Below, one piece after another: positions 1 through 64,000 of a stretch of 64,000 bases of DNA. Within the stretch, counting starts at the first letter, position 1, and every line of letters starts with the position of its first letter. Origin of the DNA: Octopus vulgaris (Eukaryota); assembly GCA_951406725.2 (NCBI GenBank), contig OX597835.1:46376001-46440000 (forward strand), written 5' to 3'. Below the pieces are notes generated by a model that worked only from the letters and a program-made list of their open reading frames with translations, did not search any database and was not told the DNA's origin. Position numbers and translations under genes: made by a program.

Positions 1-32
<32 letters not shown>

Positions 33-604
33 TTGTTAATTAGGAACTCATTGAGTTGAACAGAAGGGAATGGTAGGAAGGACAAGGTGTAATTTTTTTT
101 TTGAAAATCGAGTTCTCTGTCAAAGAAAGACACGAAATGCCTAAATATCACTGACTACTGAAGTTCTTTATACAAAAGGAAGCAGAGCTTATATCACCTG
201 TTCTATGTGAATGCATTACATCTTCAAACTGTTACATGCTTGGACACGGGAATGGGATACTTGTATTTGACACCGATGTCTCCATCGGATTAGTGCTGTA
301 ATCTATGTCCAAAGCTGATTCAGTTGGGTTGACAATGTATGTTTGATGAAGGCTCAAGTGCAACGATTCTTTTGATAAGATTTTTGAAAAAATATATGTT
401 CTCCGTATCTCATAATAAAAAAAAATCTATATAAAATCAGGGTTAACGCCATTTTCAGAACCCATCAAAGAAAAGCTTATGAATATATGTGTGTGTGTGT
501 GTATATGTGTGTGTGTATGTGTGTGTGTGTGTGTGTGATGATGTAGGTGGTAATATTATGAAAATACATATGTCTCCCACTTTATCTATGTGTGTGATAT
601 ATCG

Positions 605-820
605 GATATATATATGTGTGTGTGGATGTATGTATGTGTATATAAATAATTTTGTACAAATTATATATCTCTCTATATATATACATATTAATGTATATAT
701 ATATGTGTGTGTGTACATATATATTAATTAATTTATATATATGCGTGTGTGGATGTATGTATGTGTATATAAATAATTTTGTACAAATTATATATCTCTC
801 TATATATATACATATTAATG

Positions 821-851
<31 letters not shown>

Positions 852-870
852 ACATATATATTAATTAATT
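605..870. repeat. ~130-bp local tandem duplication of microsatellite-rich sequence
   Basis: GTGTGTGGATGTATGTATGTGTATATAAATAATTTTGTACAAATTATATATCTCTC...CATATATATTAATTAATTT occurs twice head-to-tail. Confidence 0.85.
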
Positions 871-1324
871 TATATATATATATATTTATTATTTATTTAT
901 TTACTCACACATAATGATAAAGATCATTGAAATGAAGAATATTATAATTTTTAATAACAAACAAAAAAGCTTCTCTTTTTTTTTTCATCCATTAATGATG
1001 AGATTAATAGTCCGAAAAATCATAATCGTATTAACTTAGTTTGCATTATATATAATTATAAAATCGTTAATGAAGCTAAGTTAAATGGTTAATTTAAATT
1101 TCTTCTTCACTTTAATGTTCTGTTTATGCCTGCAGTCATTTTGGTACACCATCGAAGAGCTAGCGAAATAATTGTTAAATGAAGACGAAAAAAAAAACAA
1201 GACAATATGAATACAAAACAGTCAACATTAAACACTAAAAGTGAGTAGAAGGATGAGGTAAAAAAATCGAAGTGATAGGTTAAACATTTTTTTTTTCTTC
1301 TTTTTCGGGATTATGTGTTTTTCT

Positions 1325-1760
1325 TTCATGCAGCTAATTGGCAGAGTCATTAGAGAGTTGGATATATCGCTTTGCGGTAATCGTTTCGGCTTTCTGCTCC
1401 TCGAGTTCACATCTCAACAATGTTTCATGGGTGGGGAGCGATAAATAAAGTACCAGTTTCGTAACCTTTGTCAATTCTTTTCTCTCTACGCAAACAATTA
1501 GCAAGATCAGCAGAGCGTCAGATATATTGCTTTGCGGTAATTGCGTCAGCTCTCTGCTCCACGAGTCCTTATCCCACCGAGGTTTCGCATGTCGATAAAT
1601 AAGATACCAGTGGCTTGACTGGAGCCGATTCTTTTCTTTCTCTAACTCTATCTATGCAGCTAATTGGCAGTCATTAGGGCATCGGATATGGTCCTTTGCG
1701 GTAATCGTTTCGGCTCTCTGCTCCTCCAGTTCAAATCCCACCAAGGTTCCAGAGTCGCTG
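1325..1760 (+). repeat. Three tandem degenerate SINE-head copies (~165-bp period)
   Basis: (T/C)GCTTTGCGGTAAT...CTGCTCC..GAGTTC recurs near 1368, 1528 and 1692; resembles the 5' half of SINE family A. Confidence 0.65.
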
Positions 1761-2114
1761 TCCAGCTATGACCATTTGGGTCATCTGTGTTCTCTTCATT
1801 CTTCAGACTCTGAATTTGGAACTGATTTCACAAAAGTGTATATATTTAACGAAAACATGAAATCGCGAATGGTGGTTGGCTGTGGCGTAACGTTTTCGCC
1901 AGTTTCGGCACTTCAGTATGACTTGTAATTCATTCATCGGTAATTTATTCCTTGGTTCCACTGGGACAAAACCGGATTTGTACGCAGAACGGAAAATGCT
2001 GGAAGTTTTACAGCAACTGATGATTGTTTTATAAAATGTGGGAAGTTGTATAACCGCTGATAATTGTTTTGAAATTAGGCAGAAGGTCAGCAAATTTGAA
2101 GGAGAAGATTCAGT

Positions 2115-2340
2115 CGAGCTGGCAGAAACGGTAGCACGCCGGGCGAAATGCGTAGCCGTATTTCGTCTGCCGCTACGTTCTGAGTTCAAATTCCGCCGAG
2201 GTCGACTTTGCCTTTCATCCTTTCGGGGTCGATAAATTAAGTACTAGTTACGCACTGGGGTCGATGTAATCGACTTAATCCGTTTGTCTCCCCTTGTTTG
2301 TCCTCTCTGTGTTTAGCCCCTTGTGGGTAGTAAAGAAATA
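2115..2340 (+). mobile_element. tRNA-derived SINE family A, LINE-tailed subfamily
   Basis: GAGCTGGCAGAAACG head, B-box GAGTTCAAATTCC, central GACTTTGCCTTTCATCCTTTCGGGGTCGATAAATTAAGTA domain, 3' tail GCCCCTTGTGGGTAGTAAAGAAATA; many copies in the window. Confidence 0.9.
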
Positions 2341-3549
2341 GGTACTTTATTTTATCTACTCCTGTGTGATTAAAATCAAAGTTGACCGAAGCAAGATTCG
2401 AACCCAGTTATAAAGAGACTGTCAAGCATTTTGTCCGACTCTCTGTAGATTCTGATTCAGGCAGCGATTTTGAAAAGAGGAACAGTCGGTTTCAATGACA
2501 TTGGTACTTCGTTGTTACTTATTTTAATGATTGCCGAAAGGATTACAGGCAAAGTTGATGTCAGTGAAATTTTGAACGGAGAGCGTAAAGCGTTGGAAGG
2601 ACATGAGATGATGAGAGAAGAACAAAAACAATGAATAAAAGAAACGAATAAAGAAGAAGAATGTGTATAGATAGCAAAGTAGATAGATAGACAAGAAGAA
2701 AATGAGAAAAAATATCGAAAGAAAGACAGGTGAGAGAGGAAACAACGCAGGAAGAAAAACACAAAAGAAAACTGAAAAACTGACAGAGAAATTCATAAAA
2801 AGAGTAAGTGGACCGTTAGGAGGAGGAGGAGGAGAGAGAGAGAGAAATATTATTAAAATTGTCTACCTTTAATGATGATAGATGATCTAATGAGAGCGAT
2901 AAAGGAATTAAGATGACTAAATAATTTTTTTCTCTCTCATACAACAGTAAAGAATTTATTGAAATAGCAAAAATAAACGCTGAATTCTAACCACAAGATA
3001 TAATTATATCATTTTAGTAAAGGTGAACACCACTTTGGCGCGCTGTGACGTGTGTCTGAGTGGTTTGGTTTTGTTAAAGTAAAGGTTAATGACTGCTCTG
3101 TTGTTTTGTAGTGAAGTAGACTACGCGGATTTGCTGTTATGATTGTTGTGATTGTTTAGGCCTGGTCAATGTTGAATGAGTCGTCTATTAGCAAAGACAT
3201 GCACCACTTGTGATCATCCAGTCTTTTCCCAATGTGAAGATAACTAGGACCACATTAGCAAAGGTGATCTCCTTCAGAAACTAAGATTTGGGGGAGATTT
3301 GGTTATTGCTTTTAGCGGGTTACGCAACCCAGCTCGCAACCCAGCTGATGTAATTTAACCCCAGGTCAGATTTATGATTAAAGATATTCTAGGCGTGACT
3401 ATCTCGTCTATTACCAATACAAAGAGAACCTGAACCGTATCGTCCAATATGTCTCTTTGCACTTTACAATCTAATACAAGGAAAATTTAGCTGCTATGAG
3501 CTGGCAGAAATGTTAGCCTGCTGAGCGAAATGCTTAGCGGTATTTCGTC

Positions 3550-4889
3550 TTGTTGGAGTGTATTTGTAAGTTTCTGTTAATTATTATATCTCTTGTTGTG
3601 CTTATTGTTGGACTTATTATTGAAAAAATTGTAGTATAGTTTTCTTTCGAAAGCTATTAATTGCCGGCAAGATGCCGAAAAGTTTTTCTTCTTCGTCGGG
3701 TGATGAATCATCGATTGAGCGAGAAGCAAAGAAAATAGAAAGTTTAATTTTTGATAACGTTTCTGATGTGTCGGAAAGCGAATTCCTGGCATTACCAAAA
3801 GTTACGAGCACCAAAAGGAAGACAGAAGAAAGGAACATCCAAAATGAAGAAAAGAAAAGCTTTGCGTCAGTAGCTGGTAGTGGAACGCAACAGCTGTCAA
3901 CTGACAAAAATGATTACTAAAATACAAAGATATGATAACAGAACGAGATGGAATAGTAAAAGAGGAAATACCAGAAGAAGAATTAACAGAGGAAAAAAGA
4001 AAATTATTATTTTAAAGACATTCTGCTTAAAAGCTCGTAAAATTGATAAGATACGTGAGCAAATAATCGAAAAATGTCTAAAACTCATCTGGCAGAACAT
4101 TACATATCTAGCCAAGGAGAAGAAGTTTGGAACCATCGTGGTAAGGCTCAAGAACGCAGAAACGGCACAAAACACTCGGTAAAATCTTTAGAGTCAGAAG
4201 ACACAATGCTAATCCCAATTTACAGGGGAATGAGAACATCAAAAGTGAGAATACCAAGAATTCCACCCGGAGTAAACCCTATGTGCTTGATGGCGGCAGT
4301 CCTGGCAAACAGGGAAGATAATATTAACCACCTGTTGTGCGGTGAAGGAAGAATACAGCTGTCGACTGAGTCAATTATAAAAATTGTCCCACCGGCAGTT
4401 TTAATGAACGAAGGTAAGAATTGTTTTCTCCCCGTTGTAGCAATAGTGAAAGAGACAGTATGGAGGACTAGGATAAAAGGATTTAAGACAGGCAACTTTA
4501 TCTCTGGCCACAATTTACGATCACTTTTTTCTTTTCATTTGAAATGGAAGCTGTGGCTGGAAAAGAGATGTCTGTCGGAGTGTACGTTCCAAAAGAGATG
4601 GAAGCATGTTGCACAAGTGTTGTGCGTGTAAGGAACAGTGTGAATAGACGGAAGAAAAAAGAACAAACCAAAAGTATCCGCGGTATATCGGGGCTTGTGG
4701 GGTCGGAGCGTGGCCTGATCATCGCTTCATTTGTATTGTCTTTGAATTGTTAATTCCATTCGATTTTTTATATATTGTATTTAAATTTTTAAAGTCACAT
4801 TATATGTAAAATCATATCGCTTTACTGATCCCATCAGTTGTTCTATCCATTTCTATGCCCCCCCCCCCCCGGTGGGCAATAAAGAAATT
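3550..4889 (+). mobile_element. Internally deleted Tx1/L1-like LINE (ORF1 N-half joined to ORF2 C-terminus and 3' UTR), inserted into a family A SINE
   Basis: Frameshifted ORF1-like segments 3672-4320 (YRGMRTSKVRIPRIPP) run into an ORF2-end-like segment (KETVWRTRIKG...EKRCLSECTFQKRWKHVA). Flanked by GGTATTTCG at 3539-3547 and 4890-4898; the host SINE starts at ~3498 and resumes at 4890. Confidence 0.65.
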
Positions 4890-5329
4890 GGTATTTCGCC
4901 CGTCGCTACATTCTGAGTTCAAGTTCCATATAAGGTGACTTTGCCTTTCATACTTAAATTAAGTACCAGTGAAAACACTGGGATGAATGTAATCGGCTTA
5001 TCCCCTCCGCAAAATGCCCTGCCGCCCTTGTGGTAAAATTTGAATCCATTATTTCAGGCAGATATAAGGTGGCGAGCAGACAGTTGGAAAGAAATGCTTT
5101 GCGATATTTCTTCCACGTTCTGAGTTCAAATTCCATCGAGAGCGACATTGTCTTTCATCATTTCGTGGTCAACTATCCATTTTATTCTCGCTCTTTAAGT
5201 TCTGAGTTCAGATACCATCGCGGTCAACTTTGCCTTCCGTTCTTTTTCGAGTCGATAAAATAAAGCACCATTCAAGTATTAAAGTCAGAGTAAACGACAG
5301 ACAACCCCCCCCTCCTCCCCTTACTATTC

Positions 5330-5543
5330 TTTTCTTTTCTAGGCAACAAAGGCCCGAACTTTTGGTGGAGGGGACCAGTTGATTAGATCAATCTCTCTAT
5401 ACAACTGGTACTTAATTTGTCAATCCCGAAAGAATGAAAGGCAAAGTCGACCTCGGCGGAATTTGAACTCAGAACGTAGCGGCAGACGAAATACGGTTAC
5501 GCATTTCGCCCGGCGTGCTAACGTTTCTGCCAGCTCGCCGCCT
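5330..5543 (-). mobile_element. SINE family A
   Basis: Reverse complement of the family A head and central domain; further relic copies at 4890-5050, 5067-5170 and 5195-5300 (+). Confidence 0.85.
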
Positions 5544-6256
5544 TTCCCCACCCTTACTATCTCTGTTCGTGTGTATAAATTGGAAACATATATTTTAGGT
5601 AGAGGTAGTTGCTACTTCTTCGTGGTCAAGTGACCATGTGGAGACTCCCACGTTCGGTCGTGGTGTTTGGTTTGGTTTGGTGTGGTTCGATATTTTAGCA
5701 AGTTCCGATGTCGACTTTGCCTTTCATCCTTTCGTGGTCGATATATTAAGCAATTCCCGTGTCGATTTTTCGACTAAAGGTGGTGCTCCAGCATGGCTGC
5801 ACTAAAGCGTCTGAAACAAGTAAAAGAATAAAAGAATACAGTTCAGTATATTATTTTTTTGTTTTGTTTTGTTTTGTTTTACAAATTTTAAATATTTACT
5901 TCCAAACACTTTTTCAGCAAGAACCTCAGTAGAAACATTTTAATTAATCTCCCGCTCGCTATGGCGCCAGACAAATTGAAAATCATTATCCTATTGCCTG
6001 AAAATTGTAAAAAAAAAAGCGCATTGGATTTTGTAGTCGATAGATTAGTGGAAAGACGAAGTGGCTTATTGTTGAAATGCTATTCGTTTCAGGTTTGTTC
6101 AATATCAATCGACTTGAGGCTAAATTGCATCGTTTACACAGCGCATGCTCATGTCCATGAGAGCCTCTCTTCTCGATTGCTTAACCTGTTAAAATTTCTG
6201 TGCTTACTTTCACCCAACCGTGGTGGTGGTGGTGGGGGGGGATTCAATGTAGTTAT

Positions 6257-6642
6257 CTTTTATTTGTTTCAGCCACGAAAATGCGGCCATGCTGGGGCAC
6301 CGTGTTCAAGAATTGTTTTTTAGTCGAATGAATCGAACCCAATACGTATATATTTCATTAAGCCTGGTACTTATCAGTCTCTTTTGCCGAACCGCTAGGT
6401 TAGTGGGATGTAAGCACACTAACACCTGTTGACAACCGGTGATAGGGGACAAACACAGACAGACACGCACACATATACGACGGGCTTCATTCAGTTTCCA
6501 TCTACTAAATTCACTCATAAGGGTCCAGATGGCTCGAGGCTACAGTAGAAGACGCTTGCCCAAGGTACCACGCAGTAGGACTGAACCCGGATCCATGTGA
6601 TTAGAAAGCAATCTTCTTACCACACAGCCACGTCTGCGCCTA
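6257..6642 (-). mobile_element. tRNA-derived SINE family B (internal TA/TG microsatellite)
   Basis: Matches the copies at 10958 and 31003: GGCGCAG..GTGGCTGTGTGGTAAG head, CCTTGGGCAAG, CCAGCATGGCCGCA tail. Confidence 0.85.
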
Positions 6643-6929
6643 TATATAGTTGTTGATGAAAAAAAGAGAGAATTGGGGCAGCCACGAGTGGAATGTCTTT
6701 ATTCTCGATGAAGACTGATCAATAATAGCAATAACTTACTAAAATACCCTTTTCTACTCTAGGCACAAGGATTGAGATTTTGGGGGAGGGGACCCAGTCG
6801 ATTAGACCGACCCCATTACGCATCTGGTGTCGTCACACATTCCGTGACCGCTTCAGCGATTCTCTGTCCCAAAAGTTTAGTACACGCGCGTGCGCACGCA
6901 CACACACATGTAGAAATATATATATATAT

Positions 6930-7832
6930 ATGTAGTTTGAATTTACGAAAAAACGAAAGACGAAGACAGATGTCTAAGCAACAAGCGGGTGTATTTAACG
7001 CTTGAGAATGTGAGAAAGTATTTTACGTTTCGAGCCAATGCTCTTCAACAGAAAGAAACACGAGAAAATAAAAAGAGAGAGAATAAAGAAAGCTTTAGTG
7101 GCTAGCAGTCAATCATGGCGATGGCCGGACAGAGGTGGTCAGACAGGACAGCTAGGAGGAAGGGGAAATAATAAAGTAGTAGTGATCCCAAAACGAAGGT
7201 GCACGTACGTGTGCATGTGAGAGCGTGTATGTGCGTGTGGTTAAGGGCTGGTGCTTGCATAGGTGTGTGGATGATAGTGTGGGTGCTGAGAAGTGGTCAA
7301 TGCTAGTGTATGCATGGTGGTGCGATGTAGTGTGGTGATGTATGGTATGTTGTGTTGTGGTTTGGTGATGTATGTTGCGGTGTGACATGATTTGGTGTGG
7401 TGGTATTGGGGTGTGGGAGGTGTAAGGGTGGGGTGCTTTTGAGAATGCAAGGGTGGGGTGTGGGTTTGAGTGGTATGTGTGGGGTAGGGGTGGTGCATGT
7501 GGGAGTGGGATGTGAGAGTGGTATGTGTGGGGTGGAGGTGGGATAGGATGTATAGGATGGTGGGTTTGGGAGGTGTAGGGTGTGGTAACGATGGAGGGAT
7601 GACGATGAAGGGAGAGGATGGAAGGGAGAAGGTGTCAGAGCAAGAGAAGAGAGGAGAGGTGGGTGGGAGTAAAGAGAGGATATAGGTGTGAGAGGAAGAG
7701 AGAGAAGAGAAGAGGGGAGGGGATTTGAGTCCATGTGGCGCAAAGGAGCGAAGAGAGAAGATTATTTCCTGTTCACAGCGAAGACGGGAGTCCGGATGGC
7801 CCCTGTACAAGGACAATCCGAATACAGATAGG
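6930..7832 (-). mobile_element. Penelope-like element 3' fragment: GIY-YIG C-terminus, simple-sequence 3' UTR, pseudo-LTR with HHR, ending at (TA)n
   Basis: Minus-strand SRLRCEQEIIFSLRSFAPHGL matches the R...E..I..L....P.GLN end of PLE endonucleases; HHR motif at 7021-7055; homologous pLTR at 37321-37572. Confidence 0.75.
7021..7055 (-). ncRNA. Minimal type-I hammerhead-like motif (CUGUUGA core variant)
   Basis: UCUUU-CUGUUGA-A-GAGC(AUUG)GCUC-GAAA-CG-UA-AAAUA. Confidence 0.6.
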
Positions 7833-8438
7833 TGTTATATATAAAGGGCTTTACCACATCCAATAACAAGGTTTTAGTCGCGCTCAGGTTATAGTAGGAG
7901 ACACTTGCCCAAAGTGACATGCGGAGGGAACGAACTCCGAAATGAACTTGGAAAGCAAACTTCTCACTACGCAGCAACGCCTGGACTACGGCGAGCTTTC
8001 ACGAGGATTTATCTTCTATTTCTAGCAAATCTTCTGACTGCGTGAACGCTTCCTCTAAATATGTGCCAGCAAGAAAGAAAGAGAGAGAGAGGGGGAAGGC
8101 GAAGATATATGCGTCTTGCATGTATATGTGTACACGTGATATATATAATTGTGTTTGTCTTTCTGTTAATGTGTGTAAATGTGTAAGTAAATTTAACAGA
8201 ATATTGGAAATGTCGTGTGAGTGTTTGAAATATAATGAACAAAACAGAATAGAAGAGAACATTTTTTTTAATTAAAATTAATAACTGAGATAATTATTTT
8301 ATCGGTTTTGAATTATCTAGAAATTTTCTAAATTCCAGATAATTCGATATAAAACAATAAATGGCAAAAACATTGTTTAAATGTCAACGTAAATACAAAA
8401 TACGCACGCACTAGCATATACGTTGCAATATATATATA

Positions 8439-8482
<44 letters not shown>

Positions 8483-8640
8483 TATATGTGTGTGTGTATT
8501 TATACATATATATATACATAATTCTTCTGCAGCACACACAAACGTATATACGTACACAGACACACACACACAAACACACACACATTTTATATGCCTGTAT
8601 ATATGTATATATGTATGTATATATATATACACGTATATAT

Positions 8641-8687
<47 letters not shown>

Positions 8688-8774
8688 CATAGGCTTGTAT
8701 AATATATATAAGTATATATACACATGTATATATACACACTTATATAAATATATTATATATATATATATATAGAA

Positions 8775-9108
8775 GGCGCATGGCTCAGTGGTTAGAGCGT
8801 CGAGCTTACGATCGTGAGGTTGTGAGCTCGAATCCCGGACCGGGCTGCGTGTCGTGTTCTTGAGCAAGGCACTTTATTTCACGTTGCTCCAGTTCACTCA
8901 GCTGTAGAAATGAGTTGCGACGTCACTGGTGCCAAGCTGTATCGACCTTTGTCTTTCCCTTGGTTAACACTGGTGGCGTGGAGAGGGGAGGCCGGTATGC
9001 ATGGGCGACTGCTGGTCTTCCATAAACAACCTTGCATACTTGTGTCTAGGAGGGTAACTTTCTAGGTGCAATCCCATGGTCATTCATGACGGAAGGGGGT
9101 CTTTTTTT
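8775..9108 (+). mobile_element. tRNA-derived SINE family C
   Basis: A-box TGGCTCAGTGG, B-box-like GCTCGAATCCC, GTGTTCTTGAGCAAGGCACTT core; related heads at ~23183, ~45215 and ~49175. Confidence 0.85.
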
Positions 9109-9125
9109 TATATATAATATGTATA

Positions 9126-9161
<36 letters not shown>

Positions 9162-9644
9162 TGCGCGTGTATGTATACAAGTTTTCATTTATATGCATTT
9201 GTGTCAGTGTATGTAGATGCATGTCATTGTTTGTATACCTGTATGTATATACTTTCATATGCGTGTACAGCTTCTATACATGTGTGTGGTTGTGTGTATG
9301 TGTGCGGCGGGGACTGAGTTTATGTACGTAGGTATAAAACCAGAAAGAATGAAATAGAGGCAGCGACTTCGAATATTAGCAAAATCACACTTGTGGAACT
9401 GGTTGAAAAGTTCGCTTCAGTAGCGCTCTACGTTAGGCCTCAGAGGTTACTCCCATCATCAGCGGTCGAAGCGTTTGGGATGGCAAAGTGTAGAGTTACG
9501 ATGGTATATAACATCCCTGGCTATCATAAGATTATTCTTGCATATATAATTGCAAGTTCAGGAAACAGTAACTTACAAATTCCTATTTTTGGTAATGGAG
9601 GAAAGCAAAAGACACAAGGCATAAGAGATATATGATCCAAGGTG

Positions 9645-9764
9645 AGATAGGTTCGAAACGTCAAAGACTTTTCCATTCCTCCTGAGCGTCAAATGAGTAC
9701 ACCTGCTTGTTGTTCCCTCACCAATCTTCGTCTTTTGTTTACTGTTTACACCCCAAACACCCCC

Positions 9765-9770
<6 letters not shown>
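9645..9770 (+). mobile_element. 5'-truncated PLE pseudo-LTR (same family as 37321) with the 3' half of an HHR
   Basis: GGTTCGAAACGTCAAAGACTT...CCTGAGCGTCA...CTTCGTCTTTTGTTTA then (TA)n. Confidence 0.7.
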
Positions 9771-9815
<45 letters not shown>

Positions 9816-9823
<8 letters not shown>

Positions 9824-10081
9824 AATATGTTACATTACTCGGTAGTCAAGATAAAACTCTGAGTTTCAGATGCACGAAGTGAAATTCCACAACACCATCT
9901 CTTCGGTTATAGCAAGATAACCGAAGAGATGGTGCAAAACAAATTTCGACACTCGGCCCATCTGAAACTCGGAATTTATCTTTACTACCAGTAATATAAC
10001 ATATTATTGTATAGATAAATTTCCTCTATTTACATAATATTGAGGTCTCTTGCTCTTTCTTTTGTTATCTTACCGTTTTAT

Positions 10082-10085
<4 letters not shown>
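9816..10085 (+). mobile_element. (TA)n-embedded pLTR-like insertion with ~95-bp imperfect inverted duplication and relic HHR
   Basis: Arms 9816-9910 and 9917-10013, loop AGCAAG; both arms read CCGAAGA-GATGG...CATCT-GAAA-CTC. Confidence 0.7.
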
Positions 10086-10143
<58 letters not shown>

Positions 10144-10345
10144 CTGACATCATGAGAAATTATAAACGTTAAGAGAACATGAAATAATTCTCGAAGCAGA
10201 AAAACTGTAAAAAAATACCATGTAAACTTTGGATTGAAAAAACATTTTGGATAGAAAATGTCGAAGTCTGCCTTCGATTTTTTCTAATCAAAGGGTTATC
10301 TGCTTCAAGATCTAGGATTCGAAAAGAGAATTAACATGTATGTGT

Positions 10346-10392
<47 letters not shown>

Positions 10393-10957
10393 TATATATA
10401 TGTATGTACTTATATGTATGTCTATTTGAACGTACGTTGGGTGCTACGATTTGGAGCGGTGTTAAAGATCTTGAGCTCAACAGAAATGAAAATAAAATTT
10501 TCGTAAAAACGAGATCAATATCAATAGTTTTGCGAGAGTTTCTCATTCCTTCTTGAAATGTTCTTTATGCATAAAAGCATGCATACCTCCCACTGGCATG
10601 AGATCGCGCCAACATGTCCATGTGCGTGAGGTATACATGAGCCATTGGAATAACGAAATAATACTGAAAAATAAAGAAATACTACATGAGCTATTGGTAT
10701 TTCATTCCCGATGACCAGTTTCAATGCAATTTCTGTCAAAAAAAACCCGTAAGTTGAAGTGACACCTGAGAATTCATAAGAAACAAACTAAAAATAGAGT
10801 CAATGCTGAAATGAGACATTACTGCAGTACATATGACCTGCTCTTCAAATAGCTGTCAATTCTCAAATGTCGTTTAGGAGTTCACATTAGGAAAGAGCAG
10901 TTATGTGTACAAGAAGAAGTCAAGCTCTGCAGAGAGGAGACAGCCATCATATGTATG

Positions 10958-11379
10958 TTTACTGTTTTACTGTTTTACTTGTTTCAGTCATTTGACTGCG
11001 GCCATGCTGGAGCACCGCCTTTAGTCGAGCAAATCGACCCCGGGACTTATTCTTTTGTAAGCCCAGTACTTATTCTATCGGTCTCTTTTGCCGAACCGCT
11101 AATTGACGGGGACCTAAACACACCAGCATCGGTTGTCAAGCAATGCTAGGGGGACAAACACAGACACACAAACACACACACACACACACATACATATATA
11201 TATATACATATATACGACAGGCTTCTTTCAGTTTCCGTCTACCAAATCCACTCACAAGGCATTGATCGGCCCGGGGCTATAGCAGAAGACACTTGCCCAA
11301 AATGCCACGCAGTGGGACTGAACCCGGAACCATGTGGTTGGTTAGCAAGCTACTTACCACACAGCCACTCCTGCGCCTA
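10958..11379 (-). mobile_element. SINE family B, near full length
   Basis: High identity to 31003-31412; tRNA-like head at the 11379 end, internal microsatellite, short-repeat tail. Confidence 0.92.
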
Positions 11380-11401
11380 TGTTTCTTGTATGTTTCTTCT
11401 C

Positions 11402-13255
11402 TTTTTTTTTTAATTTAGAGTACATTTTGACCGGCTGCCTACTCGCTAGCAAGGTCGTGAAGGAAAGACCCTTAAATTAATCGTCATCGTTTAAATCTTG
11501 AAAAAGGTCTTTCAGATTTTTATAGTCTCTGATATCGTGATTATTTGTAGTGTATGAATTAAGGATTTGCATTCTCTCCCCAACATTCCAACTTCAGCCA
11601 TACTTTGCTCCAGGCGGTTCGCTATGTATCCTGTCGCTCCAATGATAATAAGTATGAAGCTGAAAGTGTATCCTGGGTGCAGAATTTGCAAAATCGTTAC
11701 TAATGGTCCATAGATGTCCTCTCTCCCTTGTATTTTTCTAACCACATTATTGTCAAGAGGTTAACCAATTCCCACTACAGAACATATTTATCTCCTTGTG
11801 ACCCACACAACACTAGCTGGACGGCTGTCTTTTTCATTTGGTTCTACGAATATATTTTTGACTCATCGGTCTCAGTATAATCAATTTCGTTTGTTGGAGC
11901 TTTTTTAATATATAATTCTGTTCCAAACTGTTCTGGCCATCCCTTCATGCCTCGTGGGAACATAATATCTGAAAGACATTCTGTCACAGTTGGAAATAAT
12001 GTGGTCGATATCTTCAGTTTTGACCTTGCATAGCTGATATTTGTTTTTGTCAACCTTTTTTGCTTCTTATACTGTAGGTACTTGATGAGGGTCTCTTATT
12101 CTTGAATTATATAGAGGTAACTTCGAAACGGGATGTCAAAAACTTGGCACTCCATGATCAATCCTTTCTATTGTTCGTGTTTCTCGTGTCAAGTGCCTAT
12201 ATACTATCTTCTCAGGGAACTGCTCCATTATTTTACCTTGTTCTTCTGATAAATACATCTTACCAATACTCTTTGGGGAGAGATCTGTATCACCTCTTAT
12301 TCTATTCCTTTCCTCGTGTTCATTCGCTATTCTAATTGTTAGTGATTTCATGGTTTGCAAACAGGAACAAAATAGTTACTGCTCTCTTTCTTCTGCTTCA
12401 GATGTTGTTTCAGTGTCACAATACGTGCTTCATATGAGATCATGACCACCATACTCACGTGGGAAGATTAGACTGTCCACATCTCCATCGATGTTCAAGT
12501 TTCCTGTAATACTGGTAAGCTTGCTAGTTCGAACATTTGTCTGACCGAGTTCTTACAGTGACCAGTTCAGAAGGCCAAAAATAGGCGTGAGGCAATATAC
12601 TTAGTGGTATAGGCAATATACTTAGTGTAATCTGAGAGGTTTGATGACCATATTGTTTTTACTTTCCTGAGGTATTTATTCTGGTCTTCTCATTATTTAT
12701 GTGTCCATCATACCCGACATTCTCATCTTGTCCACGATACCTATAATCGTCACCTAGATGTAAATGTTTTGCTTTGAAGCAATTCATAACTTTTCCACGT
12801 TTCATTGTAAAAAGAAGTGCACATTTGACCTCACCAAATTTCATTCCCATGTCTGTAGACATGGGTAGTGAGGCCCAAGTGCTTTTTTATATGGTTGATA
12901 TTTGGCCCATGGTTTCAAATCGTCGACAAAGAAAAGATGAGAGATATTTTGGGCTTTATTTCTATGGCTACTATGTTTTGTGAGCATGTATGATAGTGGA
13001 TTTAATGAGAGGACGAAGAGCAACACCGACAGGATATTACCCTGAAAGACAGCCTTTTGGTAGTGATTCCTAACCGCCTCGATTTGCTCCCTATCACTCA
13101 TAAGGAGTTAAGTGGTGTACCAAGTCTTGGTCGGGCGTCCAATAGTGCTCACTACTGGTTGTGGTGTTTTAACTAACTGTAAGGCCCAGATAATCCAAAC
13201 ATGCGGGGTACCTTCAAAAGCCTTCTGGTAGTCCAACCACACTACAGTTAATCTG
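11402..13255 (-). mobile_element. Degenerate R4/Dong-clade LINE (RT to restriction-like endonuclease, 3' A-rich end)
   Basis: Minus-strand motifs WLDYQKAF, FQGNILSVLLFVLSLNPLS, ISHLFFVDDLK, MKFGEVKCA, IIIGATG, ISETIKI; many stops and frameshifts; poly-A at ~11402-11411. Confidence 0.85.
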
Positions 13256-13499
13256 TGATACGTGGTTTGCTGTAACCCGAAGTGTCAGACTCGGAGCTGT
13301 CATTGTTTGCGGTTGCTCCAGTAGGATCAACGTCAAGGTTATTTTCAGAGCCCTTCACAATTCCTTGTTAGGAGTCACTGTGTGTCTGTCAACTTAATGT
13401 AGGTGATGGTGTCAGGGACTGTGATTAGATGAAATGGTGTAGTAGCAATTATACGAGCAACACGTCTTTTAAAATTGGTCGACGCGCCTTGCGATAGCA

Positions 13500-13790
13500 G
13501 CCGTTAATTATGTCAGTGTGACAGCGACATGCTCGGAAGTTGTTCAGGTTCAATTTTCAGATCAGAGACGGCTGATTTTTGTTGGTTAACTTGTATCTGC
13601 AAATACCTTATGAAATTCTGGATAAACTTACGTGATTTTCTTCTATGAATTATCCATTTCGAAGCATCCAGGTGCGTGAATAATCTTTATAGTAAAACGT
13701 ATGACGTCGTGTTTCTGACATGACTTTAGGAAATCAATCTGGCAGCGTGTCTTGGCTCAATTCTTCGACAGCTTGAATATGGCTGCTGTA
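13500..13790 (-). pseudogene. Relic resembling the N-terminal region of a PLE ORF
   Basis: AKTRCQIDFLKSCQKHDVI (13694-13756) resembles the K...I.FL..C....V.P N-terminal motif; short match only. Confidence 0.4.
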
Positions 13791-14329
13791 GTCATGCCTG
13801 ACTTTGGCACGACAATAGCACGGTAGTAGAGTTTGCATGAAGCATTGTCAGATATATAAAAATATTTGTGATTTCTTTTTATCAAACCAAAATAATTCTG
13901 GTTGTAAGGGAAAATACAGGTTGATGGTTAATACATTTAAATTGTATTTCAATATTTCAGAGTTAGGAGCTTTCTACAGGAAATCTTCGGAGAAATGGTG
14001 TACTGAGACCATACTTCTTTTTTTTTTATAGTGTATGTGTGTGTGTATCTGTGCGTGTGTGTGTGATTAATTATATTTAAAATATCTTACATATATGTTT
14101 GTGTACATATACACTCACACACACACATAGATATCTATATATGTATACACACATACATGACCTACTCACTATTAGTGTTAAGTGTTCAGTTAGTTTTCCC
14201 TTGATATATAAAAACATGAATGTGTACGTGTTTGTGCCTTTGTATGTGTGTATATGTGTGCATACTTATGTATATATAAAAATAGAAATATATCTGTAAT
14301 TCCTACGCATACATATGAATATAAAACTT

Positions 14330-14620
14330 AAAGACAGTGAAGAATCAATATGTTTCACTTCTTCCGCCTATCATTACAATTCAACTAACAATTTATCAAT
14401 CAATTAATCCAATGATTGATAGATATTAATTTTATTCCTATTTTGTTTATTTTTATTTATATCTTATATTGCTGGGGTGTTTTTCCACTCTGGTATACTT
14501 TCCTACATAACATCTCGGATGAAGAATTTAGATACAAGATCTTAATTTACAGTGAGGGATATAACGAATTCCGTCAGCTGTATTGTTCGAACGATTCCTA
14601 GTTTATTAAACGCAGGAGGA
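14330..14620 (+). mobile_element. Old PLE 3' end with relic HHR
   Basis: AACAT..GGATGA-AGAATT...AATTCC-(GAAA lost)-CAGCTG-TA-TTGTT at 14509-14587. Confidence 0.4.
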
Positions 14621-14899
14621 TAGAAAGGAAATTTGATCTTGGCATTATATAAAAGCAGGAAAATATAGTACCATTTTCTTCTCAAATTTGCTGGTTTTAC
14701 ACTATAATTAGAAAGCATTTTATTTGAAGGCAGAAATTCAAAGTCCATATTTCGCTTCTGCGTGTCGCGATAATTATCACGTTTATGAATTGCCTTCCAT
14801 CCTCTCAGTTTCGATAAAATAAAGTATCAACCTAAGGAATCAGATTGAAGACATCGTCGCTAGTTTGATGGGACAAAATACTCTACAGAATTTATTGTT

Positions 14900-16200
14900 T
14901 TTTTTATGATCTGAGTACCCTGTCATGTGTAACGAACTTTGTAGGGATCAACAAGTCCTCGTTGCAAATTTTCATAAATACTCCATTTAGCCTTGACTTC
15001 ATTAGTTTCCTCCCCCATCTGATCTACTCCTTCTCAATATTTGTTTTCATTTCTGTAGTTAGTACCCTGTCAGATTCTCATACTCCTGGATACTTATAAC
15101 TCTCTCTCTCTCTCTCCTTTCAATGATTTTAATGTCTGGCCATCTGGTAATTGGATGCCTTCGCTGTTGCCTGCTTCTTCCCTTCTCATTACTAACGTTG
15201 CACACTTATCTATACCAAATTCCATGCCTGTATCTTTACTGAAGAGTCTTACAGTCTGTATTAAGGAATCTATCTCTTTTTCATTCTTACTAAAAGCTTC
15301 AGATCATCCATATAGAGCAAATGGTTAATTTTTCCCCTACTATTTCTGAACTGATACCCTACATTTTCCTTCCTTAATAATAAAACTGAAGGGGATCAAA
15401 CATTAGAAAAATAGTAAAGGGGACAGCGAGTCCCGTAGAAAATTCCTCTTTTGATATTAACTTTCCCTGAGAGTGTGTCACCTGAGTAGAGATCTACTTT
15501 CCATTCCTTCATGCTAAAGCTAATTAAATCTCTTATGTTGTCTGCAATTACTGAATAGACTCAAACATCCACTTAGCCATGAGTGTGGGATCATGTCATA
15601 GGCTTTCCTATAATCTATCCATGCTATTGTTAGATTTTTCTTTCTAGCTTTTACTTCATTTAGAACTGCTTTGTCTATATATAATAGATCATGCGTTCCT
15701 TTAGCCTTCTTCCTGCAACCTTTCTGTTCTGGCAGTAAATTCTGTTTTGCCAAGGTGCTCGTAAATGCTTTCTGAAAGCATTCCTGTAAACAGCTTCCAC
15801 ACTAATGGTAAGCTAGTGATTGAACTATAGTTGCTAGCTGTATCACCCTTGCTCTTATCGTTCATAATGAGTATTGTCCTCCCTCTACTCATCCAATATG
15901 GTATTATTCCTCCATTAAGGTAATCTTGAAGTTGTTCCCTCAGCCTCCCATTAAACTATTAAATTGCTTTAGCCAGTATTCCTTGAACTCATTCTGGTGC
16001 TGGGCCCTTCCAATTCGGCAATTTTCCTAACACTCTACTCATTAATTCACAAGCTTATCTTAAAGCTGGCTACGTCTTCCCTCACTTTCCTTAACCATAT
16101 TGCATCTCCATTATGATTGACTGGCTTATCTCAAATATTACTTCTGCATTACTTCTTCTGTATTAAGTTTTTTTTATGTTCAGTACTTCGTTCTCCACTA
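14900..16200 (-). mobile_element. Degenerate R4/Dong-clade LINE RT fragment
   Basis: GRTILIMNDKSKGDTASNYSSITSLPLVWKLFTG, EQKGCRK, AWIDYRKAYDMIPHSWL, NHLLYMDDL, MEFGIDKCA. Confidence 0.9.
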
Positions 16201-16300
16201 TTTATTTCGTTATAAAATAAGTACCAGTTGAATACTGGGATCGATGTAATCGATTCATCTCCTTCCCTAATATTGCTGCCCATGTGGCAAAATTTGAAAC

Positions 16301-16302
<2 letters not shown>

Positions 16303-16378
<76 letters not shown>

Positions 16379-16537
16379 ACCAGAATTATTGGACTTCGTT
16401 CTCCACTATTTATTTCGTTATAAAATAAGTACCAGTTGAATACTGGGATCGATGTAATCGACACGTCCCCTAAGCTTCCCTTGTGACAAAAATTAGCAGA
16501 AATAATAACAATAATAATAATAATAATAATAATAATA

Positions 16538-16608
<71 letters not shown>

Positions 16609-16620
16609 CATTATTATTAG
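16303..16620. repeat. (ATT)n/(AAT)n microsatellite blocks with intervening SINE fragments
   Basis: (ATT)n at 16303-16377; (AAT)n then (ATT)n at 16501-16618. Confidence 0.9.
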
Positions 16621-17187
16621 TATCATTGCCTTTGCACAGCTTCTAACGCTGGAAATGTACTACGGTGTCACTACCGGTGAACTAAGGTAACACCTCTTAT
16701 TTCTCGAGCACCTTCTAGAGTATTCGAGCTGTTCCAAGCAGTGCTGTTTTCTGCAAGTGCTCCACCCTTATTGCAGCCCCTATTTGTTCCATGTACTTCT
16801 CGAAATTTTTGGTCACTCTTCCCAGGGCTCCGACAATTATTGATACTACTGCTACCTTTTTCACGGACCACAACTTCTTAACTTCCCAAGCTAATCTGTT
16901 ATATCTTTCGACTTACCTTTCTTCCTTATCGCATACCATGTTGTCAGCTGGGCATGCTATGTCTATGATCCAGCATCGTTTCCTTTCTTTCTCAATTAAG
17001 ACTATGTCTGGTTTCCTATTCTCTATCTCATGGTCGCACTGAATCATAAAATCCCATAGGATCTTTGCATTTCTGTTTTTGACAATACCCTTCAGGTTTG
17101 TGGTCGTATCAATTTTTTGCTCTGTCAAGTCCATACTTGTTGCAAAGTGTCCAATGGATAAGCCTGGCTATATTGTCGTGACGTCCT
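16620..17187 (-). mobile_element. R4/Dong-clade LINE 3' fragment (restriction-like endonuclease) ending in (TAA)n
   Basis: KILWDFMIQCDHEIENRKPDIVLIEK...IIDIACP, IIVGALG, LQKTALLGTARIL; the 3' end runs into (TAA)n, the known Dong target. Confidence 0.9.
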
Positions 17188-17189
17188 TC

Positions 17190-18722
17190 TAAGAAATGAG
17201 GGGACGAAAGCCGTTCGATAGGTCCGGGTAGAAGCGGTGCAACGTGGCAACAAAGCCAAAACTCGGTCTTTGACGGGACGGGTTGGGCGTTTGCAACACG
17301 AATCTACGCAGATGTGTACGGAATTTCAGCGGCACTTCGCCGAACTATTCGGGGCGCGCGGTGTGTCGAGGGTGGAGGTGGATTTCACCTCCTACCTCGA
17401 CAGCATGCCGTTCCTTTTGGCCAACGATACGGAGTTCTGAAAAATGTCGATAACAGCCGAAGACATACAAAGGAGAGGTCACTGGGCTGGATGGTCTGCC
17501 CTTCGAACTTTATCATCGTATGCTTGATGCCTACCACAACTGGCAGCAGAATGGGAGAGTACCCAGTGCTGTGAGCCCATGGTGGTCCTGTCGAGAAAGG
17601 ACCCGAAAGAGGGAGACCAAATAGATAATTTCAGGCCCATAATTCCGCTGGACGCAGATTATAAGATTTTGGCCAAGGTCTTAGCCAAGAGGATGGCGCT
17701 TATCGTCGATAGGTTGGTCGGTGATACACAGACATGCGCTATGCCGAAATGATATATCAACCTCTATTTCATGCGTTACATCATAGAGAAGCGGGTGAAG
17801 GAACCTGGCATGGGTGGGACACTGATCAATTTGTATCAATCGAAAGCATTTGACAGGGTCGACCATCAATACTTGGCAGCAGCCGGCTTCGGTCCCGTTC
17901 TCAGAGGTTGGATCGCTGCAATGTGCCGTGACGTCTGTTCGGTGGTCAAAGTAAACGGCCACCTATCGTAATCGTTTAGCATCGCTCGTTCGGTTCGTCA
18001 AGGATGTCTATTCTCAAAGATGTACAGGCGGCGAGCTGGTAGAAGCGTTAGCACGCCGGGCGAAATGCTTAGTGGTACTTCGTCTGCCGTTACGTTCTGG
18101 GTTCAAATTCCGGCGAGGTCGACTTTGCCTTTCATCCTTTCGGGGTCGATAAATTAAGTGCCAGTTATGCACTGGGGCCGATGTAATCGACTTAATTCCT
18201 TTGTCTGTCCTTGTTTGTCCCCTCTATGTTTAGCCTCTTGTGGGCAATAAATAAATAAGGATGTCCATTCTCTCCTCTTCTATACTTGCTAGCTCTCGAG
18301 CTATTACTGAGAAAGTTGGATACTTCGAGGGGCATGCCGCGTGATCTAGGATGCGGAAGGTTCGTCGGAATATACAGATGACGTCACCGTAATAGTGTCG
18401 GACAGCTCGGAAATCGAGGTGATCGGCACTACCTTAAGGGTGTACAAAGCGGTGACAAGAGCGAAAATGAATCTGGACAATCGGTGGGCCTGCAGTTTGG
18501 CACCTGGAGAGGCAGGTCCATGCCAACCGGCAGCATTGTAGGGCGGTGCACGGAAGGACCGGTTAATTGCTCGGGGTCTGGTTTAGTCCGGACCTCAAGG
18601 GGGACAAGAATTTGGGGGAGGTGACGAGCAGAGTAGTCAATCTCACCCAGAAATAGTCAAAGAGGAAAAGCTGTCCTTGAAAGGTTGGATGGAAGTGGCG
18701 AATGCGTACATTGCTTCCGTCA
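17190..18722 (+). mobile_element. Degenerate Tx1/L1-clade LINE ORF2 RT fragment, interrupted by a SINE
   Basis: GLDGLPFELY, DNFRPII.LDADYKILAKVLAKRM, KAFDRVDHQYL, SVRQGC|PFSPLLY, YTDDVTV. Confidence 0.88.
18027..18256 (+). mobile_element. SINE family A (LINE-tailed) with 16-bp TSD
   Basis: AAGGATGTC(T/C)ATTCTC at 18000-18015 and 18257-18272. Confidence 0.93.
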
Positions 18723-18829
18723 CCTATACCTTCAAGTCAGAGGACTCGCCAGCTCATTAGAAATATTGCTCATCATTTTTTAGACTAAATTATTTTTATT
18801 ATGGAGTGAGAGAGCGCAATGCATGCTTC

Positions 18830-19362
18830 AAATTGATGCTGGGGTACAAATATACATAGCCCAAAATACCCACCATGACTACCGTCTCATAAGGATACAC
18901 CAGGCACAAGCACCACAACCATAAGTGCGCAGCATGGTGATTTCATATTAGGATAAACAGCGTATGACCTTGCAGGTGGAGCCAAGCTAGAATGTTCTTC
19001 ATGTCGAGTAGCCCGTCCCGCCCAAAAGAGACCCGAATAAAAATTCCTTAAGGAAGATGAACGAAACACCCACGTTTCTAAAGGTGAGTTCCTCAAACAC
19101 GGAAGAATTCATCTCAACTCATGGCTATGATATTCCCCCAGTACTTTTGCTCGTGAGAGATGCACGTATCGTCAGCCACTGAAGGACGGGCTCAACTGGT
19201 TATGGTCAAGCAACTGACAAGCAAATCTGTGGTATTGAGCAGAATATTTGCTGTAGCCCATATTTTATACCAAGACAAAACATGTACATGTTAACACTTC
19301 CAATAAGTTAAAATCAAATGCCACGAGAACCACTGCATCAGGGCATTTATTATTATTATTAT
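18830..19362 (+). repeat. Unclassified interspersed repeat family D ending in (ATT)n
   Basis: Homologous to 47320-47610 (CAACTGACAAGCAAATCTGTGGTATTGAGCAGAATATTTGCTGTAGCCCA...GCATCAGGGCATT) and to 47870-47945. Confidence 0.8.
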
Positions 19363-19594
19363 TCTAATTATATCACATGTAATGTAGCATTGATGTAAAC
19401 AGGCGCTGAATTCGTAATGGAAGAGTGTGAAGTTTTGATTTCTCTATTCTATTTATTATCTTTCACGTGCATGAATAATGTCTTACGGAAAGACGTGGAT
19501 AACGTGAAGTTATTTACTGTTTAATTAGATAATTAATTAATTACTAATCAGGTTAGATAGACTACTTACGTATATCCGTATATGTACTTATTTA

Positions 19595-19638
<44 letters not shown>

Positions 19639-19751
19639 TGTATGTATGTATGTATGTATGTATGTATGTATGTATGTATGTATATATATATATATATTTA
19701 TATACATGTATATATACATGAATATATATATATATGTATATATATACATGA

Positions 19752-19782
<31 letters not shown>

Positions 19783-19826
19783 TATATGTATATATATATA
19801 GAGAGAGAGTGAGAGAGAGAGGGGGT

Positions 19827-19902
<76 letters not shown>

Positions 19903-20012
19903 TGAATGTATGGGAACACACCCACACATGTATGTATGTATATGTACATATATACGTATATACGCATGTACATATGTACGCATGCATGTATATGTAGAGA
20001 GAGAGAGAGATG
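19595..20012. repeat. Compound microsatellite (TA)n/(TATG)n/(GA)n/(GATA)n
   Basis: Read directly; representative of dozens of such blocks. Confidence 0.95.
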
Positions 20013-20465
20013 TATATGCACTACAAAGAATAACGGCGTGCAAGATATTTATGTGAGAAAGTTTAATTAAATACCTAAATTTATAACAACAATAATAATA
20101 ATAAATCATAATTAATTTATAATAAATTGGAAAAAATGACATTGTAGTCGTGAACACTTTAGTAATCTTATTAAGCCTTTAATTATAATCATGTTGGAAA
20201 ATAATTAAGTGGTTGAATATATTTACTTATGTAGATTATAATTATGAAATAACCTAATCTAATCTAATTGTTTCAAAATTACCATAAAATTAATCCAATC
20301 AGCTACTAGCATGTAGTAGTTTCCTTGTTATAATATAGATATCACAGTTTGTTGCCCTTAAGAAATTCTTCAGTGTCACAACTTTTCAAAATTTCTCCAC
20401 ATTCACAGGTGGGCATTTTAGCTGTTGCTCAATACCAGTTCTCTTGCAAAATTGTTAGAAATCTG

Positions 20466-20562
20466 TTCCGGGTTCAATCCCTCTACCTGGCACCATAGGC
20501 AAGTGTCTTCTACTATAGCCTTGTGAGTGGATTTGGTAGACGGAAACTGAAAGAAGCCCGTC

Positions 20563-20614
<52 letters not shown>

Positions 20615-20616
20615 GA

Positions 20617-20652
<36 letters not shown>

Positions 20653-20653
20653 G

Positions 20654-20715
<62 letters not shown>

Positions 20716-20920
20716 TATATATATGTATTTTTGTGTTCGTGTTTGTCCTTCCCGCCATCGCTTGACAACCGATGCTGGTATGTTTATGTCCTCGTAACGT
20801 AGCGGTTCGGCAAAAGAGACCGATCCAATAAGTACTAGACTAAGTCCTGAAGTCGATTTGTTCAACTAAATGCGCTGCACCAGCATGGTCGCAGTCAAAT
20901 GACTGAAACAAGTAAAAGAA
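20466..20920 (+). mobile_element. SINE family B with internally expanded (TA)n
   Basis: Family B sequence on both sides of ~160 bp of (TA)n at 20564-20725. Confidence 0.85.
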
Positions 20921-22698
20921 CAAAATGCGAACTGGATTCCGCTCAGCCGATTAATCCCTGCCCACAAAATTGCTGGACTTGCGCCTAAATAAAAGAAAAT
21001 CACTTGTTAGGGGAAGGGAGATGGCGGAATCTTGAGTGAGTCGAGGAAAAATGCTTCTGAAGAATTTGTTCAGTCTCTTTACATTGTGAGTTCAAATCTG
21101 CCCAAGGTCAACTTTCCTTTTCAGGGTCTATAAAATAAATACCAGGATCAAATGAATCAACCCCCACCTCTTTTGCGTAACCTGATCAACTATAGTTGCA
21201 ATATTTTTGCAAATCAAATTAAATTGTTTCTCATTATAATTTCATAATTTCTCAAATTAATAGAGACTGCTCATAGTCATTGTGTATAACGTTTAGTATA
21301 TAATTTTGTCTTCTTCCCGCTCTCAGCTTCAGATCGACCCAGTTTCAATTAATATTTCCGTCACAAAACATGAGCACACATAGATGTGTGGATCATAGAT
21401 ATAGTGGAGTACATTTAATCGACAACATTTATAATCAATAACTATAATCCTCCACATACTTAGGGAAAGTACAAGCCGTTCATGTCACAACTATGGATAT
21501 GTTTCGGTTTATTACGCCTCCTCAGTTACAATCTGACAAATTCATTATAGCTTTCTTCTCGAGTTACCACCACGTCAGTTTGTTAAATTCTTGACGTCGT
21601 TGTTGTTAGTTCCACATCATCTCTGAACGAACAGAGCCATGATTAAAAATCTTTCCATCCATGACCCATCTACTACATTTGCGTACATCATTTAAGTGTG
21701 TGTCTTCTTTAATATGGTAGGATGAAATTTGAGGGAAATTATTTCTAGCAGATAAGTAGACCGTGTAAAATGATTGCTGGGTATCTTTTCGTGATATTAT
21801 CCAAAAGTCTAATTGATTCAAGTAAAACAAAATCACTTCCAGACTTCTTCAAAAGTACCAAAATCATGTCATTGGCTCTTAAAATAGATTCATGTTCTAT
21901 ACAAAGAATCATATTCAAAAATTGTTTATTGGATCAGTTCATATAAAGAAAGAAACGCCAGATGTAAGAATAGTATACAAAGAAAAGTAAAAGAACTGAA
22001 TGATTTCATTCAAAAGATTTCATCAGCCTCATGAAAAATAATATAAATGTTGCTTCATTTTATTTATTTCTTTTGTTTCTTTTTGTAACTGCATCAAAAC
22101 CAGAAAATTTGAAATGTCAGAACAACTTGGATACTGTCTACCAGATTCAGCTGATTCTATGTTGTTTCTAAAAGAACAAGGAAAATTATGAAGAAATTTA
22201 TAAGAATTATTATGGATCGATTTTCGATTTCCCATAAGTGTTTCGTTTGCTACAGCTAGACAACTCAGGATATTTATTTTTGATTTATTACACCAATTGT
22301 TTGAAGAAATCTAATGAATTTCTGTTTTTAGATTTCCATTCAACCTAAAATTAATTAGTTGTTCCACAGTTATGAAAGGGGGATGGTTTATTTCGTAGTT
22401 GCCTTTCGAAGGTTGCTTGCATTTATTCACATTGTTAACATTATCACCTTTACCTTGAACAAAGTAAATAAGAATGCTATAATTTAAAATATCAGTGAGA
22501 TATAGAATCACAGGAATAGAGATCTGTACAATGCCTTCCGTTTTCTTTTTTTTTTTCCTAGAATAATTGTACATCAACTCTGAGTAATACAATTTTTAAA
22601 GTCAGTCTTCTGCGAGATAGCCAGTGATATCCTGTGTAAAGCTTACCGGTAGCGAATACTTAACGCATGAGTGCTGTTTAAGCGTCAGAAGCTCTCAA

Positions 22699-22929
22699 GG
22701 CGGCGAGCTAGCAGAATCGTTAGTGCGCCGGGCGAAATGCTTAGCGGTATTTCGGCTGCCGTTACGTTCTGAGTTCAAATTCCGCCGAGGTCGACTTTGC
22801 CTTTCATCCTTTCGGGGTCGATAAATTAAGAACCAGTTAAGCACTGGGGTCGATATAATCGACTTAATACCTATGTCTGTCCATGTTTGTCTCCTCTATG
22901 TTTAGCCCTTTGTGGGTAATAAAGAAATA
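22699..22929 (+). mobile_element. SINE family A (LINE-tailed)
   Basis: Full-length match to 2115-2340. Confidence 0.93.
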
Positions 22930-23182
22930 GAAAAATTTCTCTAAAGACATATAATGGTAAAAATGAAGAAAAAACTACAATAAACTGTGAAATACGTATC
23001 TGCCGTTCTCGTGAACACTTCTAGGAAGATTTGGTCACGCCTAGCTGTGGAGAATTCAGTGTTCTCTTTAACACCATATATCTTTTAAAAGTATTTTCCT
23101 GGACAATAAACTGTAATTTCTGGCAGTTAAACAACATACGCATGTTAAGCATGTGGTATTGGTAACGCTCAGTTAGCTTGCT

Positions 23183-23460
23183 TGGCCTAGTGGCTAAGGC
23201 GTCCTGCTCGCGATCGCGAGATCGTAGTTTCAATTCCTATACCGAGTGGTGCGTTGTTTTCTTGAGCAAAACACTTGATCTCGTGTTTATTCTGTCATCA
23301 CTCCGACACCTGACGTGTGGTACAGTGTGCACCTGTACAGGCAACGTCAATTCAATGGAGCGAGCAAACTAATGTACAGCAGATAAATTTCGTCAACATA
23401 AATCATTTGTGCCGGTCGTTCAGCACGACATTGCCTTCAACTCACTGCATGAGAGGCAAC
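23183..23460 (+). mobile_element. SINE with family C-like head and a different tail
   Basis: TGGCCTAGTGG A-box, GTTTCAATTCC B-box-like, TTCTTGAGCAAAACACTT core. Confidence 0.7.
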
Positions 23461-23652
23461 CATTAATGGTCATGTTTACATTATAGAAGGGCTTTTATTG
23501 CACAATTGGAATTTATTCTATATGAAGATGTTTCTATTAAATGCATTTAATAAAATGTACCTGAAAGAAAACAATAATCAAAATTAAACCTGTTTATCAC
23601 GTTCGATTCTATAAGTTTAAATACTCGTAATTATATGATATTTGTTTTAGAA

Positions 23653-23883
23653 GGCGGCGAGCTGGCAGAAACGTTAGCACGCCGGGCGAAATGCGTAGCC
23701 GTATTTTGTCTGTCGTTACGTTCTGATTTCAAATTCCGCCGAGGTCGACCTTGCCTTTCATCCTTTCGGGGTCGATAAATAAAATACCAGTTTCACACTG
23801 GGGTCGATGTAATCGACTCAATCCCTTTGTCTGTCCTTGTTTGTCCCCTCTGTGTTTAGCCCCTTGTGGGTAGTAAAGAAATA
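23653..23883 (+). mobile_element. SINE family A (LINE-tailed) with TSD
   Basis: ATATTTGTTTTA present on both flanks. Confidence 0.93.
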
Positions 23884-24550
23884 TGTAATATTTGTTTTAA
23901 GTTCGGATTTACTTACACCAATAGTCTAAACCATAATTCAAATATATGTGAAAATAAGCTAAATTGAAATATATCTTGATTTCTCTTCGTCGGTGAAGCT
24001 TTAGGTGCTACCGTCATAACGGAAAGATTGTCACTGGCATTTAAGTGTCGGAGATTGTTCCTTTTCAGGTCGATCCACAGTTGTTCTCTCTGAGAGAAAT
24101 GATCGAGAATATCTATCAACACCATTGCTAATTCATTTATCGACCCAGAAAGGATACACGACAAATTTCCCATCTGTGGTATTTGAACACGGGGCACAAG
24201 CATTCAGTTTAGATTTAATGTTTGTTTTTGTAGTTGCAAAATAAATCGACAAAGAATTCGTTTATATTTTGCCAAAAAGAAAAACGAACAGTAAATTTTT
24301 TTTGACGTTTTTAAAATGAAATAAATAAGCAAGTGATTAGAATATTTTTCAAGACTTGTAGCTTTGTAATTTTATTTTTAAAAAATAATTTTGATATCAT
24401 TGCAGACATTAATCTTCACCTCACCCACGTGAATTACTTTGTGTAACCTTGTGAATTACCTCACACATCCTCAGTTCTGCACGCATCTTTGTAAGTTTCT
24501 GATATTTATTCATAATAAAATATTTATAATATTTTTTTTTTAAATAACAC

Positions 24551-24598
<48 letters not shown>

Positions 24599-24794
24599 GA
24601 AAAAGTGTTAATATAATATATTTTATCAATTTATAATCAATTGATTCTTAGGTTTAAAATGTTATGAACGGTTGAAAATATGAAAAACAAATTCTTTTTT
24701 ATACCCTGGCTGAAAGTAATATTAGTACTACATTATTTATCGTTTATATTTATTTTACATATGAAATATAAATGTACATTCAGCAGCGTTTTAC

Positions 24795-24852
<58 letters not shown>

Positions 24853-25529
24853 CTCTGAATTTTTCACACTTCACTTGACATAAATTTGTATATAAAATAT
24901 AGTTTTGCTCTCATAACCTTTCAAAGAAAAAGACGTCAACTGTTAATATTCTAACAACAACAAAAAACTGGAATAACGTCACATTTATGTAACAAAATAA
25001 AATGAAAAATTATTCGGTAAAAATATCATTACAAGTATTAAGCAATAAAAGCTCCTCTTCGTTTAATGATTAAATACACACGAGTGAGACTGACACATGA
25101 CTGTCGCTGGCACATGACTGAGGATCTGAAAATATATTTCTCTCTCGTATGCAAAATCCATAAAAAGCACATTTTTACTTTCACCCGTTTACGAGTAAAT
25201 TACTTTTGGCCTAAGGTTGCGAATTGGTAGAATCTTCCGATCATTAAAAAACAAAAAGCCATCCACTATTTTTCTCAGCGCTCTCAGTTCGAACACAGTC
25301 GAGGGAAACTTTGTCTTTCATTTCTTTCAGATTCGATTTTTAAAAATGACCACTCTCGAGAGCAGTTGATCGGTGGGAATGCTTCTGCATTGTACTGGAT
25401 CCATTTCTTGTATATCTATTTTGGTTCAGTTTATTCTGAGTTCAAATCCCATCTGTCACCAAATAAATAGATAAATAGATAAATAAGCTGTTACACTTTT
25501 GTCATAATCTGGGGTCGATAGATATTAGT

Positions 25530-25738
25530 TTCAAATTTTGGCACAGGGACAGCAATTTGTGAGGAGCGGTAAATCGAGTACACTGATCCCTGTGCTCATC
25601 TAGTACTTACTTTATCGAGCCCGAAGGGATAAAAGGCAAAGTCAACCCCGGCGGAATTTGAACTCAGAACGTGAACACGGACGAAACGTGGTTAGGCATT
25701 TTGTTCGGCGTGGTAACGATTCTACCAGCACGCCGCCT
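25530..25738 (-). mobile_element. SINE family A, older copy
   Basis: Reverse complement of head and central domain; a similar copy lies at 32030-32243. Confidence 0.8.
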
Positions 25739-25939
25739 TCGGGGCCGATAAATATTATCAATTTGAAAGACCAGTGGAAACAGGGTTTTCTTCGTTCGAT
25801 CAGCCGATTCAAAACAACAACGCCGCCATCTCTGTCCGCCAATCCTTCAAGTAAAAGAATCATTCGTTGCTTCGACGTCTACAAAGTCGCTGCTGCTTAG
25901 AACCAGCTAAACCCTGATCTAACAAGCACAAACACATAC

Positions 25940-26016
<77 letters not shown>

Positions 26017-26179
26017 TATATAAATATATATATATAGACATACATACACATACATCTAAATACACACATGTCTATCTACATATATATATATATGTATATA
26101 TATACATACTTACCTACCTACCTACATACATACATACATGCATACATACCTACCTACATACATACATACATACATATAA

Positions 26180-26215
<36 letters not shown>

Positions 26216-26401
26216 TGTAGTAAGAAGACGGATATGAATATTTCGACACATAACGTATTACTCCATGTAAAGTGCCAAGGCCGAATGAGAGGGCTAATTA
26301 TCCCCATAAGGGATTATTATATCCAAAATATCACTGGTTTAATCGCTAACACCATTGAGGAAAATCTCTTCGATGTGTATGGGATTTATTATAAGTATAA
26401 A

Positions 26402-26680
26402 TATGATTAAAGAAGAAGAATGGGGATTTGGTAAGGATGTAAAATTAATTTATTAACATATTGCCAAAATAAATACAAAATAAGTCAAATATAGCTTACG
26501 TACGTTTCAATTCAGTTCAATTCAAAGGTTGGATTTATTCCAAACTTTGATATGCAATTATTTAATGGACTGAACTGAAACGTACGTAGGCTTTATTTGA
26601 CTTATTCTGTATTTATTTTGGCAGTATGTTAAATTAATTTTACATCCTTACCAACTCTCCATTCCTCTTCTTTAATTATA
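26402..26680 (+). mobile_element. Foldback pLTR-like insertion ending at (TA)n
   Basis: Imperfect ~125-bp inverted arms (GGTAAGGATGTAAAATTAATTT / AAATTAATTTTACATCCTTACC); GAAACGTA HHR 3'-half relic on each arm. Confidence 0.7.
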
Positions 26681-26701
26681 ATTATATATATATATATATA
26701 T

Positions 26702-27400
26702 ACAAAATATATGATCACAGATGATCTTAACGACTAGGTACGCTGGGTAAATGCTGCAACGGATTACCAGGGCTCCAAGTTCATAGCCGAGACGGGAGTT
26801 ATGGAACCATTGTAGATTTCCGATATAACGGCTATATATTTGTTAACATGGACAGCAAACGCCAAGGGAAGACAAATATCTCAAGTTATATACGTTATTA
26901 TTATTCGGAAAATTTAAAGTCTTACAGCTGTTTCTGGGATATGCCACAATATGGAACATCCCGTTATCGCAGACAAATGGGGAAAATGTAAACGGAACAG
27001 GTTAAAGAGACGATGTAATAAAAGGCTGGAAAAATAAAGAAATAAAGAAATGAAGAAAAAAGAAGCATAAAAATTCACAGTTCAACTTCACTTCAACGTG
27101 AAGGAAAGCATTCAAACACAATAATCAGACGTATATTGATGCCTAGTAGAGACAGAAAGACATGGAGAGAACTCATAGACCATAAAGCTCTTTTCTTCCT
27201 GATTAGTGTGGCGGGGAGGACGAAGATAAAAGCGAACGTGTTAAAAGACAATAAGACTTTTTTTGAGTAAGAACTATATCTCGAAAGTTCACTTGGTCTG
27301 GAGATGCGACAATCGTGCTGCGAAGTAGTTTGTCCAGCGTGTTTGATGATTAGATAGATAATACATGTATCAGAACGATGTGGGTGGAAATAGGGCCGGC
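26702..27400 (-). mobile_element. Penelope-like element 3' fragment: GIY-YIG relic plus pLTR with relic HHR, ending at (TA)n
   Basis: CIIYLII..AGQT and RKKRALW...LLGINIR; HHR relic GUCU-(GCGAUAA)-CGGGAU...AUCCCA-GAAA-CAGCUG-UA-AGAC at 26919-26974. Confidence 0.7.
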
Positions 27401-27696
27401 TCTTTGCTCGTTTCCTAGAGCACATGCCTTAGCTCTGACAATGCATACTTCATGCTTAGCGTCGAAGAATTGGTCCAGAGCAAATCTCGCCGCCAGCACG
27501 TCTGTAGCGGTGACCTTCCTAAATGCCCCTTCTGATTTTCCACCACAGTGCCCCCTTGTTTTATTCCTTTCTATCGCTAACGCCTTACAAAATCTAATCG
27601 ATTCTACTCTAGATAGATAAACAGAGTGAGAAGAGTGGAATTCGCTTTTTCAGAGATAGTCTTTCACAAGAAAACAGCAAGTAATTGGATTTCTTG

Positions 27697-27698
<2 letters not shown>

Positions 27699-27783
<85 letters not shown>
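27699..27783. repeat. (GATA)n/(GA)n microsatellite
   Basis: Read directly. Confidence 0.95.
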
Positions 27784-27787
<4 letters not shown>

Positions 27788-28243
27788 TTACAATTTTGAT
27801 TACATTTTCCATTGTATAGACAGCTTGGTTGTCTAAGCTCTGAGTATAAATTGATTCCACTCAGGGATGACTTTATTAAATTTCAATATTTCCCACCCTG
27901 TGTGGGAGATAAACTAAATCGCTTTTTCATTCATAATATCGCTTTCTTGCGAAAAATTATCTCCATTTCTAGTAGCTTATATTGTTGTAGATTTTAATTC
28001 TTTATTGAAGACGTGTCACATTTCCAGATTTTATCACTAGAAAAAAAATAAAATAGAGCGGAAAAAGAATTAGTCTAAAGATGTTTTCTAAAAGATTCTG
28101 AAACCATTAAAAGTGAACTAAGAAAATATTAAACTAAATGAAAAAGAGAACAAAAACACACGAAAAAATAAAGATTATATAGTAGGATAAGTGTAGATTT
28201 TCTTAACAAACAAACCAAAATAAAAAAATAGTTAAAATGTCAT

Positions 28244-30490
<2,247 letters not shown>

Positions 30491-31002
30491 ATTTCCTTGT
30501 CTGTACTTGTTTTACCTAAGAGAACCTACTTTATATCAAATTTCTGTAAAATTCAATATCGATCTATTTCCACTAATGAGAATACTAATTATCAATTATC
30601 TTAGCATATTTTTCATTTAGTCTTGAAATTAGTCCTGAATTTATTACCGATACCCATTCTGTCTTTTATGAATGGCAACATGGTATTCAGAAACCTCAGT
30701 AACCTTTATACGTTTAGTTAACCTCTCCTATGTGTGAAGTTATGTTTTTTGTTCGTTTTAATCTTTCCGAGTGCAATTTTGATTGGCAATTTCATAATGA
30801 TGGTGACTTGATTTCTTCTGATGTGCGTTTGCCTTCCAATGTAATTTACCATGTGCTGCAGCCAGGAATTGAAATTTGATCTTTGTGTTACCGTACACAG
30901 TTCCGTATATTTATTGAGATGCAAGAGCTTGTAAATGTTTTTCAATATTGATCTTTGACATAATAATGTAGATAAGCGATAGTGTCTGGCGGGCGAGGAT
31001 AT

Positions 31003-31412
31003 ACTCTTTTACTCTCTTTTACTCTTTAGCTTGTTTCAGTCATCTGACTGCGGCCATGCTGGAGCATCGCCTTTAGTCGAGCAACTCGACCCCAGGACTT
31101 ATTCTTTGTAAGCCCAGTACTTATTCTATCGGTCTCTTTTGCCGAACCGCTAAGTTACGGGGACATAAACACACCAGCATCGGTTGTCAAGCAATGCTAG
31201 GGGGACAAACACAGACACACAAACATACATGCACATACACATAAATACATATATACGACGGGCTTCTTTCAGTTTCCGTCTACCAAATCCACTCACAAGG
31301 CTTTGGTCGGCCCGAGGCTATAGTAGAAGACATTTGCCCAAGGTGCCACGCAGTGGGACTGAACCCCGAACCTTGTGGTTGGTAAGCAAGCTACTTACCA
31401 CTCCTGCGCCTA
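31003..31412 (-). mobile_element. SINE family B
   Basis: High identity to 10958-11379. Confidence 0.92.
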
Positions 31413-33003
31413 TATATTTGCTTTTAGTTAATCGTTCAGTCGTTCATTATTCTAAGTTCAATCCGCGATCAGCTCTGCCTTTCCTCCGTTTGGAGTTGAT
31501 AAATGAAATACCGGACTTGTACTGGAGTCAGTTATTCTCTTTCTTTCCGTCTGTGTGATTCTCTTTCTGAAAGAATTCGGCTTTTGTCAGACCTAAGTAG
31601 AGATGCACTCCACCAATCCTAAGAAGCAAAGACAAAAGACACAAGATGCGTTGTATTTGACGGCGACGTCCCTGTGATTCCATCAAAGTGTTGAAAACCC
31701 ACATCAAAGACAGGCAGTGATCCATATCGATTGAAATACATAACTGGGGACATGAAATGTAAAGTCGGCCTCAAACAGAATTCGAACTCAGAACGTAAAG
31801 TTACACAACTCTGAATTACAATCCTCTCTGTTATACGCAGAATTTGGTGGGCGGAATCTTGTCGATTGTATCGACACCTGTACTCAATTGGTACATTGAC
31901 CCCGAAAAGGTGAAAGGAAACAAATCTAAGAATTTGATCTCAGACCATAATGAAATGATGAATAGTGTTTTGCCTGACCTGTTAAAAATGCTGCCAGCTC
32001 ACCGCTTTTATAGAAATGAGTATAAAAACCCTTTCTGATAAAGGCACAAGACCTGAAATTTTGGGGTTATGGGTTATTTCGATTACCTCGACACCAGTGC
32101 TCACCTGGTACTTAATTTATCGACCCTGAAAGGATAAAAGGCAAAATCGACCTCGGTGGAATTCGAACTCAGAACGTAACAACAGACGCAATACCTTTGA
32201 CCATTTCACCCGACGTGCAACTGATTCTGCTAACTCACTGCCTTACAAATGAATATAACAATGCAAGACCCTACTGTCAGCTGATGCTCTACCGATGTCT
32301 TTAATACGTAACGATTAAATAAGCAGTAAACAGGCTTAATCGTTGGAGCGTCGAACAAAATGTCTAATGCTATTTATTTACAGTTCTTCACGCTTTGAGC
32401 GTAAATTCCGTTAATACCGAGTTTACCACCTATTTATACGGGGTCGATATAATAAAGGTCGAACAAACACTGGGTCGATGTCATTTACTAGAGCGGTCCC
32501 GCCAAATCTGCGTCTTTGTGCCTCTGTGATAAATCAATTCCAAATATATTGCTCTCTATTTACGTATTCCTGTTCGTTGATTCTAAACACCAGATTTCCG
32601 ACAAAATAATCTTTCAACTATAATTTATATTCGCTTGCTTGAAAATCTATATCGCCAAAGGCAAAAATCAAACTAGGAAATATAAACTCGTAAATAGTGC
32701 TATCATGATGTCAAAATGCTATGATTGATTTGGCCAAAAATATATATTCTACTCTGAAAATAGATATCCTGTAAATTTCTTTATATACATTGACACACAC
32801 CCCACCACACTTACACACACACATACACACACACATACACAAACGGTATTATAAGTGAGTGTGTGTGATTTATATATATTTCTTTGCATGTACGTAAAAT
32901 ATAAGTGTGTTTATGATCCCTTTGATTTCCAGGACTTATTTTAAAGAACCAAGGGAAATACACCATCGCTGGAATTTAGATAACGATCAAAAAGAATACA
33001 TAC

Positions 33004-33080
<77 letters not shown>

Positions 33081-33298
33081 TATAAGTATATATATATAAA
33101 TATAGATATATATAGATATGTGTAAAGTAAAGCGAAATATGTGTGTGTGTGCATTGAGATTTAGAAACGATTTCGAAATTGCCTGTTTGTTCTGTTCCAT
33201 TTACAGATTGAATTTGGAGAAAATATGATAAATGGTTTTACTCTGTGATCGAACTGCATAATACCTGTGTATGTACGAACGTATGAATGATTAAATGA

Positions 33299-33396
<98 letters not shown>

Positions 33397-33562
33397 ATAG
33401 ATAGATAGATACATACATACATACATACATACATGTATATATATATTATATATTATATATAAATATATTTATATATATGTATGTATGTACGTACGTACGT
33501 ACGTATGTATGTATGTATGTATGTATGTATGTATGTATGTATGTATGTATGTATGTATGTAT

Positions 33563-33956
33563 GGTAAATGAAAGACGGATGAGGGAATACACAAGAATTT
33601 ATTATTAATCAAGACAGTTGTTTCGACGCATCAAACATCGATCCCTGACGAGTGGGACACTTAACAACTGGTTCAGGAGCATCCAGAGGTGAAGATGTGT
33701 CTCATCGGGTGATAAACAGACACAACTCGTTAAAATAACAGTTCCGCAACGTTTCTTCTCATTTCGTAGAAAGAAAAGCAGTAAGACGAAGGAAATATCT
33801 TCATTTATACAGAAGATCAAAAATAAAATCACAGATGAAAAAGTAAAAAGAAACGAACACGCAATACGGTGAGAAGAGTATTAAAAATAGCCGTTAACAA
33901 ATACGGATGTATAAACGCCCTCGCTCAAGCTGAATGGCGCGAGTACACTCGCTCAT
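33563..33956 (-). mobile_element. pLTR-like repeat with long-stem-II HHR, adjacent to (TATG)n
   Basis: Homologous to 48744-49124; HHR 33608-33713: AUCAC-CCGAUGA-GACACAUC...GAUGCGUC-GAAA-CAACUG-UC-UUGAU. Confidence 0.75.
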
Positions 33957-34534
33957 ACAAGCATCTGCGAAAATGTAAGCATACACACCCGTGTGGTTTG
34001 GTACACTTACGGTCACAAAGCGAGTTAAGTAGCTATTTGGTGTTTATAAGAATGGGGAGATAACAACTAAACTCGATTCATCCATACCTTAATGTAAATT
34101 ATGTAAACAGTTATTCAAATTCATTCCCACTGCATTAAGCGAAAGTATATCTATATGTGTGGAGGCATCTTGAAAGTCTTTCATAAATTCTGTTAATGAA
34201 CTTCTCATTGGTCCACAGAATAGACAGGGATTCCTTGGAGCAGAGTTGGTATCACCTGGAAATTATATTGTATGATTTCGCACGCCTTGCTGTGGACCAA
34301 GTTATGCTGTACTTAATATGATTAGATAGATATTAGGCATGCTAGCCACTGGTAGAAAAACTTCTGTAAATTTTCTACCCTATATATTTTCTCAGTAGAA
34401 TTTTCTCCTGTCACACATTGTTCCTCCCGCCTTCGCCACCTTACCTTGTATGGTCTAGCGGCCTGCACTGTCCTGCTTTTGATACAAATTTTCATCCTCT
34501 GCAAATCCCAAATTTTATTTTGGTTCGCATGAGC

Positions 34535-34760
34535 AACTGTTTTCTCGAAGGCACATAATGTCTTGTATTGCTCGAAATGTGGAGTAGATAAACAGCCGAC
34601 AACTGATGAAGGGTCGTTCTTTATGTTAACTGTCCTGTTTTCCATTTGTTTCTTTCGTTGTTCGTATACAAAAGTTTGTCTTCGTATTTCAGGTTTTCCT
34701 ATGTCGTATTACATGTTTTCGTATTTCATGTTACTTTTTATGACGTCCTGTACACATATA
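34535..34760 (+). mobile_element. Degenerate pLTR-like segment with HHR relic
   Basis: CTCGAAGGCA...TGCTCGAAATGT followed by CTGATGAAGGG and a T-rich tail ending in a TA-rich microsatellite. Confidence 0.35.
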
Positions 34761-34882
34761 TGCATGTATTTATACATATATATGTATGTACATATATGTA
34801 TGTATATATGCATATATACATATATATATATATTATTTATATTATTATATGATTGAACGCAACGCATTCATTTCTAAATAAA

Positions 34883-35000
<118 letters not shown>

Positions 35001-36307
35001 CAAATACATATACAAATACATATACATATATACGCATGCACTTAACTGGTTTCGGATTTATTGGTTGTCAAAATATACATTATGAGCAGCGTGAAGCTGT
35101 GTCGTAATATTGTATGATTTTGTGCTTTTTTTTCTGGTCGATGTCTTCAAAATCGTTTGCTTTTACAGAGAGAATGTGCCCGAGATCATTATCTGTGGTC
35201 AAAACGGTAAGAACTGAAATGTCACCTTTAAACTATTTGCCGTGCATTACTCTTATCAATAACTTATGTAACAATTTGCGGAAATATCTCAAGTGAATAA
35301 AAAATAATTATTTGCTTCCTGCATTTTCACAACATCCATTTAAATGTGGTCTATATATATAGGACAAATATGAATAGATATGAAAATGGTGGCTGAGATA
35401 GAAAAGAGTGTGTGGGTGTATGCGCGTGTGCGTTAGTGCATGCGCGTGAACCCACACGCATGCGCTCAGGCTACATTAAGCAAAGCAACAAACACCTCAG
35501 ATGCACACACAAATATCGTTTTGAACTACATTTTCGTACGTAAGATTGCATCTTTCCTTAAAACAGTTTATTTAACACAAAATGTCATCACGCCTTGGCT
35601 AAATACTATCATAGCTGCTCATACAGCTACTGGACGCAATCAACAGTTGAAATCAGCTGACATTTTTTCACCTTTCATAATTATTGTACTGAGTGTCATA
35701 TGATACATCTCCAAAACTAAAAGTTTACGTGACCCTCCCACGTGTCTATCATACGAGTAACCTCAACCATCAATCTGTACTTTAATTGATAGTAATTTGT
35801 GCTACGTTGTCTCTTAAAAATCAACGTTTCGTACAACGGACCGAAAAATTGTTTATGACAGAGTATGTTACTCATAAGATTCACCTTTGAAAATCAACAC
35901 TTTAAAATCAGTTAAGTTCATATACATTTATGTATGTATGTATGTTTGTATGTATGTATGTATGTATAAACATCTATTAAAACTGATATGCACAAACGTG
36001 CATGCATATACATCCTTGATATTAGGAGATTACGCAAGAATAGTTAGAGGCCATGTTAGAGCTTAGATGTTTCGAATTCTTAAAAAATGTAACTTCTTAA
36101 TCAGTTTATGATACTCCTGTATCTGTTGTGATAGGTAAGATAAAACCATTCTACGAACATCAATAACAAGGCGGACAAAGGTGTATGAAATATATCTACA
36201 TTAGTTGTTACATAACCTTATTGCAATCGGCTATTACAGATATTTCAGTGAAGTGAGGGTGCTATAACGCACAATATGTAATTAGGTGAAAGCATTATGA
36301 GATAATA

Positions 36308-36860
36308 ATAAATCTCAACCTAGAAACTGCAGTCCGTGCGTATCACTTAGGTTGACGAGGGAAGGGTGACCTCCCTTTGCAAATACCATAAGGGCACAGA
36401 AAGTGTGCCTAAAGCCAGCTGGAGACGATGTTCTCCTGAGACTACAAGCTACAGTAACACCCACCCTTAGTGGTTAGCCATATTGAGATGGCAAGTATAC
36501 CTCACATTGTCGTGCAGTTACTCTTTATACCTCGTTCAGAGCTTTATTATTGCTTGCATACAGTTTTTCGAGATCAGTGACGAAAAGTTACTGGAAAAAC
36601 GATATAAAGGATTTGCATTGGAACACCTTTTCATCGAAAACCGGTGATTGTCGTACGCTGATGACAGGTCAAAACCTAGAAACTGCAGTCCGTTCGTATC
36701 ACTTAGGCTGACGAGGGAAGGGTGACTTCCCTTTGCAGATACCATAAGGGCACAGAAAGTGTGCCTAAAGCCAGCTGGAGACGATGTTCTCCTGGGGCTA
36801 CAACCTACAGTAATACCTACCTTTAGTGGTAAGCCATATTGAGATGGCAAGTATACCTCA
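36308..36860 (+). mobile_element. Retrozyme-like insertion: ~1.5 tandem copies of a 356-nt non-coding HHR monomer with 15-bp TSD
   Basis: Direct repeat 36317-36508 / 36673-36864; flanking CATTATGAGATAATA at 36293-36307 and 36861-36875. Confidence 0.85.
36644..36702 (+). ncRNA. Type-I hammerhead ribozyme with extended stem I
   Basis: GUGAU-UGU-CGUACG-CUGAUGA-C-AGGU(CAAA)ACCU-A-GAAA-CUGCAG-UC^CGUUCG-U-AUCAC; predicted cleavage after 36690, homologous site at 36334. Confidence 0.85.
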
Positions 36861-37283
36861 CATTATGAGATAATATCACAAGAAAGCAAAGAGGCGAGCT
36901 GAGTTCAAATTTCGCCGAGGTCAACCTCACATTTTACCTTTTCACGGTCGATAAAATAAGTACCAGTTGAGAAGTAAGGTCGATATAGTTGACTAAACTC
37001 TCCCTTGAAATTGCTGATCTTGTGGCCAGGTTTAAAACCAATGTTACAGGAAAGCCCATCTGTAAACATAACATCAATGGACAGAAATTCCACAAGAGAC
37101 AAACACAAAGCTCATCAGTCCAATGCCAAAAAGAGTTTCTAAGTTAAAAACTGCAAAAGGGAATGTCAACTAAACACTAAAGTATGGAGTCCTACCTATC
37201 GATTACATTTCAATTGTTTGCTTTGCTTATTAAATATAGGATTTTGAAAATTAAAGGTGTTTGTTTACTTCCTGCATGTCTGT

Positions 37284-37320
<37 letters not shown>

Positions 37321-37323
<3 letters not shown>

Positions 37324-37570
37324 CCATGTTGATCGCCATGTTGATTCGCTAGCATCTGCACGCATTTTTTTTCTCTCCTTCTTTCTGTGTTTCTTCTCTG
37401 TGTATCTTTCTGTTGAAGAGCGTAGGCTCGAAACGTTAAAGACTTGTTTTATTTATATTTCCTGAGCGTCATACTAATACAATTGTTTGTTTGTATTCCA
37501 CTTGCCTTCGTCTTTTGTTTATTTCCGTAAACCTGCCTTCGTCTTTTGTCTATTTTCATAAAGCTTCCCG

Positions 37571-37572
<2 letters not shown>
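37321..37572 (+). mobile_element. Solo PLE pseudo-LTR flanked by (TA)n on both sides
   Basis: Same family as 6930-7125 (-) and 9645-9770; HHR-like motif at 37405-37442. Confidence 0.8.
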
Positions 37573-37625
<53 letters not shown>

Positions 37626-38525
37626 TATATATATATAAATGTTTTCTTATTCTAGTTTAACTGAATAAACTTTGGCGTACGTATTCATGAGATAGGCTTC
37701 ACGTGTCTAACACAAGTGAAGAGCAGTGAAAGAAGGGGAAAAAAAGAAGACATTTAATTCGAGTCCTTTTGTATTGAAAAGGGTTTTAATGTATATATTT
37801 TATGAGCAAAAGAAATTTTGTAGTGAAAGAAAGGAAGTCACATTTTATTGACCGAGGAAGTCAAGAGGCAGAATCTTTAGCACGCCGGACAAAATGCATA
37901 GCGGCATTTCATCAGCCTTTAAGTTCTGAGTTCAAATTCCGTCGAGGTCGATTCTGCCCAAAATTTCTGGTCTTGTGCTAAAATTTGAAACTGATATTGG
38001 TTTCAACTTATAGCCCTGGGCCATCAGCTTTGGAAGAGGGAGTTCAGCATGGAGCTTATTTTATTGACACCGAAAAGAGGAAAGGCAAAGTCGACCTCAG
38101 CGGAATTTGAACTCAAAACGTAAGGAAGGACAAAATACTGGTAGTTATTTTTCTGGTGTATTAATGATTCTGTCTGTTTGGCGCCTCGAACCCATAAGAA
38201 CCCATATACCTAGGTTTTGTTTTTATTGTATTTTTCTTTGTTTTTTAATCGTGAATACGACAGCCGAGAATAAGATGTGTAAATTTGAAAATATAATCTT
38301 TAGCATACATCAGGCGACATGAGTCAGCACATTGTATATTAAAGGAACGAAAGCTAAATGAAACCGGTTTTTCAAAATAACATATAATAAAATGTAACAT
38401 AAATGCCGAATATTATGTTGGAAAAATGCAATTGTTTTTACCGAACTTAAATATATATATTTATATGTGTGTTTGCGTGCGCGCGCGTGTGTGTGAAGAG
38501 TAGAAATAACTATATACGTATATAA

Positions 38526-38579
<54 letters not shown>

Positions 38580-38622
38580 GGGGGAGAGAGAGATGTAGAT
38601 TAATACACACACACATACGCTC

Positions 38623-38660
<38 letters not shown>

Positions 38661-39069
38661 CAGAGATAGATAGATAGATAGATATTAATATGTACATATA
38701 AATATATATACATATATGTATATACATATACAGAGAGAAAGTTTGAAAGATAGATATTAATTTGTGTGTGTGTGTATGTGTGTGTGTGTGTGTGTGTGTG
38801 TAATTGCATATCTTTTAACTTCTCATATCTCACAAATCCCACTGCATTGTATGCATTAAGCACTACGTTACTTTCTCTCTATTTCTGTTCTGTGTTGTGA
38901 ATCTTATTTTCTCTTCAGCCTTTACTCTGATAAAATCAGCAATGATTTGTAAGCATCATTTCATGCAGCAAAACAATTTTATGTGTAATATCCCTGAATG
39001 CATGCAACCAAACACACGCACACTTCGAAATGTTGATACAAGGCTGAATATCTGTATATCTATTCATCC

Positions 39070-39127
<58 letters not shown>

Positions 39128-39245
39128 TTACATATCTATCTATATGTGTGTGTATCGAATTACACATATTTATATACATACATATAAGTGTATATCCATC
39201 CATATATTTATCTCTCTCTCACTATATACACACACATATATATAC

Positions 39246-39285
<40 letters not shown>

Positions 39286-39643
39286 TGAAAGAGAGAAAGA
39301 TTGAGAGGTCTGTGCATGTTTAAATATATTTAGGTGAATATGTGTATGTATGCAAAAGAGTGTGTGTCTCTGAGTGTGCACCTGTATGTGTGCGTGTGCG
39401 CGTGCGTGAGCGCTTGTGTTTTTAACAGATTCATTCAAATAAATGTTGATTTCTAAACATAAATACATATATAAATGGTAAAACATAAATATACCTACAT
39501 ATATAAATATCTACGTAATGACACATACATATTCACAGACACTTTGCATGGAAGCATAGATTTTTTTCAGAACACGCAGACCCATACAAACACAGATAAG
39601 CATATATGGTTATGTGCGTTCTTATCTCTTAGTGAGTTAATGA

Positions 39644-39692
<49 letters not shown>

Positions 39693-39787
39693 TACAGAAC
39701 ACCACAAATAAACGTAGAACTCAACGAGAAACGAAAACATAAAAACAAACTAGGAAACGGACTTATATATATATATGTGTGTGTGTA

Positions 39788-39850
<63 letters not shown>

Positions 39851-39852
39851 GA

Positions 39853-39884
<32 letters not shown>

Positions 39885-39886
<2 letters not shown>

Positions 39887-40146
39887 CAATGCAATGATTG
39901 CAGCAATTAAAATGCAGCGCTATCATCGGCACTGCATTTAAATTGATGTAATGATTGCATTGTTCAATTAAATGGAGCCGCTTGAAACGGTCGTACTGCA
40001 TTACTACTTGATATCCTGTTGCTTATTTTGATTTTATTCACCTCACTTCGAGCTGCGCGGATAATACCGAACTGACCTGGTGCTTACACTTTAAGTACCT
40101 AATTCATCTAAATCTTAATTATTTCTTAAATCGTCAACCCCAAACC
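39885..40146 (+). mobile_element. pLTR (family of 61430/61865) with 5' inversion splitting the HHR, in (TA)n
   Basis: Inverted arm 39885-39930 (reverse complement contains GCCGATGATAGC), then forward CTGCATTTAAATTGATGTAATGATTGCATTG...GAAACGGTCGTACTGCA. Confidence 0.75.
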
Positions 40147-40229
40147 TATATATATGTATGTATGTATGTATGTATTCCGATATGAATTAGAAGTAGTACT
40201 ATTACTGTAAGCATTATCAACTCATATAT

Positions 40230-40712
40230 TGAATGCATGTGCCTTACTTGTTCACCTGTAGGCTGCTATAGCGCGATTGAGATGACTCAGTGTCTGTGGC
40301 TTATCAACAACACGTTCCTAAAGCGAAATGGAGGCGATCTAAATCGCAAGTCCACGACTATGTGCAAATAGTGTAAGAAAACCCCACTCGCTGGTATGCC
40401 CGGACGATATTACATAAGGATAATTTCAAATATGAATTAGATGTGGCGCTAATGTTGTAAGTATTATCGAACAGGAATACGCAACGCATGAGCTTTACCT
40501 GTTGGTCGAATGGCTGGATACGGCGTGATGGAGATGACTCTATCAAAGCGTGAGCTTTTAAAATTCTGAAATTCAATGACAGATAAGACAACTCACTGCA
40601 GATCCCATTCAGGGGATTAGTGGACATTGATGTTTCACCATTTTTGTGGCTGATCAAGTGAATCGAATTGGAGGCGAACTAAATCGCTAGTCCGTAACTA
40701 AATACAAATATC
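40230..40712 (-). mobile_element. Old degenerate tandem repeat (period up to ~340 nt) with minus-strand HHR relic
   Basis: GGAGGCGA.CTAAATCGC.AGTCC at 40330 and 40670; GAGATGACTC twice; minus strand UUGAUCA-GCCA...UGGU-GAAA-CAUCAAUG-UC at 40623-40657. Confidence 0.55.
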
Positions 40713-41797
40713 ACCCGGCCTTTCGATCGACTCATCGCCAACGTCTCAATTCGCAGCCGAATGGTGAACAAGAAAAGCACTCACACCGAGTATGTGCGTT
40801 CGGTAATGCTTACTATACTAGCGTTGCTTCCAATTCACATTTGAATTTATCCTTACGCGTGCGCTCGCGCGTGTGCGTGTGCGTGTGTGTGCGTGTGTGT
40901 GTTCGTGTGTGTTTGTGTCTTTGTTCTCCCCCAGCGCTTGACAAGTGGTGCTGGTGTGTTTAGTTCCCTGTTAAGCAGCGGTTCGACAAAAGAGGCCGAT
41001 AGAATAAATACCAAACTTCGAAAAATTATGCACTTGGATCGAATTATTATTATATGCATATCAAGCGAATTCACGCTACGAATTAGCAAGCCAGAATTAT
41101 GCAAATTAGACGGTCATTCATAATTTCAGCACTGAAGGCACGGATGGAGAGAAATCACTGCTGTTAGGTAATCCTGGATAATCCACCCAATTCCAAGAAT
41201 ATCCAAATCTATTCAACTCCGAATGAAATATTGAGTGAGTCGTAAAAGCATAAAAACAGACGACTACCTTTTCTCACATTTATACAATTGATTCACTGGG
41301 AGTTTGTTTTTCGGCGTACGTATTCTACATTTAGTTCGATTAATACGTTACACAGCACTCAACTCACCTGGCAACAAGGTAAGCAAGTAAACGTTAGTCT
41401 GTTGATTAATCAGCAGATCATCAGCAAGTGAAATTTCTAATCAGATTACCAATATTTAAGAAGTTTAAGGTGGATATGTCTCCAAGGCGTCAATCAATCA
41501 AAAGAAGTAGATGGAGTAATAAGGCTTCTAAATATAAAGATAAAAGCATTAAGATGCTACAGATGTCATTAAACGAAGCAAATTCGTCGGCAAAGACCAG
41601 CAGAAGCAGAACTTATCAGCAGATGACGGGCGTCAAGCAAGATGTTTGACCCTTTCAGGACAAGTGGAAAATGGAAACGAAAGAAAGATATGGTGGGGGT
41701 GAAGGAAAAGAAATAATAGAACCAAGTAAAATAAATGAAATACTGGAGACAAAAAGCAAATATAGGAAAAAACAAAGAGAGAAATTAGAGAGGATAG

Positions 41798-42220
41798 ATC
41801 ATCAACATTGTTCGACCGTGGTCGAGACAATGGAATTTACCAAGCTACGCCAGACTTCACGGTCCATCATAGCATTACGGAGGTCCTGTTGCTGGATGCC
41901 TGTATCCCTGGAGATTACATCAGAGTAGGAGAGTGTGCGCCCTCTGGTATCGCGAGTAGATGGCTTCCAGAGGAGAAGAGTAGAAATTACTTTGTTTTCA
42001 GCTCTACAACAATGTCCAGCAAACTGGACCCTCCTACCTTTCACAAGAGATGACACAGGTGGTAGTTTCCCATATATTTGCATTTTGGTTGGATGACGCT
42101 TCCACGAGAGATTTTGAGCTCTCATAAGGAGGCGAGTGTAGGTTCCATCCAACCGCCTCTCAAGCTTCTTTGATAACGTCCAGGTTTCTGAGCCATATAG
42201 TAGAATTGGTTCGACTGTGG
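41798..42220 (-). mobile_element. RTE-type LINE 3' fragment, frame still open
   Basis: VEPILLYGSETWTL...RRVQFAGHCCR...AMMDREVWR then a TGATGAT tail; typical post-RT C-terminus. Confidence 0.88.
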
Positions 42221-42571
42221 ATAGATAGAGGATGGATAGAGAAGTGGAGCATACGATGAATGGGAAAATGATCGTCATAAATGAACAAACAACCAAATGA
42301 AGGAGTGACCGAAAATAATGAAATTTGCACGTGTAATAATCCATGCTCATTTAAAGGCCTGTCTGCAAATTAGAAGAGTTCATAAGACGATAACAAAGAA
42401 ATTATCATTTCTGAGATGAAAGAGGATGATGCAGTTATTATACAGATAATGCTAGAATTAAAATTAAAATTATATATCATATATAACAAAATATTATATA
42501 TATTTCTATGCAAGATATTATATATATTTTTAAGCAAAAAACACTTTTTTGTTATTCATTTTGAATCTGTT

Positions 42572-42800
42572 TATAGTAATCGCTCGACTATCGCGGTTGT
42601 TACGTTCCAAAAGCTTCTGCGATAGGTGAAAATCCGCGAAGTAGGAACAGTACTATTCTGTATATCTTTTTTTATTATTTTTATTATTTGTATATATATT
42701 TTTTTATTTTATTATAACTGCAAAACAACGCCACGGAGGAATCGACGTAAGCGCGTAATAAACCGCGATAGGTGAACCGCGATATGGGGAAGAATAAGTA
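42572..42800. mobile_element. Tc1/pogo-type MITE
   Basis: Degenerate termini TA-TAGTAATCGCTCGACTATCGCGG and CCGCGATATGGGGAAGAATAAG-TA; internal GCGATAGGTGAA repeats. Confidence 0.65.
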
Positions 42801-42819
42801 CACAAATTATTTTGGATCA

Positions 42820-42905
42820 GTTATGATTTATTAAGATTTATTATGATTTATTAAGATTTATCATGATTTATTAAGATTTATTAAGATTTATTGTGATTTA
42901 TTATG
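42820..42905. repeat. 10/20-bp minisatellite (TTATGATTTATTAAGATTTA)n
   Basis: Read directly. Confidence 0.9.
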
Positions 42906-43742
42906 AAGTTACTGAGAGAAATGATAGTAAGTGAGAGTTAATGGGAATAACATCATGAACGATGTATTTCCGGTTAGAGATGAGTGACAGATACTCCAGA
43001 GGGCAGTGAACGTATATTTTCATTCAAATATATATTTACTAGACATCTGTGAATGGGAATATACGGGGGTCATATGTCAAGAGGTTACGCTCAGTTCTAT
43101 TTGTTCCTTTCATTGTTATGAAGGATCTCGTTGCATCGTGTTTAGCAAGTTCGAATGCACTCGGACATGGAAAGACAATACGCTGCATAAATAGTCTCGA
43201 GGGAAGGAATACTCCTTAGAGACAATATCGACATAAACACAGCAGTTGGCAGCGAATGACGTCACGGGAGAGTAAAGCGCGTGTATTTCTTCGTCGTGAC
43301 CATCAATAGTCGATCGCTTTGGAATTGGAACAGCGAATGGCAAATGCGTGAAAAAGATTGGACTATCGATATGTGTATTTGTGAGTATACATATATCCAT
43401 TTGTATATGTATGCGTACGTATATACGTATATGCGTGTATGTGTGTGTGTGTGTATGAGTCTGTGTCTGTGCATGTGTGTCTATATGTATATGTATATGT
43501 TTATATAATATATGAACACACTGTGACAAAAGCGAATAGACAACCCTCGTTGTATATCAACGTGAGTGTGTGTGTGTGTGTGTGTGTGTCTGTGTGTGTG
43601 TGTGTATGTGTGTGTGTGTGTAGCTTTATTTACAAGTATCTCTAGCTAGTTTTTGTCCAAATCCTGACTGCCTTTTTTTAATTATATATTTATACATACA
43701 TACATACATACATACATACATGCATATATACATACACACACA

Positions 43743-43802
<60 letters not shown>

Positions 43803-44086
43803 ACCGGCTTCTTTTCAGTTTCCTTCTTCCAGCTTCATTTCTTTGTTAGCCAGGAGCCATAGTAGAAGACACTTGCCCGAGGTCCTGCGCGGTGGGATAG
43901 AGCCTGGAACCATGTTGTTGGGAAGCAAGCTTCTTACTTTACGCAACTCACGCAAACATAAGCATAAACAAATGACCCGTTACACACACACACACACACA
44001 TAACATAAATGTGTATACATATAATGTTTAGACGCACAGAAATGTACAAACGTTCACATACACATACACATACACACTCACACACA

Positions 44087-44149
<63 letters not shown>

Positions 44150-44728
44150 ATATATACATACATACATATATATACTACCGCAACTATTCCACCTATACTG
44201 ATGTGTATGTTCGTATGTGTATGTTTGTGCATGTTGTCCAAGAACATATCGATTAGACATATCTATCTATTTTCTACGCAATTCCAGACGTTTTCCAATA
44301 CTTCAACTACCACCGCCACCGCCACCGCCACCACCGCCACCATCTTCACCACTGCCAACGCCAACACTCCAAGGAATACTACCATCACTATCACAACTAC
44401 TACGACCACTATAATTCAATCGTCACAAACTGCCAACGGCAATTCAATTCCGTTTCCTATTACTATGTGTGTACAACTGTGTTTCTGCATGCATGGGTGT
44501 GTATATTCACGAGTGTGAGCGTGTCATTATCATCATCATCATCATCATCATCGTCGTCGTCTTCGTCATCGTCGTCGTCATCATCCCCATCATCATCATC
44601 ATCATTCGACGTCCATGTGTTCCAGGGCCAATCGGATTTTCGTTGAGGCTCATTGTTTACGGCTGAAAACCTTTCCTATCGCCAACATCCACTTGTTTCC
44701 AAGCATGATAATATTTTCCCATCAGCTT

Positions 44729-44940
44729 GGCGGCGAGCTGGCAGAAACGTTAGCATGCCGAACGCTATGCTTAGTGGTGTTTCGTCTGTCTTAATGTTCT
44801 GAGTTCAAATTCCGCCGAGGTCTACTTTGCCTTTTATCCTTTCGGGGTCGATAAATTAAGTACCAATTTCATACCGGGGTCGATCAAATAGACTGGCCCT
44901 CTCCCCCAAAATTTTGGGCCTTGTGCTTTGAGTAGAAAAG
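44729..44940 (+). mobile_element. SINE family A (second tail type) with ~19-bp TSD
   Basis: AATATTTTCC(C)ATC(A/G)GCTTG on both flanks; tail CCCCAAAATTTTGGGCCTTGTG..GAGTAGAAAAG. Confidence 0.9.
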
Positions 44941-45516
44941 AATATTTTCCATCGGCTTGCCATGTTTCAAACGGCAAACTAGAAAGCAACTACATCGCTT
45001 CTTTAGTGGTGGTGCTGTACCCTTACAACCATCTCTGGATGTCTAGACAAGGGTAGAACTTCTTTAGTTTCTCTCTTCTAAATCACTGACAAATCATTAG
45101 TACGTCCGGAAGTATAGTCGAAAATTTTTGCCCGAGGTGCCGCGCACTGGGACAGAACCAATGCCCACATGTTTGTGAATTAAGCTTCTCAATTATAGAT
45201 CCACGCACTTTGGCCGCCAGGTCGAGGGTTCATTTACAGGACGTGGCAGGGAGTTGTGTTCTTGGGTAAAACACTGCGTTTCACGTTGGTCTGGTGCTGT
45301 GAGGGGACCAGCTTGTTAAAGAATAGAGCCACCGTCTCCCACTCCATGTCTGCATGCTGTAAAAGACGACTACGAAAAGGTTTACTTGGGATTTGCACAC
45401 CGACTCTTGAAACACTCAACAAGAATGACTACCCAGCCAAACCGTCAGGGGTAAGGAATCACCAATAAATGCTGGATACAGCGAAGCACTGTTATAGCAC
45501 CTGGCCAAATACTACA

Positions 45517-45551
<35 letters not shown>

Positions 45552-46145
45552 TACTACTACTACTACTACTGCTACTGCTGCTGCTGCTGCTACTACTACT
45601 ACTACTACTATTAAGCAGGCAATTAAATTAGCACAACCCCATTACTTATGGTATTTACTGTGCAAAATCTTGGAGCGTAAAATCTCACAGGACGAATCTT
45701 GCTGTATTTGAGAACAAAACCATTCTATTCGCAAGTCAATGTAGCACGATGCTTTCGTCTGCCGTCTTCCTGATTCTTCTATCTACTCATACCCTCAGCT
45801 ATATATAGGAATTATTGGTTCAAAGAAGAATAAAGTAATTGGGTTAAAACATTATGTCTGATTTTTTTTTTACGTTGCCGATTGCTGAAAGTTCACCAAT
45901 CAATCAATCACTCAATATATCTATATAGATGTGTGTGTGAGATAATATGCGTGTGTCAGTGTGTGTGCGTTAATTCCTGTGTGTAGGTATGTACATATAT
46001 ATATATATATGTGTGTGTGTGTATGTGTGTGTGTGCGTGTGTGTGTGCGCGTGTGTGTGTGTGTATATATATAGACATATTTTTATATAATGTATATATA
46101 CATATATGTAGATATATGTAGATATATGTATGTATATGTATGCGA

Positions 46146-46182
<37 letters not shown>

Positions 46183-46257
46183 TATATACATATGAATACA
46201 TACAAATATATACATATATATATATATATGCATACATGTATATGCATACATACATAC

Positions 46258-46310
<53 letters not shown>

Positions 46311-46348
46311 GAGAGAGATATACATATGCATATATATGTAAGTATGTA

Positions 46349-46382
<34 letters not shown>

Positions 46383-46422
46383 TACATACTTACATATACA
46401 TGCATATGTATATCTATCTATA

Positions 46423-46469
<47 letters not shown>

Positions 46470-47003
46470 GCTCTGTCCTAAAGAAATAAAACTTATATTA
46501 AGAAATCTCTACGGCTGTAATGACGTAGATATGTGTGTATTTTGTTCAGTATACACGTACATATGTATGTATGTGTGTGCGTGCGTTTTTGCATGCGCGT
46601 ATGAATGTATGCATGTATATATGTATGTTCATACATTGCCTCTTTATGTCCGTATATGAATATCATGCAAATAGGTGATCAATATGGTGCATTCGAGGAA
46701 GTTCAATAACTCATCATGATCTTTCGGTATCCGATCAATATTTGTCACTACTTTTTCCACAGATTCTCTCTCTTTCTTCCTCTCTATCACCCCCTCCCTC
46801 ACTCTCCTTCCCTCTCTCTCTCTCTCCCTCTCTTCTCTCGTTGTGTATCTTTCTCTCTCTATCGTTTTGGCTTATTTTTCGTTGCCCTAATTTTCTCTGC
46901 TTTCACATGTGTCTTCATATATATACTCATACACACACACACGCACACACACATACTAGCAGACCCATATATATATTTATATATATATATACGCACACAT
47001 ACG

Positions 47004-47069
<66 letters not shown>

Positions 47070-47319
47070 TACATATATACATATATACATATATAAATAT
47101 ACATATATATCTATGTGTATGTGTGAGTATATATATATGTATATATACATATTTATATGTAAGCTTTACCAAGTTTATCAGCACTCAACCCTACACGCAT
47201 ACTAAAACCCTATGTTTTGCAATATTTCTTCCCCTTCAGTATATACACATTCATTCCTCTCCTTTTCACTTCCCCTGCCACGTTTACTCTTTCACTCAGC
47301 GCTGATTTATAATTTATAC

Positions 47320-47630
47320 ACATGTTTCCAAAGGTGAATTATTCAAACCCCAAAGAATCCCTCTCAACACATGGCTATGATGCTCCCCCACTACTTCTGC
47401 TCGTGATCAGAGATGCACATATCGTCAGCCACTAAGGGACATGCTCAACTGGTTAAGGTCAAACAACTGACAAGCAAATCTGTGGTATTGAGCAGAATAT
47501 TTGCTGTAGCCCATCTTTTATACCAAGACAAAACAATGTACATGATAACACTTCCAATCAGTTAAGATCAGAAGCCATGAGAGCCACTGCCTGGTACTGC
47601 ATCAGGGCATTATTATTATTATTATTATTA

Positions 47631-47681
<51 letters not shown>

Positions 47682-47703
47682 GTTGTTGTTGTTGTTGCTG
47701 TTG

Positions 47704-47735
<32 letters not shown>

Positions 47736-47746
47736 GGTGGAGGTGG

Positions 47747-47777
<31 letters not shown>

Positions 47778-47785
47778 ATCATTAT
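47320..47785 (+). repeat. Repeat family D plus (ATT)n/(GTT)n/(GGT)n tail
   Basis: Homologous to 19100-19362. Confidence 0.85.
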
Positions 47786-48676
47786 ATGAAAACTCGCTGA
47801 TTATTTTGCTGGCTATGATGGAAAATGTGACAGCAATGTGACATCAAAGTGACACTGGCGAACAAACATTCGAAGCCCAGTATACCCACCCTGACTACCC
47901 GTCTGATAAGGGTACACCAGGCACATGCATCAGAAACCATATGTGAAAAAAGTAGAAACATTGTCATCTTTGTTGAAGCGCAGAATTCCAACTTCTTATT
48001 ACTTAATCGACACTTTAGATTAACCTTATTATGTAAACATAACGACTTTAAAACATTAAAAACCTTTCAAACCTAAAGTATTCCCAAATATGGGGAAAGT
48101 AATAATATTCGTCAATAAAGAATTTGGCATACGAGAAACCAGTTTTGGAATCAACATTCACACTACCCTGCATTGTTTCAATATATTTAAGAAACTAGAC
48201 CGGGGTTTGTGATAAATAAGGATTTTGGATTCTTGTTCAATTCCCCCCCCCCCTCTTAGTACTTTGAAATATTTGTTTAACGTTACTTTAATTATTGGCC
48301 AATCTCATTTGTAATATTTAACTGCTGAATTCAGAACTTTCTATCAATTAACTAATTTATTTGGTTTCATTAAACTCAAATTACTGTAATCAGCTTTCTT
48401 ACAAATTGTTTATTAGTCCGTCTGATCGAACTGAATTTGTGATAGCTTACCTTAATAATCATCCCAGCTTCTACAGTGTTATATATCTATTCATTCTCAC
48501 TTGTTACCCGCAATTTATTGCTGCTTTCAAAATTGCCTTTGGGGGTGTTGCTGTTACGAAATCGTGTTTAGTTACAATGTTTGGCACATTGGGCAACTAA
48601 TCTAATCTTGGAACGACCGATACCTTGTGAGTGTGAATTTGGTAGGAGGGAACCGTCTGAAGCCTTCGTTTACATA

Positions 48677-48743
<67 letters not shown>

Positions 48744-48745
<2 letters not shown>

Positions 48746-49121
48746 TAAATGAAAGACAGAAGATTGAATATACGAGAATTTTTTTATTAATCACGACAAT
48801 CGTTACGACGCATCTAGTATTGATCCCTCACGGGTGGGACACTTAACAGGGGCATCCAGTGGTTCAGATGTGACCCGTTGGGTGATAAACAGACACAACT
48901 CGTTAAAATAACAGTTCCGCAAGGTATCTTCTCATTTCTTAGAAAGGAAAGCAGCAAAAAGAAGGAAATATCTTCATTTATATAGAAGACCAAAAATAAA
49001 ATTACAGATGCAAAAAAGGAACGGAAACGCAATACAGCGAGAAAAGTATTAAAAATAAACGTTAACAAATATGGATGAATAAACGCCCTCGTGCAAGCTG
49101 AATGGCGCGAATACACTCGCT

Positions 49122-49124
<3 letters not shown>
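48744..49124 (-). mobile_element. pLTR-like repeat (second copy of the 33563 family) flanked by (TG)n
   Basis: Aligns over ~380 bp; HHR stem I AUCAC/GUGAU is intact at 48790-48886, core decayed. Confidence 0.75.
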
Positions 49125-49173
<49 letters not shown>

Positions 49174-49547
49174 GTCGCATGTCTCAGTGGTTAAAGCGTC
49201 GGTTTCACAATCTTGTTATAGCGAGTTCGCTTCCCCGACCGGGTTGTGTATCGTGTTCTTCTTGTGCAAGGCACTTTATTCCACGTTGCTCCAGTTCACT
49301 CACCTGTGGAAATGAGTAGAAATGATGTATCGTCTTTTGCTTTTCCCTGTCAAAGAACGATTACATTTCGGTAATGGAATTTTTCCTTGCCAGGTCGTAC
49401 TATCCATATTTTATGATTGTATTATCTTAATTTCATGTGATATACCCACGGACAACGTTACCTGGTTATAACCAAAATACAGCATGCAAGAACAACATGC
49501 CTAAGACAACTCCGCATATCTAGTGGGACATCCCTTTTTTCATGCAT

Positions 49548-49647
49548 GTACCTGATGTGACACAAACTGCACAGATTGATGCAACAAATTAGATGCACAA
49601 TGTGCAACCCATAACAGTTGCAGCCTGGGTCGAAACGATCGTCGTAC
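49548..49647 (+). ncRNA. Type-I hammerhead-like motif, long stem II, A9U
   Basis: GUAC-CUGAUGU-GAC...GUC-GAAA-CGAUCG-UC^GUAC. Confidence 0.7.
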
Positions 49648-49880
49648 CGAATAAAGAAGACTCGTGCTAAATCTATCTTCTGTTTCCTTCATCAATTATT
49701 ATCATTTCAACTAACATTACGCAATTCCTGATGTAGATCCAGTGGAAATACATTCCAACCGTGGCTGACACCAGATAGCCCAAACTGTGAACGTGCTTTG
49801 CTCAACACATTAATTTACATATACTCATTTGTCCAAAGAATTACACATATATATGAGTATGTGTGTGTGCGTGTACATGC

Positions 49881-49915
<35 letters not shown>

Positions 49916-50019
49916 TCACACGTATATCTATATGGGTGTGTGTATATATATACATACTTACGTACATACACACACATATATATGTATGTATGTATGTATG
50001 ATTGTATATATATATATAT

Positions 50020-50053
<34 letters not shown>

Positions 50054-50426
50054 TGAAAGAGAGAGAGATGTATATTCATGTTTATACATTTATCCATGTA
50101 TACATACATATGCAGTCATTGAACCAATAAAATAATTTGCGGCAGGGGATTAAAGAATTAAAGTTTTCCACCTAATGGCTTTTAATCGTCGTGCTCATTG
50201 AAAGAAACATGTAAACAAACGCGAGATCTTTTAAATGGTATCCCTGGGGGCACGGCATAACGATGGTCAAAATTACGGCGTAAATGAGCCTTAATGGCAA
50301 AAGCCAATAATATTTCGGTCGAATAGAAGAAAATTCTTTTGTTCATAGACGTGTATGTATATGTGTATTACATGTTACACACACACACACTCACAGATAT
50401 GCATGCGTTTGTGTATGTATATATAT

Positions 50427-50550
<124 letters not shown>

Positions 50551-50567
50551 CATATATATATATATAC

Positions 50568-50652
<85 letters not shown>

Positions 50653-50654
50653 CA

Positions 50655-51082
50655 TGCATGGCTGTGAGGTAAGAAGCTTGCTTCTTAACCACACGGTTTC
50701 GGGTTCAGTTGCACAACGTGACATCTTGGGCAAGTGTCTTGTATTATGGCTTCGGACCAACCAAAACCTTGTGAGTGGATGTGTTGGACGGAAACTGATA
50801 GAAGCCTGCCTCATATATCTATATATATCGTTATAAATTCATGTGTGTGTGTGTGTGTCTTTGTGCCTGTGTTTGTCCCCCACCCACACCCCATACCATC
50901 TCTTGACAACCGATGGTGATGGGTTTGCGTCCACGTAGCTTGGTAATTCGGCAGATGAGATCGATAGAAAAAGTACAAGGCTTACAAAGAATAAGTTCTG
51001 GGTCGAATTCTTCGACTAAAACCGTTTCAGGCGGTGCTCCAGTATGGCCACAATCAAATGACTGAAACAAGTAAAAGAATAA
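50655..51082 (+). mobile_element. SINE family B, older copy
   Basis: Head, CTTGGGCAAGTGTCTT, GGCGGTGCTCCAG tail. Confidence 0.85.
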
Positions 51083-51094
51083 AATAATAACAGA

Positions 51095-51135
<41 letters not shown>

Positions 51136-51475
51136 CTTGTGTATATACATATCTGCATTTGAATATCGATCGATTTCTGCCTCTCTTTCTCTCTCTTTCT
51201 CTCTCTTTCTCTTTCTATATCTATCTATCTTTCATATTGTTCATCTTTTCAATCGCGTGCAGCACTTATACCTTTCCCGTGTGTTAATTATTCCCTCGGC
51301 ATCGTTTACTGAACCGCTAATTTATGGTGACGTAAGCAAACCAATACTGGTTGTGAAGCGGCAGTGGACCTACTCAAACACAAAGACACAGAAGCGCGCA
51401 CAACCACACATATCTGTGCGTACATGCATACAAACAAACATACATGCATACATACGTACATACATTCACATACAT

Positions 51476-51508
<33 letters not shown>

Positions 51509-51578
51509 GATCAATAAATGGTGGGGTTGTGTTGACCGCACGTGGAGAAATGTATATATATATATATATGTATATATA

Positions 51579-51616
<38 letters not shown>

Positions 51617-51639
51617 GTGCACATATCTATATGCATATG

Positions 51640-51678
<39 letters not shown>

Positions 51679-51694
51679 ACATATGTAAAACACG

Positions 51695-51725
<31 letters not shown>

Positions 51726-51750
51726 ATATATATGTATACATATGTAAAAC

Positions 51751-51842
<92 letters not shown>

Positions 51843-52440
51843 ACAAGAGGAGTTGGTGTATTTACGTCCCCGTAATACCAGCGGTCCTTCAAACACGTCG
51901 ATAGAATAAGTACCAGAATAAAGGACTGGGGTTGATTTATTCGACTAAAATTCTTGAAGTCTAATGACTGATACAAGTAAAGCGAAATATAAAAGTGTGT
52001 GTGTATATATATATATATGTGCGTGTGTGTGTGTGTGTGTGTGTGTCTGTGTGTATGTGTGTGTATGTGCATGTATTCGCTGTTTCTAATTAATACATTT
52101 ACTTTTAATTACTTAATTTTTTTTTACTTTGCCTTAATCTGTTACCCATCTCTTTATTAATCATCCAGCGATCACTTCATATGTCTTCACCCTTCACTGA
52201 ACTTAAAATTTAAAAGCTCCCCCTTCATCATTACAATCAACCAATCCCCAAGAACCTCATAGTAACTGGCGGTTTTCAAACCTTCAACTGCATTTACTTC
52301 TCTGCCCTATGATACCTTTTCTGGGAACTTAATATAACGTCTTCCTATCCACACACAGTGCCTGCATCAACATTCCATTATTAGTGGAACCTGTTGTCCG
52401 TTAGCCTAACCCCACCGTTGGTTGTCTAATACTTCTAATA

Positions 52441-52982
52441 CTGGGTTTCTCAGTCCTTTTTTACCCCTGCACCCCTTTGATTCCTATTTTAATATGCTGG
52501 ACCCGTCTAGCTATTCGATGTTTAAAACCCCTATTATACTTTTATAGTTAGATATTATTAGTAATATTGTATAAAGGATCATGGGTAAGGCCAGAACAAT
52601 GCGAAGTAAATGCAAGAAAACAAATATTTGAATGACTGTATTTTGGGGTTATGAGCCCATTTTCAAGCAATTAACAAATTCGTTAATTTCTTGAAAATGG
52701 GCTGAAAACCTCGAAATACTAAATACAAGGTAAGTCCACAATAATTCATATATTTGTTTTCTTGTGATTTGCCTTGCATTTACTTCGCATTGTTCTGGCC
52801 TTACCCACGATCCTTTATACAATATATTCAACACAATCCTTCATAGCAATTATTCTATCATTAGTATGTGTATAAAAATAATTATTAAAACTGTGTGTAT
52901 CATGAAATTATGACCAATTTATTGGAGATAAATTCTTCTATGGACTCCTAATGGTCATACGGCCCCCGGTTTAGAACCGTTG
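52441..52982. mobile_element. hAT-type MITE with degenerate 8-bp TSD
   Basis: Termini CTGGGTTTCTCA and TTAGAACCGTTG; flanks TTCTAATA (52433-52440) and TCCCAATA (52983-52990). Confidence 0.6.
52564..52825. mobile_element. Foldback MITE nested in the hAT MITE
   Basis: ~52-bp near-perfect TIR ATATTGTATAAAGGATC.TGGGTAAGGCCAGAACAATGCGAAGTAAATGCAAG plus inner hairpin GCCCATTTTCAAG/CTTGAAAATGGGC. Confidence 0.85.
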
Positions 52983-53694
52983 TCCCAATACATTCGCTGC
53001 ACTTCATGTTGCCATGTGACATATCGTCATCATACCTCACTACCTAACCCCCTCCTTCCCTACCCATATTGGTATTAGCCATTCCGTTCTATATTCCTTC
53101 CCCTAACTCTTAAAATCTGCAAGTCAGTCACTCGTTCGCACGTTAGTTTCTACTATTCCCTTCTTATCATCACCCTGTCTTTCCTCTCTCCTGTCCTTTG
53201 TACACAACTCTTGTTAGTTGTAGACCAAAACCTTTCACCAATGATCTACTTCATTCTCTCTTCGAAGATGGAACAGATCACGTATCTTCGTTTGCCGGGA
53301 AATGCACCATATGTGCATCAAGACTTGAAACAGCTGTAAGAATCTTACTTTCTACTTTTCTGCTTTATCGTAAGAATCCAGCAATTGTTTCAATATATAA
53401 ATGCCATAATCTAAACCGATTATTTTGTTTGCCCCTTCATGCTTTCATTCTAGTGTGCATATACCTGCTCAGCGATGAATCACCTAAAGCTGGTTCTTGC
53501 AAGGCAGCTACGACCCTACTGGTTTTTGTTTTAGTCGCAGTTGAAATAAGAGTTCCAGGTGGTTGGTCAACTTGAGCACTAATTGTCATTAGACAGAATA
53601 TTACCTGGCGGGTGGACAATAGGGTCTAACGAGATATATGTGAAGCTAAGCACTTTATGAACGCGAAACCCTGGATAACACTATGAACCGGCCA

Positions 53695-53762
<68 letters not shown>

Positions 53763-53920
53763 ATGAACCGAAAACGGGTGTGGGCTCCGCGTCTAATTAT
53801 ACTGTATAGCCCACTGCTGAGCCAGATATTGGCTGTATGTCACACTATATTTTTCTCCCTTTTTTATATACATATATATACATGCATATATAAATATGTG
53901 TATAATATATCTGATACTTG

Positions 53921-53947
<27 letters not shown>

Positions 53948-53951
<4 letters not shown>

Positions 53952-54221
53952 TTTTACATACAAAATTTAAAGGACTGACCACTAAAAGTGGATGGTCAAT
54001 ATGCTAGATATAGACGTCAAAATCGCTATTTTCCACGAAGAATGTGTTCTGAAATAAAAACTCAGCACAAAACCAAAGTGTAAAAAAAAACTTTGGTTTT
54101 GTGCTGAGTTTTTATTTCAGAACACATTCTTCGTGGAAAATAGCGATTTTGACGTCTATATCTAGCATATTGACCATCCACTTTTAGTGGTCAGTCCTTT
54201 AAATTTTGTATGTAAAAATAT
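53948..54221. repeat. Perfect 132-bp inverted repeat with 10-nt loop, part of a (TA)n-embedded element extending to ~54298
   Basis: Arms 53948-54079 and 54090-54221 are exact reverse complements by manual comparison. Confidence 0.95.
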
Positions 54222-54294
54222 TTTAATCTTCGGATTTCTTTAATATGCTAGGCCACTGGTTTTAATTGATTAATATCAATTTCTACCCTTATTC

Positions 54295-54394
<100 letters not shown>

Positions 54395-54770
54395 TATACA
54401 TATATATACATTCATACATAAATATATTTATATGTATATATACAAGTGTGTACATGTAAGCAGCGTATAAATGATAGACGGTCAGTCAGACAGATAGGCA
54501 GATAAATTGAACTAATGAAAGAAAGTTACATAAAATAGCATTGTTATATTTAATTAAAGATGTATTTGACGACATTATTTCATTAAGTGAAATTATTCGC
54601 TAACTTCTACAGCTGGCTGTTATGAAGAACCTAGTTGTGAAGTTGAAGAGAAGAATAAAGAAGGAAAACATTCTACTTTGCGCCTCTGCCTGTCAATTAA
54701 GGAGTCCAATGGGAAATTGAATCACTCAAAGGAAACGTCTTCCATTACAAATGATAATTACTAAATTACT

Positions 54771-54818
<48 letters not shown>

Positions 54819-55219
54819 GGAGAATGAGAGAGTGAGAGAGTGAGATTGAGAGGTTTGACGATGTTGATAAAGAGAGTAGAGATGAAACGATGTACAGATG
54901 TGTATATGGATATGTAAGGATGTGTGTGTGTGGCTGTGTGTATGTATATATAGATAGAGAGAGAGAGAGTGACAGAGAGAGAGAAAGAGAGTGGAAGAGA
55001 GAGAGAGAGAGAGAGCCAGGCAGACAGAAACATAGATGAAGGGTAGAGAGAAATAGAATATGAACATTTATATAGAAAGTGTAATGGTGGATATTGAGAT
55101 AGACACACGCACACATACCCACATACGGACGTATACTATGTATGCATAATAATAATAATATATATAACTCAAGAGGAGTATGGACGTGTGTGTGTTTGCG
55201 TGTGTTTGCGTGTGTTTGC

Positions 55220-55251
<32 letters not shown>

Positions 55252-55804
55252 GCGTGTGCGTGTGCGTGTGTGTGTGTAAGCATAATTGTTAGAAATGTTG
55301 ACCTCAGACATTGGAGCACAGCAATATCAATTAGAGAAACATAACAGAAAATATTCAAATTACGGTGACTATAAAGCGAAGGCTAATTAGCGAGATGAGT
55401 GATTACGACAGAAGGAAATATTTTAAAATGAGGCAAAAAGTTATCTTATGACAAAACAGGAAATGACTATTATGTTCAATGATAATAATAATTTGTTAGA
55501 AACAATTATAGAGAGATGTCAAAAACCGCTACGGTATTTAATATATCGTCATGATATCGTTATTTTTAATATCAGAGAAGATGATTTGTCGAAGCGGGTG
55601 ACTAAGCAAAGTTGTTAATGCTGTGGATTTAATCTATTTCAGTTTTTAGCTTATGAGAGATCGAACAAAGAAATTTGTGGAACACTTTGCAAGGAACGTT
55701 CATAATTGGTTTTTCTTTTCTTTCTTTGCGTCGTAAGCTTAATGTTATTGTTACAATTTGAAATGCAAAATACAGATTACTGGATCACGTTGAGTGATAA
55801 CTTC

Positions 55805-56345
55805 AAATGTTGCTGGTGCTCTTTGCACAGAAATTTTAAAATTACAATTTGATTTTACAAGGAAAGTTAAAAGTTAGTGTTGCTCTTTCTGTGGAAAATT
55901 AAACATTACGATGCACTTTTATGTGAAAAGTTTAAAATTACAGGTGCACTCTTTGTGGAAAATATAAAATTAGGGCAGCACTTTATGTGGAAAGATTAAA
56001 AGTGCAGATGTATTCTATGTGGAAAGTTTTAAAGTACTGGTACAATTTCCGTGGCCAGTCTCAAATCACCGATGGCGAAAGTTAAAATTACTGATGCACA
56101 TCGCACAGGAAATTAAGACTTGAGGGTGCACTTTCTGCAAAGCTTAACATTACTGCTGCACTTTTTAGGTTAAATTTTACTATTGCACTTTGTGTGGAAA
56201 GTTAAAATTCTTATTGCATCTCACATGGAGAGTTTAATATCGCTGAAACTCTTTGAATAGAAAGTTAAGACATGGTATTTGCACTTTGTAGGGAAAGATA
56301 AAAATGATTGGTAGACTTTGTGAAGAAAGTGAAACATTAACTGCT
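55805..56345. repeat. Degenerate ~32-33-bp minisatellite
   Basis: Unit approximately GCACTTTTTGTGGAAAGTTAAAATTACAGGT, roughly 15 copies. Confidence 0.8.
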
Positions 56346-56366
56346 CAATTTTTATGGCAAGTTCCA

Positions 56367-56580
56367 GGCGGCGAGCTGGCAGAAACGTTAGCCCGCCGGG
56401 TGTAATACTTAGCGGCATTTCGTCTGTCTTTACGTTCTGAGTTCAAATTCTACCGAGGTCGACTTTGCCTTTAATCCTTTCGGGGTCGATAAATTAAGTA
56501 CCAGTTGCATACTGGGGTCGATCTAATCGACTGGCCCCCTTCCCAAAAGTTTCGGGCCCTGTACCTAGAGTAGAAAAGAA
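56367..56580 (+). mobile_element. SINE family A (second tail type) with 18-bp TSD
   Basis: AATTTTTATGG(C/T)AAGTTC at 56347-56364 and 56579-56596. Confidence 0.93.
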
Positions 56581-56699
56581 TTTTTATGGTAAGTTCAACC
56601 AGACCATGTTTTACAGAATGCTCTGCGTAAATGTCTCCTTTTTTCAGGAAGAGCTTGGCGTATTGGTGAACAGTCAATGGCGTTGGAGAGCGTGGATAT

Positions 56700-57506
56700 T
56701 ACAGTCGAACTTGAGAAAAAGTTAGCAGACATAGAGGAGGGGAATCCATTTGAATATTCCGAAAGAGTTACCAATATCAATGCTATGAAAGAGTCATCAA
56801 TAAGTGATTCGTGCTGAGTAGCAAAGTGCCGACATCATGACTGCTGCCAAATACTCTGTGAACAATGTAAAGGATGTAGATGTAACATGGACTTCATCAA
56901 AACCAGGTTCTCCCAAACTGAATTGCTATTTGGGCGGGTCTCCGGAGGGGAAAGGGAAGTCATGCCGCCCCACATTCATGAACAGGGCCCCAGCCTCAAT
57001 GCAGACTGCTATGTGACGCTGCTGGGGATTCGTTCAAGCCGTGGATGGAGATGTTTGCTGCTAGAAGTCTATATGTGTGGCAGCCAAATACGTCTCCTTT
57101 CCATACCTCTGGGAAGAGTCAGAAGTGGTTCTCCGACTACACCAGCTCCAATTTCCGACCTCCTATTTTCCCTTATTATAATCTCATAGATTTGTATGTT
57201 CGGGGACAGGGTTGTGAAAGAATGCATCCGCTCTGCCAACAACACCAAAGTCGAGCTGGTGGCCAAGATGAAAGAAGTGTTTAAAGATTATTACAGGAAC
57301 ATAGTGAGGAACACATACGTCTGGTATTAGAGCCGTATTGAAGCCTCGGTGGACGTTGAAGACCGCGAATTTGAATAAACTGTTAACTCCCAGTCATAAT
57401 CTAGTTGATTTATTTTTAACTTTTTTAAATACTTTAGATTTTGGATGATATCTTGTGTTCTCTTTCTTTTTATGCAAACTGTCACATTTAACCCAAACAC
57501 TCTGCA
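56700..57506 (+). mobile_element. Internally deleted Tc1/mariner-superfamily (maT/DD37D-like) transposon relic
   Basis: VIRA...ADIMTAAK N-terminal piece; EVMPPHIHEQG.SLNADCY, YVWQPNTSPFHTSGKSQKW, PPIFPYYNLIDLYV (decayed WPPNSPDxNPLDY). Confidence 0.8.
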
Positions 57507-57639
57507 ATGTTTAAAACTTTGAGGGGAAAAACTCATTGTTTATCTTGTGTTATTCATCATTCGTATTGATTAGAAAATATGAATAGGCTGTATTTTTTAG
57601 TTACGCAAACATTTCTATCATTGTGTTTTTTTTCTCTTC

Positions 57640-58030
57640 TTCCTTCAATTTTGTTTCCATTTCTTGCTGAGTGCCTTCCCGACATCTAGGGCAAAAGAAC
57701 TCACTGCACAAATTGATAGGCCATTAGAAACACACGAGATTGTTCATATACAAAATCAAATAAAGTTATTTAGAAACAAATCATTTAAATGGTAATCGTT
57801 TCCGCGGCGTCAGTACTCGTCTCAATATGTGTGACGTGCTGGTCAGAACGATGTTTCGCTCTTCTTACATGGATGGCAAAGCAGCGATCATTCTCAAATA
57901 CTTTTCCAGTTCTTTATTTGGTCTTTCCCGGTGCTACTACAATTACTGGTATTGTAACCGCTACATTTTTATCGATTTCAATGAGGAAAATCATTATATT
58001 TTCTGAGCTTGTTAAATTCTTTTGCTGTAA
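57640..58030 (-). mobile_element. R4/Dong-clade LINE 3' relic
   Basis: LIEIDK...TIPVIVVAPG and TSHILRRVL; a tailed SINE A fragment lies at 58040-58180 (-). Confidence 0.65.
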
Positions 58031-58499
58031 TATTTTTTTTGTTTCTTTATTACCCACAAGGGGCGAAACATAGAGGGGACAAACAAGGATAGACACACGG
58101 ATTAAATCGATTACATCGACCCCAGTGCGTAACTGGTACTTTAATTTATCGACCTCGAAAGGATGAAAGGCAAAGTCGCAATATTATGATCACAAGGGAT
58201 ACGCATGTCAACCATTAAACAGATTTTATTATTTTCGTCATTTGCAAAAATAGCCTTGTCTCCCTAAACATTACTGGCATTGAGCCTAAATTTGAAACAA
58301 TAAAACAATAAAACATCCGGTTAAACAAAAAATATTCCTGCGCGAGAATTTTATCCAATAAGAAAAATGTAACTTTTTATTTTGAAAATGGCGACTAACA
58401 ATTATTTTATGAAATAAAATATTATTAGCTTTTATTCATAAGCGTGGGCAGGACTGCTAAATTGGGGCTGGCTTCGAGCTAAATGACGAAGATCCAAAC

Positions 58500-59720
58500 A
58501 GTATCTAAAATTTCAGCTACCACCACTGACTGATCTGAATCCAGTAATATCGGATATTTCTGAATGGTTTGTCAATTAGCAGCTATATATGGAAATTCTG
58601 AGAGTATTATTCTGCGCCAAAAATTATAGACTTCTAACAACATAAATTTATACCAAGTATCATTTACTATAGAAAAATATATGTAAAACTCATCGTTTTA
58701 AACTGATGGGAACACCGTGTGATCACAACAGATTCTGTGGAATTAATACATGAGGCGATTATAAAAAGAGTATGATCATGGTAGTGTATCTTAATAGCTA
58801 CAAATAAATCAAAGATGAATAACTCCGGCCTGATTTAATTATATTGGGCAAAGGCGGATGTAAGTTATGATCAAATAAAATTGTGTATTTCTGGCGTATT
58901 TCTATTCCATCAGTCCATCAGTCCACCAAAAATTGATCGAATTTATAACGAATATTAAATACGTTTGACTAAGCAGAAGGCCAAAATGTTTGTGAGAGAC
59001 AGAGAGACAGAGAGAGACAGAAGGACAGACAGTCTGACGAACAGACAAGCAGAGAATATCATCACTTGTTTTGATAGTAACAAATCAGATGACATCGAAA
59101 CATAGAAAAACCTACTTTCACTTTTAATGGTACATCCAGGAAAATGAAAAATTCATAAATAATTAAAACGAAGTGGAGAGGTTAGTTCTAAGAACTTCGT
59201 TAAAACCCAGCAAAGCTTTATTGAAGTCATCAATATATTTGGCTATCGACATCGCTTACTTTGAATATTTAATGCCATAAACTCGTCCATTCTAAATAAT
59301 TATTGAATGGATGAAAACGTCCATTAACTACTTATACGTCTGGGGATTGACATCAAACGCCTACAGACATTGATGTGTCTCTTAGGCCGTCAGTTCTTTA
59401 AGGGTACAACTAAAGATCTCATCATTATAGATAAGTGCTTTCCAAACCTTTTAAGGATGGCAACAAACACGATTTTCTGTTGTTTCACCAAAAATGACAC
59501 GATGTGTTATTAATATAATGTCGCTAAATAATTTCCTTTTAGCCATAATGATAATTGTTCACGCTTATTCGTGTGTGTTGTACGTCAATAAAATCTTACT
59601 CTCATCAGTTATCTAAAAAATGCAAAGAAAGCAATGCTTCGCTGAAGAGGCTTGATAACCCCGAAACGTCTCCTGACTCATCATACCTATTTACTAAGCT
59701 CAGATTAATAATATAGCTAA
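58500..59720 (+). mobile_element. Highly decayed Penelope-type relic ending in a minimal HHR
   Basis: IIIDKC / KPFKDGNKH endonuclease C-terminal traces; CTGAAGA-GG...CC-GAAA-CG-TC at 59642-59670 (stem I not intact). Confidence 0.5.
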
Positions 59721-60101
59721 TATTTTCTTCACTTCACCGTATAAGTATTACACGAGTACATTAATTACTTTAGAATTTTTAGACGAATTTTTAGAACGTT
59801 TTGGCAATGTATTGCAGCTTTTGGTTCTGAGTTCGAATACCGCGAACGTTATCTTCGATTTTTATTCTTCTGGGTTCGATAAAATAGAATACATGTAAAC
59901 TACTAAGGGGTTAATATGATTGAAGTGACCCTTCCATCGACAAAACATTCAGAAAAAAATATTAATAAATGGAGTATTTTAATCTCTACATTTAACATGA
60001 TGGCCCTAATTTAATCCTAGGATATATATATATTTAGAGAGAGAGTGAGAGAGAGACGGAGAGAGAGAGAGAGAGGCAGACAGACAGATATATATATATA
60101 T

Positions 60102-60136
<35 letters not shown>

Positions 60137-60289
60137 TACATACGTACATACATAAATGCATACATGCATGCATACATACATACATACATACATACATGCA
60201 TGCATACATACATACATACATACATACATACATACATACATACATACATACATACATACATACATACATACATACATACATACATACAT

Positions 60290-60452
60290 ACGACGGGCTT
60301 TCAGTTTCCGTCTACCAAATCCACTCACAAGGCTTTGGTTGGCCCGAGGCTATAGCAGAAGATACTTGCCCTAGGTGCCACGCAGTGGGACTGAACTCGG
60401 AACCATGTAGTTCGTAAGCAAGCTACTTACCACACAGCCACTCCTACGTCTA
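60290..60452 (-). mobile_element. SINE family B 5' half running into a long (TATG)n/(TATC)n microsatellite
   Basis: Head matches 11215-11379; (CATA)n at ~60137-60290. Confidence 0.88.
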
Positions 60453-61152
60453 TGTGAAGGCGACCTCAAAAATCGCTTCCTTCCGGCACAGGGGCAAAAG
60501 TTGAAGCCACCAAGTTGGCAAGTCACGTATGTGGTTTGAAGTCTACCGCCGCACCATATGCAGTTAAATGGAAGATTGTTGAAAAGTCCACACCATTTGT
60601 CAACGGATCAAAAAGCTGTGAGCTATGCGTCGCGGAAAGAACACAAATCTTTTTCAGATCTAAGAACTCCACCTCACAGCTTAATTCTGAATCTGATTTT
60701 CAGGAGGTAAACATATGCATAAATTCCTGTTGGCAAATTGCAAAATACCACACTCTCTGGATTGAGCAGCTGCACCACAGACTCTGGGCCCCTTTCCATT
60801 CATCCTTATGACTTTATGATCAAAGGAGACATAATTATAAATCTCCATTTTTGCTTCTTTCTTTTTTCTTTTTTCTTTTTTTTTTTTCGTTTTCCGGCAT
60901 TTTCAGCCTTCCACTTTTTACATCGACTTCTTCCTCGCATTTTATTGCTTTTCTCTGTCATTTTATGTCACGTGGACAGAGCCTGAGGATTTCACGAATG
61001 CACCAGACGTGTTATAATATGCTGAGTTATTTTCCATCGCATGAAACTACTGGTCGCTCATAAAAGTATATACTGTGCTTATCAAATAATATTTGTCTCT
61101 CACCAGATGCAGTCCTACTTTTGTTGAGCTTACCATCACGGAACAGTGCGCT
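60453..61152 (+). mobile_element. Penelope-type element 3' fragment: GIY-YIG C-terminus plus pLTR with HHR
   Basis: SFRH..TKLASHVCGLK...VKWKIVEKSTPFVNGSKSCELCVAE...LNS; GAGC-CUGAGGA...GAAA-CUACUGG-UC^GCUC at 60979-61059. Confidence 0.85.
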
Positions 61153-61361
61153 ATATGTGTATGTGTGTGTGAGTGTGTTGTGTGCGTGGGGGGAGGAGGT
61201 GCGTAGCTAGCTGATTACCCTTCGTTTAGATAATTACGACTTTCGAGGCTCTGCTAGCTATGAAATGAAATGAAACACATATATGTGTGTGTTGGTGTGA
61301 GGTGTGTCTGTTTGTGCGTATGTGTTTATTACGTCTGTTAGATATATATATATATATATAT

Positions 61362-61391
61362 ATTAGATCTGTTGTTACGTCTGTTAAATAT

Positions 61392-61434
<43 letters not shown>

Positions 61435-61825
61435 AAAAATTATAACTGACCCCATAAAAACAAAAATAATCAGTGACAGGCAGAGTCTGTAACAATGTAT
61501 ATCTTCTTGATAACTTAGTAACATCTCTGCTTGAGTGAAGACACCATGTTCTTTGTGTATCTCCTTAACTTCTTGGAGAATTTAGGTATAATTATACTAA
61601 TGTGTCCATCTGTTCTAATTGAATTAAATTCTATGTCTTTGTGCAGCTGAGGATTGCTCTGCATTTTAAATTGATGTAATGATTGCATTGTTTAATTAAA
61701 TGGAGTTGCATGAAGCGATCGTACTGCATTACCTCTGGATATCCTTGTTGCTTATTTTGATATATATATCTTCTTGATATATATATATATATATATTAGA
61801 TCTGTTGTTACGTCTGTTAAATATT

Positions 61826-61870
<45 letters not shown>

Positions 61871-62198
61871 AAAAATTATAACTGACCCCATAAAAACAAA
61901 AATAATCAGTGACAGGCAGAGTCTGTAACAATGTATATCTTCTTGATAACTTAGTAACATCTCTGCTTGAGTGGAGACAGCATGTTCTTTGTGTATCTCC
62001 TTAGCTTCTTGGAGATTTTAGGTATAATTATACTAATGTGTCCATCTGTTCTAATTGAATTAAATTCTATGTCTTTGTGCAGCTGAGGATTGCTCTGCAT
62101 TTTAAATTGATGTAATGATTGCATTGTTTAATTAAATGGAGTTGCATGAAACGATCGTACTGCATTACCTCTGGATATCCTTGTTGCTTATTTTGATA
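61362..62198 (+). mobile_element. Tandem pair of 436-nt pLTR/HHR units
   Basis: Two near-identical units; HHRs at 61642-61728 (GAAG variant) and 62078-62164 (UGCAG-CUGAGGA-UUGC...GCAU-GAAA-CGAUCG-UA^CUGCA). Confidence 0.85.
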
Positions 62199-62201
62199 TA
62201 A

Positions 62202-62256
<55 letters not shown>

Positions 62257-62572
62257 TACGAGAATATGTATGTATGTATGTATGTGTCTGTGCGTGTGAG
62301 TGCGCGCGCGTACAGGTGCAGTTATTGATGTACGGTTAAGAAGTTCACTTGGCAGCTATGCGGTTTCGGTTCAGGTCTCATTGTTCAGGGCCTTACGCTT
62401 CGGTACTTCCAGAGTCACGGTCTAAAGGCTCCGAGCTACCTTTTGGTAATCTAAAATCGATTTCTAATTTTCCCAGTGCACCGTTCGCATTAAACCCTTT
62501 CTGATTTCGTTTAAAAGGATGAATTCTAACGCTTACGCTGTGATTTGCACACGTTTCCCAAACGTGTACACA

Positions 62573-62643
<71 letters not shown>

Positions 62644-62790
62644 ACACAAGGAAGTCGTATATATTATCTCAATGGCATCTCACGACAGAAACCTCTCGTA
62701 TTGTCTGACCGTATTTATGTATTCTTCTTGCAATTAAATTATAAGTCACAGAAAAAAATATGGGTCAGATTTCAAATTCTCCCCTAGGTA

Positions 62791-62846
<56 letters not shown>

Positions 62847-62978
62847 CATCTGCGGAGTAGGTGTGCGCTCGCATGTGCATATCTATGTACGAATGTGTGT
62901 ATGTATGTATATATGTGATGTACGTGTGTGTGGGCGCACGTGTGTGTGGGCGCACGTGTGTGCATGCCTGTATATACA

Positions 62979-63068
<90 letters not shown>

Positions 63069-63078
63069 CATACACGAA

Positions 63079-63232
63079 GGCGGTGAGCTGGCAGAAACGT
63101 TAACGCGCCGGGTGAAATGCTTAGCGATATTTCGTCTGTCGTTACGTTCTGAGTTCAAATTCCGCCGAGGTCGATACAATCGACTGGCCCCCTCCCCACA
63201 AATGTGAGGCCTTGTGTCCAGAGTAGAAAAGA
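63079..63232 (+). mobile_element. SINE family A with internal deletion
   Basis: Head joined directly to tail at a GGTCGA microhomology; central domain absent. Confidence 0.85.
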
Positions 63233-63317
63233 AAGAGGTGTCTATATGTACTACATGCGTAATATATACATGTACTTTACCTGTGCGTGTGTGTGTGAGA
63301 GAGAGAGAGAGAGAGAA

Positions 63318-63354
<37 letters not shown>

Positions 63355-63824
63355 ACATCAATACTTGTGTACAGTAGTGAAGAAATTACCAAAGTTTACC
63401 TCAATTTACAGAACATATCAGATTGGCGGTTCGATAGAAGTCGGTCGGCAAAAAGAGAATGAGCTGAGATGATCAACTCATGAATTAGCATGATTAGTCA
63501 AACCCTTCGAAGCACTGCTCCAGCATGGCCATAGGTGAATGACTGATGCCGGTAAAAGAAGGTAAGAATACAGAGAGAAAAAGAGTGAAGTAGAAAGATT
63601 AAAAGAGAATACATCGTGAACATTCAAGTTTACTATCAAGGGAAGTAACTCTCAATTTATGCTACGAGAGTTATTTCCCTTGAGATTTAATATTTATTTT
63701 TTTGTTGCTGTGTTGTTCTTTCATACTTACGGGTTTTATAATATAATTGTTATCACCCATTTGTTGCTTGGATGCATTTCTTTGATATGTAACAATGTTC
63801 TAATACCAAAACTATATTTTAGTA

Positions 63825-64000
63825 GACTCCCAAACGATAAAAGGCAAATTTGACCTAAGCGGAATTTGAAGTCAGAACGTAACGGCAAAAGAAATACCTA
63901 TTTCTTTACTGCCCACAAGGGGCTACACACAGAGGGGACAAACAAGAAAAGACAAACGGATTAGGTTGATTACATCGACCCCAGTGCGTAACTGGTACTT
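63825..64000 (-). mobile_element. LINE-tailed SINE A 3' end abutting another SINE A at its GGTATTTC site (truncated by window end)
   Basis: Minus strand: ...GTGGGCAGTAAAGAAATA|GGTATTTC....GCCGTTACGTTCTGACTTCAAATTCCGC. Confidence 0.8.

Follow-up and report, generated by a model that had tools for sequence, protein, structure and literature searches.

Metazoan non-LTR retrozymes (Cervera and de la Pena 2020, PMC7229834), among them those of the mussel with units of 350–390 bp, are the closest described relatives of the element analysed here. The Octopus vulgaris sequence shares with them a non-coding tandem unit of about 350 nt with a GC content below 50%, a type I hammerhead, target duplications longer than 4 bp and the presence of Penelope-like elements in the same genome. 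The unit (356 nt, 44% GC) falls within the range given for retrozymes, 150–450 bp and less than 50% GC. It differs from those retrozymes in being scattered over the genome in copies of no more than about 2.8 units, with no long arrays, and in the C.A mismatch at positions 10.1–11.1 of its hammerhead; cleavage of its RNA is predicted. No cephalopod appears in the main text of that article, as far as the available part goes. Unit size, hammerhead covariation, multicopy state and target duplications support the placement of the element, as originally predicted, among the retrozymes known from other animals, a class that would thus extend, as expected, to a cephalopod.

Two further systems bear on how such a unit may be mobilised. 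Xenopus retrozymes (Li, Clavereau and Pollet 2026, 10.64898/2026.07.22.740005) likewise co-occur with Neptune-type elements, and the same dependence has been proposed for them; that work, in the part available, reports homology to Penelope terminal repeats (pLTRs) in Xenopus with no molluscs sampled, whereas the octopus link rests on insertion anatomy. The PAc element of Anolis (Frangieh et al. 2024, PMC11167929) cuts AT-rich DNA on both strands and starts reverse transcription from two adjacent internal sites. The octopus copies resemble PAc insertions in having two adjacent internal starts that define a tail, both target strands cut and extended, AT-rich targets and uncleaved RNA as the main template. 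PAc, however, codes for a protein of its own and needs no homology for priming, while the octopus unit has no ORF and shows 4-nt overlaps at its ends.

A hammerhead repeat with an internal snRNA-type promoter is known in newt satellite 2 (Coats et al. 1994, cited in PMC2220036); unlike that one, the octopus promoter is a prediction, based on a motif that occurs in U2 genes too. Finally, LINEs of the Tx1 clade choose single sites in multicopy sequences (PMC4494074): Tx1L inserts in Tx1D, Keno in U2, Kibi and Koshi in microsatellites and Tx1-Mar in Mariner-N4, and a figure legend in the same source gives unnamed 'satellites' as targets. The main text of a paper on Octopus vulgaris repeats (PMC13282606) does not contain the words 'hammerhead', 'ribozyme' or 'retrozyme', and no report of the octopus family was found in the portions of the literature covered by our search. 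Neither were its inferred priming sites, its predicted promoter or its targeting by LINEs, although repeat databases (Repbase/Dfam) and supplements may hold them.

Architecture of the element and its family

The window (the whole 64-kb stretch of DNA analysed, in whose numbering positions are given) contains a 192-nt direct repeat, 36317–36508 and 36673–36864, of 94% identity and with a period of 356 nt, in agreement with the repeat of about 190 bp noted originally. The features of the copy are listed in Table 1. The 15-bp target-site duplications originally proposed at both ends were confirmed, as CATTATGAGATAATA is found at just these two places and the window holds no other match when one mismatch is allowed (chance expectation 0.04). 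The exact length of the duplication is ambiguous, because 4 nt on either side of it are shared with the element ends. The 13-nt 'filler' between the left duplication and the repeat is a templated 5′ inversion, the exact reverse complement of positions 205–217 of the family-majority unit (13/13). The description of the insert as starting within the ribozyme thus holds for the repeat, which begins at unit position 339, but the bases before it are this inversion. Likewise, the window copy does end within a unit, at position 174, but 3′ ends in the family are not random and fall at two fixed sites.

Table 1. Features of the retrozyme copy in the window.
Feature	Position	Strand	Remarks
Left target-site duplication, 15 bp	36293..36307	+	overlaps element end by 4 nt
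Short 5′ inversion	36304..36316	-	copy of unit 205–217; stops at second RT start site
Partial unit, positions 339–356	36317..36334	+	3′ half of hammerhead core; predicted cleavage site 1 at its end
Single complete 356-nt unit, cleavage site to cleavage site	36335..36690	+	44% GC
First preferred 3′ end (inferred RT start site), unit 172–174	36506..36508	+	26/51 copies end at 167–176
Second preferred 3′ end (inferred RT start site), unit 217–221	36551..36555	+	20/51 copies end at 216–221
ATCAGTGA, predicted snRNA-type proximal promoter element	36573..36580	+	60 nt upstream of 36633
Empty LINE target ATCGAAAACCGGTG	36633..36646	+	36633 is the predicted transcription start
Complete type I hammerhead	36643..36703	+	core 36658–36664 and 36679–36682; predicted cleavage after 36690
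Terminal partial unit, positions 1–174	36691..36864	+	stops at first RT start site
Right target-site duplication	36861..36875	+	

The unit folds more compactly than its shuffled versions (z-score -3.2). Its longest plus-strand frame from stop to stop is of 74 aa, which bears out the absence of a credible ORF on that strand, and no ORF combining reverse transcriptase (RT) and GIY-YIG domains was found in the element or in the 64-kb window. Adjoining the right duplication lies a very common short repeat, probably a SINE (36876–36980).

A search of the genome (2.8 Gb in 227 contigs) with the 356-nt unit gave 3231 candidate places, of which 40 were scored. The exact hammerhead-core pattern matched 147 times and a 21-nt tag (unit positions 1–21) 436 times, against none in the reversed control in either case. 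In loci reaching 2.8 units, position 356 of one unit abuts position 1 of the next, in head-to-tail order, and no ORF intervenes. The window element therefore belongs to a dispersed multicopy family, and the copies show the variable 5′ ends and target duplications that had been anticipated. The expectation that the ends would not be fixed held only for the 5′ side.

Other retrozyme families, 70–95% alike mutually and with hammerheads of their own, are present in the genome (L097, bases 1850–3000, with a unit of about 390 nt, and L187–L206); the ATCAGT motif described below occurs in them too where checked. In one copy (L030, G000:C23:42842845-42843745) a 50-nt piece of the unit (300–350), which spans most of the hammerhead core, is tandemly amplified about 18 times.

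The hammerhead motif

The motif comprises CTGATGA (36658–36664), a stem II formed by AGGT and ACCT and closed by a CAAA loop, GAAA (36679–36682), the stem III palindrome ACTGCAGT and a GTC ending at 36690. A second GTC, originally noted one period upstream, indeed ends at 36334. The core, the three stems and the palindrome of the predicted complete type I hammerhead are thus in place, but this only complete hammerhead of the window carries two mismatches. One is the C.A at 10.1–11.1, which it shares with most of the family; the other is a U.U in stem I that results from a G>T change at 36694, private to this copy (1/101 segments). In the form that joins 36690 to 36335 the family-majority stem I is restored, in line with the earlier proposal that the monomer would re-form a hammerhead over its junction. 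The Rfam models, with which the motif was to be checked, did not detect a hammerhead, neither at the gathering score nor at E≤10.

The conservation pattern of the motif was examined in 41 aligned hammerheads of several subfamilies. Twelve of 22 base pairs change on both sides, a figure that none of 500 shuffles equalled (the shuffling takes no account of relatedness among copies), and slid controls give 2–4 pairs. The C3-G8 pair is swapped to U3-A8, a change reported to be active (PMC3088659, in the part available), in 10 of the 41 sequences, and stem III stays palindromic across the variants CTGCAG, CCGCGG, CCCGGG, CTATAG, CTCGAG and CTAG. The pair at 10.1–11.1 is missing in 26 of the 41. The minimum-energy fold of a single motif is not the hammerhead; when two motifs in the junction form are cofolded, the minimum-energy structure is a dimeric hammerhead (-39.5 kcal/mol, versus 2 × -18.1 kcal/mol). 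Dimeric hammerheads have been described for metazoan type I motifs (PMC4209133, in the part available), and on the folding model the octopus motif would cut mainly as a dimer, through the palindromic stem III. Two hammerhead-like motifs found elsewhere (L053, and the minus strand of L130) are unrelated to the retrozyme family.

Insertion anatomy and the probable connection with Penelope-like elements

In a set of 51 distinct copies, picked by the hammerhead or by the tag, 46 end at one of the two fixed internal sites of Table 1. About 46 nt separate these sites, which matches the Penelope 'tail' (PMC11167929, in the part available), while the spacing is unlike that of PAc. An inverted piece is found at the 5′ side of 15 of 29 loci picked by the hammerhead-core pattern, and 12 of these pieces start at 164–174 or 213–226, near the same two places. 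The copy in the window shows both, with its right end at the first site and its left inversion stopping at the second. Flanks of the retrozyme copies are often (TA)n, and duplications of 10–15 bp occur. Two fixed 3′ start sites together with 5′ inversions support the mobilisation by Penelope-like enzymes that the original prediction had put forward, and by analogy with the Anolis biochemistry the copies were likely inserted by a Penelope-like element.

In this mechanism the Penelope protein would make staggered nicks in AT-rich DNA, one per strand at a distance of about 15 bp, and reverse transcription would be primed inside the RNA at one of the two fixed sites. On one strand synthesis would start at position 174 and extend over 548 nt; on the other it would start at about 217 and stop after 13 nt, leaving the short inversion. 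The copied template exceeded one unit, as had been claimed.

The genome contains intact elements that encode a 781-aa RT with a C-terminal GIY-YIG domain and a Cys-rich linker, carry hammerheads and have (TA)n flanks; they are termed Neptune-type because of this layout (PMC8557442, in the part available). The hammerhead of one such family has the CCGA core variant with 10.1–11.1 unpaired, as in some retrozyme subfamilies. A young Neptune-type family (L142–L145) combines an intact 781-aa ORF with an upstream ORF of up to 479 aa, terminal repeats that are 99–100% identical and a U3-A8 hammerhead. Of 6136 candidates 150 were scored, and 37 GIY-YIG loci were compared with the unit, among them L129, which resembles a gene of the host. 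Thirty of these loci showed no terminal repeat homologous to the unit (best blastn E 0.34), and the other seven contained only a separate retrozyme fragment. We therefore infer the partner element, as these 37 loci have no DNA homology to the unit. A Penelope RT remnant beside L018/L096 was considered as partner and rejected, being decayed and having relatives of just 38–68% identity.

Until now the Penelope link of animal retrozymes consisted of co-occurrence and pLTR homology; the insertion anatomy adds two exact priming sites, and these could be tested with purified protein from the intact resident elements. Taken together, the element is probably a non-coding 356-nt hammerhead repeat of the animal non-LTR retrozyme type, with a likely snRNA-type internal promoter and likely insertion by a Neptune-type element.

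A predicted snRNA-type promoter within the unit

The motif ATCAGT lies at -57 to -61 in 23 of 25 U2 loci, and in the retrozyme at -60 from unit position 299, where the sequence begins with ATCG, as does U2. It is kept in 48 of 50 family segments, and the stretch that contains it is the most conserved one measured (0.99, versus 0.90–0.92 alongside). It also stands 58–59 nt upstream of the duplication made by the first LINE family (see below) in all seven junctions checked. In the two U2 loci that lack the motif, +1 is occupied by a LINE that shares 96% of its sequence with the second LINE family. A promoter of U6 type was discarded, since inspection by eye of 20 U6 upstream regions did not reveal ATCAGT at that spacing. 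The 6-nt motif and its spacing thus predict an internal snRNA-type promoter, from which transcription would start at 36633 (unit 299). The 5′ ends of the copies are less telling: 6 of 47 fall in 291–299, an equal pile lies at 231–240, and p is 0.005 for that interval and 0.40 for any interval.

Since this promoter lies upstream of the start site, only copies longer than one unit would carry it together with a whole hammerhead and an RT start, which is a possible reason for the copying of retrozymes as more than one unit.

LINE insertions at the predicted retrozyme start

The sequence beside several retrozyme copies is a LINE of 5 kb, in which ORF1 has a CCHC motif and ORF2 is composed of APE, RT and zinc domains. 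The best 30 of 240 candidate 3′ ends of this first LINE family are followed in 27 cases by the retrozyme family, in two by a related hammerhead repeat and in one by a duplicated target and another LINE; an exact pattern of the 3′ end placed 38 of 38 at the target (33, 2 and 3 in the same classes, assigned by eye). Full-length copies are bordered by a 14-bp duplication of unit 299–312, and most 5′-truncated ones have target sequence upstream and duplications of about 15 bp. The LINE copies are 94–98% alike and their host units 76–98% alike to that of the window. These values, and the upstream target kept by most truncated copies, indicate that the LINE insertions are independent events.

A second family (84% alike) lies at the target in 11 of 12 cases. 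In the third (n=28) a hammerhead comes next in 20, a target remnant in about 5 and neither in 3; its measured copies, of about 1.6–1.8 kb, seem to be without ORF2. LINE families of L1/Tx1 type thus insert at unit position 299, or a few bases after it, in other retrozyme copies. In a sister family (67–70% alike), which served as control, all 30 cases run into (TATC)n-type repeats and none into the retrozyme; the ORF2 piece in L063 belongs to this sister family.

These families are like the Tx1 LINEs of PMC4494074 in being APE-RT LINEs that occupy one site of a multicopy sequence, other transposons included, and at 38/38, 11/12 and about 25/28 they far exceed the 20% used there to define target specificity. 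Their target, a hammerhead retrozyme at its predicted start, is unlike those named in the available part of that source. The nearest solved structure to the LINE protein is L1 ORF2p and the nearest named relative of the LINE proteins is from Argonauta; the one match retrieved under a Tx1 name was fungal and auto-named (25%). A metagenome scan confirmed no relatives of the LINE, and an atlas search of its protein gave only clusters of generic endonucleases.

By inserting at this position the LINEs would borrow the retrozyme promoter, and pieces of them would sometimes be carried along in Penelope-type copies. In L101, L102 and L186 a truncated LINE 3′ end is joined to a hammerhead and a standard retrozyme 3′ end, with no upstream target, which suggests Penelope-type copying of a chimeric RNA, deletion being the alternative. 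A wider scenario is put forward tentatively, and we would give it less than an even chance. In it a Neptune element mobilises the retrozyme, which takes its upstream promoter along only if copying extends beyond a single unit; L1/Tx1 LINEs, including the form of about 1.6 kb seemingly without ORF2, would target the start across diverged retrozyme families and U2 by promoter context rather than by local sequence alone, would acquire a promoter as well as a 3′ end set by the ribozyme, and would hitchhike on Penelope-type copying. The LINE relatives form a natural target-switch series, from (TATC)n to the retrozyme start and U2 +1, which may be useful for retargeting studies of site-specific retrotransposons.

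Several arrangements of these LINEs were noted besides. The derivative of about 1.6–1.8 kb (L062, bases 6964–8546, L192, L201, L202 and L205) has an ORF1-like coding sequence and sits 21–35 nt upstream of hammerhead cores, where its copies are in some cases stacked in tandem. In L099–L100, L184 and L185, LINEs of more than one family follow each other head to tail, with the 14-bp target regenerated between them. The close relative (96%) of the second retrozyme-targeting family lies at the first base of U2 in 2 of 25 loci (L242 and L249, bases 1–1500). The sister LINE in (TATC)n (L149–L183) is very abundant, with 23034 candidates, and has an intact ORF2 of 1149 aa.

Nature of the element and of its template

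The copies might be truncated terminal repeats, or pLTR stumps, of an autonomous Penelope-like element absent from our sample. All their end features are those of Penelope insertions, Xenopus retrozymes are homologous to pLTRs (10.64898/2026.07.22.740005, in the part available) and the sample of Penelope families compared was small. We regard this as unlikely, however, given that no ORF interrupts the runs of directly joined units (356 to 1), which reach 2.8 units, that the only non-unit neighbours shared among the loci examined are LINEs at the target site, and that the sole Penelope RT remnant adjoining a copy, in L096, shows decay and lacks close relatives. An even smaller chance, a very slight one, is given to the reading in which the associated APE-type LINE acts as autonomous element, with the unit as a terminal repeat or SINE belonging to it. 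Full-length LINEs do have unit sequence on both sides, and LINEs have been named as possible mobilisers of retrozymes (PMC7229834, in the part available), but the LINEs are 94–98% alike and their host units 76–98% alike to that of the window, a relative 96% identical sits at U2 +1, retrozyme copies land in AT-rich DNA and not in the target of the LINE, and the 5′-truncated LINEs with upstream target and duplications of about 15 bp largely refute it. The hammerhead could also have lost its activity, or have arisen by chance within a SINE-like repeat of the ordinary kind, a reading favoured by the failure of Rfam to match it, by the mismatch at 10.1–11.1, by the absence of copies broken exactly at the cleavage site (see below) and by the Xenopus dimers, of which 8 of 9 assayed failed to cleave (10.64898/2026.07.22.740005, in the part available). 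It seems improbable to us in view of the compensatory changes in stems I and II, the U3-A8 swaps and the persistence of a palindromic stem III through six sequence variants.

A further reading, compatible with the retrozyme assignment preferred here, is that the copied RNA was a 356-nt circle, closed by ligation, round which reverse transcription passed more than once. None of the 100 copies listed breaks exactly at the cleavage site, the nearest ends being 2–4 nt upstream (the tag pattern leaves out copies starting at 2–21; L005 and L027 start at position 3). The cleaved linear monomer was rejected as template on this count, which points instead to uncleaved or re-ligated RNA as the usual one. 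Circular RNAs are known for the retrozymes of coral, mussel and axolotl (PMC7229834, in the part available). The two repeats of the window differ at 11 of 174 positions, always by alleles that are rare in the family; such private differences fit a single template copied twice, with repeats identical at insertion, as a circle would give. Rare alleles are also common to both units within L012, and likewise within L019, the longest copy among the 29 top loci reaches about 2.8 units, and the compact fold of the unit counts for a circle too. On the other hand, neighbouring units of L005, L006, L015 and L025 differ at 5–8 positions, and because the differences are common alleles, a circle alone cannot account for them without template switching or conversion. 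In 5 of the 29 top loci, a biased set, the 5′ ends lie at 292–302, where a linear transcript would start, and divergence within loci (6.1%) is barely below that between loci (8.2%). A linear multimer would fit as well as a circle, and we hold the circle to be nearly, but not quite, an even bet.

Of the sequencing runs listed with the repeat none is registered as RNA, and those presumed to be RNA are not counted as evidence of expression. Contigs from four of the latter cover the retrozyme and not its left flank; strand, ends and circles are not visible in contigs. The neighbouring common repeat (36876–36980) is deeper than the retrozyme in the contigs of all four runs, and LINE contigs are present in the same data as well.
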